Made by a program: the position numbers and the translations under genes. Under the pieces are notes generated by a model. That model was not told where the DNA came from. It worked only from the letters and a program-made list of their open reading frames with translations, and did not search any database. From Rhodothermales bacterium (GTDB taxonomy: Bacteria > Bacteroidota > Rhodothermia > Rhodothermales > VXPQ01), in assembly GCA_040904565.1 (NCBI GenBank), contig JBBDTI010000027.1, positions 1 through 46,271 of the forward strand: 46,271 bases of DNA, in the 5' to 3' direction. Each line of letters starts with the position of its first letter. Within the stretch, counting starts at the first letter, position 1. This document shows positions 1 to 46,271 of this stretch, piece by piece.

Positions 1-48
1 GCACAGTCGAACGCCGCGCCGCAATCCGTCCTGCAGCTCTTCCAGTAA
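1..48 (+). CDS. fliC: Flagellin, C-terminal fragment (gene begins upstream of window)
   Basis: Frame 1 reads AQSNAAPQSVLQLFQ*, matching the conserved flagellin C-terminal D0 motif (AQAN..PQ.VL.LL). Only 15 aa are visible. Confidence 0.75.
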   Translation, partial: AQSNAAPQSVLQLFQ

Positions 49-186
49 GAACGGCCCCCAAACAAACAAACGGTCCCCGGGGTGCGCGCCATCCCATGAC
101 GAACCGCTTTACATAGAGAAAGGCTCGGCCCCTACGGAACGGTTCTGGCGATCACGTATCCGGGGACCGGGCCTTTCGCCTTTACG

Positions 187-227
187 AGAAAAGCCCCGCC
201 TGCGGATTCCGCGAGCGGGGCTTTCTT
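187..227. terminator. Bidirectional intrinsic terminator between flagellin and E2 genes
   Basis: Stem aaagccccgc (190-199) / gcggggcttt (215-224) with A-rich and T-rich flanks, located between convergent genes. Confidence 0.8.
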
Positions 228-299
228 ACGATAGGGGCTACCTAGAGCTTCGTGACGTTGGTCCGCGTATGAATGTACGCGGGTTGACGTCACGAGACC

Positions 300-2210
300 C
301 TAGAGCTCGAAGTCGGCGTCGACGGACTCCAGCGCCGAAGCAAATCGCTGCAGGAAGGCGGATCCCACCGCTCCGTCGATAATCCGGTGGTCGTACGACA
401 GGGAGAGATACACCATGTGGCGTACGGCGATAATGTCGCCCAGGTCCGGGTCTTCGATCACGACGGGACGTTTTTTGATCGCGCCAACGGCGAGGATACC
501 TACCTGCGGCTGATTGATGATGGGCGTGCCCATCAGGGAGCCCAACGAGCCGATGTTTGTGATCGTAAACGTTCCCCCCTGCAGCTCATCGGGCTGCAGA
601 TGCTTGCTGCGGGCCCGCTCGGCGAGATCGGCCGCCGCATGGGCCAGTCCGGCCACGCTCTTCTGTCCGGCACTTCGGATTACGGGCGCGACGAGACCCG
701 CATTGCCGATGGCAACCGCGATCCCGATGTGCAGGTCTTTCTTGATGACGATCTCCTCCTCCATGACCGAGGCGTTGAGAATCGGATACTCGCGAAGCGC
801 ATCTACGGCAGCGTGAACGAAGAACGGCGTGTAGGTCAACTTGACACCCTCCCGTTCCTGGAACTCCTCTTTATTCGCCTCGCGGAATTTGACGAGATTC
901 GTCACGTCGGCCTCGGCGAACGACGTGACGTGTGCGGACGTCGCCTTCGAACGCACCATATGCTCGGCGATAATCTGCCGCATGCGATCCATCTTGACGA
1001 CCTCCACCCGGCCATCGTATACGTCTCCGTCGCTCAACGATTGCGCCACCGGTTCCGGAGACGCCGGCTCCTTGCGTTGTTCAGCCGGCGATGCCGACGG
1101 CGTCGACTTCCTTTCCGTCGTCGCCTTCTTATCCGTCTTCGCCTCGGCGCGATCCTCGAGGTACGCGAGGACGTCTTCCTTGGTCACACGACCGTCGCGA
1201 CCCGTTCCTTCGATGGATTCCAGCTCGTCCACCGAGAGCCCTTCCTTTTCGGCGATGGAGCGTACGAGCGGTGAGAAAAAGCGTCCGTCAGACGCCTTGC
1301 GTGGAATATCGCGCGCCGCACCGTCACTCGCGCCATCATCCTCCCCTGCGCGATCACCAGCGCCTTCACCTTCTTTGCCGGCGCCTTCCCCGTCGCCCGT
1401 TGGAGCGGAACGTTCCGCCGACTCGTCGGGCTGCTGCGGCGCCTCTTCGGGCGTATCGGTCGCGGCCTCGCCCGTCGCGATGATGGCCAGCGGCGTGCCG
1501 ACATCTACGGTCTCGTTTTCTTCGACGAGGATTTCGCTCAACACCCCGGCCGAAGGTGACGGTACCTCGGTATCCACCTTGTCCGTTCCGATTTCGAGCA
1601 GCGTTTCGTCGAGATCAACCTCGTCCCCCGGCTGCTTGTGCCACGTCAGCACGGTGCCTTCCGTGATGCTTTCGCCCATCTTGGGCATAACGACCTCTAC
1701 ACGACCGCCGCCCGTCGGCTTCACGTCCAGGTGCGGCTCGACCTCGCCGGCGTCGCCGGACATATCTTCGGACGCCTCGCCGGATGCCTCGACTGTAGCC
1801 TCGCCCGAGTCGTCGGCGCCCGCACGCTCATCGCTGGACGAATCCTCGTCTGCAACCGGCTCGGCCTCACCCTCGGATGCCTCGTCGGTTTCAGCATCGG
1901 ATCCGGATACCTCTTGAGCGTCCTCCGCGGGCGGCGCCTCATCGGAGCTCTCCCCTTCGCCGGCTTCGACCTCCGTCTCGATATAGGCGATCGTCGTGCC
2001 GACATCGACCGTCGCACCTTCTTCTACCAGAATTTCAGCGAGCACGCCCTCCGCCGGGGACGGCACGTCCGTATCGACCTTGTCGGTTCCGATCTCCAGC
2101 AAAATCTCATCCATTTCGACGGCGTCACCGGGCTCCTTGTGCCAGGAGATGACGGTTCCTTCGGTGATGCTCTCGCCCATCTTGGGCATCGTGACTTCAA
2201 TCTTGGCCAT
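300..2210 (-). CDS. sucB: 2-oxoacid dehydrogenase E2 (dihydrolipoamide acyltransferase, SucB/DlaT-like) with two lipoyl domains
   Basis: Two lipoyl domains (MPKMGESITEG...TDKV), E3-binding domain (FFSPLVRSIA...GTGRDGRVTKEDV) and catalytic SYDHRIIDG. Substrate specificity (succinyl vs acetyl vs branched-chain) cannot be determined from sequence. Confidence 0.9.
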   Translation of the reverse strand: MAKIEVTMPKMGESITEGTVISWHKEPGDAVEMDEILLEIGTDKVDTDVPSPAEGVLAEILVEEGATVDVGTTIAYIETEVEAGEGESSDEAPPAEDAQEVSGSDAETDEASEGEAEPVADEDSSSDERAGADDSGEATVEASGEASEDMSGDAGEVEPHLDVKPTGGGRVEVVMPKMGESITEGTVLTWHKQPGDEVDLDETLLEIGTDKVDTEVPSPSAGVLSEILVEENETVDVGTPLAIIATGEAATDTPEEAPQQPDESAERSAPTGDGEGAGKEGEGAGDRAGEDDGASDGAARDIPRKASDGRFFSPLVRSIAEKEGLSVDELESIEGTGRDGRVTKEDVLAYLEDRAEAKTDKKATTERKSTPSASPAEQRKEPASPEPVAQSLSDGDVYDGRVEVVKMDRMRQIIAEHMVRSKATSAHVTSFAEADVTNLVKFREANKEEFQEREGVKLTYTPFFVHAAVDALREYPILNASVMEEEIVIKKDLHIGIAVAIGNAGLVAPVIRSAGQKSVAGLAHAAADLAERARSKHLQPDELQGGTFTITNIGSLGSLMGTPIINQPQVGILAVGAIKKRPVVIEDPDLGDIIAVRHMVYLSLSYDHRIIDGAVGSAFLQRFASALESVDADFEL

Positions 2211-2341
2211 GATCGCGTGTCTATCGAAAGGCGTCTTATGCGAGAAAAGAAATCAATACCGGAGCGTCGATCGGCAATATAAGCATATCGGCTGTCGCGA
2301 GACGGTTCGCGGCGGAAGCCCGTACGTGGTGAATCGGCACG

Positions 2342-2428
2342 GCGAACGGAATCGCAAGCGCACCCCGGCCGCAAACGAAATCGCAGGCCGACGCCGATCG
2401 CAAAACGAGATCGCAAGCAGCCACCGAC
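2342..2428. repeat. Three degenerate ~29-30 bp tandem units upstream of E2 gene
   Basis: Core aacgRRatcgcaRg at 2345, 2374 and 2404. Confidence 0.6.
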
Positions 2429-2526
2429 GACATCCGTGGGATCTAACTGCACAGGCCGGCAAAAGTTGGCACGGCGCAAACGGATGCTTCGCGATGAAAG
2501 TAAGCAGCCCACGATCCACATCACGC

Positions 2527-2562
2527 AAAAAAAGTCCGGCGCGAACGCACGCCGGACTTTTT
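2527..2562 (-). terminator. Intrinsic terminator downstream of hppA
   Basis: Perfect stem aaaaagtccggcg / cgccggacttttt; the A7 run gives a U-tract on the minus strand. Confidence 0.85.
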
Positions 2563-2591
2563 CCATCGGACTGAATAGTTGGACTCGTCCG

Positions 2592-4691
2592 TCAGGCGAT
2601 GAGGGGGGCGATGACGAGGGCCACGACGGCGATGAGCTTGATGAGAATGTTCAGGCTCGGTCCGCTCGTGTCTTTCAGGGGATCACCGACCGTGTCGCCG
2701 ACGACCGAGGCATTGTGCGCGTCGCTGCCCTTGCCGTGCACGACGCCGTCCACCGTGATGTCACCTTCGATGAGCTTCTTCGCGTTGTCCCACGCACCGC
2801 CGGCGTTGGACTGAAAAATGGCGAACAGGACGCCGGATACGAGGACGCCGGCGAGGAGTCCGCCGAGCATGCTCTTGTCGATGAAGCCGATCGAGACGGG
2901 AACGACAAGCGCCAACACGCCCGGAGCGACCATCTCGCGAATGGCCGCCTTTGTCGAGATGTCGACGCACCGCGTATATTCGGCCTTCGCCGTGCCCTCT
3001 CGGAGACCCGGGATCTCTCTAAACTGGCGACCTACTTCGATGATCATGTCTCCTGCCGCGCGGCCGACCGCCCCCATGACCATAGCGGAAAACACATACG
3101 GCAGCATCGCGCCGAGCAGGAGTCCAGCAAGAATGGTCGGATTTGCTACGTCGATGTTAGGCACCTGCGCCTGCTGCATGAACGCGGCAAACAGTGCCAG
3201 TCCCGTAAGCGCGGCCGAACCGATGGCGAATCCCTTCCCGATGGCGGCCGTGGTGTTGCCGACGGCGTCGAGCTTGTCGGTACGCTCGCGCACCTCTTTA
3301 GGCAGTCCTGCCATTTCGGCGATGCCGCCTGCGTTGTCGGAGATCGGTCCGTAGGCATCGACGGCGAGCTGTATGCCGGTGACGGACAGCATGCCGACCG
3401 CGGCGATGGCGATCCCGTAGAGTCCGGCAAAATGGAACGCGCCGATGATCGCCAGTGCGAGCACCACTGCAGGAAGACCCGTCGAATACATCCCCACACC
3501 GAGCCCTGCGATGATGTTGGTGGCTGCGCCCGTAATGCTCTGCTCGGCGATGCCGTTCGTCGGACGCCGGTGCGTCGACGTGTAGTATTCCGTGATCAAC
3601 CCGATGGCCGTTCCGGAGAGGAGACCGATGATCACGGCCCAGAAAACGCCGAGCGACGTGTATTCGGCGAAGGCGGCCCCGGGCGCCTCGCCCGTGACCG
3701 TCCACTCGGCGGGCAGCATGCCCGTGATGATGAAATAGGACGCCACCGCCATGATGAAGGCCGCCCCGAACTCCCCCATATTCAGTGCGGACTGGGGGTT
3801 ACCGCCTTCCTTGACCTTGACGAACATCGACCCGACAATGGATACAACGACGCCGACGCCGGCGATGACGAGCGGCAGGATGACCGCATTCATCTCGGGT
3901 ACGCCGGCGGACTGAAACGAGGCGATGAAGGCGGTGCCGAGGACCATGGTACCGATGATCGATCCGACGAAGCTCTCGAAAAGGTCGGCCCCCATGCCTG
4001 CCACGTCGCCGACGTTGTCGCCGACATTGTCCGCAATCGTGGCCGGATTTCGCGGATCGTCTTCCGGAATGCCTTCATAGACCTTCCCGGCGAGGTCGGC
4101 CCCTACGTCCGCCGCCTTCGTATAGATGCCTCCGCCGACGCGCGCGAAGAGCGCGATGGAGGATGCCCCGAGGGAGAAGCCCGAGATAACGTTGATGACC
4201 TTGATGGCGTCCCAGCCGGTGCCGGTGTAGATAATGAACAGCCCGCTGAGTCCGAGCACGCCCAGCCCCACCACACTGAGCCCCATCACGAGTCCGCCCG
4301 AAAACGCCACGTTGAGGGCGGGAGCGAGGCCGGTCCGTGCGGCGTGGGTCGTGCGGACGTTGGCGCGCGTGGCGACGGTCATGCCTATGAATCCGGCGAG
4401 CCCCGACGCAAATGCTCCTACCACGAAGGACACGGCGATCAGCCACGACGAGTTCACCTGGTTCATATTCACCACGGCCAGAATCGCCGCGACGGCCATG
4501 ACGAAGACGATCAGGACGCGATACTCGCGGCGAAGGAACGCTCTCGCACCGTCGGCGATGTGACCGGCGATCTCGATCATCTCGTCGGTTCCCGCGTCCT
4601 GCCGGTTGATCCAGCGTGTGCGCTGGAAGGCATAGGCCAGTGCGAGCAGTCCCGCTATCGGAATAAGAAGGGTTATCGTTTCAGCGGTCAT
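2592..4691 (-). CDS. hppA: Membrane-bound K+-dependent, probably Na+-translocating, pyrophosphatase
   Basis: [43 protein letters not shown] and [18 protein letters not shown] motifs; many TM helices. Confidence 0.95.
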
Positions 4692-4822
4692 TGACTCGGG
4701 TGTCCCTCTATTGATTTAATTGAAATCTGCTAACGATTGGCGTCCGCCCGCAATCTTTCGTTCCGCACCGGCATATCGACTGTGCTTCCCGGTATCGCGT
4801 GGAGCCGGAAGATCACGCACGG

Positions 4823-5392
4823 TCAGTTGAATCGATTCATGGCCGCGGTGACGCCCTCGCAAACGAACGTTTCGGCAGCGTCTCTCGCCCGTAGAACGAC
4901 TTCATCCATCACGGCGCGTTCGTCTGCATCGAAGGGTGAAAGAACGTAATCGACCTGTCCGCCGCGCGCAAAATCACTCCCCACGCCGCATCGCAGCCGC
5001 GGAAAGTCGTCATGCCCGAGGCGGTCGATGATGTCCTGCACGCCGTTGTGTCCTCCCGCACTACCCGACGGGCGAATACGAATCCGGCCGACCTCCAGGT
5101 TGATATCGTCGACGACAACCAGCATTTCGTGCGGTTCGATGCGATGCACGCCAAGGAGGGTTCGTACGGCTTTCCCGCTTCGGTTCATGTACGTAAGCGG
5201 CTTCGCGACGCCGAACGGATAACTCCGCACGCGACCGAAGCCTATCAGCACGTCGCCGCGCCCATGCTCGAGTACGATCCCGGAGTGTTCGGCCACCGCA
5301 TCAGCTACTTCAAATCCGATGTTGTGGCGCGTCCCCTCGTATTTCGGTCCGGGATTTCCCAGTCCGACGATAAGACGCTTCGACTTCGACAT
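4823..5392 (-). CDS. pth: Peptidyl-tRNA hydrolase
   Basis: LIVGLGNPG..Y..TRHNIGF, KPLTYMNRSG, GSAGGHNG. Confidence 0.97.
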   Translation of the reverse strand: MSKSKRLIVGLGNPGPKYEGTRHNIGFEVADAVAEHSGIVLEHGRGDVLIGFGRVRSYPFGVAKPLTYMNRSGKAVRTLLGVHRIEPHEMLVVVDDINLEVGRIRIRPSGSAGGHNGVQDIIDRLGHDDFPRLRCGVGSDFARGGQVDYVLSPFDADERAVMDEVVLRARDAAETFVCEGVTAAMNRFN

Positions 5393-5440
5393 GATGGACG
5401 GACGTCGGGGGAACGACGATCGGAGAGTCCTGGGACGAGC

Positions 5441-6121
5441 TTATTCCTCGTCCTCCTCTTCGGCCTCTCCGGCCTCCTCGCCGGCTTCTCCTTCTTCGGC
5501 ATCTTCCGGAAGAATCGGACGGCCTTCTTCGTCGAGTTCGACTTCGAGCTCTTCCTCTTCCTCCTCGACCTCTTCGATAGCCCGCGGGGCGACGACCGTC
5601 ACGACGGTCTGCTCGGGGCGTCCGAGAATCTCGGCACCTTCTACCTCGAGATCTTCGATGTGGATGGCATCACCTATATTGAGTCCGGCGATATCGACCT
5701 CGATGTGGGCCGGAATGTCTTGCGGCAGGCATCGAACCTCTATCTCGTGCAGGATTACCTGGGTGTTGCCCCCTTCCTTCTGTCCGATCGGCGTCCCGTG
5801 ATAACGAACCGGTACGACGAGATTGACCATCTCCCCGGCCTCCAGCACGAGAAAATCGGCATGGATAGGCCGATCCGTGACGGGATGCAGGTCGGCATCC
5901 TTCAGGATGCAGCTGAATTCTTTGCCGTCCAGCTTCACGTTCACGACATGCGTTTCCGTCGTGTAGATGAGCTGCTTGAGCGACGCCTCCGGTATCTGGA
6001 AACTGACCGAGTCGGTATGGTGTCCGTACAACACGCACGGAACGTTGCCTTCGCGGCGAACGGCACGTGTTGCCTTCTTACCGACATCTCGGTCCTGCGC
6101 TTCGAGCGTAATGGCCTCCAT
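5441..6121 (-). CDS. rplY: 50S ribosomal protein L25 / general stress protein Ctc
   Basis: RREGNVPCVLYG and HPVTDRPIHADF motifs, TL5-type C-terminal domain and acidic tail. Start placed at MEAITL (ATG 6121). Confidence 0.95.
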   Translation of the reverse strand: MEAITLEAQDRDVGKKATRAVRREGNVPCVLYGHHTDSVSFQIPEASLKQLIYTTETHVVNVKLDGKEFSCILKDADLHPVTDRPIHADFLVLEAGEMVNLVVPVRYHGTPIGQKEGGNTQVILHEIEVRCLPQDIPAHIEVDIAGLNIGDAIHIEDLEVEGAEILGRPEQTVVTVVAPRAIEEVEEEEEELEVELDEEGRPILPEDAEEGEAGEEAGEAEEEDEE

Positions 6122-6192
6122 GGTATCGTACCTTCTGCCTTTTGCTTTTGAATGTCGTAAACAATCTGTGCGTTCGGATAACGCCGTCCGGG

Positions 6193-7140
6193 TCAATCGA
6201 CGAAAAGCGTCGAAACCGATTCATCCGTATAAATGCGTCGGATGGCATCGGAGAACAGCTCCGCGACACTAATCACGTCGATTCCGTCGGATGGACGCCG
6301 GAGCGGGATCGTGTCGGTCACGACCATTCTGCCGATAGCCGAGCTTTCGATCCGATCGTAGGCCGGGCCGGAAAGCAACGGATGCGTACACGCCGCCATA
6401 ATTTCCACTGCACCCTCCGCTCGTAGCGCGTTCGCGGCGTTCGTGAGCGTTCCCGCCGTATCAACCATGTCGTCAATCAGGATGACATTACGGCCCTTAA
6501 CTTCACCGATGATATTCATTACCTCCGCCTCATTCTGGCGCGGGCGTCGCTTGTCGATGACCGCCAGATCAGCGTGAAGCCGCTTGGCATACGCGCGCGC
6601 CATCTTGAGCGAACCTACGTCTGGTGCCACGACGACGGCGTTCCCCAGGTCGAGATTCTTAAAATAGTCGATAAAAACAGCGGATCCGTACAAATGATCC
6701 ACCGGAACATCGAAGAACCCCTGAATCTGCGGCGCATGCAGGTCCATCGTAAGGATGCGGTCCACGCCCGCCGTCGTCAGCATATCCGCCATCAGCTTCG
6801 CGGCGATCGACACGCGGGGCTGGTCCTTGCGGTCCTGCCTGGCGTAGCCGAAGTATGGAACTACGGCGGTTATCCTCTCCGCCGACGCGCGTTTTGCGGC
6901 GTCGATGAGGAGCAGCAGTTCCATCCAGTGGTCCGAGCTCGGATGCGTACTCTGGATAATGAAGACGTCCGAACCGCGGATCGACTCCCCGTAGCGGACG
7001 TAGATTTCGCCATCGGAAAAGTTTTTGATGGTGAGGAGGCCGAGCTCCTTTCCGTACGCCGCCGCGATCTTACGGGCCAGAGCGGGGTGTGATCGTCCGG
7101 AAAAAATGGTGATGGGGATGTCCTTAACGGCAGTACGCAT
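6193..7140 (-). CDS. prs: Ribose-phosphate pyrophosphokinase
   Basis: FSDGEI, PYFGYARQDRK, MDLHAPQIQGFFD, LIDDMVDTAGT. Start placed at ATG 7140. Confidence 0.97.
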   Translation of the reverse strand: MRTAVKDIPITIFSGRSHPALARKIAAAYGKELGLLTIKNFSDGEIYVRYGESIRGSDVFIIQSTHPSSDHWMELLLLIDAAKRASAERITAVVPYFGYARQDRKDQPRVSIAAKLMADMLTTAGVDRILTMDLHAPQIQGFFDVPVDHLYGSAVFIDYFKNLDLGNAVVVAPDVGSLKMARAYAKRLHADLAVIDKRRPRQNEAEVMNIIGEVKGRNVILIDDMVDTAGTLTNAANALRAEGAVEIMAACTHPLLSGPAYDRIESSAIGRMVVTDTIPLRRPSDGIDVISVAELFSDAIRRIYTDESVSTLFVD

Positions 7141-7280
7141 GTCTGAAGATCTATTCAACAAAAAACCTGCATCGGTTCGATGCAGGATCGATGGGCACCT
7201 GTCCCTGGCGACCATTTCCTTAACGGACCTTCCGTCGTGACGGAACAGAATCGTCCGGCGGCGGACACCGTACGGTGTAG

Positions 7281-7351
7281 TTGCCCGGGGAGGATTCGAA
7301 CCTCCACCGACGGCTCCAAAGGCCGCTGTCCTGCCATTAGACGACCGGGCA
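7281..7351 (-). tRNA. tRNA-Gln (anticodon TTG)
   Basis: Reverse complement TGCCCGGTCGTCTAATGGCAGGACAGCGGCCTTTGGAGCCGTCGGTGGAGGTTCGAATCCTCCCCGGGCAA folds as a cloverleaf with T-loop GTTCGAATC and a U1-A72 pair; CCA is not encoded. The position upstream of prs is typical. Confidence 0.95.
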
Positions 7352-7411
7352 CGATAATCGACGCCGAACCCAATGGGCTCACTGAATTGCTCCGCGAGGA
7401 ATCAAAGTATG

Positions 7412-7440
7412 AAAATAGGTAGGTATGCAACCGCAATCAA
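7412..7440 (-). promoter_or_regulatory. Putative sigma70-type promoter for tRNA-Gln-prs-rplY-pth
   Basis: Minus strand TTGATT-N17-TATTTT in an AT-rich patch about 60 bp upstream of the tRNA. Confidence 0.4.
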
Positions 7441-7602
7441 CGGGGCCCCTTCCTGCGCGGTTTCTCAAACTGGCGTCCGTAGACGGTTTTGCAGACTCTT
7501 AAAGAAGCGGGAACGCGCCCACGTCGACGGATCAACACGGACGCCTTGGCGTTGCACGCGGCCTGATAGCATCCAGGCGGATAGCCGTTTAGTCTATAAC
7601 AC

Positions 7603-8355
7603 ATGAGTCAGGATAACATAATCGGTGTCATCGGGGGAATGGGTCCGTACGCCGGACTCGACCTGGTTCGCAAGATCTTCGACCGTACGGTGGGTTCGAA
7701 AGACCAGGACCATCCATCCGTCGCACTGCTCTCCTTTCCGGAGCGGATCCGCGATCGGAGCACGTTTCTGTTCGAAGGAACGGGAGAAAACCCCGGCGAC
7801 GCTATCGCCCGGATCGCGCTTCAGCTCGATCAGATAGGTGCCGTCACGGCCGGCATTCCGTGCAATACGGCGCACGCCCCGGCCATCTTCGACCTGGTTC
7901 AAGAACGCCTTCGCGACGCCGGCTCCCGGATGAAGCTCATCCACATGATCGAGGAGACGGTGGCACACATCCAGCGTGAGACCGAGGGCATCGAACGCAT
8001 CGGCATTCTCTCGACGCTCGCGGTCTACCGGCACGGACTCTACCGAAAGACGCTTGCCGCCCATGGCTTCGAACCCATTCTTCCAGACACGAACGTGCAG
8101 GAAAACATCGTGAACCGGGCGATTTTCGACCCGTCGTACGGCATCAAGGCGCAGGCCAATCCCGTCTCCGGTATCGCCCGGCAGAGCCTGATGAGCGCGA
8201 TCGAGCACCTGCACGGAAAAGGAGCGCAGGCCATCATTCTTGGATGCACGGAGCTGCCGCTGGCCATTCCGGAAGACGAAATAGATTCCGTCGTCATCAT
8301 CGATCCGACCGACGTGCTCGCCCGGGTGCTTATCCGAGAATCTAACGCCGGTTAG
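7603..8355 (+). CDS. Aspartate/glutamate racemase family amino-acid racemase
   Basis: IGVIGGMGP, DQDH, and catalytic cysteines in IPCNTAH and LGCTEL. Confidence 0.92.
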   Translation: MSQDNIIGVIGGMGPYAGLDLVRKIFDRTVGSKDQDHPSVALLSFPERIRDRSTFLFEGTGENPGDAIARIALQLDQIGAVTAGIPCNTAHAPAIFDLVQERLRDAGSRMKLIHMIEETVAHIQRETEGIERIGILSTLAVYRHGLYRKTLAAHGFEPILPDTNVQENIVNRAIFDPSYGIKAQANPVSGIARQSLMSAIEHLHGKGAQAIILGCTELPLAIPEDEIDSVVIIDPTDVLARVLIRESNAG

Positions 8356-8496
8356 AGGCCCGTTGATACATTGCGTCTCGAGGCACAGGCGGGTCGATCA
8401 CGCAGGAATGCGGCGGATCATATGCTCCCATTTCGTGTTCAGCCATTGTCCTATTTTGATCCGAACGCACCGTCCATTCACCCGGATTTCTGACGC

Positions 8497-9162
8497 ATGC
8501 TTAGCCAGGCGGTCGAAGACTACCTGAAGGCCATCTACCAGCTCCAGGAGGAGGGCGAGCCCGTCTCCACGAGCGACATCGCCCGCTCGATGGACGTGTC
8601 CTCGGCGTCCGTAACGAATATGGTCAAGCGCCTGGCGCAGCTCGGCCTGCTCGAACACGAGTCGTACCGGGGCGTGAAGCTAACCACGACGGGCGAAAAG
8701 GTGGCTCTCGAGATTATCCGCCATCACCGCCTGCTCGAACTCTACCTTCGCGAAGTGATGGGCTACTCGTGGGACAAGATCCACGAGGAGGCCGAACATC
8801 TCGAACATCACATCTCAGAAGAGTTTGAGGAAAAGCTGGACGAGCTGCTCGGTTACCCCACGCACGACCCGCATGGTGATCCGATACCGACCCGCGAGGG
8901 GGAGATTGCCGAGATTACGAATGACCCGCTGTCGGGCGTAGAGGCCGGCCATTCCGTCGTCATCCAGCGTGTATCGGACGCCGACCCGGAGATGCTGGCT
9001 TACCTCGAGGAAATCGGCCTGCTACCCGGCACGGAGCTGACCGTCGTGGAGAAGGCACCGTTTCACGGTCCCATCAAGGTCCAGCTGCAGGACGGCGAGC
9101 GCGTCGTTGGGCATCGCATCGCCTGCAACATCTTCGTCGAGAGCGATAGCCTCGTCTCATGA
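8497..9162 (+). CDS. mntR: DtxR/MntR family metal-dependent repressor with C-terminal FeoA-like domain
   Basis: EDYLKAIY, HTH, RHHRLLELYL, HEEAEHLEH, DPHGDPIP. Confidence 0.92.
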   Translation: MLSQAVEDYLKAIYQLQEEGEPVSTSDIARSMDVSSASVTNMVKRLAQLGLLEHESYRGVKLTTTGEKVALEIIRHHRLLELYLREVMGYSWDKIHEEAEHLEHHISEEFEEKLDELLGYPTHDPHGDPIPTREGEIAEITNDPLSGVEAGHSVVIQRVSDADPEMLAYLEEIGLLPGTELTVVEKAPFHGPIKVQLQDGERVVGHRIACNIFVESDSLVS

Positions 9163-9197
9163 CCCCCTTCTGAGCGCCTGCTCGAATCCGCAGCCGA

Positions 9198-9665
9198 TCA
9201 GTACGGAACACGATCGGACTGCTCGGCCCAGGCATCGAAGGCTTTGGCGGCAGACTCCGGCAGCGCACGGATCATGTCAATCCGGCGGTGCGGAATCGAT
9301 CGGGCTAGCTCCTCGTAGATATGCCGATCGTCGAACCCGGCGTCTCTGGCGTCATCCCGCGTCGCTGCATAGTACACACGGTCGATGCGCGCCCAGTAGA
9401 TGGCCCCGAGACACATCGGGCACGGCTCGCACGTCGTGTACAGCTCGCATCCGTTTAACCGGTACGACTGGAGCTCCGCGCAGGCCGAGCGAATGGCGTT
9501 GATTTCTGCATGCGCGGTAGGGTCGTTGCTGGACGTGACGCAGTTGGTCCCTTCTCCGACGATGCGGCCATCCTGAACGACCAGCGCCGCAAACGGGCCA
9601 CCTTTTCCCGACCGGACATTGCGAACGGCCAGGTCGATAGCCGCACCCATCAGATCATCGTGCAT
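9198..9665 (-). CDS. guaD: Guanine deaminase (cytidine/deoxycytidylate deaminase family)
   Basis: GGPFAA, NDPTAHAEINAIR, TCEPCPMCLGAIYWARI, AGFDD. Start placed at ATG 9665. Confidence 0.88.
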   Translation of the reverse strand: MHDDLMGAAIDLAVRNVRSGKGGPFAALVVQDGRIVGEGTNCVTSSNDPTAHAEINAIRSACAELQSYRLNGCELYTTCEPCPMCLGAIYWARIDRVYYAATRDDARDAGFDDRHIYEELARSIPHRRIDMIRALPESAAKAFDAWAEQSDRVPY

Positions 9666-9714
9666 GCTGAAAGAAGTTTTTCGGGCAATACGGAGGGGGC
9701 CGGACCGGCCCCGA

Positions 9715-9927
9715 TCATGTATACCGTTTCGCAACGGAATTCGGTCCGCTCATCGCCCGTCTACAAATGCGGACCTGTGCTTCGATGACCGTATTAACGC
9801 ATTCGTCGTGCTCCTCGACCAGAGGCCAGTCGCAATCCGGATACAGTGCGTGCAGCTGCCGCTTCGCCTCACTTCGGAGAAGCCAGTATGCCGCATTCCA
9901 AGCGATCTGGGCGTTTTCGTCAAACAT
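9715..9927 (-). CDS. Small hypothetical helical protein (~70 aa)
   Basis: ORF from ATG 9927 (MFDENAQIAW...ICRRAMSG...) fills the gap co-directionally with guaD and has coding-like codon usage. No family recognised. Confidence 0.45.
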   Translation of the reverse strand: MFDENAQIAWNAAYWLLRSEAKRQLHALYPDCDWPLVEEHDECVNTVIEAQVRICRRAMSGPNSVAKRYT

Positions 9928-10254
9928 GCTGGGCCGTACATTGGATATCGATACTGCGTAGCGGCCGCCTGTCTGGCTTGGTTCCGGGGACGTATCCGGC
10001 GGCAATGGGTATGGCGTCAGTATCGTCACATAGCGACCCGCCTTAAACTACGAACAACGAGACGACGCCCGTATGAAGGACCTCGCAGCGCGCATCCGCA
10101 ACATGGCTCAGAGCTACATCCGAGCCGTCGGACCGGAACGGCTGCTCTCGAAGATGGGATTGCTTCACGACCTCTTCTACATCTGCGCTTTTGCTACGCA
10201 AAACAGATGGACGAGTTGGAGGACGTCTGTCGGCGTGCTTTCGCCAGATCGGCG

Positions 10255-11238
10255 TCAGGAGGCCAGCACCGCGTCGAGCGCTTGGAGGACGTCCTCGTGC
10301 AGGTGGCCGTTCGTCGCTACGATGCCTGCGTTGCGCGCGAGCAAAACGCCCTGCGTGTAGTCGAGCGTCCGCCCGCGCAGATCCGTAACGCGTCCGCCTG
10401 CCTCTTCGATCACGAGCGTCCCGGCCGCGTGATCCCAGATCTTTTCGACGTATCCGGTGTGCGTCGTGAGACGCAGGTAGATGTCGGCATCCCCTCGCGC
10501 CACGACACCGTACTTCGCCTGGCTGTCGATGCGATACGGGGCCTTCTTAATACCGAGTCTGGCGGCCACGTCCGCTGCATCGTCGTGTGAGCTGTGGGCC
10601 GACTCGACCGACTCGCAAAATCGCGCCTCCGCGCCGCGCGCTACGTGGCTTACCCCGATGCGCTCGCGAACCGGCTCTCCGGAGAGCGGAATGCGATAGG
10701 CTCCTTCGCCGCGATGCGCCGCAAAGACGACGCCCCGCGGCCCGTTGCCCCGCGCCGCGAAGCTTAGATTCGGACATGCGAGCGCGGCTACCCGGATCTC
10801 CCCGTCGACGAGGAGGGCGAGTGCCACGGCGTAGTGATCCCCCCGAAGAAATCCTTTCGTTCCATCGATCGGATCCAGGGTCCAGAAGCGGTCCGAGTAG
10901 GCCGAGGCGTTTCCCCGGTCGATCCACCGGCATACGGCATCGCGGTCGGCTTTCGGGGCGACGCGTCCCACCTCCGCCACGACCTTCTCGAGGAGCTCGT
11001 GATGCTCGGGCGCTTGCAGCATCTGCGAGTCCTCCTCCGCGATGACAGGATCGGAGGGAAACCTCTCCAGTAGGGCCCGGCAGACGACGGCCTGACTGCC
11101 GAAGTCGGCAACGGTCACCGGAGACCGATCCTCCTTTTCGAGAGAGGCAGGATCCAGCCCCGACTGCACGGAACGGCAAACCGACGACGCACTGCGAACG
11201 GCCTCGACGGCCGTGGTGAATTCTTCTTCGTAATTCAT
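10255..11238 (-). CDS. 3'(2'),5'-bisphosphate nucleotidase, HAL2/Met22/SAL1-like (inositol monophosphatase superfamily)
   Basis: SPVTVADFGSQA, IAEEDS, FWTLDPIDGTKGFLRG, ESVESAHSSH, RIDSQAKY, EKIWDHAAG. Confidence 0.9.
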   Translation of the reverse strand: MNYEEEFTTAVEAVRSASSVCRSVQSGLDPASLEKEDRSPVTVADFGSQAVVCRALLERFPSDPVIAEEDSQMLQAPEHHELLEKVVAEVGRVAPKADRDAVCRWIDRGNASAYSDRFWTLDPIDGTKGFLRGDHYAVALALLVDGEIRVAALACPNLSFAARGNGPRGVVFAAHRGEGAYRIPLSGEPVRERIGVSHVARGAEARFCESVESAHSSHDDAADVAARLGIKKAPYRIDSQAKYGVVARGDADIYLRLTTHTGYVEKIWDHAAGTLVIEEAGGRVTDLRGRTLDYTQGVLLARNAGIVATNGHLHEDVLQALDAVLAS

Positions 11239-11253
11239 AGTTCGAATGCTCAT

Positions 11254-11730
11254 TCAAGGAATCGACGGGGCGCCGAACGATGGAACGCCGTTTAGAAATT
11301 CGTGGGTGCCCGTCGCCCGGTCGGTGCGCCAGCAATAGTGGTGCATCCCGTTCGTAACGGCCAGAAAACGTGCGTTGACGACGACGTTATACCGTGCGAC
11401 CTGGTCGAACGTAGACTGCTCGATTCCCACGTCAGGCGCCTTGCACTCCGCCATGAGGAACGGCGCACCCTGCCGGTCGTGCACGACGATGTCCGCGCGC
11501 CGCGGCATGTTTTGATACGCAAAACCCATCTCGACCGCAATCAACGAGCCGGGATAACCGCAATCACGCATCAGATACTGGAGGAAGTGCTGGCGAACCC
11601 ACTCTTCCGGTGTGAGGCGGACGTACTTGCGGCGAAGAGGATCGTAGACGAAGCGCTTTCCTGCTTCGGATCGGATGCGGACGTCGTAGTCCGGCAGGTT
11701 CAGCGATGTAAGTTGATCTCTGTCGGCCAT
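11254..11730 (-). CDS. Stand-alone type I restriction enzyme HsdR N-terminal domain protein
   Basis: LNLP.Y, YDPLRRKYVRLTPEEWVRQ, RADIVV, ECKAP, FDQVARYN, VTNGMHHY. No helicase domain, and no hsdM or hsdS nearby. Confidence 0.85.
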   Translation of the reverse strand: MADRDQLTSLNLPDYDVRIRSEAGKRFVYDPLRRKYVRLTPEEWVRQHFLQYLMRDCGYPGSLIAVEMGFAYQNMPRRADIVVHDRQGAPFLMAECKAPDVGIEQSTFDQVARYNVVVNARFLAVTNGMHHYCWRTDRATGTHEFLNGVPSFGAPSIP

Positions 11731-11845
11731 CTCGTCCACCATCTCACCGCCGTCTCACCGCCTTCTCGTACGCCGTCTCACTCGTCGTCTCACCCACCGT
11801 CTTACCCGCCATCTCGAAGCACGTAACCCGCCTTCTCATCCGCCT
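11725..11845. repeat. Degenerate ~11-12 bp tandem array (about 9-10 units, consensus ccgccRtctca)
   Basis: ggccatctcgt ccaccatctca ccgccgtctca ccgccttctcgta cgccgtctca ctcgtcgtctca cccaccgtctta cccgccatctcg ... cccgccttctca. Confidence 0.75.
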
Positions 11846-13033
11846 CGATGTACGTCGACCGCTTCGGAGTACCCGGTCATTTCGACATACCCGCGGCCGG
11901 TATGACTGCCATCGACATCGACGGCGCCTTCCCAGTAGGTCACCGTATGATTCAGCTCCTGTCGATCCAGGACCGGCGCGATGCGCAGATCGATCGACAG
12001 CGAGGGTACGCGCACGGCCCACTCGACCGGGTAGCGGGCGCCCGTGGCCGGACTCTCCCAGTAGCGAAGCGGTTCGAGCTCGACATCTTCCACCTCCAGG
12101 CGCCGCACAGCGCCGTCCGACGCCACGACGACGCCGTTGCTATATGGACTCGCCGTCCCGTCGGTCTGGCGCAGCCTGTAGAACATCAGATCGCGACCGT
12201 CATCCAGCTGCAGCGAGAACCAGTCCCATCCGATCTGGTCGGGGCCGAGCGCACTGGTGCTCCATTCCCGGTCGAGCCAGCTCAGACCCGCGACCTCGAA
12301 CGAATCGGCGTCCACGGTGACGGTCCCTTCCGTAACCATGCGGGTCATCGAATAGTAGTAGGAAGCGTTCCCCGGCTCCGGCCCTTTTCGATCCAGGCCT
12401 CCCTCTCCCTGCGGCACGACCGGCTTGAGGCGGCGGAGCGAGAGATTTACGGAGACCGACGGCGGCCCGTCGGCACGCGCCCTCAATCGCACCGAATCGG
12501 CGGTTTGGCCCGCTACGTCCCAGTCCTCCAGCCACACGTGATACGGAGACGCCTCCGCGCCTGCGAGTCCACCCGCCCCCCGGCTGAACCGCTCGAACGC
12601 GTAAAAAGCGTCGTCGTCCACGTCCGACAGCGCGAAATGCGCCATGAAAAGTTGACGAGTACTCCAGGTGGCGTCGTGTAGCGAATCCGGCTCCGGCGGA
12701 CTGAGTGCCGTCCGAAACACGGTGAACTGATATCCGAAGCGCCGCCCGGTGGGCGCAGAGAGATTCCCCGTATAGTACCACCACTCCGTCCGATAGGATG
12801 GATGCGGGCCATGATCGTCGGGGAACGCAAATGGGCGCGGCGAGACGACCCGTGCAAAACCGGACGTGTCGGCCGAGAGTACTTCCGTCACAGCCAGCGA
12901 CGCGCGTTCCGGCCGGTCACCCTCATCCACCAGGAAAACGGCAGCGAGCAGTCCGGCCGTGACGAGTACGGCGGCAACCAGTGCGGCTATGGCCTTCCCT
13001 TTTGGAGAGCGCCGCGCGCTCTTCTTTCTCCAC
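11836..13033 (-). CDS. AttH/CrtC-like lipocalin-domain hydrolase associated with ABC transporter; 5' end appears frameshifted
   Basis: FPDDHGPHP.YRTEWWYYTGNL, FGYQFTVFR, ASYYYSMTRM, WLDREWS, GWDWFSLQL, YWEGAV, GYVEMTGY. The frame extends past 12930 into a signal anchor, but the nearest GTG (13033) is out of frame. Confidence 0.85.
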
Positions 13034-13042
13034 GTGAGCGTT

Positions 13043-13264
13043 CTAATCGTCTGAAATGACGGTCAGCTCCTGCATTTCCTCTGGACGGCGATAGAGCGAG
13101 CCTCTCGACCCGCTGATTGAAACGTTTCGCTGTACCAGATCCCACTTTTCCTCGATCTCATTCTCATCGCCGTTGAAGGGAGCGGATCCTGTCCCCGACC
13201 GGCCGAAATCGAAGACGTACAGATTGTTGGGATTCCCTAGGAGAATCTGCGTTGGCATCGGCAT
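13043..13264 (-). CDS. Small hypothetical protein (73 aa) inside the att-like operon
   Basis: ATG-started ORF MPMPTQILLGNPNNLYVFDFGR... in a visibly less GC-rich segment. No family recognised. Confidence 0.4.
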   Translation of the reverse strand: MPMPTQILLGNPNNLYVFDFGRSGTGSAPFNGDENEIEEKWDLVQRNVSISGSRGSLYRRPEEMQELTVISDD

Positions 13265-13447
13265 ATTGTGGGCTCGAGATGTGTGAAACTGAGGCCTGTC
13301 GAACGAAAGTTCGGCCCCGTTGGACTCAAAACAGACAATATTCGTGTAGTCCGCAGTGAGTTTAAAGTTTCAGCGAAGGCCTTTCCAAACGGTTCGTTTC
13401 AACCCTGACGTTCGATGCGCGCAGCCGGTCCGCGCTTCGAGGCGGGG

Positions 13448-15976
13448 TTATTCTTCCCGCAGCGCGTCTGCCGTGTTCTTTCGTTCGAGGGTTAGTGCCG
13501 GATAGATGCCGGCGACGATCGCCGCCGCGAGCGCGAGGCCGAACGCCTGCAGGAGAGCGTCGGCCGGTACCGTGAACTGGAGCGTCCACCCGAACGAGCG
13601 CTTGTTGATGACGAAGACGAGCACGTAGGCCAGGACGAGCCCAAGGGGTACGGCCAGCATTCCGGCGATCGCGCCCATGATGCCCGTCTGCAAGGTCACG
13701 TATTTGCGGAGCACTCCTGGCGTCATGCCTTCCGCACGAAGGATGGCGAACTCGGTCGCCCGCTCGATCTGGAGAGCCATCAACGCGCTTACAATACCGA
13801 CCCCCGCGACGAGCAATGCCAGCACGCGCAGCACGGAGGTAATGGCAAACGTACGGTCGAACACCTCGATCGACGCTTCCCGCAGCGCCCGATTGGAGCG
13901 AACGATCACGTCCTGGCCGATGAGCGCTCGGACCTGGTCGGCAACGGATTCCGGGCTTGCGTCGGGCTCGAGGTACAGAGAGACGCCCGAGAGGCCCTCG
14001 GCATCGAAGTGACGCGTAAAGACGGAGCGGAGCATGACGGCCGTACCCTGATCGGATGCATAGTCGAAGAACACGCCGGCAACCAGGAACGACCGTGGAC
14101 CGCGGTCCGTCGGGAGCTCGAGGGAGTCCCCCGGTGCGAGCCCCTTTCTGTAGGCCAGCGGCTCCGACACGAGCACGGACCGCCCGATCGTGAACCGATC
14201 CCAGATGGCTTCCGGCTCACCCCTCGTATACCGGTAGGTGTACGCCGCATCGGGACCGGGATCGATCGCGGCGAGGCGCATCGTACCGTCCTCCAGCGCC
14301 AAGCTCATGCGGCGAATGGATGAGACGTGCCGGATCCCGGGCACGTCTTCCAGGAGAGGCACCAGATTCGCGTCCACCACCCCACGGCCGAGCGGGAACC
14401 CGGATCCGGGTGCCTGCACGTACAGATCCGCCTGCAGCGTGTAATCCAGCCAGTCGGTCACCGTATCCCGAAAGCTGCCGACCATGACGCCCACACCGAC
14501 GGCCGCGGCGACGGCTATGCTCAGCGCCGCGATGGCGACGGACGTCCGGCTCAGGTGGTGTACGACACCCTGCGCGGCCATCCGACCGACGAGCCCGAAC
14601 GGCCGACCCAGCATCTGCCGAGCGCCCCGGGCGATCCAGCACGTCGCCGCCGGGGTGATCAGTGCGAAGGCCAGCAGGACGAGCGAGAGTCCAACATAGC
14701 TCAAGAAGAGGCTCGCTCCGGAGGAGAGCAGGACCACGACTGCAGCGACGGCGACGGCGACCGCCGCCCACGTCAGAGCCGGCAGCACGCGGCGCATCCT
14801 GCGTTCTTCTTCCGACCGCTGGAGCACGACGTGCACGGAGGAGGACGACGCCTCGTAAGCCGCCGGAACGGCAGCGAGCGCCGTGGCGACGACGCCGAGC
14901 AGGGCCGCCTTGCCGATGACGAGCGGATCGAGCACGACGGACCGTACTTCGAGGACGTAATACAGGTCGTTGATCGTCTGCGTCACGAGGCGAACGAGGC
15001 CCTGTGCAAGCACGGCCCCGAGCGCGAGTCCGACCACCGCACCGGCCGTCCCCATCAGTGCGGCTTCGAAAAGGACCTGCAGAAAGATGCCGCGTCGGGT
15101 AACACCTATGGCACGGAGTCGACCCAGCAGAGCACGTCGCTGGACGACCGAGAACGTAATCGTGTTGTAGATGAGAAACATCGCCACGACCAGCGCGAGC
15201 AGGCTCAATGCGTGCAGATTGAGCTCGAAGGCGTCGGTCATCTGGTTCACCGCCTCGGTACGCTCGCTGGATCGAACCAGGCGCACGCCTTCGGGCAGCG
15301 CCGCCTCGATCCGAGCTGTGGCGCTAGCTCCGGCACGATCTGTCTCAATCACCAGGTCGATCCGGCTCAGGGCGTCTCCCATTCCGAATAATCGCTGAGC
15401 CGTCCCCACGTCCGCGACGATCAGATTGCCCGCCGCCTCACGACCCGACTCATCGTCCGGCACGAGAAGGCCGCCTAAGGTTACAACCTGGGGGCTCCCG
15501 GCAACCGAGAGGTGCAGCGTGTCGCCGGGCTCGGCGCCGAGCGCCGGGGCCGCGAGCACGACCGGGTCGGGTCCCACGAAGATGCCGAGGTCTTGCACCG
15601 GCAGATTCGTCGCATACGGCCGAAACGCACCATCCGCGAAGGGATCGATGCCGAGAACCTGGTACGTGCGTCCACCATGCACGGCATACCCTTCGACGAC
15701 CGGCGCGGCCGCCCTGATGCCCATCTCGATGCGCAGCATGCGATAGACGGATCCGTCGACGCGTTCCGGAGCGACGACCTGATGGGTGGCCGCACCGACG
15801 ACGCGGGAAGCGGACAGCTCGAAGGCGCGCTGCGCGCTCGTATTGGCAAGATCGATCGACACGACGACGGCCACACCCAGTGCGATGCCGAGGACGGAGA
15901 GTCCGGTCAGCCATGGATGGCGGCCCAGATACCGCATACTCGCGCGGCTTGTGATGGCGAAGCGTGCGCCCATCAT
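13448..15976 (-). CDS. ABC transporter permease, double FtsX/MacB-like (AttFG-like)
   Basis: GIALGVAVVVSIDLAN, FLIYNTITFSVVQRR..LGRLRAIG, MVGSFR.TV.DWL, VFDRTFAIT, VINKRSFGWT. Confidence 0.9.
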   Translation of the reverse strand: MMGARFAITSRASMRYLGRHPWLTGLSVLGIALGVAVVVSIDLANTSAQRAFELSASRVVGAATHQVVAPERVDGSVYRMLRIEMGIRAAAPVVEGYAVHGGRTYQVLGIDPFADGAFRPYATNLPVQDLGIFVGPDPVVLAAPALGAEPGDTLHLSVAGSPQVVTLGGLLVPDDESGREAAGNLIVADVGTAQRLFGMGDALSRIDLVIETDRAGASATARIEAALPEGVRLVRSSERTEAVNQMTDAFELNLHALSLLALVVAMFLIYNTITFSVVQRRALLGRLRAIGVTRRGIFLQVLFEAALMGTAGAVVGLALGAVLAQGLVRLVTQTINDLYYVLEVRSVVLDPLVIGKAALLGVVATALAAVPAAYEASSSSVHVVLQRSEEERRMRRVLPALTWAAVAVAVAAVVVLLSSGASLFLSYVGLSLVLLAFALITPAATCWIARGARQMLGRPFGLVGRMAAQGVVHHLSRTSVAIAALSIAVAAAVGVGVMVGSFRDTVTDWLDYTLQADLYVQAPGSGFPLGRGVVDANLVPLLEDVPGIRHVSSIRRMSLALEDGTMRLAAIDPGPDAAYTYRYTRGEPEAIWDRFTIGRSVLVSEPLAYRKGLAPGDSLELPTDRGPRSFLVAGVFFDYASDQGTAVMLRSVFTRHFDAEGLSGVSLYLEPDASPESVADQVRALIGQDVIVRSNRALREASIEVFDRTFAITSVLRVLALLVAGVGIVSALMALQIERATEFAILRAEGMTPGVLRKYVTLQTGIMGAIAGMLAVPLGLVLAYVLVFVINKRSFGWTLQFTVPADALLQAFGLALAAAIVAGIYPALTLERKNTADALREE

Positions 15977-16665
15977 TCCTCCGCGTCGCGTTGCAGCACA
16001 CCGCCGGACAGGCGCATGACGCGGTCGGCGCGAGACAACAGATCGCGATCGTGCGTGGCGACGATCATCGTTTTCCCCTGCTCGCGAACGAGCGACTCCA
16101 GCAGATCCATCACGCCCGAACCCGTCTCGACGTCGAGATTCCCGGTAGGTTCATCGGCCAGCAGCAGCAACGGATCGTGCGCGAGGGCACGGGCGGCAGC
16201 CACGCGCTGGCGTTCACCGCCGGAGAGGCGGTCTGGGAAGCTGTCTGCTCGATCGAGAAGTCCGACCCGATCCAGCAGACCGCGCGCCCGGTCGTCGTCG
16301 CGTGCCCCACGCAGCTCCATAGGCAGCAGAAGATTTTCCAGAACGGTGAGCGTGGGAATCAGATTGAACGACTGAAACACGAAACCGATGCGGTGTCGAC
16401 GGAAGAGCGTACGTTCTTTCTCGGAAAGGCCGGTCAGCTCCACGCCGTCCACCGTGACGGTGCCCCCTGTCGGACGATCGATGCCGCTGATGAGATTTAG
16501 AAGCGTACTCTTCCCCGAACCGCTGCGGCCCACCAGCACGACCAGCTCCTCCGCCCGCACGTCCGCGTCGAGGCCATCCAGCACCACGCGCAGGCGATCG
16601 CCCTCCTGAAATGATTTCGTGAGCCCGCGCAGCCGTACGAGCGGGCCGTCGGCAGCGGCCTGCAT
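15973..16665 (-). CDS. ABC transporter ATP-binding protein (LolD/AttE-like)
   Basis: Walker A GRSGSGKST, IGFVFQSFNLIP, LSGGERQR, LADEPTGNLD. GGAGG lies upstream of ATG 16665; alternative start 16701. Confidence 0.92.
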   Translation of the reverse strand: MQAAADGPLVRLRGLTKSFQEGDRLRVVLDGLDADVRAEELVVLVGRSGSGKSTLLNLISGIDRPTGGTVTVDGVELTGLSEKERTLFRRHRIGFVFQSFNLIPTLTVLENLLLPMELRGARDDDRARGLLDRVGLLDRADSFPDRLSGGERQRVAAARALAHDPLLLLADEPTGNLDVETGSGVMDLLESLVREQGKTMIVATHDRDLLSRADRVMRLSGGVLQRDAEE

Positions 16666-16848
16666 ACCCGCATCCTCCGTGCTGGTCTCGGATCCGCGCA
16701 TGTACGTAGAAGGTACGTTAGTGACAACGGCGAGTGACAGTGGCGGGCGCGCCGAATCGGCCGACGATGTCGCGGAATCGGCGGAGGCGTCATGCGCCGA
16801 CCGCGCACTACATGATCCTTTCCCACCGGTAATGATCCCCATCTATAT

Positions 16849-17748
16849 ATGAAAGAACCGCTGAAGGGCCGCGTTCGTGTCGCAGGCGCCCAGTATTTCA
16901 TCCGGCCCATCGAGCGCTTCTCGCAGTTCGAAGATCAGGTGTCCTCGACGGTCGCCACGGCGGCGGATTACCAGTGCCGCCTCGTCGTTCTCCCCGAATA
17001 TTTTACGCTGCAGCTCGCTTCGCTGGGCGACGTCAAGCGACCGTTCCGCGAGCAGCTGCGCGACGTGGCGTCCTTCGTCCCCCGGTTCGTGGACGTTCTA
17101 TCCGGACTCGCAACGCGTCACGGTATTTATATCGTCGCCGGCACGATTCCCGTACGCGGCTCGGGGGATGACGTCCACAACGAATCGTTCCTCTTTTCGC
17201 CCTCCGGCGACCACGCCGTGCAGGGCAAGCTTCACATGACGCGGTTCGAGAGAGAGGACTGGGATGTTTCCCCGAGCGAGCGCATGAAAGTCTTCGACAC
17301 TGATTTCGGAAAACTCGCCGTCGCCATTTGCTACGACGTCGAATTTCCCGAGCTCGTCCGCGCCGCTGCTCGGAAAGGTGCCCACCTGCTCGCGGTGCCC
17401 AGCAATACGGACGACCGGCAGGGATTTCTGCGGGTACGATACTGCGCCCACGCGCGCACCATCGAAAATCAGATGTACGTCGTTCACACGACGACGGTCG
17501 GCGGACTGCCCCGCGTGCCCGACGTATCGCTGAACTACGGCCAGGCTTCCATTCTGACGCCGAGCGACTTCGCTTTCGCGCGCGACGGCATCCTTGCCGA
17601 GAGCGTCATGAATCAGGAGACGCTCATCGTCGGCGAGCTCGACATGAAGACGATCGACGACAGCCGTACGTTCGGAACCGTGCTGCCGCTCAACGACAGC
17701 CACCACACCAGGGAGCTTATCGCGGATATCCAGGAAATCACGCTTTAG
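16849..17748 (+). CDS. Carbon-nitrogen hydrolase (nitrilase superfamily)
   Basis: Catalytic E-K-C in LPEYF, QGKLH and ICYDVEFPE; RVRYCAHARTIENQ. Confidence 0.92.
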   Translation: MKEPLKGRVRVAGAQYFIRPIERFSQFEDQVSSTVATAADYQCRLVVLPEYFTLQLASLGDVKRPFREQLRDVASFVPRFVDVLSGLATRHGIYIVAGTIPVRGSGDDVHNESFLFSPSGDHAVQGKLHMTRFEREDWDVSPSERMKVFDTDFGKLAVAICYDVEFPELVRAAARKGAHLLAVPSNTDDRQGFLRVRYCAHARTIENQMYVVHTTTVGGLPRVPDVSLNYGQASILTPSDFAFARDGILAESVMNQETLIVGELDMKTIDDSRTFGTVLPLNDSHHTRELIADIQEITL

Positions 17749-17812
17749 AGCCTCGCGACGTTCATCCGGCGCACGACGGCCGGCCGCCGTACCCAAGGAA
17801 CCATACGACAGC

Positions 17813-18442
17813 ATGTCCGACTCGGAGATACGCATTCGAAACACGCGGCCGACCGACTTCGCGGCGATCGAACGGCTCACGCGGGCCGTTTACCCGAACG
17901 ACTTTCCGTGGACGGCGGACTATCTCGCGGCGCATCTCGACGTGTTTCCGGAGGGACAGTTCGTTGCCGTGGATCGCCGCACGGGAGACGTCGTCGGCAT
18001 GGCCGCCAATTTCGTGGTCCGATGGGACGAGTACGCCGGCGTCGATTCGTACCTCGACTTCACGAACGACGGATTTCTGACGAACCACGACCCGTCGGGA
18101 AAGACCCTCTACGGCGCCGACGTGATGACGGACACCGATCGGCGGGGCGAAGGGATCGGATCGGCGCTATATGAAGCCCGGAAAGAGCTGGTTCGGCGGC
18201 TCGGCCTCGATCGGATTCGCGGCCACGCGCGGCTGCCCGGCTATCATCGGTACGCCGACGTCCTCTCGCCCGAAGCGTACGTTCAACGCATCGTGAAGGG
18301 AGAGCTGGACGACCCGACGCTCAGCTTTCAGCTCCGACACGGCTTCCGCGTGCTGGACATCGTGCCGAACTACTTCGCGCGCGACCCGAGGAGCGGCGGA
18401 CACGCGGCGCTCATCGAATGGGTGCCCTACGAGGGTACGTAG
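17813..18442 (+). CDS. GNAT family N-acetyltransferase (YhcX N-domain-like)
   Basis: HLDVFPEGQFVA, HDPSGKTLYGADV, RGEGIGSALYEARK, DPTLSFQL. Confidence 0.88.
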   Translation: MSDSEIRIRNTRPTDFAAIERLTRAVYPNDFPWTADYLAAHLDVFPEGQFVAVDRRTGDVVGMAANFVVRWDEYAGVDSYLDFTNDGFLTNHDPSGKTLYGADVMTDTDRRGEGIGSALYEARKELVRRLGLDRIRGHARLPGYHRYADVLSPEAYVQRIVKGELDDPTLSFQLRHGFRVLDIVPNYFARDPRSGGHAALIEWVPYEGT

Positions 18443-18461
18443 TCCGCGGCGTCATGCCGTA

Positions 18462-19448
18462 TCACGCCTCCGTCTCCTCCCGTCCTTCTTCCGGCAGTCC
18501 GGATAGGAGGTAGAGAACGGCCATGCGGACCGCCACACCGTTCGTGACCTGATTCAGGATTACGGCCCGCTCGTGATCCACGACGTCGCTGGCCAGCTCC
18601 ACGCCGCGGTTGACCGGCCCGGGGTGCATGATCCGCAAATCCGGATACCGGTTCATGTGATCCAGCTTGATGCCGAACCGCTCGTGATACTCCCGCAGGC
18701 TCGGAAACAGGCTGGATTCCTGCCGCTCGAGCTGGATGCGCAGCGCCATGGCCACGTCACATTCCTCCAGCGCCTCGTCGAGACGATGCGTGACGCGAAC
18801 GCCCATCTTCTCGATTCCTACCGGCATCATCGTCTTGGGCCCGCAGAGCGTGACGTTTGCGCCCAGCGTCTTTAGGCCATAGATATTGGAGCGGGCGACG
18901 CGGCTGTGCGTGATATCGCCGACGATCGAAACGTTGCGCCCCTTCAGCGACGCATACAAGTCCGTCAGCGTAAGGAGGTCCAGGAGCGCCTGCGTGGGAT
19001 GTTCGTGCGCACCGTCACCGGCGTTGATGACGACCGAATCGACGCAGCGCGTAAGAAAGTGGGCTGCCCCGGGGGACGCATGGCGGATGACGACCATGTC
19101 GATCTTCATCGCCTCGATATTCTGGGCCGTGTCCTTGAGCGTTTCTCCTTTCACGACAGACGACCCCGAGGCCGAGAAATTGACCGTGTCGGCCGACAGG
19201 CGTTTCTCGGCCAGCTCGAACGACAGGCGCGTTCTGGTTGAGGCCTCGAAGAAGAGGTTGACGACGGTAACCCCCCTCAACGTGGGCACGCGTCGAATTG
19301 GCCGGTCCAGCACCGTCCGGAATTGTCGTGCCGTTTCCAGAATGAGTTGGATCTCGTCCGCGCTGTACGTCTGGAGCCCAAGCAGGTGCCGGTGCTCCAG
19401 CGCCGACAGCGAAGCCGATTCAGCCTGTTCCTCTTCGGTCACTTGCAT
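18462..19448 (-). CDS. pyrB: Aspartate carbamoyltransferase catalytic subunit
   Basis: [53 protein letters not shown]. Start placed at ATG 19448. Confidence 0.97.
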
Positions 19449-19458
19449 CAGGTTGCTG

Positions 19459-20028
19459 CTATTCTTCCGACGTTTCGACAAGCCAAACGCCTTCCCGGTT
19501 GTCGATTTCGTTCAGGCGCACGCGCACCTCCTCCCCCGGAAGCGTAGGCACCTGCCGCCCCACGATGTCCGCGCAGATCGGAAGTTCACGGAGGCCGCGG
19601 TCCACCACAACGAGGAACTGCACGGCTCCGGGGCGTCCGATATCCATCAGGGCGTCGAGCGCCGATCGAGCCGTCCGGCCCGTATAGAGCACGTCGTCGA
19701 CCAGGACGAGGTGCCGCGCGGTAATATCGAAGGGAATATCGGTAGTCCGGACGACCGGTTGCTTCAAGCGCATGCGAAAATCGTCCCGGTACATCGTCGG
19801 ATCGAGAACGCCTACGGGCACGTCGAGCGACTCTACGGCCCGAATCTTCTCGCGCAGCCGCCGAGCGAGATAGACGCCTCGGGTCTGCATGCCGATTAAT
19901 CCGAAAGCCTCTTCGGCATTTTCCTCTGGGTGGATCAGTTCCACGATCTGACGAGCCATTCGATCGAGCATGCGATCGAGATCGTGCTCGTCCATCAACT
20001 TCGCCTTGATACGGTCGTGAAGCTCCAT
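19459..20028 (-). CDS. pyrR: Bifunctional pyrimidine regulator / uracil phosphoribosyltransferase
   Basis: [32 protein letters not shown]. Confidence 0.95.
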
Positions 20029-20217
20029 GCCGTCAAGGTACGGGATACGACGAAACGGTGAACGTTGAAAGTTAAAGGATTTAGCCGGCTTATCCGCGCG
20101 GAACTCCCGGGCAAGATGTTCGTGCGAATCCGCGCTTCGCTACAGGGGTGCCTGCGTGGAACCGCACGTCGCGCGCAGGATGTAAGATACCTGCCCTTCC
20201 TATATACGAAGTTTGCC

Positions 20218-21153
20218 ATGCCTTCTCAGCAGGACACCTCACTCAGATACCTCGATCCCGTCGTTGTTTCCCGTCTCAAGAACATGGAGATCCGGGCGAG
20301 ACTGATCGTGGAGGGCTTCATGACGGGCATGCACAAGAGCCCGTACCACGGGTTTTCCGTCGAGTTTGCCGAGCATCGCCCCTACAACCCCGGCGACGAG
20401 CTGCGTCACGTCGATTGGAAGGTGTACGCCAAGACGGATCGGCACTACGTAAAACAGTTTGAAGAGGAGACCAACCTGCGGCATTACGTCGTGCTGGACA
20501 CGTCGGCGTCGATGCACTATCGGGCGGATGCGGCGCTGTCGAAGCTCGAGTATGGGGCGTACCTCGCCGCCTCGCTGCACTATCTGATGGTCAAGCAGCG
20601 TGACGCTACGGGATTGATCTCGTTCGACGAGAGGATCCGCACGATGATGGGGCCGAAGAGCACATCCACCTTTCTCCGGCAGCTTCTCGCCCGGCTTCAG
20701 CACCTCGTAGACGATGAGGAAGCAGAGCATCGAACGTCGGCTGCGACGGTGCTGAGCGAGGTAGCCGAACGCATCGCCCGGCGATCGCTCGTCGTCGTCA
20801 TCACGGACCTGTTCGAAAACGTCGGCCAGCACGATCAGCTGCTGAAGGCACTCCGTCATCTGCGATACCGTGGGCACGAAGTACTCGTTTTCCACGTGCT
20901 TGAATCCACCACGGAGCGGCAGTTCCGCTTTCCGGACGTGCCCATGGTCTTTCGAGACATGGAGACGGGCGAGGAGGTCTCACTTCAGCCGGCACAGCTA
21001 CGCGAAAACTACGAGGAAGCCGTCCGGCATTTCAGCACCCGGTTCCGTCGTAACTGCCTCGAGTACGACATAGATTTCGTGGAACTGGACACGAACGAGC
21101 CCTACGACACGGCGCTGTTGTCCTATCTGAACAAACGCGGGCAGCTGACATAG
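20218..21153 (+). CDS. DUF58 domain protein (MoxR/VWA-associated)
   Basis: VEGFMTGMHKSPYHGFSVEFAEHRPYNPGD, VDWKVYAKTD, KQFEEETN, LDTSASM. Start placed at ATG 20218. Confidence 0.92.
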   Translation: MPSQQDTSLRYLDPVVVSRLKNMEIRARLIVEGFMTGMHKSPYHGFSVEFAEHRPYNPGDELRHVDWKVYAKTDRHYVKQFEEETNLRHYVVLDTSASMHYRADAALSKLEYGAYLAASLHYLMVKQRDATGLISFDERIRTMMGPKSTSTFLRQLLARLQHLVDDEEAEHRTSAATVLSEVAERIARRSLVVVITDLFENVGQHDQLLKALRHLRYRGHEVLVFHVLESTTERQFRFPDVPMVFRDMETGEEVSLQPAQLRENYEEAVRHFSTRFRRNCLEYDIDFVELDTNEPYDTALLSYLNKRGQLT

Positions 21154-21347
21154 CCGCGCCAAACGAGCGTCCGCCGGATATCCGCATGCGGCTCGGGCCT
21201 CGGTCGAGTCGGTACACACGGCTACATATGTCCGTCGGCCGGACGTCCTCCGGTCATCATATACATAGTCATGGACGGCGCAGCCTGAAACCTGTCTCCG
21301 GGTAACGATTTTGATACGGGTGGGATCGAACCATCTATGGTAGACGG

Positions 21348-23105
21348 ATGATGGACAAATACCTGATTGTTATTGGGATCGTAGTCGGTTTGCTCGCCAT
21401 GCCCGTTTGGGGACAATCCGTCGAGTCCGCCGCCCCTTCCGGTCCGCCAACCGTCTTCGACGCCCCCGGCCTGGTCAAGTCGTACCAGGCATCGATTCGG
21501 CCCAGCGAACTGTCCGCACAGCTTTATTTCTTCGCATCAGATCTCTTCGAGGGCCGCGAGACGACGACGCGGGGGCAGAAGCTGGCGGCAGAGTACCTGG
21601 CCGCTCGTTACCGTGAGATGGGCCTTACTCCGATGGGAGACGCCGTCGTCAGACGCGAGGCCGGGCCGAGCGCGTACTACCAGCGCTTCGACGTCCACGG
21701 CAGCCGGCTTATTGAGGCGCGTATCGAGGTGATCGTACAGGAGGACACGGTCCTGCGCAGCGTCTTCTCCGCCGGGGAGCAGGATGGCCTCAGTTACCTG
21801 TCGATGGGGAACGTGCCGGCGGCCGGCGGTTCGGTCGTATTTGCCGGATACGGCATCGGCGACGACGAGCTGCAGTACGACGATTTCCAGGCGTTGAGCG
21901 AAAAGGGGATTTCCCTGGCCGGTAAATGGCTCATGGTACTCAGAGACGAGCCGCTGGCTGACGATTCCACCAGCCTGCTGCCGACGGTCGACGGACGGCC
22001 ATCGGTCTGGTCTCACAGTATCTATCAGAAGCTGCGGGCCGCCTACAAGAACGGTATCCCGAAAGGGCTGCTCGTCGTCGACGACCTTGGTCCCCATGCA
22101 TCGAATGATTTCGAGGAACGTACCCGACGCGCGGCGCGAGGGCTATCGAAAGTCGGCAGTCTCTCCATCAAGCCCGTAAATCGCCGCCTACCGGTGTACA
22201 AGGTTTCGACGGAGTTTGCGAACGCCTTGCTGACGCCGTCGGGCCGTACGATTTTAGATATTAAAAACCGGATCGACGAGACCCTTACGCCCGTCGTCCT
22301 CGAGCTTCCCGGCGTCAGGGTGACGAGCCGAATCGAGCGCGCCTCTTTTACGGCCGAAACGGAAAACGTGCTCGCTTATCTCGAGGGATCCGATCCTCGC
22401 CTGCGCGATGAAGTCGTCATCATCTCGTCGCACTACGACCACATCGGCATCGATTCCACGCTCGTCGGCGATCAGATACACAACGGCGCGGACGACAACG
22501 CCTCGGGCACCGTCGCGATGCTTGAAATTGCGGAGTCCTTCGTGAAAGCACAGGGCGACGGGTATGCGCCCCGGCGGTCGATCCTCTTCCTCCACCTCTC
22601 GGGAGAGGAAAAGGGGCTCCTCGGCTCTGAATACTATACGGATCGGTATGCCAAGAGTGACGGCCCGCTGTCCATCGACAAGACCGTCGCGAATCTCAAT
22701 ATCGACATGATCGGCCGTCACGACCCGACGTATCAGGGCTCGGATTCGAACTACGTGTACATCATCGGATCCAACCTCATCTCCGAGGAGCTGCACGAAA
22801 TCAACATGGAAACCAACCGGCTGACATCGACCGACCTCGTTCTGGACGGGCGATTCAATTCGAAGGAGGATCCGAATCAGTTCTACGCCAGGTCGGATCA
22901 CTGGAACTTCGGCAAGCCGCCGCACTACGTACCCTTCATCTTCTTTTTCGCGGGCACCCACCCGGACTATCACCGCCCGGGCGACGAAGCCCACAAAATC
23001 GACTACGACCGGCTCGCTTCCATATCCCGCCTTATCTTCGCGACGGCCTGGCAGCTCGCTAATCAAGATGAGCGGCCGGCCGTTACGGGAGACGGCTTCA
23101 ACTAG
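21348..23105 (+). CDS. Secreted M28 family metallopeptidase with PA-like insert
   Basis: Signal peptide; SSHYDHIG, NGADDNASG, GEEKGLLGS, NIDMIG, RSDH, DYHRPGD. Confidence 0.92.
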   Translation: MMDKYLIVIGIVVGLLAMPVWGQSVESAAPSGPPTVFDAPGLVKSYQASIRPSELSAQLYFFASDLFEGRETTTRGQKLAAEYLAARYREMGLTPMGDAVVRREAGPSAYYQRFDVHGSRLIEARIEVIVQEDTVLRSVFSAGEQDGLSYLSMGNVPAAGGSVVFAGYGIGDDELQYDDFQALSEKGISLAGKWLMVLRDEPLADDSTSLLPTVDGRPSVWSHSIYQKLRAAYKNGIPKGLLVVDDLGPHASNDFEERTRRAARGLSKVGSLSIKPVNRRLPVYKVSTEFANALLTPSGRTILDIKNRIDETLTPVVLELPGVRVTSRIERASFTAETENVLAYLEGSDPRLRDEVVIISSHYDHIGIDSTLVGDQIHNGADDNASGTVAMLEIAESFVKAQGDGYAPRRSILFLHLSGEEKGLLGSEYYTDRYAKSDGPLSIDKTVANLNIDMIGRHDPTYQGSDSNYVYIIGSNLISEELHEINMETNRLTSTDLVLDGRFNSKEDPNQFYARSDHWNFGKPPHYVPFIFFFAGTHPDYHRPGDEAHKIDYDRLASISRLIFATAWQLANQDERPAVTGDGFN

Positions 23106-23149
23106 ACGCTTTTAAACCTTCGATAAGAACCGTGGGCCGGAAGTACCCT

Positions 23150-24352
23150 ATGCGAGATCGAGTTCGCGACCTCAACGAGAAGATCTTTGGGGATGTCGTC
23201 CACCTCCGTCGAACGATCCACCGCAACCCCGAGCTGGCGTTCGAAGAAACGGACACCGCCCGCCTCGTCGTCGAGACACTCGAACCGCTCGGATTCGACA
23301 TCAAGGAGCACGTCGCCAGGACCGGGGTCGTCGCTGCGCTCGAAGGCGGGCGTCCCGGTCCGACCGTGGCGCTGCGAGCCGACATGGACGCCCTTCCGAT
23401 TCAGGAGGAGAACGACCTCGATTTTGCCTCCCGCAACGATGGAAAGATGCATGCCTGCGGGCACGACGCACATACGTCGTCGCTGCTCGGGACGGCCATG
23501 ATACTTCATGAGATTCGTGCCGAGCTTTCCGGATCGGTACGTTTCATCTTCCAGCCAAGCGAAGAACGCCTGCCGGGAGGTGCAAAGTCCATGATCGACG
23601 AAGGGGCGCTCGACGGCGTGGACGAATCGGCACCGGAAGTGATCTTCGGCCAGCACGTACAGCCCGACCTTTCGGCCGGCCACATCGGCGTTCGCAGCGG
23701 CATGTACATGGCCTCGACCGACGAAATCTACATTACGGTTCGCGGGCGAGGCGGTCATGCCGCCGCGCCCCATCAGCTGGATACGGATGCAACCCTCGCG
23801 GCCGCGCACGTCCTCGTCGCCTTGCAGTCCGTCATCAGCCGTCACTGTCCACCCGACGTCCCAAGCGTGCTCACGATAGGACGGTTCGTGGCCGATGGCG
23901 CCACGAACGTGATCCCGGAGAAGGCCCGGCTCGAAGGAACCTTCCGGTCCATGAATGAAGACTGGCGATTTCGGGCGCACGACCACATCCGGCGCGTCGC
24001 GGAGCACACGGCGCGCGCCCTGGGTGCCGACGTCGACGTCGAGATCGTCGTGGGATATCCGGCCCTTTACAATCACCCCGAGCCCACGTCCTTCATCCGT
24101 TCAGCGGCCGTCGAATACGTCGGGGAAGACCGTGTCGTCGATCTCGATCTGTGGTACGCCTCGGAGGATTTCGCCTGGTACCTGCGCGAGCTCCCCGGGA
24201 CCTTCTACCGTATCGGAACGCGCAATGAGGAGAAAGGGATCGTGCACGGCCTCCATACGCCGCGGTTTACGATCGACGAGGAGGCGCTCCGGACCGCACC
24301 CGGATTTATGGCCTATGCCGTCTGGAAGTATTTGACGGAGCGTGCGGCGTGA
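23150..24352 (+). CDS. M20D family amidohydrolase
   Basis: HRNPELAFEE, LRADMDALP, MHACGHDAH, FQPSEE, GGHAAAPH, SEDFA, LHTPRF. Confidence 0.93.
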   Translation: MRDRVRDLNEKIFGDVVHLRRTIHRNPELAFEETDTARLVVETLEPLGFDIKEHVARTGVVAALEGGRPGPTVALRADMDALPIQEENDLDFASRNDGKMHACGHDAHTSSLLGTAMILHEIRAELSGSVRFIFQPSEERLPGGAKSMIDEGALDGVDESAPEVIFGQHVQPDLSAGHIGVRSGMYMASTDEIYITVRGRGGHAAAPHQLDTDATLAAAHVLVALQSVISRHCPPDVPSVLTIGRFVADGATNVIPEKARLEGTFRSMNEDWRFRAHDHIRRVAEHTARALGADVDVEIVVGYPALYNHPEPTSFIRSAAVEYVGEDRVVDLDLWYASEDFAWYLRELPGTFYRIGTRNEEKGIVHGLHTPRFTIDEEALRTAPGFMAYAVWKYLTERAA

Positions 24353-24957
24353 CCCGATTCCTCCCGCTACTGCTCCTGTGTACGATGACCGGCCTGGGGT
24401 GTGCATCCACGCAGGAAATCGAGACGTCCACGCCTCAAGCGCGACCTGACCGCTCTGGCGGCACGAACGGAGCAACCCGGCAGGCGCCGCTCTCGATCCT
24501 CATGACGAACGGGGAAACCGTGCTACCGGCCGACGTATCCGCTCTGCAGTTTCGCATTACGGAGGTCCGATTGCACCGCCGAGACGGACCGTGGGTACGT
24601 CTTCCCTCCGATTCCGCACCGGTCGAGTTCGTAGAGGACGGGGGAGCCGTACGCCGGACCCTGCTGGATACGCGCGTGGATCCCGCCGAATACGACTCGA
24701 TGGCCGTCACGTTCAGTGACGTGTTCGTTCGCTTCGGCCCCAATGCGGGTGCCCCACTGACGACGGCCTCCGGCGTGCCCCAGCGGTTTGCACTGGCGCT
24801 CGGTCCCACCGCCGAGCAGCACACGTCCGTGGCGCTTCACCTCGAGCCGGGGGCTTCACTGACCCGCTCCCCGGACTGCCGCTGGTTCTTCGTACCCGTC
24901 CTGCGCAGTACCCTCACGGCCCGACCGCTACCTTCGGGCGACACGCCGGGCCGGTGA
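24349..24957 (+). CDS. Putative lipoprotein, DUF4382-like
   Basis: Lipobox LGC after a hydrophobic signal; beta-rich body (ILMTN, ITEVRLH, PAEYD); 4-bp overlap with the upstream stop. Confidence 0.6.
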   Translation: MTRFLPLLLLCTMTGLGCASTQEIETSTPQARPDRSGGTNGATRQAPLSILMTNGETVLPADVSALQFRITEVRLHRRDGPWVRLPSDSAPVEFVEDGGAVRRTLLDTRVDPAEYDSMAVTFSDVFVRFGPNAGAPLTTASGVPQRFALALGPTAEQHTSVALHLEPGASLTRSPDCRWFFVPVLRSTLTARPLPSGDTPGR

Positions 24958-25041
24958 AATTGAAAAGCCGTCGGGTGGGCCGGTGAAAGGCCGTCGGGCC
25001 GGTGTAATTAAAAGCCGTCGGGTGGGCCGGTGAAAGGCCTT
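24947..25041. repeat. Tandem duplication of a ~47-48 bp unit containing gggccggtg four times
   Basis: cgggccggtgaaattgaaaagccgtcgggtgggccggtgaaaggccgt followed by cgggccggtgtaattaaaagccgtcgggtgggccggtgaaaggcctt. Confidence 0.85.
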
Positions 25042-25057
25042 CGTGCAGCCCGGATAC

Positions 25058-25089
25058 ACGAAACCCGCCGGCCGAATCGGCCGACGGGT
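25058..25089 (-). terminator. Putative intrinsic terminator after nfu gene
   Basis: Minus-strand hairpin acccgtcggccga-t-tcggccggcgggt followed by ttcgtgt. Confidence 0.55.
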
Positions 25090-25121
25090 CGCAACAGTGC
25101 GGGAAAGCCGTTGATCTTCCG

Positions 25122-25421
25122 CTAATACGCGGCGGGAGCATTGACGGCTTCCACGCGGGAGATTTGCGGGACGGATCGTTTAAGGGCCTGTTCGATTCCG
25201 GCCCGAAGCGTCATCGTACTCATCGGACACGACCCGCATGCGCCGAGCAGTTCAAGCTCTACGACGAGATCCGGCGTCACGTTCAGCAGACGCACGGAAC
25301 CACCGTCGGCCATCAGATAGGGACGAATCATATCGAGCGATTCTTCGATCTGCCGGCGAAGCTCCTCGTCCGCTCCCGGATTGAAGTCGTCCGTATTGGC
25401 TGTGTCGTTCTTCTCGGACAT
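25122..25421 (-). CDS. NifU C-terminal (Nfu) Fe-S carrier protein
   Basis: IRPYLMADGG, LLGACGSCPMSTMTL, GIEQAL. Start placed at ATG 25421. Confidence 0.92.
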   Translation of the reverse strand: MSEKNDTANTDDFNPGADEELRRQIEESLDMIRPYLMADGGSVRLLNVTPDLVVELELLGACGSCPMSTMTLRAGIEQALKRSVPQISRVEAVNAPAAY

Positions 25422-25530
25422 GACGCTTAAAAGCGGGCTTAAGATTTCGTGGCTGTATGATACCCAACGCCGCAAACGACAAAAAGGTCACGGGGATCCA
25501 AAGATCTGCGCGCTCTGCCAGAGGGCGTAG

Positions 25531-26637
25531 TTACTTGTGCAAAATTTCTACCTTTTGGGTGGATTCCTGCTCCGCGTTGCGCATAATTACCTGCTGCACG
25601 ACACGCTCGGCCATCGTGGTGAACGCCCTGGCGGACAGGCTGTCCGGCTCCGTGACAACCATGGGCGTTCCCTCATCACCTGTCTCCCTCAGACGCTGCT
25701 CGATCGGCACCTCGGCCAGGAACGGCACGTCGAGCTCGTCGGCCAGACGTCGAGCGCCTTCCCGCCCGAACAGGTAGTATTTCTTATCCGGAAGCTCGGG
25801 CGGTGTGAAGTACGCCATATTCTCGACGATGCCCAGCACAGGTACGTCGACGTTCTCGAACATCGAGACGCCCTTTCGTGCGTCTGCCAGCGCTACGTTC
25901 TGCGGGGTGGATACGACGACCGCCCCCGTCAGGGCCACCGTCTGCACGATGGTGAGCTGAATGTCTCCGGTCCCGGGCGGTAGATCGAGAATAAGGTAAT
26001 CCAGCTCCCCCCACTCGCATTCACCCAAGAACTGCCGAACCGCATTGGAGACCATCGGACCGCGCCAGATAACCGCCTTCGCAGGGTCGACCATCATTCC
26101 CATAGACAGGAGCTTGATGCCGTGCCGTTCGAGAGGAACGATCTTCTTTCGGTCGTTGACGCGCGGCTTCTCGTCACCCACGCCGAACATCGTAGGAACC
26201 GACGGCCCGTAGATGTCCGTGTCGACGAGCCCCACATCGTACCCCATCTGCTTCAGGGCGACGGCGAGGTTGGCCGCGACCGTACTTTTTCCGACGCCGC
26301 CCTTTCCGGACGCGACCGCAATGAAATTCACGACGTCCTCCGGTTGGGCCTCTTTCTTGCCACCGTCGTCGCTCATTTCAAGCGAGATCATCTCGTTGTC
26401 GACCTGGACGTCGACCTCGACGTCGTCCCCCGCCTCCTCTCGCACGGCCGCTAGGCAACGATCCGCCACGCTGTCGGCGAACGACGCGGAAGGATCTTTC
26501 AGGATGACGGTGAACGAAACGCGGTTCGCCTCCACCTTGAGTCCCTTTACCATATTCAGGCGAAGGATATCCTTGCCCCGATCGGGCTCGACGACGTTCG
26601 AAAGCGCTCGATAAACCTGCTCCTTGGATACGGCCAT
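25531..26637 (-). CDS. mrp: Mrp/NBP35 (ApbC) Fe-S cluster carrier ATPase
   Basis: ASGKGGVGKST, DTDIYGPS, IWRGPM, LDLPPGTGDIQL, GIVENM. Confidence 0.95.
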   Translation of the reverse strand: MAVSKEQVYRALSNVVEPDRGKDILRLNMVKGLKVEANRVSFTVILKDPSASFADSVADRCLAAVREEAGDDVEVDVQVDNEMISLEMSDDGGKKEAQPEDVVNFIAVASGKGGVGKSTVAANLAVALKQMGYDVGLVDTDIYGPSVPTMFGVGDEKPRVNDRKKIVPLERHGIKLLSMGMMVDPAKAVIWRGPMVSNAVRQFLGECEWGELDYLILDLPPGTGDIQLTIVQTVALTGAVVVSTPQNVALADARKGVSMFENVDVPVLGIVENMAYFTPPELPDKKYYLFGREGARRLADELDVPFLAEVPIEQRLRETGDEGTPMVVTEPDSLSARAFTTMAERVVQQVIMRNAEQESTQKVEILHK

Positions 26638-26797
26638 AGCGAAGGTAAAGACCTGGGAAATGCGAGTGGGAAACTACGACAGAGGGTGGGTTGGATTGTT
26701 CCATTCGGCCGCGGTGCCCGGGACATCGCGCCGACGCACGGTTGAGCCTGTTGACGATTTAAGGGCCCACAGGGCCGGTGCGGAGCTGCGCAGTTTA

Positions 26798-27646
26798 TCA
26801 ACGGCCCTTGCCTTCGTAGACCAGCGCCGCGGCCCACCACTCGCCTTCCGTACGTTCTTCGAGCAGCGCGAATCCGTGCGGCTCGGCGGCCTCCAGCAGG
26901 CGTGAACGATCCGGTAAGAAGATCCCGGATACGACGAGGCGACCGCCTCTGGACAACCGGATGCCGAACTCCGCAAGCAGTCCGACTACGACGTTGAGAT
27001 TGATATTCGCAAGTACGAGGTCGTACGATCCGCCCGGCACGCCGTCGATGGATCCCTCGATGATGGTCACGCGGTCCTGGACGCCGTTGAGGTAGACGTT
27101 CTCCACCGCATTTCGCCGCGACCACGTATCGATGTCGAACCCGTCGACTTTCCGAGCGCCCAGCTTCACGGCGGCGATGGCAAGGATGCCCGTGCCCGTC
27201 CCGGCATCGAGAACCTCGTCGCCGGCAAGCAGGTGAGCCGGAAGCAACCTGAGCATCAGGCGCGTGGACTCGTGGTAGCCCGTCCCGAAACTCATCTTGG
27301 GATCGATTTCGAGGAGGATCAGCTCGCCGATATCGCTCGGCGCCTCCCGCCACGTCGGCTTGACGAGAAAGGGTTCGACGACGATCGGACCGATGGTTTC
27401 TTCCCACTGCCGGTTCCAGTTCTCATCGCCCACGACCTGCTCCGTCATCCGCCTGGAGAGCTCGTTGCCGTGGAGCCAGCTCTCGATCTGCTCCCGCTTT
27501 ACGTCGTCCCATCGCGCGGAGGGTATGTAGGCGACCAGATAGTCGTCCTCCAGCTCGAACGCGTCGAAATCCATATCCGACAGCTCCGCAACCAGAAACT
27601 CCTGGTACGGATCGGGAACGAAGATTTTCAGGGAGACGGTGGGCAC
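26798..27646 (-). CDS. prmA: Ribosomal protein L11 methyltransferase
   Basis: ENWNRQWE, IDPKMSFGTGYHEST, VLDAGTGTGILAIAA, LANIN. Start placed at GTG 27646. Confidence 0.92.
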   Translation of the reverse strand: MPTVSLKIFVPDPYQEFLVAELSDMDFDAFELEDDYLVAYIPSARWDDVKREQIESWLHGNELSRRMTEQVVGDENWNRQWEETIGPIVVEPFLVKPTWREAPSDIGELILLEIDPKMSFGTGYHESTRLMLRLLPAHLLAGDEVLDAGTGTGILAIAAVKLGARKVDGFDIDTWSRRNAVENVYLNGVQDRVTIIEGSIDGVPGGSYDLVLANINLNVVVGLLAEFGIRLSRGGRLVVSGIFLPDRSRLLEAAEPHGFALLEERTEGEWWAAALVYEGKGR

Positions 27647-27799
27647 GAGTGACGAGAACGAGCCATGGAACACATCGGTGACCGGGCCGGCGTGGATCGC
27701 GGCCGTTTGCCGGCAGCAGTACGCGAACACGGACGACTTCACGCTGCCGGCGGAATGATCCACGACGCAACGGAAAGGGTCGCCGCCGTTTTAGACGCG

Positions 27800-29611
27800 T
27801 CACTGCGGGCTGTGCTCCGGCTGTACGACGACGAGCCCCCACCACTCCGGTCGGCGCGGAGCCTGATCGCCGAAATCACCGTAGGCGTGCGAAAAGTCGG
27901 TCTTGAAGTGTGCGGCGTACTCTCCGGCAGGCAGCGAGAGCGTTCCGTCGAACATACGGTTCCGATCGTCCCCGCCGGCCGGAACGGTATTCTGCCAGGT
28001 CATCTGCCACACGATCTCCCCCGTCTCGACGTTTTCGATCCACCCGTAATCATAGGGCGCCGCCGTCAGCGAGATCTCGCCCACGCCGCGAAGCCGGAGG
28101 AGCTGCGGTTCCTCTAGCTTAAAGGTCCTCGAAACCCGGCTGTCATTTCCCAGTCGCGTCAGATTGACGAGCGTCTCGCCCGGCAACGCACCGTTCGGCG
28201 CGGGCGGCGTGGGCGAGACGCTGACGTCGGCACGCTCCGACTCTCCGAGATCTTCGTGCGAGCTACCCAGTACTTCGACGACGGTCGAATCCACGTCGCC
28301 CGCGACGGGGAAGATCGTCACCCCCCAACGTTCGGGATATTCGGGACGACCGTGGCGCCAGGATTCGTAGGAATGGGACTCGTCCGTTTCGTAGGTCGCA
28401 GTGTACGTGCTTGGCTCCAGCGTCAGGATGGCCAGCTCCCGGCGGTTGTTGCTCCCACCTGCAGGCTGCGAGCGCTCCGGCGTCATCTCCCAGACGACGG
28501 CCTGCGACTCATTGTCACGGATCCACGCGTAGTCGTACCTGCCGTTGCTCCCGAGCTCACCCAACGCGTAGGCCGCAAGCTGCACGGGCTCGTGGACGCG
28601 GAACTGTACGCTGTGCCGCTCATCGTCTCCTACACGGTCGATCTGGACGATAGGTGTACGGGTCGACCACGGATCGAAGGATGATATGGCGTGCTGGGCG
28701 TCGGAGTACAGCGTCATGCCCCATCCGGCGGGGTCGAAGGGTGGATTGCCGACCCAATCATCGAAATTCTGGCGCGGATCGGTTTCGAACGCGGCCCGGT
28801 ACATGGCCGGCGACAGCGACACGGCGCCGTCGAACAACCGATTCACGTCCCATCCGCCGGCATGCCGCGTATTTTCGGCCGTCATCTCCCAAACTCGTTC
28901 GCCCGTCGCCGCATTCTCGATCCAACCGTGGTCCATCAGCCGATCATTGATCTCGCCAATGGCGTAGATCCGAACGTCCAAGGGATCGTCGACGTGAAAG
29001 ACGAACTCACCAGACTCGTTACCTCGCATGGGTGCCGTGCTCCAGAGCCGTCCCGTTCCACCGGGAGACAGTGCTTCGTCGGATACGTCGCCGATGCGGT
29101 GAAGGGCGTCTTCGGATCCCGTCATACCGCGAAGTACAAACCTCCAATTCCCGGCGTCTCCCCTCCACTGCGCATCGTCACCCAGCAGCCGATCCAGAAA
29201 CGATATCCCGAAACGACGGCTCGATCGATTGCCGTAGGTAGTATAAAAGACGTCGTACGTGCCCGGCGCGAGGGCGACCGTGTCTCGAACGCGAGCGAGC
29301 GTCGACCGCTCGCGACCGACGCTGGAGGGAGTCATCTTCCAAACCACCTCTCGATCGTCGCGCCGCAGAATCCATCCATAGGCGGCCAGATCCGACGCCT
29401 CGTCCGACTCAAACGAGCCGACCGCGTCGATCGAGACGCGACTCTCCCGATCCGCCACGACGGCTTCGTGAACCAGGTCGAGCTCCGCGATGTCGGTGAG
29501 AACGACGAGTCCCTCAGGAGGCGGTGGTCCCTCGATCACGCGATAGGCAAGCAGAAGCGTAACTGCGGCGAGCAGCAGGAGCTCCAGGCGAACAATCTTT
29601 GATCTACTCAT
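27800..29611 (-). CDS. Membrane-anchored exported protein with four ~115-aa beta-rich repeats, function unknown
   Basis: N-terminal hydrophobic anchor, then four repeats of GE..(D)YGWI..VWEMT..AGG..NR..L.PG.Y...TD..H.Y..W..WG. Start placed at ATG 29611. Confidence 0.85.
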   Translation of the reverse strand: MSRSKIVRLELLLLAAVTLLLAYRVIEGPPPPEGLVVLTDIAELDLVHEAVVADRESRVSIDAVGSFESDEASDLAAYGWILRRDDREVVWKMTPSSVGRERSTLARVRDTVALAPGTYDVFYTTYGNRSSRRFGISFLDRLLGDDAQWRGDAGNWRFVLRGMTGSEDALHRIGDVSDEALSPGGTGRLWSTAPMRGNESGEFVFHVDDPLDVRIYAIGEINDRLMDHGWIENAATGERVWEMTAENTRHAGGWDVNRLFDGAVSLSPAMYRAAFETDPRQNFDDWVGNPPFDPAGWGMTLYSDAQHAISSFDPWSTRTPIVQIDRVGDDERHSVQFRVHEPVQLAAYALGELGSNGRYDYAWIRDNESQAVVWEMTPERSQPAGGSNNRRELAILTLEPSTYTATYETDESHSYESWRHGRPEYPERWGVTIFPVAGDVDSTVVEVLGSSHEDLGESERADVSVSPTPPAPNGALPGETLVNLTRLGNDSRVSRTFKLEEPQLLRLRGVGEISLTAAPYDYGWIENVETGEIVWQMTWQNTVPAGGDDRNRMFDGTLSLPAGEYAAHFKTDFSHAYGDFGDQAPRRPEWWGLVVVQPEHSPQ

Positions 29612-29854
29612 GAGGGCAATCGACGTATAGGCGTGCGGAATCGTGTACGCAGGCACTATCTAGAAGTTACTTAGTACCTCGCGACATGATCGACGGCATG
29701 GACCGCGATCGCGGTACGCTCCAGATCGGCGTTGTAACATATCCAGGTGATTTTAGTAGTATAGCAGACACATTCTGGACGGCCCGAAAGGGCTGTTCCG
29801 CGGCCTGAATTGGAACCACGCTTACTCGCCCCCGGCCGGCCGCCTGCGGTGCCT

Positions 29855-32098
29855 ATGCTCTCCAACCTGATCTCAAAAGCTCCTCAGGGGCCCTTTGCGT
29901 CCTCTCTGCAGAGCAGAGGACGGCGGATCTTTATTGCCGTCGTCGCGGCTGTGTGTTACGTCGCGAGCGTAGTGTTCAACGTGATCGAATGGCAATCGGC
30001 CGAGCCGTTCTCCGTCGTGACGGAGACGGCCTACCACGTCGTGGTGATATGCGGCTACGTCTTTCTCTGGTTTCTGCTATCGTACGTCTTTAAGCAGCGC
30101 CAGGTGGGGCCGCTCAAGATCTTCTGGACGACGCTCGTCGTGGCGTTGATCTTCGTCGTCGTCACGCGGCTGATCCTGGGTGTGACGCTACCGGCCGGAG
30201 TAGACATCGACTCGACCACGCTCGGATTCGAGTACGGGACGGGCGTGCCGCTAACGCTCGCGACGGTCGTCAAGATGAACGTAATCAGCCTCTTCCAGGC
30301 GCTCTTCGTCTTCTACCTCCTCCTCCGGTTTCGCGACCTCGTTCTCTTCAAGCGGACGAAGCGCAGCCAGCGGAACTGGTATTTGATGCTCGCCTTCATG
30401 GGCATCGCGTCGCTGTCTGCGATCGGCAAGGATCCATCAACCGAGATCGATCTCATTCAGGGGCTTGCCGTCGTACCGGCGGTGATCCTCATGGCGATCA
30501 ATTCCTTCCGGGTGTCGTGGATCGTCTATCTGTCATTCCGCGAGAAGGCGGCCGGTATTGGGTTGTCGATCCTCCTGATGATCCTGCTGGGCATCTGTCT
30601 TTCGTCGAGCGAAGCGCTTGCCGGACTCGAAGCGTACCTGCGGCACTACAGTTATCCGCTTCAGCTCTTTACGGAGCTGACGATCGCCTTCGGACTCCTC
30701 TACGGGGTCACGTCATTTCTTTTTCTCATCTTTCACCTGCCGACTACGAGCGACTTTCAGCGTAAGGCGGGTGAGGTGACGGCCATGCATTCGCTGACGA
30801 ATCTCGTCAGCCAGGTCTTTGACCCCGACAAGCTGTATGCCTCGATCACGGCCACACCGGTTGATGCCGGCACGGCACAGATGGCCTGGCTTGCCCTGGC
30901 CGACGTGCGCAGCGGAACGCTTCGGCCCCGGATCGTGTCCGCCTACAACACAACGGTCGATGCTATTGAGGAAATGGTCGACGTGCAGTCCCTCTACGAA
31001 GAGCTCGACGCACGGAAGGCGCCGGTCACGATCGACGAGGCCGCCGCGGACCATCGCATTAACGAGCGGCCCGGCGGCCTGATAGGCAGCGTATTGATGA
31101 CGCCCCTGCTCTCTCGCAACGAGATGCTGGGCGGGCTGTTCGTCGCGAAGGACGTGATGCAGGGCTTCGAGAAGGACGACGTGGAGGCCATCAGCGTCTA
31201 CGCGGCGCAGGCCGCCATCGCGCTGGAAAATGCCCGTCTCTTTGAGGAGCAGCTGGAAAAAGAGCGTCTTTCTCGCGAACTGGATATCGCGCGCGAGGTG
31301 CAGAAGAAGCTCCTCCCGCACACGCTTCCTCAACTGCGCGGGCTCACCATTGCCGCCTCGAGCGTCTCGGCGCATGAGGTCGGCGGCGACTATTACGATT
31401 TTCTGGAGCTCGACGACGACCGCCTGGCATTCATCATTGCCGACGTGTCGGGGAAGGGGACGTCGGCTGCCTTCTACATGGCGGAACTGCAGGGCATCTT
31501 TCGATCCGTCAGCCGGCTCGTATCGACGCCGGCCGACTTCCTCGAGCACGCTAACCTGGCGCTTGCCTCCGCCCTCGAGCGGCACGTCTTCGTCTCCGTC
31601 ATTTACGGGATCGTGGACGTGGAGAAGGAAGAGATCGTGCTGGCGCGCGGCGGCCACTGTCCGGCCGCCATGATCAGTCTGGATGGAGAGGCACGGTTCA
31701 TTCGCACCCAGGGCCTGGGCCTGGGCCTGGACCGGACCGAGCTGTTCCGCCGGTCGCTCGTCGAGAAGCGCATCCGCCTCCAGCCCGGAGACGTATTCAC
31801 GCTCTACACGGACGGCGTCGTCGAGAGTCGGAATCGAGACGGCAGCGAATACGGCTACGACCGTCTGCTGGACGCGTTGAAGACCTATCGCCACGAAGAC
31901 GCTCCGGAGCTCCACGAGTCGTTACTGGAAGACCTCGATAACTTTCTCGAGGAGACGGAGTACGACGACGACCTCACGCTTGTAGTATTGAAGTGGCACG
32001 GTCTAAAGGTCGCCGAGATGGCCGCGGCGGAGGACCCGCGCGCTGCCTCGCGATCGACCATCAGCGGCCGGACGCAGCATCGCATTCAAAGTGACTAA
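29855..32098 (+). CDS. Membrane sensor with GAF and SpoIIE/PP2C phosphatase domains (RsbU-like)
   Basis: About 8 TM helices, GAF domain ending AIALENARL, then ELDIAREVQ, EVGGDYYD, IADVSGKG, YTDGVVE, DDLT. Confidence 0.92.
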   Translation: MLSNLISKAPQGPFASSLQSRGRRIFIAVVAAVCYVASVVFNVIEWQSAEPFSVVTETAYHVVVICGYVFLWFLLSYVFKQRQVGPLKIFWTTLVVALIFVVVTRLILGVTLPAGVDIDSTTLGFEYGTGVPLTLATVVKMNVISLFQALFVFYLLLRFRDLVLFKRTKRSQRNWYLMLAFMGIASLSAIGKDPSTEIDLIQGLAVVPAVILMAINSFRVSWIVYLSFREKAAGIGLSILLMILLGICLSSSEALAGLEAYLRHYSYPLQLFTELTIAFGLLYGVTSFLFLIFHLPTTSDFQRKAGEVTAMHSLTNLVSQVFDPDKLYASITATPVDAGTAQMAWLALADVRSGTLRPRIVSAYNTTVDAIEEMVDVQSLYEELDARKAPVTIDEAAADHRINERPGGLIGSVLMTPLLSRNEMLGGLFVAKDVMQGFEKDDVEAISVYAAQAAIALENARLFEEQLEKERLSRELDIAREVQKKLLPHTLPQLRGLTIAASSVSAHEVGGDYYDFLELDDDRLAFIIADVSGKGTSAAFYMAELQGIFRSVSRLVSTPADFLEHANLALASALERHVFVSVIYGIVDVEKEEIVLARGGHCPAAMISLDGEARFIRTQGLGLGLDRTELFRRSLVEKRIRLQPGDVFTLYTDGVVESRNRDGSEYGYDRLLDALKTYRHEDAPELHESLLEDLDNFLEETEYDDDLTLVVLKWHGLKVAEMAAAEDPRAASRSTISGRTQHRIQSD

Positions 32099-32110
32099 AC
32101 CCTTGAGAAC

Positions 32111-32476
32111 ATGAGCAACTTCTCCGTTGGATTTCGCGACACCGATTCCGTTCAGATCCTGGACCTGAAGGGAGAGCTCGACGCACACACGGCGTCAGAG
32201 CTCGAGGCGGCCCTTCAAAAATGCCAGGCGGACGAACGATATCGCATCATCGTTAACGGCACCGACCTGCAATACATCTCCAGCGCGGGACTGGGGGTCT
32301 TCATGGCCTACATCGAGGAAGTGCGTGAGGAGGGCGGAGACATCAAAATCGCCTCGCTTCAACCAAAGGTTTTTAACGTCTTCGATCTATTGGGCTTTCC
32401 CATGCTGTTCGACATCCTCGATACGGAGGACGAGGCGCTGAAGAAGTTTGAGCGGGACGGGACGGCAAGCGCCTGA
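32111..32476 (+). CDS. STAS domain anti-sigma factor antagonist (RsbV-like)
   Basis: LKGELDAHT, YISSAGLGV (phospho-Ser site), VFDLLG. Confidence 0.93.
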   Translation: MSNFSVGFRDTDSVQILDLKGELDAHTASELEAALQKCQADERYRIIVNGTDLQYISSAGLGVFMAYIEEVREEGGDIKIASLQPKVFNVFDLLGFPMLFDILDTEDEALKKFERDGTASA

Positions 32477-32514
32477 TATCTCCCCGATAATCCACGTTAT
32501 TTGATTCGACCGTC

Positions 32515-32952
32515 GTGTCTCGATCCGTCTACACGCTTAGCATTCCGAGTTCTACGAGCCACCTGAGTGAGGTGCGTGAGTTCGTGGCCGGGCACGCGCG
32601 CGAGGCGGACTTTGGGGAAGACGACGTCGAGCAGTTTAAAATCGCGGTGGACGAGGCCTGTACGAATATCATCAAGCACGCTTACAACGGAGACGTCGAC
32701 CGCCAGATCGATCTCGCCATCATCGTCGACGAAGATCGCTTTACGGTTCGGATTCGGGACGAGGGCCACTCGTTCCGTCCGCGGATGTACACGGAGCCGG
32801 ACATCTTCAAGTTCGCGGAAAGCCGGCGCGCGGGGGGGTTCGGCGTTCACATCATGCGACGCCTGATGGACAGAGTGGAATACAGCTCAAAAGGCGACGT
32901 GAACGAGGTGCTGCTGACCAAATTCAGAAACGGGGAGAAGCCGGACGGCTAG
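32515..32952 (+). CDS. Anti-sigma factor / Ser kinase (RsbW-like HATPase_c_2)
   Basis: AVDEACTNIIKHAY, IRDEG, GGFGVHIMRRLMD. Confidence 0.92.
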   Translation: MSRSVYTLSIPSSTSHLSEVREFVAGHAREADFGEDDVEQFKIAVDEACTNIIKHAYNGDVDRQIDLAIIVDEDRFTVRIRDEGHSFRPRMYTEPDIFKFAESRRAGGFGVHIMRRLMDRVEYSSKGDVNEVLLTKFRNGEKPDG

Positions 32953-33707
32953 CGTGCCCTTCTCCCCTTGTACAGTGAGGCAATGCCGAACGTCAACGGC
33001 TTCACCAACACCCCCTCGTAGCCGGCATCGCGCATCTCCTGCCGGAATGCATCTCCCGACGGAAACACGTCCACCGAGGCGGGTAGATACTCGTAGGCGG
33101 CCGAATTATTCGAGAGCAGCCGTCCAATTACGGGAAGCACGACGTGCGAATAGAACGAGTACGCCTGCTTGATAGGGAAGGCCGTGGGATGAGAAAATTC
33201 GAGGACGACGAGAGCCCCGCCCGGCTTCAGCACGCGCCGGATCTCGCGGAGTCCGTCCTGCAGGTTTTCAAAGTTTCGGACGCCGAATGCTACCAGTGCG
33301 GCATCGAATTGTCGATCCGAGAACGGAAGCCTGGCCGCATCCCCACGTCGCAGCGTGATGATCGATTCACGTCCGATCCGCTCGACCTTCCGCCTCCCCT
33401 GCACCAACATCTCCTCGGAGATGTCGACGCCTACGATGGCGTCCGGCTCGAGATCGAGGGCCTTGATGGCCAGGTCGCCCGTACCGGTAGCCACGTCAAG
33501 GATTCTCCGTGGCCGGTCGTCCTCGAGCCAGGCGATGGCCCGGTCGCGCCAGATCTGATCGATCCCGAAGCTGAGAATTCGATTCAGCAGGTCGTACCGC
33601 GGTGCGATATCGTCGAACATCGCCTCGACGGCTTCGCGTTTTCCGGGGGCTTGTCCGGGCGGCGGTGAGGTGGACTCCCGCGACGGTGAGTTCGGCGGCG
33701 TGGTCAT
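32949..33707 (-). CDS. menG: Demethylmenaquinone methyltransferase (UbiE/MenG)
   Basis: MFDDIAPRYDLLN, LDVATGTGD, AFGVRNF, VLEFS, AYEYLPASV. Start placed at ATG 33707. Confidence 0.95.
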   Translation of the reverse strand: MTTPPNSPSRESTSPPPGQAPGKREAVEAMFDDIAPRYDLLNRILSFGIDQIWRDRAIAWLEDDRPRRILDVATGTGDLAIKALDLEPDAIVGVDISEEMLVQGRRKVERIGRESIITLRRGDAARLPFSDRQFDAALVAFGVRNFENLQDGLREIRRVLKPGGALVVLEFSHPTAFPIKQAYSFYSHVVLPVIGRLLSNNSAAYEYLPASVDVFPSGDAFRQEMRDAGYEGVLVKPLTFGIASLYKGRRAR

Positions 33708-33712
33708 GACGA

Positions 33713-34696
33713 TCAGCTGAGCATCTGTGTGAGTCGGAGGAGCTCGTAGTTGATGTTCTTCTTGCGGCTCCACACGTTACGCAGCGGCGTCAGCTTCGTC
33801 TCGTTGTTGACGAGCCCCACCATGACGTTCTCATGGCCGTCCATGAGTGCTTCGACGGCAGCCGCACCCAGCCGGCTGGCCAGCACGCGGTCGCGGGCGG
33901 TCGGCGACCCGCCGCGCTGCGTATGCCCGAGGATGCAGACCCGAAGATCGATCTTGTTGAATGCCTCATCCTCGCGTAGCACCTGCTCGATGTGATGTGC
34001 GCCGCCATGTTCGTCGCCCTCAGCCACGACGACGATGGACGAGCGCAGCTGCGCCGTCATAAGGGAAAGGATGCGCGTCTTGATGTCCTCCATCTCCGTA
34101 AAGGTCTCGGGTACGAGCACGAGCTCCGCCCCTCCCCCGATGCCGCTGTTGAGCGCGATGAATCCGGCATCCCGGCCCATGACCTCGACGAGAAACAGCC
34201 GGTCGTGCGCGTCGGCCGTATCGCGGATGCGGTCGATGTTGTCGATGGCCGTGTTGAGCGCCGTGTCGTAGCCGATCGTTTCATCCGTCCCGAAGAGATC
34301 GTTGTCGATCGTACCGGGACATCCGACCATCGGAATATCGTGCTCTTCCTGCAGCAGAGCCGCTCCCCGAAACGTACCGTCGCCCCCGATACCGATGAGC
34401 GCATCGATGCCGTTCTCACGGAGTGATTCGGCGGCCTGGGCACGGCCCTCCGGCGTACGAAACCGATCGGAACGGGCACTTTTGAGGATCGTGCCGCCCT
34501 GCTGCACGATGTTGGACACGGAGCGGCCGTCCATCTCAACGAGTTCGCCTTCGATCATGCCCGCGTAGCCTCGACGGACGCCCATCACTTCGAGATCGTT
34601 GGCCACGGCGGTGCGAACGATCGCACGGAGGCACGCATTCATGCCCGGCGCATCCCCGCCGCTCGTATATACGCCGATTCGTCTTGGGTTGACCAT
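33713..34696 (-). CDS. pfkA: ATP-dependent 6-phosphofructokinase
   Basis: TSGGDAPGMN, GGDGT, PGTIDND, VEVMGR, LGHTQRGG. Confidence 0.97.
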   Translation of the reverse strand: MVNPRRIGVYTSGGDAPGMNACLRAIVRTAVANDLEVMGVRRGYAGMIEGELVEMDGRSVSNIVQQGGTILKSARSDRFRTPEGRAQAAESLRENGIDALIGIGGDGTFRGAALLQEEHDIPMVGCPGTIDNDLFGTDETIGYDTALNTAIDNIDRIRDTADAHDRLFLVEVMGRDAGFIALNSGIGGGAELVLVPETFTEMEDIKTRILSLMTAQLRSSIVVVAEGDEHGGAHHIEQVLREDEAFNKIDLRVCILGHTQRGGSPTARDRVLASRLGAAAVEALMDGHENVMVGLVNNETKLTPLRNVWSRKKNINYELLRLTQMLS

Positions 34697-34861
34697 GTAG
34701 CAATCAGGCTGTTCGAATGACTGTAGGCGGATCGACGCAAGCGAACGACCGGAAAGTACGTTGCCGAACTTACGTTCTCGACTCGATCTCGTCGAGCCCG
34801 CATTTTATACTCGTCCGAGCCGCGATGCCCTCAAGGAAGGATTGAAGATCCGGCGAAACTT

Positions 34862-35464
34862 TCACGCGTCCGGCCACCATCGGGTCGAGCGATCCACGGC
34901 GGCGTCGAGCAGCACTTCGTAACGATCCCTCGGAACCTCCACGACGCCGAACTGCTCCAGATGCGGCGTGGAATACTGCGTATCGAGCAGCGTAAAGTCC
35001 CCCCGGCGCAGCTGCCGAACCAGGTGGACGAGCGCCACTTTCGACGCATTGCTCACGCGAGAAAACATGGACTCCCCGAAGAATGCCCCCCCGATCGCCA
35101 CGCCGTAGAGTCCGCCAGCAAGCTTCCCCTCCTGCCGGCATTCCACGCTATGGGCATACCCCATCTCGTGGAGCTCCGTATACACCTGGATGATCTCTTC
35201 CGAAATCCACGTCGTCTTACGGTCGGCACACGCTCGAATGACCGCTTCAAAGGCGCTGTCGCTGTCGACCTCGAAGACGCCTCGATCCACCACTTTACCG
35301 AGGTTGGCCGGAACGTGAAAGCCATCGAGGGGAAGGATCGCCCGCGGATCCGGCGCATACCAACCGATGGCATCATTGCGGCGCGAATCGGCCATGGGGA
35401 AGACCCCCATTCGATACGCGTGGAGTACCATCTCCGGCGTGACCCTCGCATCCCGCTCCGACAT
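34862..35464 (-). CDS. aat: Leucyl/phenylalanyl-tRNA-protein transferase
   Basis: AYRMGVFPM, PDPRAIL, TWI, AHSVE, GGLYGV..GGAFFGESMFS, ASKVAL. Confidence 0.95.
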   Translation of the reverse strand: MSERDARVTPEMVLHAYRMGVFPMADSRRNDAIGWYAPDPRAILPLDGFHVPANLGKVVDRGVFEVDSDSAFEAVIRACADRKTTWISEEIIQVYTELHEMGYAHSVECRQEGKLAGGLYGVAIGGAFFGESMFSRVSNASKVALVHLVRQLRRGDFTLLDTQYSTPHLEQFGVVEVPRDRYEVLLDAAVDRSTRWWPDA

Positions 35465-35573
35465 CTCCTTCCCGCGATGGCCCCGTGTACCTGCGTTGTC
35501 TGCGTCCTACATTGTATATCACTATTGTATATCGCGACGTCGCATACGATCCACAACAGATTTCGAACCAGCG

Positions 35574-36098
35574 GTGAAGCATTCAGCACGCGGAGGTGCG
35601 TTCAGGCGATTTCAGACCGAAGCGGGCAGGACGACGCGTGAGGTGACGGTCGACGGCGGGACGGTTACCATCGACGGGCGGTCCGTACCGGTTGCCTACA
35701 AGCGACTGACGGATCGGCGCATCTGGCTTCTTATCGATGGCCGGAGCTACGATGCCATCGTGCTGGATGAAGACGAAGACGGCACCCGCATACAGGTGGG
35801 ACGACGCGAGTTTTACGTTCGCCTCAAGAACGAAAGAGATCTGCTCCTTGAGAAATTTGGGCTGGCTTCGGTTGCCGAATCGGACGTCCGTGAAATTCGT
35901 GCGCCGATGCCCGGGCTCGTGTTGTCGGTTAGGGTTGAGGCCGGCCAGAAGGTAGACGGCGGCGGCGGCCTGCTGGTGCTGGAAGCCATGAAGATGGAAA
36001 ATGAAATCCGCGCGGATCGAAGCGGCACCGTGAAGACCGTTCACGTACAGCCGGGCGACGGCGTCGGAAAGGGAGACCTGTTGATCGAGATGGAGTAG
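35574..36098 (+). CDS. Biotin carboxyl carrier (biotin/lipoyl attachment) protein
   Basis: IRAPMPG and the biotinylation motif LEAMKMENEI. Start uncertain; GTG 35574 chosen. Confidence 0.88.
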   Translation: MKHSARGGAFRRFQTEAGRTTREVTVDGGTVTIDGRSVPVAYKRLTDRRIWLLIDGRSYDAIVLDEDEDGTRIQVGRREFYVRLKNERDLLLEKFGLASVAESDVREIRAPMPGLVLSVRVEAGQKVDGGGGLLVLEAMKMENEIRADRSGTVKTVHVQPGDGVGKGDLLIEME

Positions 36099-36202
36099 CG
36101 ATGGGCTCCGCGCCGGAATCCTTCCGCGATTAGACCGTTGAAAGGAGGGGCCGGAGCGGATCCGCACGTCAATGCACGTCACAATGTAGACCCCTCACGT
36201 CC

Positions 36203-37198
36203 ATGTCCACCGTACTGGTTACCGGCGCTACCGGGTTTCTGGGGTCGTCCCTGACGCGAAGGCTGCTCGACGAGGGATTTCGCGTGCGCATCCTCCGTCG
36301 CCCCACGTCACGTCTCGACCTCCTGGGTGACGCCGCCCGGCGGGTCGAGCACATCGTCGGCGAGATCGATGATGCCATAGCCGTCGATGATGCCGCAGCC
36401 GGCATCGATCGCATCTTCCACGCCGCCGCCTGCGTGGGCTTCGGCGGCGGACGCCATATCGATCGCCTGATGCGGGTCAATGTAGACGGAACGGCAACCG
36501 TGGTGAACGCGGCCCTCAAACACGACGTGGACCGGCTGCTTCACGTCTCCTCCATGGCGGCCTTCGGGCGGCCGGATAGCTCCGACGCTCTCATAGACGA
36601 ACGGACGGAATGGCAGCGGTCCAAGGCCAACTCGGCGTATGCGCATTCCAAATACCTGGCCGAGCTGGAAGTGCGAAGGGGCATCGCGGAAGGGCTGAAT
36701 GCGGTGATCATCAACCCCGCCCTCATCTTCGGTACGGGGCGACAGGGCGAAAACACGCGCCGGATCGTGGACCGCGTACGGCAGGAACGCCTTCCAGCCG
36801 TACCGACGGGCGGAACGAACGTCGTTGACGTCCGCGACGTCGTACGCGGTGCCCTGCTCGCGATGGAGTGCGCCGAGGTAGGCGAGCGGTACTTCCTTGG
36901 AAGCGAGAACCTCTCCTGGGAGGCCATCATCGACGAGCTCTGTGCGGCGTTCGGCGTGTCCACACCACGATTCAGGCTGCACGCGAAGCCCGCCATGATT
37001 CTGGCCTATCTATCGGAAGGGTTCAGCCTCGTAACGGGCACCGAACCACTCCTCACGCGCGAGACGGCGCGTACGATTTCCAGGCACTACCGGTATGACA
37101 ACACGAAGGCGGGAGAGGTGCTCGACTGGCACCCGCGGCCATTCAGCGAGACGGCCCGGCACCTTGCCGATTCGGTCGAGGATTCACCAGGGTCGTAG
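36203..37198 (+). CDS. NAD-dependent epimerase/dehydratase (extended SDR, DFR/HpnA-like)
   Basis: VTGATGFLG, HAAA, HVSS, YAHSK (YxxxK), VDVRDV. Confidence 0.92.
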   Translation: MSTVLVTGATGFLGSSLTRRLLDEGFRVRILRRPTSRLDLLGDAARRVEHIVGEIDDAIAVDDAAAGIDRIFHAAACVGFGGGRHIDRLMRVNVDGTATVVNAALKHDVDRLLHVSSMAAFGRPDSSDALIDERTEWQRSKANSAYAHSKYLAELEVRRGIAEGLNAVIINPALIFGTGRQGENTRRIVDRVRQERLPAVPTGGTNVVDVRDVVRGALLAMECAEVGERYFLGSENLSWEAIIDELCAAFGVSTPRFRLHAKPAMILAYLSEGFSLVTGTEPLLTRETARTISRHYRYDNTKAGEVLDWHPRPFSETARHLADSVEDSPGS

Positions 37199-38314
37199 CC
37201 GCATACCGGTTTCGCTAACCGTACGGAACCGCGGCCGGTCGAACTCGACGACATCCGCCCGTCCACCCTGGGTCGTCAGAAGGGACACGTAGCGCTCCCC
37301 CGACGAACCCAGGTAGGATCGATCCCCTTGCCCAACCACCCGCCCACTGGTCACGAGCGCGTGCGAGATCTCCGACATGCGCACGTAGGCAAGCTCGAAG
37401 CTGTCAACCTGTTTCGGTGAGGGGCGAATCCCGATCGGTACGTTCGTGTGAGTATACACGATTTCCCACGACCGCTGCCTTTCCCCGCTCTCGCGGAGCT
37501 CCGACCAATCGATGAGCCACTCGTAGCGGTCGATGATGTCGGGAACGCGCTCCAGCGGAACGGACACGGAATAATACGGCGTCTGCCGCTCCAGGAAATG
37601 CTCGATGGTAAGCGTCGAATCTTCCTCCAGCGCCAGGTAGAGTTCCGCCACATCGATGCCTGCAAGGTTGATGCCGTTGAACACGTCGTGCCAGTTTCGT
37701 GAGCTGAAATTCCGGTCGTACCAGTGCTGAAAGTTTCGATTCAGCAGCATGTTGATTTCGAAATGGAGGTGGGCGCGCCGGCGGTTGATGCCACGTCCCG
37801 TATATCCGAGTCGCCCGAGCTCGTCTCCCTGGTCGACGAGCATCCCGGGCTCTACACGTACCGTATTGAGATGCGCGTATAGACTGTAAAAGGGCGATCC
37901 GCTCCACCAGTGCTCCACGACGACGTACTTTCCGTAGGTGGAGCGTCCGGCTTGATCGTTGACGTAGACGACGTATCCGTCGTCGATAGTCCGAACGGTA
38001 TCCAGCGGCTCATCGTACCGATTGCGATAGAGCGCCTGGATGTCGACCCCCTCGTGAAAGCGCGTGTGCACGATCCCCGCGGCCGTCCGACGAGCGTTGC
38101 GTACGAAGCCGTACTGCCCCCCCTGCCACGGTCTCGAGCGCACTCCTTCGAAATTACGGTCGGTATACTGATAGAATGACGGGGGGTCCCCCCGCAGCAG
38201 CGCATCGTTGCTCGTAGGGAGCATCAGAGAAAGCGGATCCGCTCCGGCCGGCACGGCGAGGACCATCAACAGACCAAGTGTCGCGGCGCGAACGAAGATC
38301 GGGACTGCACTCAA
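37184..38314 (-). CDS. M23 family metallopeptidase, exported
   Basis: Signal peptide; FHEGVDI (HxxxD), YGKYVVVEH, LYAHL, AHLHFEI. Confidence 0.88.
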   Translation of the reverse strand: MSAVPIFVRAATLGLLMVLAVPAGADPLSLMLPTSNDALLRGDPPSFYQYTDRNFEGVRSRPWQGGQYGFVRNARRTAAGIVHTRFHEGVDIQALYRNRYDEPLDTVRTIDDGYVVYVNDQAGRSTYGKYVVVEHWWSGSPFYSLYAHLNTVRVEPGMLVDQGDELGRLGYTGRGINRRRAHLHFEINMLLNRNFQHWYDRNFSSRNWHDVFNGINLAGIDVAELYLALEEDSTLTIEHFLERQTPYYSVSVPLERVPDIIDRYEWLIDWSELRESGERQRSWEIVYTHTNVPIGIRPSPKQVDSFELAYVRMSEISHALVTSGRVVGQGDRSYLGSSGERYVSLLTTQGGRADVVEFDRPRFRTVSETGMRLRPW

Positions 38315-38404
38315 GGTGATACTGCTTCTTCGTGGACGTTAGGGAGGAGGGTCGGTGTGGGTTGTCAGCGAGGCTGCCCTCCGGCGCGTCTGCCTCACCG
38401 TCAA

Positions 38405-38441
38405 ATAGACCCTATACTATATAGACCCTATACTATATAGA
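38405..38441. repeat. Perfect 16-bp tandem duplication in divergent promoter region
   Basis: atagaccctatactat twice, followed by ataga. Confidence 0.85.
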
Positions 38442-38645
38442 TCGGCTGTGTTGGAACGTATATAAAGGTAATGTACGTTCCATTTGCACGCGGAACAACA
38501 GACGACGCGGATCCATCCGCTCCTGGAAGCTCCCTGACGGGGATCAGCCCGCATAGCTCGAACCCCTTTTTCCCCGGCCTCGACGCGGCACGGCGTCCGC
38601 GAGGCGTACCCGGGAGGAAACTTGCCGCGGCGTTGCGCCATTATC

Positions 38646-39017
38646 ATGCTAACGCTGCACGAACCGGCAAGAACCTTCCACGTGAGCACACCTTCTTCGT
38701 CCAACAGCCCGTCCGCCGGGAGTGATCCTCAGGGTCGGGATACCGCGTCGACCGGCCGACCCAACGGCAGCCACCGCGCCAAGCGCATCTTCACGTGGGT
38801 CGTCATTGTGGCGGCGCTGCTCTTCTTCGCTTCCGTGCTCCGGGAGTCTCTGGACCCGTTCGGCGATGCACCGTATCTGGAGATCTCTCATGGGGATCAC
38901 GTGCACTACGTTCCGCGCGATCGGGATCCGCGGGTGTCGATCAGCAACTTCCCCACACAGCAACCCGGCCCGAATGAAATGATTACGCCGGAGGGCCGGA
39001 TCGTCGAGCGAGAATAG
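38646..39017 (+). CDS. Small membrane-anchored protein with a single histidine-triad motif (SHGDHVHY)
   Basis: Basic stretch, TM helix (IFTWVVIVAALLFFASVL), then YLEISHGDHVHYVP. Start is 38646 (ATG) or 38682 (GTG). Confidence 0.7.
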   Translation: MLTLHEPARTFHVSTPSSSNSPSAGSDPQGRDTASTGRPNGSHRAKRIFTWVVIVAALLFFASVLRESLDPFGDAPYLEISHGDHVHYVPRDRDPRVSISNFPTQQPGPNEMITPEGRIVERE

Positions 39018-39792
39018 CGACGAGGACGAAGGCAGCGGCCTGGACGAGAATGATCGTGGCTCCACTGGGTACGTCTACCTGGTAGGAGAGGATGAGCCCG
39101 GCCGCGGCGCTGCCGACCCCCAGACAGGAGGCGACCACGGTCATCCGACCGAACGTCGGGCTGAGGAGGCGTGCCGTCGCCGCGGGGATGACGAGAAGGG
39201 CTGCGACGAGCAGAATACCCACCACCTTAACGGATACGACGACGGTTACGGCCAGGAGCACGGAAAGGACGTAGTCGTCGCGATCGACCGGCAGCCCGTC
39301 CGCCACGGCGAGCTCCGCGTCGAATGTCGCATACGCCCATCGGCTCCACATGGGCCACAGGGCCGCGGCGGCCACAGCTACTCCAGACGTGATCCACAGG
39401 TCGACCGGCGTCACGGCCAGGATGGAACCGAACAGGTACGTGAAAGCATCGGCCGTGTACGTCTCGCGAAGAGAGAGGAATATCACGCCGAGGGCGACGG
39501 CCACCGCAAAGACGATTCCGATGGCCGTATCGCCCGCGAGTCCGGTGCTCCGCCGGATCCAGTTGATGCTCAGCGCCACGAGGATGGTGAACGGCACGGC
39601 CACCCAGAGCGGCTCCGTCTGCAGCAGGAGTCCAAGTGCGACACCTCCGAACGCCGCATGGGCCAATCCGGCACCGAGAAAGCTGAGCCGGCGCTGGACG
39701 ACGAACACGCCGAAATAGCTCGCGAGAAAACCGACGAGGCACCCGGCCACGAGGGCTCTCTGCATGAAGGCAAGACCGAACAGCTCACCCAT
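38983..39792 (-). CDS. znuB: Zn/Mn ABC transporter permease
   Basis: FMQRAL, GVFVVQRRLSF..AGLAHAAFGG, DTAIG, YLFGSIL, VGILLV.ALLVIP. Start placed at ATG 39792. Confidence 0.92.
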   Translation of the reverse strand: MGELFGLAFMQRALVAGCLVGFLASYFGVFVVQRRLSFLGAGLAHAAFGGVALGLLLQTEPLWVAVPFTILVALSINWIRRSTGLAGDTAIGIVFAVAVALGVIFLSLRETYTADAFTYLFGSILAVTPVDLWITSGVAVAAAALWPMWSRWAYATFDAELAVADGLPVDRDDYVLSVLLAVTVVVSVKVVGILLVAALLVIPAATARLLSPTFGRMTVVASCLGVGSAAAGLILSYQVDVPSGATIILVQAAAFVLVAILARRSGPPA

Positions 39793-40555
39793 GGCCGTGC
39801 CCCATCCTGAACATGGCATGCTCGTGTCCGACATGCCCGAAAGCACGGCGCAGGTTTTCCTCGGTGAGCACGTGCTCGGCGGTTCCGTAGGCTATCTGCC
39901 GCCGGTTAAGGAGCAAGACGTGTGTGGCGTGGTGGAAGGCGACATTCCAGTCGTGCGTAACCATAATGATCGTCGCCCTCCGTTGCGCCTGGTACGTCTC
40001 CAGCACGTCGTAGAGGTCCAGGGCACCGGCAGCATCGATCCCCGTCGCGGGCTCGTCGAGCAGAACGAGGTGGGGATGTCGGATCAGGCTACGGGCCAGA
40101 TAGATGCGCTGCAGCTCGCCCCCGGAGAGGGTCGACAGCTGACGCTCTGCCAGGTGGACGCCGCCTGCATGTCCGAGGGCGTCCAGCGCCGCGCTGCGCT
40201 CCGAGGCAGACACGCGGAAGGGCCATCGACCGCGCATGCCGGACACGACCAGCTCCACCGATGTGGCCGGAAATCGACGTTCCAGCGTCTTCACCTGAGG
40301 CACGTACCCGACGAGCCCGGAACCCGCCTTACGCGGGTCCCGGCGCAGCACGCGGATGCTTCCCCTCGATGGTGAAACGATACCGGCGAGTGCCTTGATG
40401 AGCGATGTCTTGCCAGAGCCGTTCGGACCGAGGACGGCTACGAAGCTACCCTCGGGGGCTGTAAACGTAACCCCGCTGAGGCCCTGCTGGGTACCGTAGT
40501 CGACGTGGAGATCGTCCACGGCGACGGCGTCATCGATCGGTTGGTTCGTTGTCAA
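39785..40555 (-). CDS. znuC: Zn/Mn ABC transporter ATP-binding protein
   Basis: GPNGSGKTS, GYVPQ, LSGGELQR, LDEPATGID, VTHD, His-rich C-terminus. Confidence 0.92.
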   Translation of the reverse strand: MTTNQPIDDAVAVDDLHVDYGTQQGLSGVTFTAPEGSFVAVLGPNGSGKTSLIKALAGIVSPSRGSIRVLRRDPRKAGSGLVGYVPQVKTLERRFPATSVELVVSGMRGRWPFRVSASERSAALDALGHAGGVHLAERQLSTLSGGELQRIYLARSLIRHPHLVLLDEPATGIDAAGALDLYDVLETYQAQRRATIIMVTHDWNVAFHHATHVLLLNRRQIAYGTAEHVLTEENLRRAFGHVGHEHAMFRMGHGHG

Positions 40556-41427
40556 TGCGATGCGTCGGAGTCGGCCAGCGCGTTCGAAATGCGTCTCGCG
40601 TTAAGGTACAGAAGATTCGGGAGGCCTTCGCCGGAAGCCATGGGATCGAGCTCTACGTGCGGGATTCCTACCGCCTCCGCGACGGCGGCTGCCGGCCGAC
40701 TGTCGTGTTGCGGTTGCGAGAAAACGGCACGCGCCCTTGCATCGCGTGCCGCGTCGATCATTCGATGGAGTCCACGCGGCGTCGGCTCGCTGCCGGAGAG
40801 CTCCTCGACGATCCCTACGACGCGGAGATCGTACCTTTCGGCGAAATAGTGAAGAAAGGGATGGGCCAGGACCACGCGCGCGCCGGCGACAGGGTCCATC
40901 ATGATGCGGAGCGAATCGTGGACGACGTCGAGCTCCTGCGCGAACGCACGGGCATTCGACCTGTACGTCGAACACCGTTCCGGTTCCACCGAACAGAGGA
41001 CGTCCGCCAGCTCGCCGGCGACGGACTTGACGGCGATCGGGTCCATCCAGAAATGCGGATCGACGCCGTGGCCGTGAAAGGCGGGCAGGCGCAGCGAATC
41101 GGGCAGCAGATCCACCAGCGCCACGTGGGACGGTGACTCCAGCGTCGCGGCCCAGCCGTCCAGCGTCTCGGATCCGTAAAAGAGCACGTCTGCTCGCGCC
41201 GCCTTCCGTGCGTCGGACGGACGGGGTTCGTACGTGTGCGGCGATGCACCGCCCGGTACGAGGACCGCGACGGGCTCGCCGGCTACCGGTGAGACCACCG
41301 CGGCGAGCGGCGGAAGGGTAGCCACGAAGCGCGCGCTCGACTCCTCTTCGCCGCGGCACCCCAGGAGCACCGAGAGCAGCAAGACGACCGTGGTCTTATA
41401 AAAACAGCTTGTAGAGGAGCTTAACAT
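40552..41427 (-). CDS. znuA: Zn ABC transporter substrate-binding lipoprotein (cluster A-I)
   Basis: Lipobox LLGC; GASPHTYEP, DPHFWMDP, AHPFLHYF, LDP. The third ligand is His, which indicates the Zn type. Confidence 0.9.
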   Translation of the reverse strand: MLSSSTSCFYKTTVVLLLSVLLGCRGEEESSARFVATLPPLAAVVSPVAGEPVAVLVPGGASPHTYEPRPSDARKAARADVLFYGSETLDGWAATLESPSHVALVDLLPDSLRLPAFHGHGVDPHFWMDPIAVKSVAGELADVLCSVEPERCSTYRSNARAFAQELDVVHDSLRIMMDPVAGARVVLAHPFLHYFAERYDLRVVGIVEELSGSEPTPRGLHRMIDAARDARARAVFSQPQHDSRPAAAVAEAVGIPHVELDPMASGEGLPNLLYLNARRISNALADSDASH

Positions 41428-43597
41428 TTCGGCCCTGTTCGGGCATTACGCTTTTAACTCTGGAAAGATGGTCCCGGTATTCCGTATCGGTAACGTTTTC
41501 GACCCCGAGGTCGATCGTGTGCAGAAAGCGGCCCGTCGTCAGATGATACTGAGCGTACGATCCGAATACGACGTAGCCGTCCGTCGGCTCCTCGAACTCA
41601 CTGACGCGGTCCTGTTCACTGGCCGATCGGACGGTGGCACCGACGGTAAGGCGATTCCAGCTGTACGAAGCGTCGATTTTCCCGCGCAGCGGGGGCATCC
41701 ACGGCAGGGGCTCGTCGCGGTCGGTGAGCGTCCCGTGCACGTATTCGGCGGACCCCGACACGGAGACCGACGGTGACGGTCGGACCGTCGCACTGGCCTC
41801 AGCGCCGATCATCCGAGCCTTCGCTCCGGTTTGCTGATAGATCGGAAGCAACGTTCGCGTGTTCATCTCGCCCGTATTCCTGGGGTAGATGAAATCGTCG
41901 ATGTCGTTGCGAAAGAGCGTCAACGAACCCGAAAGGTGCGCGCTCTCGAACTGGCCGAAGACTTCGGCGCCCAGGCCGCGTTCTACGCCGAGGTCGGCGT
42001 TCCCGATCTCGAAGGAATAGGACGCCAGGTGCGGTCCTTCCGAAAACAGCTCCTCGATGCCCGGCACGCGCAGCGACCGCATCAGAGACGCCCCCGCCGT
42101 AACGGATTCGGAGGGGTGGATGAGTCCGCGCACGGATGCCGAAACGCCGCCGAACGAGCGTGTTCGTACGATGCCGGCAGGAGATTCTCTGTCGGCGACT
42201 CGTGGACGTACCGTACGGACGTCATAGCGCAGCCCTCCCTGCAGCGTGAAACCCTCAAAGTGAAGATCTTCGTACCCGAACCCCGCCACCGTCCATTCCG
42301 TCGAGTTAGGTGTAAATGAAAAGCCCCCCGATGCATAGTCCCGATACTCGCCCCAGAATCCGACCGCACCCTTACGGAAATGTCCGTTCTGGTGGGTGTG
42401 GAAAAGCATGCTTCCGTGATAGGACAGGAGGCCGAATTCGATGCCGAGCACGTCGTCCGACTCCCACTCCTGGTGTGCGTAGCGGGATGCGGACCCGTCG
42501 ATTTCGACGCGCGGGACGAAAGGAAGCGGGTCGAAGATTTCCGCCCGCACTTCCACCCGTTCACGCTGGACGTCTATGTTGACGCCGTTCGGATGCGCCC
42601 CTACGAATCCGCCCGGAATGCCGTAGGTCGACTCGTAATAGCTGCCGGAGATTCCGGCGTGGCCCCAATCCTCGACGACGCTGCCGCCGAACGATCCGCT
42701 ATAGGTCGTCAGGGCTGTGTTTTCGAGTGGACCGATGGGCGTAGACACGTCGCCGGCTTCCCTGAGGCTTCCGTCGGCGTGCAGCGCCACGGGGCCTACC
42801 GGCGCCTCGATGCCGAAGCCGCCCGAGAACCCGGAATTCGCCGACTCCCCCTGGATGCTCGTACCGACGTTCACCTGCCGGGGCATGCTGGACGGAATGT
42901 AGCCGCGTACCACGTTGATCACGCCGCCGAGCGTGTTCGGACCGTAGATGAGGGCGGCCGGGCCGCGTATCACCTCGATCCGTTTCGCGGTGAGCGGATC
43001 GACGACCACGGCGTGGTCGGTGGACGTAGCGGATAGATCGCCCGTTCGTCCGCCATCTTCCAGTACCAACAGACGCTCCCCTCCCAGCCCGCGCAGCACG
43101 GGTCGTGCCGGAGCGGGTCCCATGGAGCGCATGGACACGCCCGGCTCGTCGGCGAGGGTCTCGGCGATGGTCGTTCCGAGGTTCTGCCGCAGTTTCTTGC
43201 CTTCGACCTGCATGGCGGCATCAGCCAGCTGATCCACTGGAGAGCTGACGCCCTGCACGATCACCTCGCCCTGCTCGATCGGCGTCACCGACATCCGCAA
43301 CGTGATGCGCAGCGTGTCGGCGGCAGCGAGCTGAACGGACCGGATGAGCGGTTCGTATCCGATACGATACGCCTTGAGCGTATACGCGTCCGGCTGAACC
43401 AATCGGATTTCGAAATAGCCGTTCCTGTCGGCCGTCGCCGATCGGTTCGCCTCCTCCAGCAGCACCTGGACGAATCCGACGGGCTCGCCGGTCTCGGCGT
43501 CTATGGCCGTACCGGCGACGGTGCTCGTGCTCTGGGCACGAGCACCCGTCACCAACGCAACGGCGAACAGGATCGCGACGAGTGTTGCTAACCGCAT
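41396..43597 (-). CDS. TonB-dependent receptor (ZnuD-like metal importer) with N-terminal CarboxypepD_reg-like domain
   Basis: Signal peptide; plug motifs ARPVLRGLGGER, DHAV, IEVIRGPAALIYG; ELFSEGPH; NVTDTEYRDHLS; C-terminal GRNVKLLYKLFL. Confidence 0.92.
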   Translation of the reverse strand: MRLATLVAILFAVALVTGARAQSTSTVAGTAIDAETGEPVGFVQVLLEEANRSATADRNGYFEIRLVQPDAYTLKAYRIGYEPLIRSVQLAAADTLRITLRMSVTPIEQGEVIVQGVSSPVDQLADAAMQVEGKKLRQNLGTTIAETLADEPGVSMRSMGPAPARPVLRGLGGERLLVLEDGGRTGDLSATSTDHAVVVDPLTAKRIEVIRGPAALIYGPNTLGGVINVVRGYIPSSMPRQVNVGTSIQGESANSGFSGGFGIEAPVGPVALHADGSLREAGDVSTPIGPLENTALTTYSGSFGGSVVEDWGHAGISGSYYESTYGIPGGFVGAHPNGVNIDVQRERVEVRAEIFDPLPFVPRVEIDGSASRYAHQEWESDDVLGIEFGLLSYHGSMLFHTHQNGHFRKGAVGFWGEYRDYASGGFSFTPNSTEWTVAGFGYEDLHFEGFTLQGGLRYDVRTVRPRVADRESPAGIVRTRSFGGVSASVRGLIHPSESVTAGASLMRSLRVPGIEELFSEGPHLASYSFEIGNADLGVERGLGAEVFGQFESAHLSGSLTLFRNDIDDFIYPRNTGEMNTRTLLPIYQQTGAKARMIGAEASATVRPSPSVSVSGSAEYVHGTLTDRDEPLPWMPPLRGKIDASYSWNRLTVGATVRSASEQDRVSEFEEPTDGYVVFGSYAQYHLTTGRFLHTIDLGVENVTDTEYRDHLSRVKSVMPEQGRNVKLLYKLFL

Positions 43598-43603
43598 ATC
43601 AAT

Positions 43604-44056
43604 TCACTCAACATGAACGTGGATGTCGGGCGTCGTGAAATCAGCGTGGCCTCCGTGCATCAGCTGCACGCTAAGATCCGTAACACCTGCGGCCCCCGGC
43701 GTGAGACTAAACGACCAGTCGCCCGTCTGCGAGGCGGTAACGACACTTTCGTCCGCAATCTCCCAGCCGAGGCTGAAGTCCTCGTCGAGATCTTCCGCAT
43801 GGATGCGGTCGCCGTCGTGGTCGAGAAACTCGACGTCGATCTCCACGCTGCCTCCATCGGCGGCGATCTCCAGCTCCCCGGTAACCTCGCCCTCCAGCAC
43901 GCGGACGACTTCCTCGCCGCCGACCATCAGGGCAACGCCCTCGACTTCCGCGTGATCGTCATCAAGCTCGTCCTCTACGGGATTGTCGCAGGCCGCGACC
44001 AACCCGATGAATCCGAATACCAAAACGGCAGACAAAATGCGCTTATACGTAGACAT
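43604..44056 (-). CDS. Acidic His-bearing lipoprotein, putative metal-binding partner of the TonB receptor
   Basis: AAGGAG SD before ATG 44056; lipobox VAAC; DDDHAEVEG, HDGDRIH, MHGGHADF, IHVH. Confidence 0.8.
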   Translation of the reverse strand: MSTYKRILSAVLVFGFIGLVAACDNPVEDELDDDHAEVEGVALMVGGEEVVRVLEGEVTGELEIAADGGSVEIDVEFLDHDGDRIHAEDLDEDFSLGWEIADESVVTASQTGDWSFSLTPGAAGVTDLSVQLMHGGHADFTTPDIHVHVE

Positions 44057-44057
44057 G

Positions 44058-44193
44058 TCCAGTACTCCTTGATAAATGTGTCCTGCAGACGGGATCGACG
44101 TACCCTGATGCGAACAGGGAGGCACGTCTCCTGGGGACCGCCGTAGCGCGGCGGTCCATCTAGCAATTCAGGACATCACCGGAGGAGCCCGGA
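44058..44193 (-). promoter_or_regulatory. Predicted SD-sequestering mRNA structure linking leader-peptide RAPP codons to lipoprotein RBS
   Basis: On the mRNA, TCCGG-GCTCCT-...-TGTCCTG (RAPP..stop codons) is complementary to CAGGACA-...-AGGAGT-A-CTGGA. Internal hairpins at 44097-44128 and 44135-44157. Confidence 0.65.
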
Positions 44194-44548
44194 TCTGGCG
44201 GGACGCGGGTGCGCGCGTCGAATGCACCGCGTCGTGAGGGAAAAGCTTGTCATCTACGTACCGAAACGGGACGACGGGGTCGGACGGTCTCGGCGTGTCG
44301 AGCGTCAGGCGCGCGCACAGGTCACAGTTGGGATTGTGCGGAACGGTCCGTTCCTCGACGAGAAAATCGAGCGCCTGGATACCGCCGGGACCGGCAGCGA
44401 TCTGAGACAGATCGGCCTGGGACGGTCCGTGACGATGCTCGAGACTCCGGATATGCGTGAGCTCGTGCGCAAATGGCAGTGCGATTCCGCCGACCGTAAA
44501 AACGGTCAGCAGAATCATCGCATATCGCTGGAGCCTGGTGCGCATCAT
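44168..44548 (-). CDS. DUF2946-like (CruR/CutF-type) exported leader/arrest peptide with His cluster, CxxC and C-terminal RAPP
   Basis: N-terminal signal/TM, AHELTH..EHRH, HNPNCDLC, Pro-rich linker, ends RQIRAPPVMS*; directly upstream of a lipoprotein and TonB receptor. Confidence 0.8.
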   Translation of the reverse strand: MMRTRLQRYAMILLTVFTVGGIALPFAHELTHIRSLEHRHGPSQADLSQIAAGPGGIQALDFLVEERTVPHNPNCDLCARLTLDTPRPSDPVVPFRYVDDKLFPHDAVHSTRAPASRQIRAPPVMS

Positions 44549-44670
44549 ACCGTGACGTACAGTGTGACCTGTCAGGACCATGTATCCTGACCCGTCCACA
44601 GAAGTTTCCGAGGGCGGTCTGTTGGCGGCGGCGATTCACCGTCGGATATCACGCGGCGCATCGCTGCGGT

Positions 44671-45255
44671 CTATGCCGCGCTGGTATAGAGCTCGTAGTC
44701 CGCTTCGACGTCGCCCCTGGACATGTCTCGCAGCTTGCGGCGTAGCAGTCGGCGACGGAACGCACTGATGTGATCGACGAACAGCACGCCGTCGAGGTGA
44801 TCGATCTCGTGCTGAATGACGCGAGCCAGCATCTCCCCGACCTCCAGCTCGCGGGCCTCGAAGTTTTGATCCAGGTACGTGATCCGAACGCGCAACGGCC
44901 GAACGACGATTTCTCGGATATCCGGAATCGACAGACAACCTTCCTCGAACTCGCTAGCCTCGTCGCTTTCCCAGACGATGGTCGGGTTGACGAACACCAT
45001 CGGCTGTGGTGGCAGGTTCTCCAGATCTCCCGGAACGTCTGACTCGTCTGCCGCCTCGTACATGGGCGTCACGTCCGCCACGAAAACGCGTTCGGTCCGA
45101 CCGACCTGGGGTGCCGCCAGACCGACGCCCTCTGCGCCGCGCATCGTCTCGATCATATCGTTGATCAGCTGCTGCAGCTCTTCGCTGTCGGACGAAACGT
45201 CTTCCGTTTCAGTGCGAAGAGCCGGATCGCCGTAAACGCGAATGGGCAATATCAT
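44671..45255 (-). CDS. def: Peptide deformylase
   Basis: GVGLAAPQVG, EGCLSIP, QHEIDHLDG. Start placed at ATG 45255. Confidence 0.97.
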   Translation of the reverse strand: MILPIRVYGDPALRTETEDVSSDSEELQQLINDMIETMRGAEGVGLAAPQVGRTERVFVADVTPMYEAADESDVPGDLENLPPQPMVFVNPTIVWESDEASEFEEGCLSIPDIREIVVRPLRVRITYLDQNFEARELEVGEMLARVIQHEIDHLDGVLFVDHISAFRRRLLRRKLRDMSRGDVEADYELYTSAA

Positions 45256-45406
45256 ACTGCGGGATCCTGTTGCCTCATGGAGCGGGTCATGCGGCGGGCA
45301 TCGGTTGGGAATCGTAGGGTATCCCGTGCCCGCCTGGTCACTTTCTAAAACACGGTGTAGGTACGAAAAGTGCCGCTTTAACCAAATCGTCACCGTCCAC
45401 CAACGG

Positions 45407-45853
45407 CTAAGAAGGGAAGTGGGGGGATGGCGGCCCTTCATCGATATACTCCTGAAGGATGACGGCCGCGGCGGCCGCGTCGACCCGACCCTTCTCCCTG
45501 CGGTCCTTCCGGCGCACGCCCGCATCGACCAGGGCCTCGACGGCCCGTTCCGAGGAGTACCGTTCGTCCCACGTCTCCACCGTGACCGAAGGAAAGGCTG
45601 TCCGGATCCTGTTTACGAACGGCCGCACGCGTTCGATCGCCCTGCCCTCCTCGCCGTCCGGCGTAAGCGGCCAGCCGACAACCACGGTATCGAAGCCCGG
45701 TTCGGCGTGCATCTCAACGAGGCGCGCAAACGCGGCCTCCACCGTATAGGTCCCTTCCGCCTGTGCAAACACGCGAAGCGGGTCGGACACCGCGATGCCG
45801 ACCCGCTTCGTTCCGTAGTCGATCCCTATCAGACGCGGGTACTGCGTATTCAT
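45407..45853 (-). CDS. ruvX: YqgF/RuvX pre-16S rRNA nuclease
   Basis: IGIDYGTKRVGIAVSD, VVGWP, WDERYSS, VDAAAAAVILQEY. Confidence 0.93.
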   Translation of the reverse strand: MNTQYPRLIGIDYGTKRVGIAVSDPLRVFAQAEGTYTVEAAFARLVEMHAEPGFDTVVVGWPLTPDGEEGRAIERVRPFVNRIRTAFPSVTVETWDERYSSERAVEALVDAGVRRKDRREKGRVDAAAAAVILQEYIDEGPPSPHFPS

Positions 45854-45893
45854 GTTAACCTGCGAGACCCGGACCCGGCGCTTCGAACGGCGG

Positions 45894-46271
45894 TCAGCTG
45901 CTCGTCCCGTTTTTGGCGTATTCGGGTATGCCGTTTCGGTCCGCGCTGCCCTTCGGAACCTTGTAATTCAATTCCTGCAAAGGGGTCTGCAGCACCTCTT
46001 TCAACCGTTTGCTAGGCTTGAAGTGCGTCTTCCGCCGGCTGGGTATGAAGACTGTCTCATTCGTCTTCGGATTTCGAGCCTTCGGCTTCGCCTTCGTCTT
46101 CTTGACCTCGAAGACGCCAAAGTCACGCAGTTCGATCCGAATTTCCGGATCCGCCTCGATCATCATATCTCCGAGGGCGTTGATCACCGCGCTGACCCAG
46201 GGCTCGCTCTTATATATGGGCTCTCCCATTAAATCCGCGACGCGACGTGCTACGTCTTTCTTCGTCAACGT
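45894..46271 (-). CDS. HU/IHF family DNA-binding protein (start probably just outside window)
   Basis: TKKDVARRVA, IELRDFGVFEV, ARNPKTNE.V.IP, HFKPSK. The frame is open to the window edge. Confidence 0.92.
   Translation of the reverse strand, partial: TLTKKDVARRVADLMGEPIYKSEPWVSAVINALGDMMIEADPEIRIELRDFGVFEVKKTKAKPKARNPKTNETVFIPSRRKTHFKPSKRLKEVLQTPLQELNYKVPKGSADRNGIPEYAKNGTSS

Follow-up and report, generated by a model that had tools for sequence, protein, structure and literature searches.

A candidate metal-released arrest peptide and a covarying stop-codon helix ahead of a zinc-type uptake operon in Rhodothermales

The window analysed here is the whole 46,271-nucleotide stretch of contig JBBDTI010000027.1 from a Rhodothermales bacterium (assembly GCA_040904565.1). 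On its minus strand, ahead of genes for a lipoprotein, a TonB-dependent receptor and a ZnuABC-type importer, it carries a leader ORF of 126 aa plus stop (44168-44548) which we hold, with somewhat better than even confidence, to be a cis-acting arrest peptide of the CruR/DUF2946 kind that gates the downstream operon through an mRNA helix formed at its own stop codon and is released by metal.

The leader ORF and its conserved residues

The leader reads from an ATG at 44548 to a TGA at 44170-44168 on the minus strand; a GTG start at 44599, giving 143 aa, was considered and discarded, homologues favouring the ATG. Its 3' end reads in frame CGG GCT CCT CCG GTG ATG TCC TGA, that is, RAPP followed by V-M-S and the stop codon. 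The initial annotation had described an ORF of about 126 aa with an export signal, a His cluster, CDLC and, 41 residues later, RAPP, and all these features are present, but the TGA at which it closed the frame (that of 'CCGG TGA') is out of frame.

Residues 9-27, approximately, form a hydrophobic segment (AMILLTVFTVGGIALPFA; 44468-44524, minus strand; read from the sequence) that is preceded by R3, R5 and R8 and constitutes a putative signal anchor or signal peptide. A basic N-terminus followed by a hydrophobic stretch of about 18 residues, likewise read from sequence, is kept among the homologues, and within the segment an alignment of 18 of them shows no variation at G20 and P25 and hardly any at L14. 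The leader has His residues at positions 28, 32, 38 and 40, and H28-x3-H32 (44453-44467, minus strand), both of whose histidines are invariant in the same alignment, would form a pair of metal ligands at the anchor's outer end; P-x2-H-x3-H recurs in 46 of the 47 database homologues. Further on lies the CxxC motif C75-D-L-C78 (44315-44326, minus strand), with both cysteines invariant among the 18 aligned sequences and a CxxC in 45 of the 47 database homologues. The candidate arrest motif, I119-R-A-P-P123 (ATC CGG GCT CCT CCG; 44180-44194, minus strand), is kept as IR[AG]PP in all 25 homologous loci, at 23-45% identity, and in all 47 database homologues.

Altogether, the positions invariant in the 18 aligned homologues are G20, P25, H28, H32, C75, C78, I119, R120, P122 and P123, whereas the sequence between them is poorly conserved and the 41 residues that separate CxxC from RAPP diverge freely. 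Their number does not: of 24 complete loci, 23 have a spacer of exactly 41 residues, and in 45 of the 47 database homologues it measures 40-42, and the tail after RAPP is of three residues in most homologues. This unchanging motif, spacing and tail fit a RAPP-type arrest leader, and we infer a stall in which, by analogy with the state described in the available part of PMC10951233, CCT (44185-44183) would occupy the P site and CCG (44182-44180) the A site. A search of the leader's own genome yielded one match and no paralogue, and a six-frame search of that genome for small ORFs ending in R[AG]PP gave 23 matches, all of which, except the leader, look spurious and are Arg/Pro-rich.

The proposed kinship with DUF2946 was supported through orthologues only. 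Orthologues L007 (24.6 bits) and L008 (25.3 bits) exceed the PF11162 gathering score of 23.7 bits over profile positions 3/5-117 of 117, and 11 of 18 homologues match at E<=10, whereas the window protein has no PF11162 match at E<=10, either in the scan of its own genome or as a member of the alignment. Membership is thus by transitive homology only, and the leader family probably represents a peripheral branch of DUF2946 (CruR), adding to the evidence that the Pfam model misses whole branches of the family. Of the hallmarks of DUF2946, the leader shares the CXXC (C75-D-L-C78), the RAPP a few residues before the stop (R120-A-P-P123, then V-M-S) and the position as first gene of a metal-transport operon, often with a TonB-dependent transporter; its CXXC-RAPP spacing is as rigid as the characteristic one of about 45 residues, which varies by no more than 1-2, yet four residues shorter. 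The R-A/G-P-P core of the RAPP class, in which Arg and the last Pro are invariant, is represented by I119, R120, P122 and P123. The CxxxC and PPP-type, EF-P-dependent motif of CutF are replaced in the leader by CxxC and IRAPP.

A helix between the leader's last codons and the next initiation region

The minimum free energy structure computed by RNAfold for 44250-44040 (-81.4 kcal/mol) contains, as the initial annotation had predicted, a long-range helix between 44193-44169 and 44085-44058 that includes the Shine-Dalgarno (SD) sequence of the lipoprotein gene. Its 5' strand (44169-44193, minus strand) comprises the R-A-P codons (P1a, the anti-SD part) and the GTG ATG TCC TG(A) of tail and stop (P1b), and the sequences UCCGGGCUCCU and GGUGAUGUCCUG pair with CAGGACA...UUAUC.AGGAGU.CUGGA on the 3' strand (44058-44085, minus strand). 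On the latter, CAGGACA (44085-44079) pairs with the stop-codon strand; the SD AAGGAG (44070-44065) follows, and the strand ends two nucleotides short of the start codon. The loop was said to be filled by two nested hairpins; RNAfold does place two hairpins there, at 44135-44157 (GGACCGCCG/CGGCGGUCC, without a U-tract) and at 44092-44131 on the minus strand, but they are adjacent and not nested. An Rfam scan of 43000-46271 at E<=1 returned no match.

Taken singly, the window fold beats chance only modestly (z -2.25; 4 of 200 shuffles at least as stable). For the duplex of the two arms, equal or better binding to the 5' arm was given by 13 of 300 shuffles and by 51 of 419 (12%) other windows of the locus; duplex statistics from one sequence discriminate poorly in GC-rich DNA. 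That the helix exceeds chance is a conclusion drawn from comparative data and not from the window fold alone. RNAalifold, applied to 16 loci aligned by MAFFT without supervision, recovered the stop-codon helix, and 4 of its 6 pairs show compensatory changes. In the 9-pair helix, 74.3% of the cells are paired as against 68.5% in shuffles (1 of 500 reaches 74.3%), double changes occur in 6 pairs (3 of 500 shuffles), and slid registers are only 21-54% paired. The fit is better between cognate than between non-cognate arms (2 of 20000 permutations; 9 of 720 when six genera are considered). The helix is anchored on the leader stop codon in 17 of 20 same-family loci and persists despite insertions of 60-300 nt in its loop; it is absent from the three remaining same-family loci (L015-17) and not significant in five loci of other families. 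On this evidence, and as the check for covariation of the leader/SD pairing bore out at the stop-codon strand, the stop-codon helix is real and covaries. All pair counts derive from the unsupervised MAFFT alignment; a covariance model built from eight loci of the related genus g8 was left out of them, because it found nothing beyond close relatives and could align just part of the window (8.7 bits, E 6).

The claim that the arrest codons themselves sequester the SD proved narrower than the helix. GCT and CCT, both used in the leader's RAPP, are rare codons in this genome (9.6% and 7.1%), and among 384 synonymous RAPP codon sets only 4 pair better with the window initiation region and 4 equally well. 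Such a near-optimal choice was seen at 9 of the 25 loci, namely the window and eight belonging to one genus, but is absent from the other four same-family genera, and the pairing is not optimised in L020, L004, L006, L012, L014, L010, L005 and L015-17. Judged by codon choice, RAPP codons would mask the SD only in this genome and at some loci of a single genus. Across the genome, a crude count shows SD-like motifs to be scarcely enriched (14.5% vs 12.1%), so the SD may matter less than the general structure of the start site; the 16S 3' end was searched for in the assembly and not found.

When a stalled ribosome was modelled as a footprint constraint, the SD of the window was freed in silico, on a per-nucleotide basis, with the probability of AGGAG being unpaired rising from 0.0-0.1 to 0.3-0.8. 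Per-nucleotide accessibility replaced the mean over -16..+3 in a 90-nt context, which gave mixed results and rose in only some loci. Four g8 loci were also folded: in L002, L011 and L024 the SD stays paired with an upstream pyrimidine run, CCUUUUCU, under the modelled stall, and L007 opens partly. The earlier proposal that a ribosome stalled on RAPP melts the stem and exposes the ribosome binding site is thus upheld by modelling in the window but runs against the re-pairing in three of the four g8 loci, and an initiation region masked by a stall-disrupted structure would fit the window without being general across homologues.

Operon context, proposed mechanism and alternatives

The leader is followed on the same strand by a 150-aa lipoprotein gene with a lipobox ending ...VAAC (43604-44056), which would be the first regulated gene, by a TonB-dependent receptor with CarboxypepD_reg, Plug and barrel regions (41396-43597), and by a ZnuA-ZnuC-ZnuB-type ABC importer whose genes overlap head to tail (38983-41427). 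The lipoprotein, acidic and His-rich after its Cys, belongs to no Pfam or NCBIfam family and found nothing below E 0.19 in a PDB sequence search; it is a conserved partner of leader and receptor. Upstream, at a distance of 122 nt, lies another conserved neighbour, the peptide deformylase gene def (44671-45246, minus strand). The order def-leader-lipoprotein-receptor was seen in 10 of 10 same-family genomes examined, in all of which leader, lipoprotein and receptor share one strand, and ZnuABC comes next in all five genera other than g8. The importer matches the Pfam families ZnuA, ABC-3 and ABC_tran, and the best NCBIfam matches, all far below cut-off, are ZnuD for the receptor (4.4e-60), AztC/AztB, and MntA for the ATPase. 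The best solved relative of the ZnuA-type protein is Synechocystis ZnuA (1e-29), with three His-containing motifs aligned, whose histidines we take to be Zn ligands. The operon context thus appears to point to zinc and not to copper, on family matches that lie below cut-off. The gap between def and leader is short (about 12-122 nt in non-g8 genera), so the uptake operon may be co-transcribed with def. A scan of 43500-44800, limited as to promoters to sigma-70-like ones, found neither a promoter of this type nor a terminator-like site, and visual inspection of the sequences preceding the leaders revealed no conserved operator.

We propose that the N-terminal anchor of the leader inserts in the membrane during translation, and that the ribosome stalled at RAPP would cover about 44197-44170, which is exactly the 5' strand of the helix. 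The 3' strand lies just upstream of the lipoprotein SD and, in this genome, includes it, so that during the stall the initiation region would be open and the downstream genes translated. On release, V-M-S would be read, termination would follow and the ribosome would leave, allowing the helix to re-form and block initiation. The trigger for release would be metal bound by HxxxH and CxxC of the nascent chain, pulling the chain; if metal binding releases the stall, metal sufficiency would shut uptake off. Zinc would be the likeliest metal by gene context. A more specific version, in which the leader senses zinc as a nascent chain, with Zn(II) bridging two His and two Cys and dragging the chain outward until the RAPP arrest gives way, we put forward tentatively, as a possibility well short of even. 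At the stall, HxxxH would then stand at the periplasmic end of the anchor and CxxC 44-47 residues from the peptidyl-transferase centre, roughly at the translocon, and once the arrest was released the stop-codon helix could re-close over the start of the next gene. A literature search found no report of a zinc-responsive arrest peptide. If def and the operon are co-transcribed, zinc control would fall mainly to this translational switch, which would then be more than a supplement to Zur.

It is fairly improbable, in our judgement, that the same arrest leader acts instead on transcription termination, with the long-range helix secondary, the stalled ribosome protecting a site for Rho loading within the leader's C-rich 3' half or, in a variant for the g8 loci, acting on an intrinsic terminator of the spacer. 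The precedent is CruR, which among characterised relatives is the closest: in the available part of its description, Rho acts between gene 1 and gene 2, and the second half of CruR is a C/T-rich unstructured stretch (PMC9426467). The 3' half of the window leader has much C and little G (C 0.39-0.42, G 0.25, C/G up to 1.6), although such skew is a weak predictor of rut sites, and the g8 spacers contain a 7-bp GC hairpin followed by UUUUGUUUU, the equivalent of the first loop hairpin of the window. The window spacer, however, held no terminator-like site, and the covariation of the stop-codon helix argues for selection on the pairing itself. Both mechanisms are not mutually exclusive, and a layer of transcription termination might be added to the translational control that we favour.

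The direction of the response might also be reversed, with the same leader and helix but with metal prolonging the stall, the operon switched on and the receptor induced by its substrate, a scheme we consider distinctly improbable. Substrate induction of TonB receptors is known from other systems and would speak for it. So would CutF, in which, as far as the available accounts go, copper strengthens stalling and opens an SD stem-loop (PMC9973294; 10.1101/2025.02.05.636593). Against it, the genes downstream encode importers, which their metal normally represses; CruR, with its RAPP, CXXC, fixed spacer and TonB receptor, is described as relieved by metal (PMC9426467); and CutF has a PPP-type, EF-P-sensitive motif with CxxxC in place of RAPP with CxxC. 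Finally, it is very improbable that the ORF encodes a small membrane protein that is stable, for instance one that assists the receptor by binding metal, and that RAPP and the mRNA pairing have no regulatory role. For this reading, the protein is conserved, the invariant His and Cys could equally form a mature metal site, and the adjoining receptor and lipoprotein are possible partners. Against it, conservation centres on the anchor, the four ligands and an IR[AG]PP at constant distance, the helix covaries, the synonymous codon choice fits pairing, and, in the available part of the survey, proteomes are reported to avoid RAPP/RGPP and small uORF products that are exported to be enriched in it at their C-termini (PMC12992588).

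Relation to known arrest leaders

The leader most probably adds one more member to the known CruR/CutF class of metal-sensing translational switches. The mechanism itself would not be new, and the novelty initially attributed to it was overstated, since RAPP arrest (CruR) and an SD stem melted by a stall (CutF, SecM) have been published, and RAPP uORFs preceding TonB receptors have been surveyed. Metal-sensing arrest peptides have so far been shown only for copper, in two Proteobacteria; the proposed switch, if confirmed, would extend them to Rhodothermales, to a zinc-type uptake operon and to a His2Cys2 ligand set, and would provide a natural case in which one stretch of 25 nucleotides serves as stall site, stop codon and anti-SD strand. 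For the design of reporters, the compensatory variants of the helix that occur in nature are available as a guide.

The comparisons that follow refer to the available parts of the cited reports. In Bordetella pertussis, CruR (Bp2923, DUF2946/PF11162) exerts RAPP-dependent control on a downstream TonB transporter; its CXXC is needed for the copper response, its export signal is dispensable and its output is Rho-dependent termination (PMC9426467). Like CruR, the leader is the small first gene of a TonB-dependent-transporter operon, with an N-terminal export-like segment, a CXXC, a C-terminal RAPP three residues before the end and a rigid CXXC-RAPP spacing. It differs in having 41 residues in the spacer instead of 45, in its additional invariant HxxxH and in not being recognised by the Pfam model. 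The RAPP of CruR is encoded by frequent codons, whereas the leader uses rare GCU-CCU, complementary to the SD of the next gene; no SD-masking helix is reported for CruR in the part available, termination by Rho being the documented output (PMC9426467). The context of CruR, in Proteobacteria, is one of copper (PepSY_TM, OprC-type), and that of the leader, in Rhodothermales, is zinc-type (ZnuD-like, ZnuABC).

CutF of Rhodobacter capsulatus (PMC9973294; 10.1101/2025.02.05.636593) is an exported, DUF2946-like, metal-sensing leader whose C-terminal stall lets the ribosome melt a stem shielding the SD of the next gene, and the leader would resemble it in both sensing and stalling. CutF, however, carries CxxxC and a PPP-type, EF-P-dependent motif and not RAPP, its stall is strengthened by metal, and the gene it regulates encodes a detoxifying multicopper oxidase and not an importer (PMC9973294). 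Its stem-loop is a local intergenic hairpin, whereas the helix described here takes one of its strands from the end of the leader ORF itself, its last codons and the stop.

SecM, ApdA and ApdP (PMC10951233, PMC10951299, PMC7897499) share with the leader an I-R-A-(G/P)-P core in which R and the A-site Pro are critical, and they also are exported nascent chains whose stall opens a downstream initiation region and is released by pulling, as would be the case for the leader. Within the GIRAGP of SecM, Ile162, Arg163 and Pro166 are invariant, and the I, R and last P of the leader occupy these same three positions (PMC10951299). These peptides, unlike the proposed metal sensor, monitor Sec/YidC activity and regulate protein-localisation machinery. 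The leader fits into the class of RAPP/RGPP uORFs surveyed in PMC12992588, small proteins with a localisation signal and a C-terminal RAPP/RGPP that precede TonB receptors across Gram-negative phyla; that survey is statistical, and its section 13 does not describe RNA structure, ligand residues or a zinc context.

Leader family and gene neighbourhood

The leader ORF (126 aa, minus strand, ATG at 44548 to TGA at 44170-44168) could be read directly from the sequence. It encodes a basic N-terminus, an 18-residue hydrophobic stretch, histidines at H28-x3-H32 plus H38 and H40, the motif C75-D-L-C78 and, exactly 41 residues after the CxxC, I-R-A-P-P (119-123), and all the elements listed in the initial annotation (an ORF of about 126 aa with a His cluster, CDLC and RAPP 41 residues on) were present. 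The TGA in 'CCGG TGA', taken there as the stop, is however out of frame (CCG GTG ATG TCC TGA) and RAPP is followed by V-M-S and the stop, a correction that matters little for the proposed switch.

Homologues were found with the protein query in 23 out of 61 related genomes including its own (17/18 in its own family, 5/42 in other families of the order). Two of these genomes harboured two copies each, giving 25 loci, all ending in IR[AG]PP, with a CxxC-RAPP spacer of 41 residues in 23 of the 24 complete loci and 42 in the other. Ten columns were invariant in an alignment of 18 sequences (G20, P25, H28, H32, C75, C78, I119, R120, P122 and P123), and the segment between CxxC and RAPP was poorly conserved. 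A profile search of a large protein database retrieved 48 proteins, the window leader among them, which were all unnamed or 'hypothetical' and, where an organism was given, assigned to Salinibacter or Rhodothermales; the 47 homologues carried IR[AG]PP (47/47) and a spacer of 40-42 residues (45/47), followed after RAPP by 3 residues in 31 cases, 8 in 15 and 2 in one. Among 151 genomes across the phylum the profile matched 4, its own and three of the same order, and the new matches also ended in R[AG]PP. One genome of the order, G044, contained three divergent copies (L043-L045) with SRAPP and GRAPP endings, and a receptor-type N-terminus was readable downstream of L043.

The initial annotation had named DUF2946 (PF11162) leaders as a precedent. 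The window leader did not match this profile at E ≤ 0.1, nor at E ≤ 10 in the genome scan or as an alignment member, while 11 of the 18 aligned homologues matched at E ≤ 10 and two orthologues surpassed the gathering score (24.6 and 25.3 bits vs 23.7) over essentially the whole profile. Because of this combination, the family was filed as a probable peripheral branch of DUF2946, only partly reached by the Pfam model.

Downstream on the same strand lie a lipoprotein gene (43604-44056, 150 aa), a TonB-dependent receptor gene, overlapping ZnuA, ZnuC and ZnuB genes and an M23 peptidase gene. The lipoprotein, assigned to no family, had no sequence match in Pfam, NCBIfam or PDB; members of its unnamed family occur in Balneolota, Gemmatimonadota and Ignavibacteriota, and its Atlas model resembles an additional domain present in archaeal binding proteins of the ZnuA family (TM 0.65). 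An acidic, His-rich stretch after the lipobox cysteine points to a protein exposed at the surface that would capture metal together with the receptor. Two genomes, G010 (L027, 8508-15784) and G011 (L003/L025), carry a tandem duplication in the order def, leader, TonB receptor, leader, lipoprotein, TonB receptor, in whose upstream copy a lipoprotein-type signal peptide and lipobox are fused to the receptor N-terminus, without a separate lipoprotein gene. The peptide deformylase gene def ends 122 nt upstream of the leader (gap 44549-44670) and was directly upstream on the same strand in 10/10 same-family genomes examined (loci L028-L031 included); the gap shrinks to ~12-20 nt in G004 and G001, which represent two genera. 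Given this arrangement, the uptake operon and this housekeeping gene may share one transcript. An inverted repeat, GTCAGGA-N7-TCCTGAC (44567-44587, 20-40 nt upstream of the leader ATG), may represent an operator or form a hairpin and was not seen upstream of the homologous leaders in the loci inspected by eye.

The stop-codon helix and its anti-SD extension

RNAfold of 44250-44040 gave a minimum free energy of -81.4 kcal/mol and a structure containing the pairing previously described, in which 44193-44169 (the R-A-P codons, then GGUGAUGUCCUG including UG of the stop) binds 44085-44058 (CAGGACA ... UUAUC. AGGAGU. CUGGA). AAGGAG, 8 nt before the lipoprotein ATG, lies inside the paired 44085-44058, and the loop contained two adjacent hairpins rather than the nested ones first drawn. 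By itself, the pairing in the window sequence was only modestly unusual: the fold had a z of -2.25 (4/200 shuffles folded equally well), and the 5' arm was bound as well by 13/300 shuffled 3' arms and by 51/419 other windows of the locus. Rfam had no match at the leader region of the window.

For 16 of the 20 loci from the same family, aligned with plain MAFFT (L005 and L015-17, with insertions of ~280-300 nt, were omitted), unguided RNAalifold recovered a helix that joins the final codons and the stop to the segment upstream of the next start, with compensatory changes in 4 of 6 pairs. Over the 9 pairs counted in that alignment, 74.3% of the cells were paired, as compared to 68.5 ± 1.6% in shuffles (1/500 reached this value); 6 of the 9 pairs had changes on both sides (3/500 shuffles) and 11 cells were double changes (0/500), while slid registers left 21-54% of cells paired. 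Unpaired cells came mostly from loci whose 3' arm had been misplaced by MAFFT. Individual duplexes revealed a same-register helix in 17/20 same-family loci, always with U and G of UGA paired, with pair types including C-G/U-A at -4, U-A/G-C/A-U at -6 and G-C/A-U at -7, and with widely differing sequences (CUGAUCUGA:UCAGAUCAG in L012, GGUAAUGUC:GACAUUACC in L004). Since this table was fitted per sequence, we gave more weight to the unsupervised pair counts and to arm permutations, where the cognate arm pairs did better than permuted ones (2/20000 permutations for 11 representatives, 9/720 for six genera).

The helix persisted around inverted-repeat elements of 60-300 nt in its loop (L009, L010, L005) and lacked significance in the five loci from other families. 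It was missing from L015-17, a sub-lineage whose leaders have a RAPPAA tail and which carries a large inverted-repeat-type insertion. The elements themselves (60-300 nt; L005, L009, L010, L015-L017) begin TAAGGATAC... and end ...GTATCCTTA, and resemble a repeat family of the MITE type. In several genomes of g8, a related genus of the same family, they directly follow the leader stop, and L002 and L024 have them 5' of the leader as well; those in the loop leave the helix intact save in L015-17.

In the window, the RAPP codons themselves pair over the SD. GCU and CCU are rare in eight neighbouring genes, where they account for 9.6% of Ala and 7.1% of Pro codons, and of the 384 synonymous RAPP encodings 4 pair better with the window's initiation region and 4 equally well. 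The first Pro codon was CCU in 19/25 loci and the Ala codon GCU in 13/19. Only nine loci passed this codon-optimisation test, ranking in the top 0.4-4.7%: that of the window and eight from a single genus. Judged by codon choice, sequestration of the SD by the RAPP codons, as initially annotated, is limited to these; L020, L004, L006, L012, L014, L010, L005, L015-17 and the other families failed the test. The stop-codon helix ends 6-25 nt before the start codon. The conserved core is therefore the stop-codon helix, and the anti-SD extension is lineage-specific.

Modelled stalling and other readings

The predicted stall would place CCU 44185-44183 in the P site. Ribosome footprints usually span about -12 to +15 nt, and the stalled ribosome would cover ~44197-44170, the entire 5' strand of the helix. 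When this stretch was forced single-stranded, the probability of being unpaired rose in the window from 0.0-0.1 to 0.3-0.8 for AGGAG and from 0.1 to 0.6-0.7 for UG of the AUG, with similar opening in L012 and L004. Of the four g8 loci folded, L007 was partly opened, and in the other three (L002, L011 and L024) the model re-paired the SD with a CCUUUUCU run immediately 5' of the footprint. Accessibility averaged over 20 nt increased in some loci only. By a crude count, SD-like words were hardly enriched before ORF starts in the window genome (322 vs 268 of 2218), and occlusion of the whole start region may therefore outweigh the SD as such.

A termination layer may coexist with the helix, as CruR works through Rho, the 3' half of the leader is C-rich and g8 spacers contain, between the leader stop and the helix 3' strand, a terminator-like GC hairpin, located in the loop and followed by the U-tract UUUUGUUUU (L002 1471-1488 and equivalents elsewhere in g8), although the equivalent hairpin of the window has no U-tract. 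That the leader acts instead as a stable accessory protein fits poorly with its conservation pattern.

Predicted metal response and comparison with known arrest leaders

The likely metal and the direction of the response were judged from gene context. The best NCBIfam match of the receptor was the zinc receptor ZnuD (4.4e-60, far below the curated cut-off; 2.7e-23 for the copper receptor family), and the ABC components best matched AztC/AztB (zinc) and, for the ATPase, MntA, all far below curated cut-offs. The closest solved relative of the binding protein was Synechocystis ZnuA (1e-29), with three aligned His-bearing motifs that we take to be zinc ligands. ZnuABC genes come after the receptor gene in the window and in 4 more of the genera examined outside g8, one showing ZnuA alone before the contig end; in 5 g8 genomes unrelated genes are found instead. 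The invariant His2 and Cys2 set would suit Zn(II), and is compatible with copper too. Since the genes under control encode importers, a logic like that of CruR (metal relieves arrest, expression off) seems more plausible than that of CutF (metal strengthens the stall, expression on).

The principles involved are already known. CruR of Bordetella pertussis is reported to combine arrest at RAPP with control of a TonB transporter by metal that depends on CXXC (PMC9426467), and CutF of Rhodobacter capsulatus (PMC9973294; 10.1101/2025.02.05.636593) and SecM have a stem over the SD of the following gene that is melted by the stall. CutF-like proteins are described as widespread, including in Bacteroidota; TonB-like genes rank second among their neighbours, and copper specificity is not assumed for all of them. 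In a proteome survey, uORFs with RAPP/RGPP were over-represented ahead of TonB receptor genes in Gram-negative phyla (PMC12992588). In the literature on DUF2946, CruR and RAPP/zinc/TonB arrest, taken without the supplementary lists of the main papers, we found no paper on a zinc-responsive arrest peptide.

Within this framework, the predicted arrest-leader locus is genuine and well conserved, with a covarying stop-codon helix. Its I, R and final P occupy the positions reported as invariant in the SecM GIRAGP motif (PMC10951299), and the V-M-S tail brings its anatomy closer to CruR, in which RAPP is likewise followed by three final residues. It differs from CruR/DUF2946 in its spacer, fixed at 41 residues against the 45 reported for that family (PMC9426467), and in an extra invariant HxxxH. 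The candidate features that would distinguish it from these systems are its zinc-type context, its His2Cys2 set and its arrest codons serving as anti-SD.
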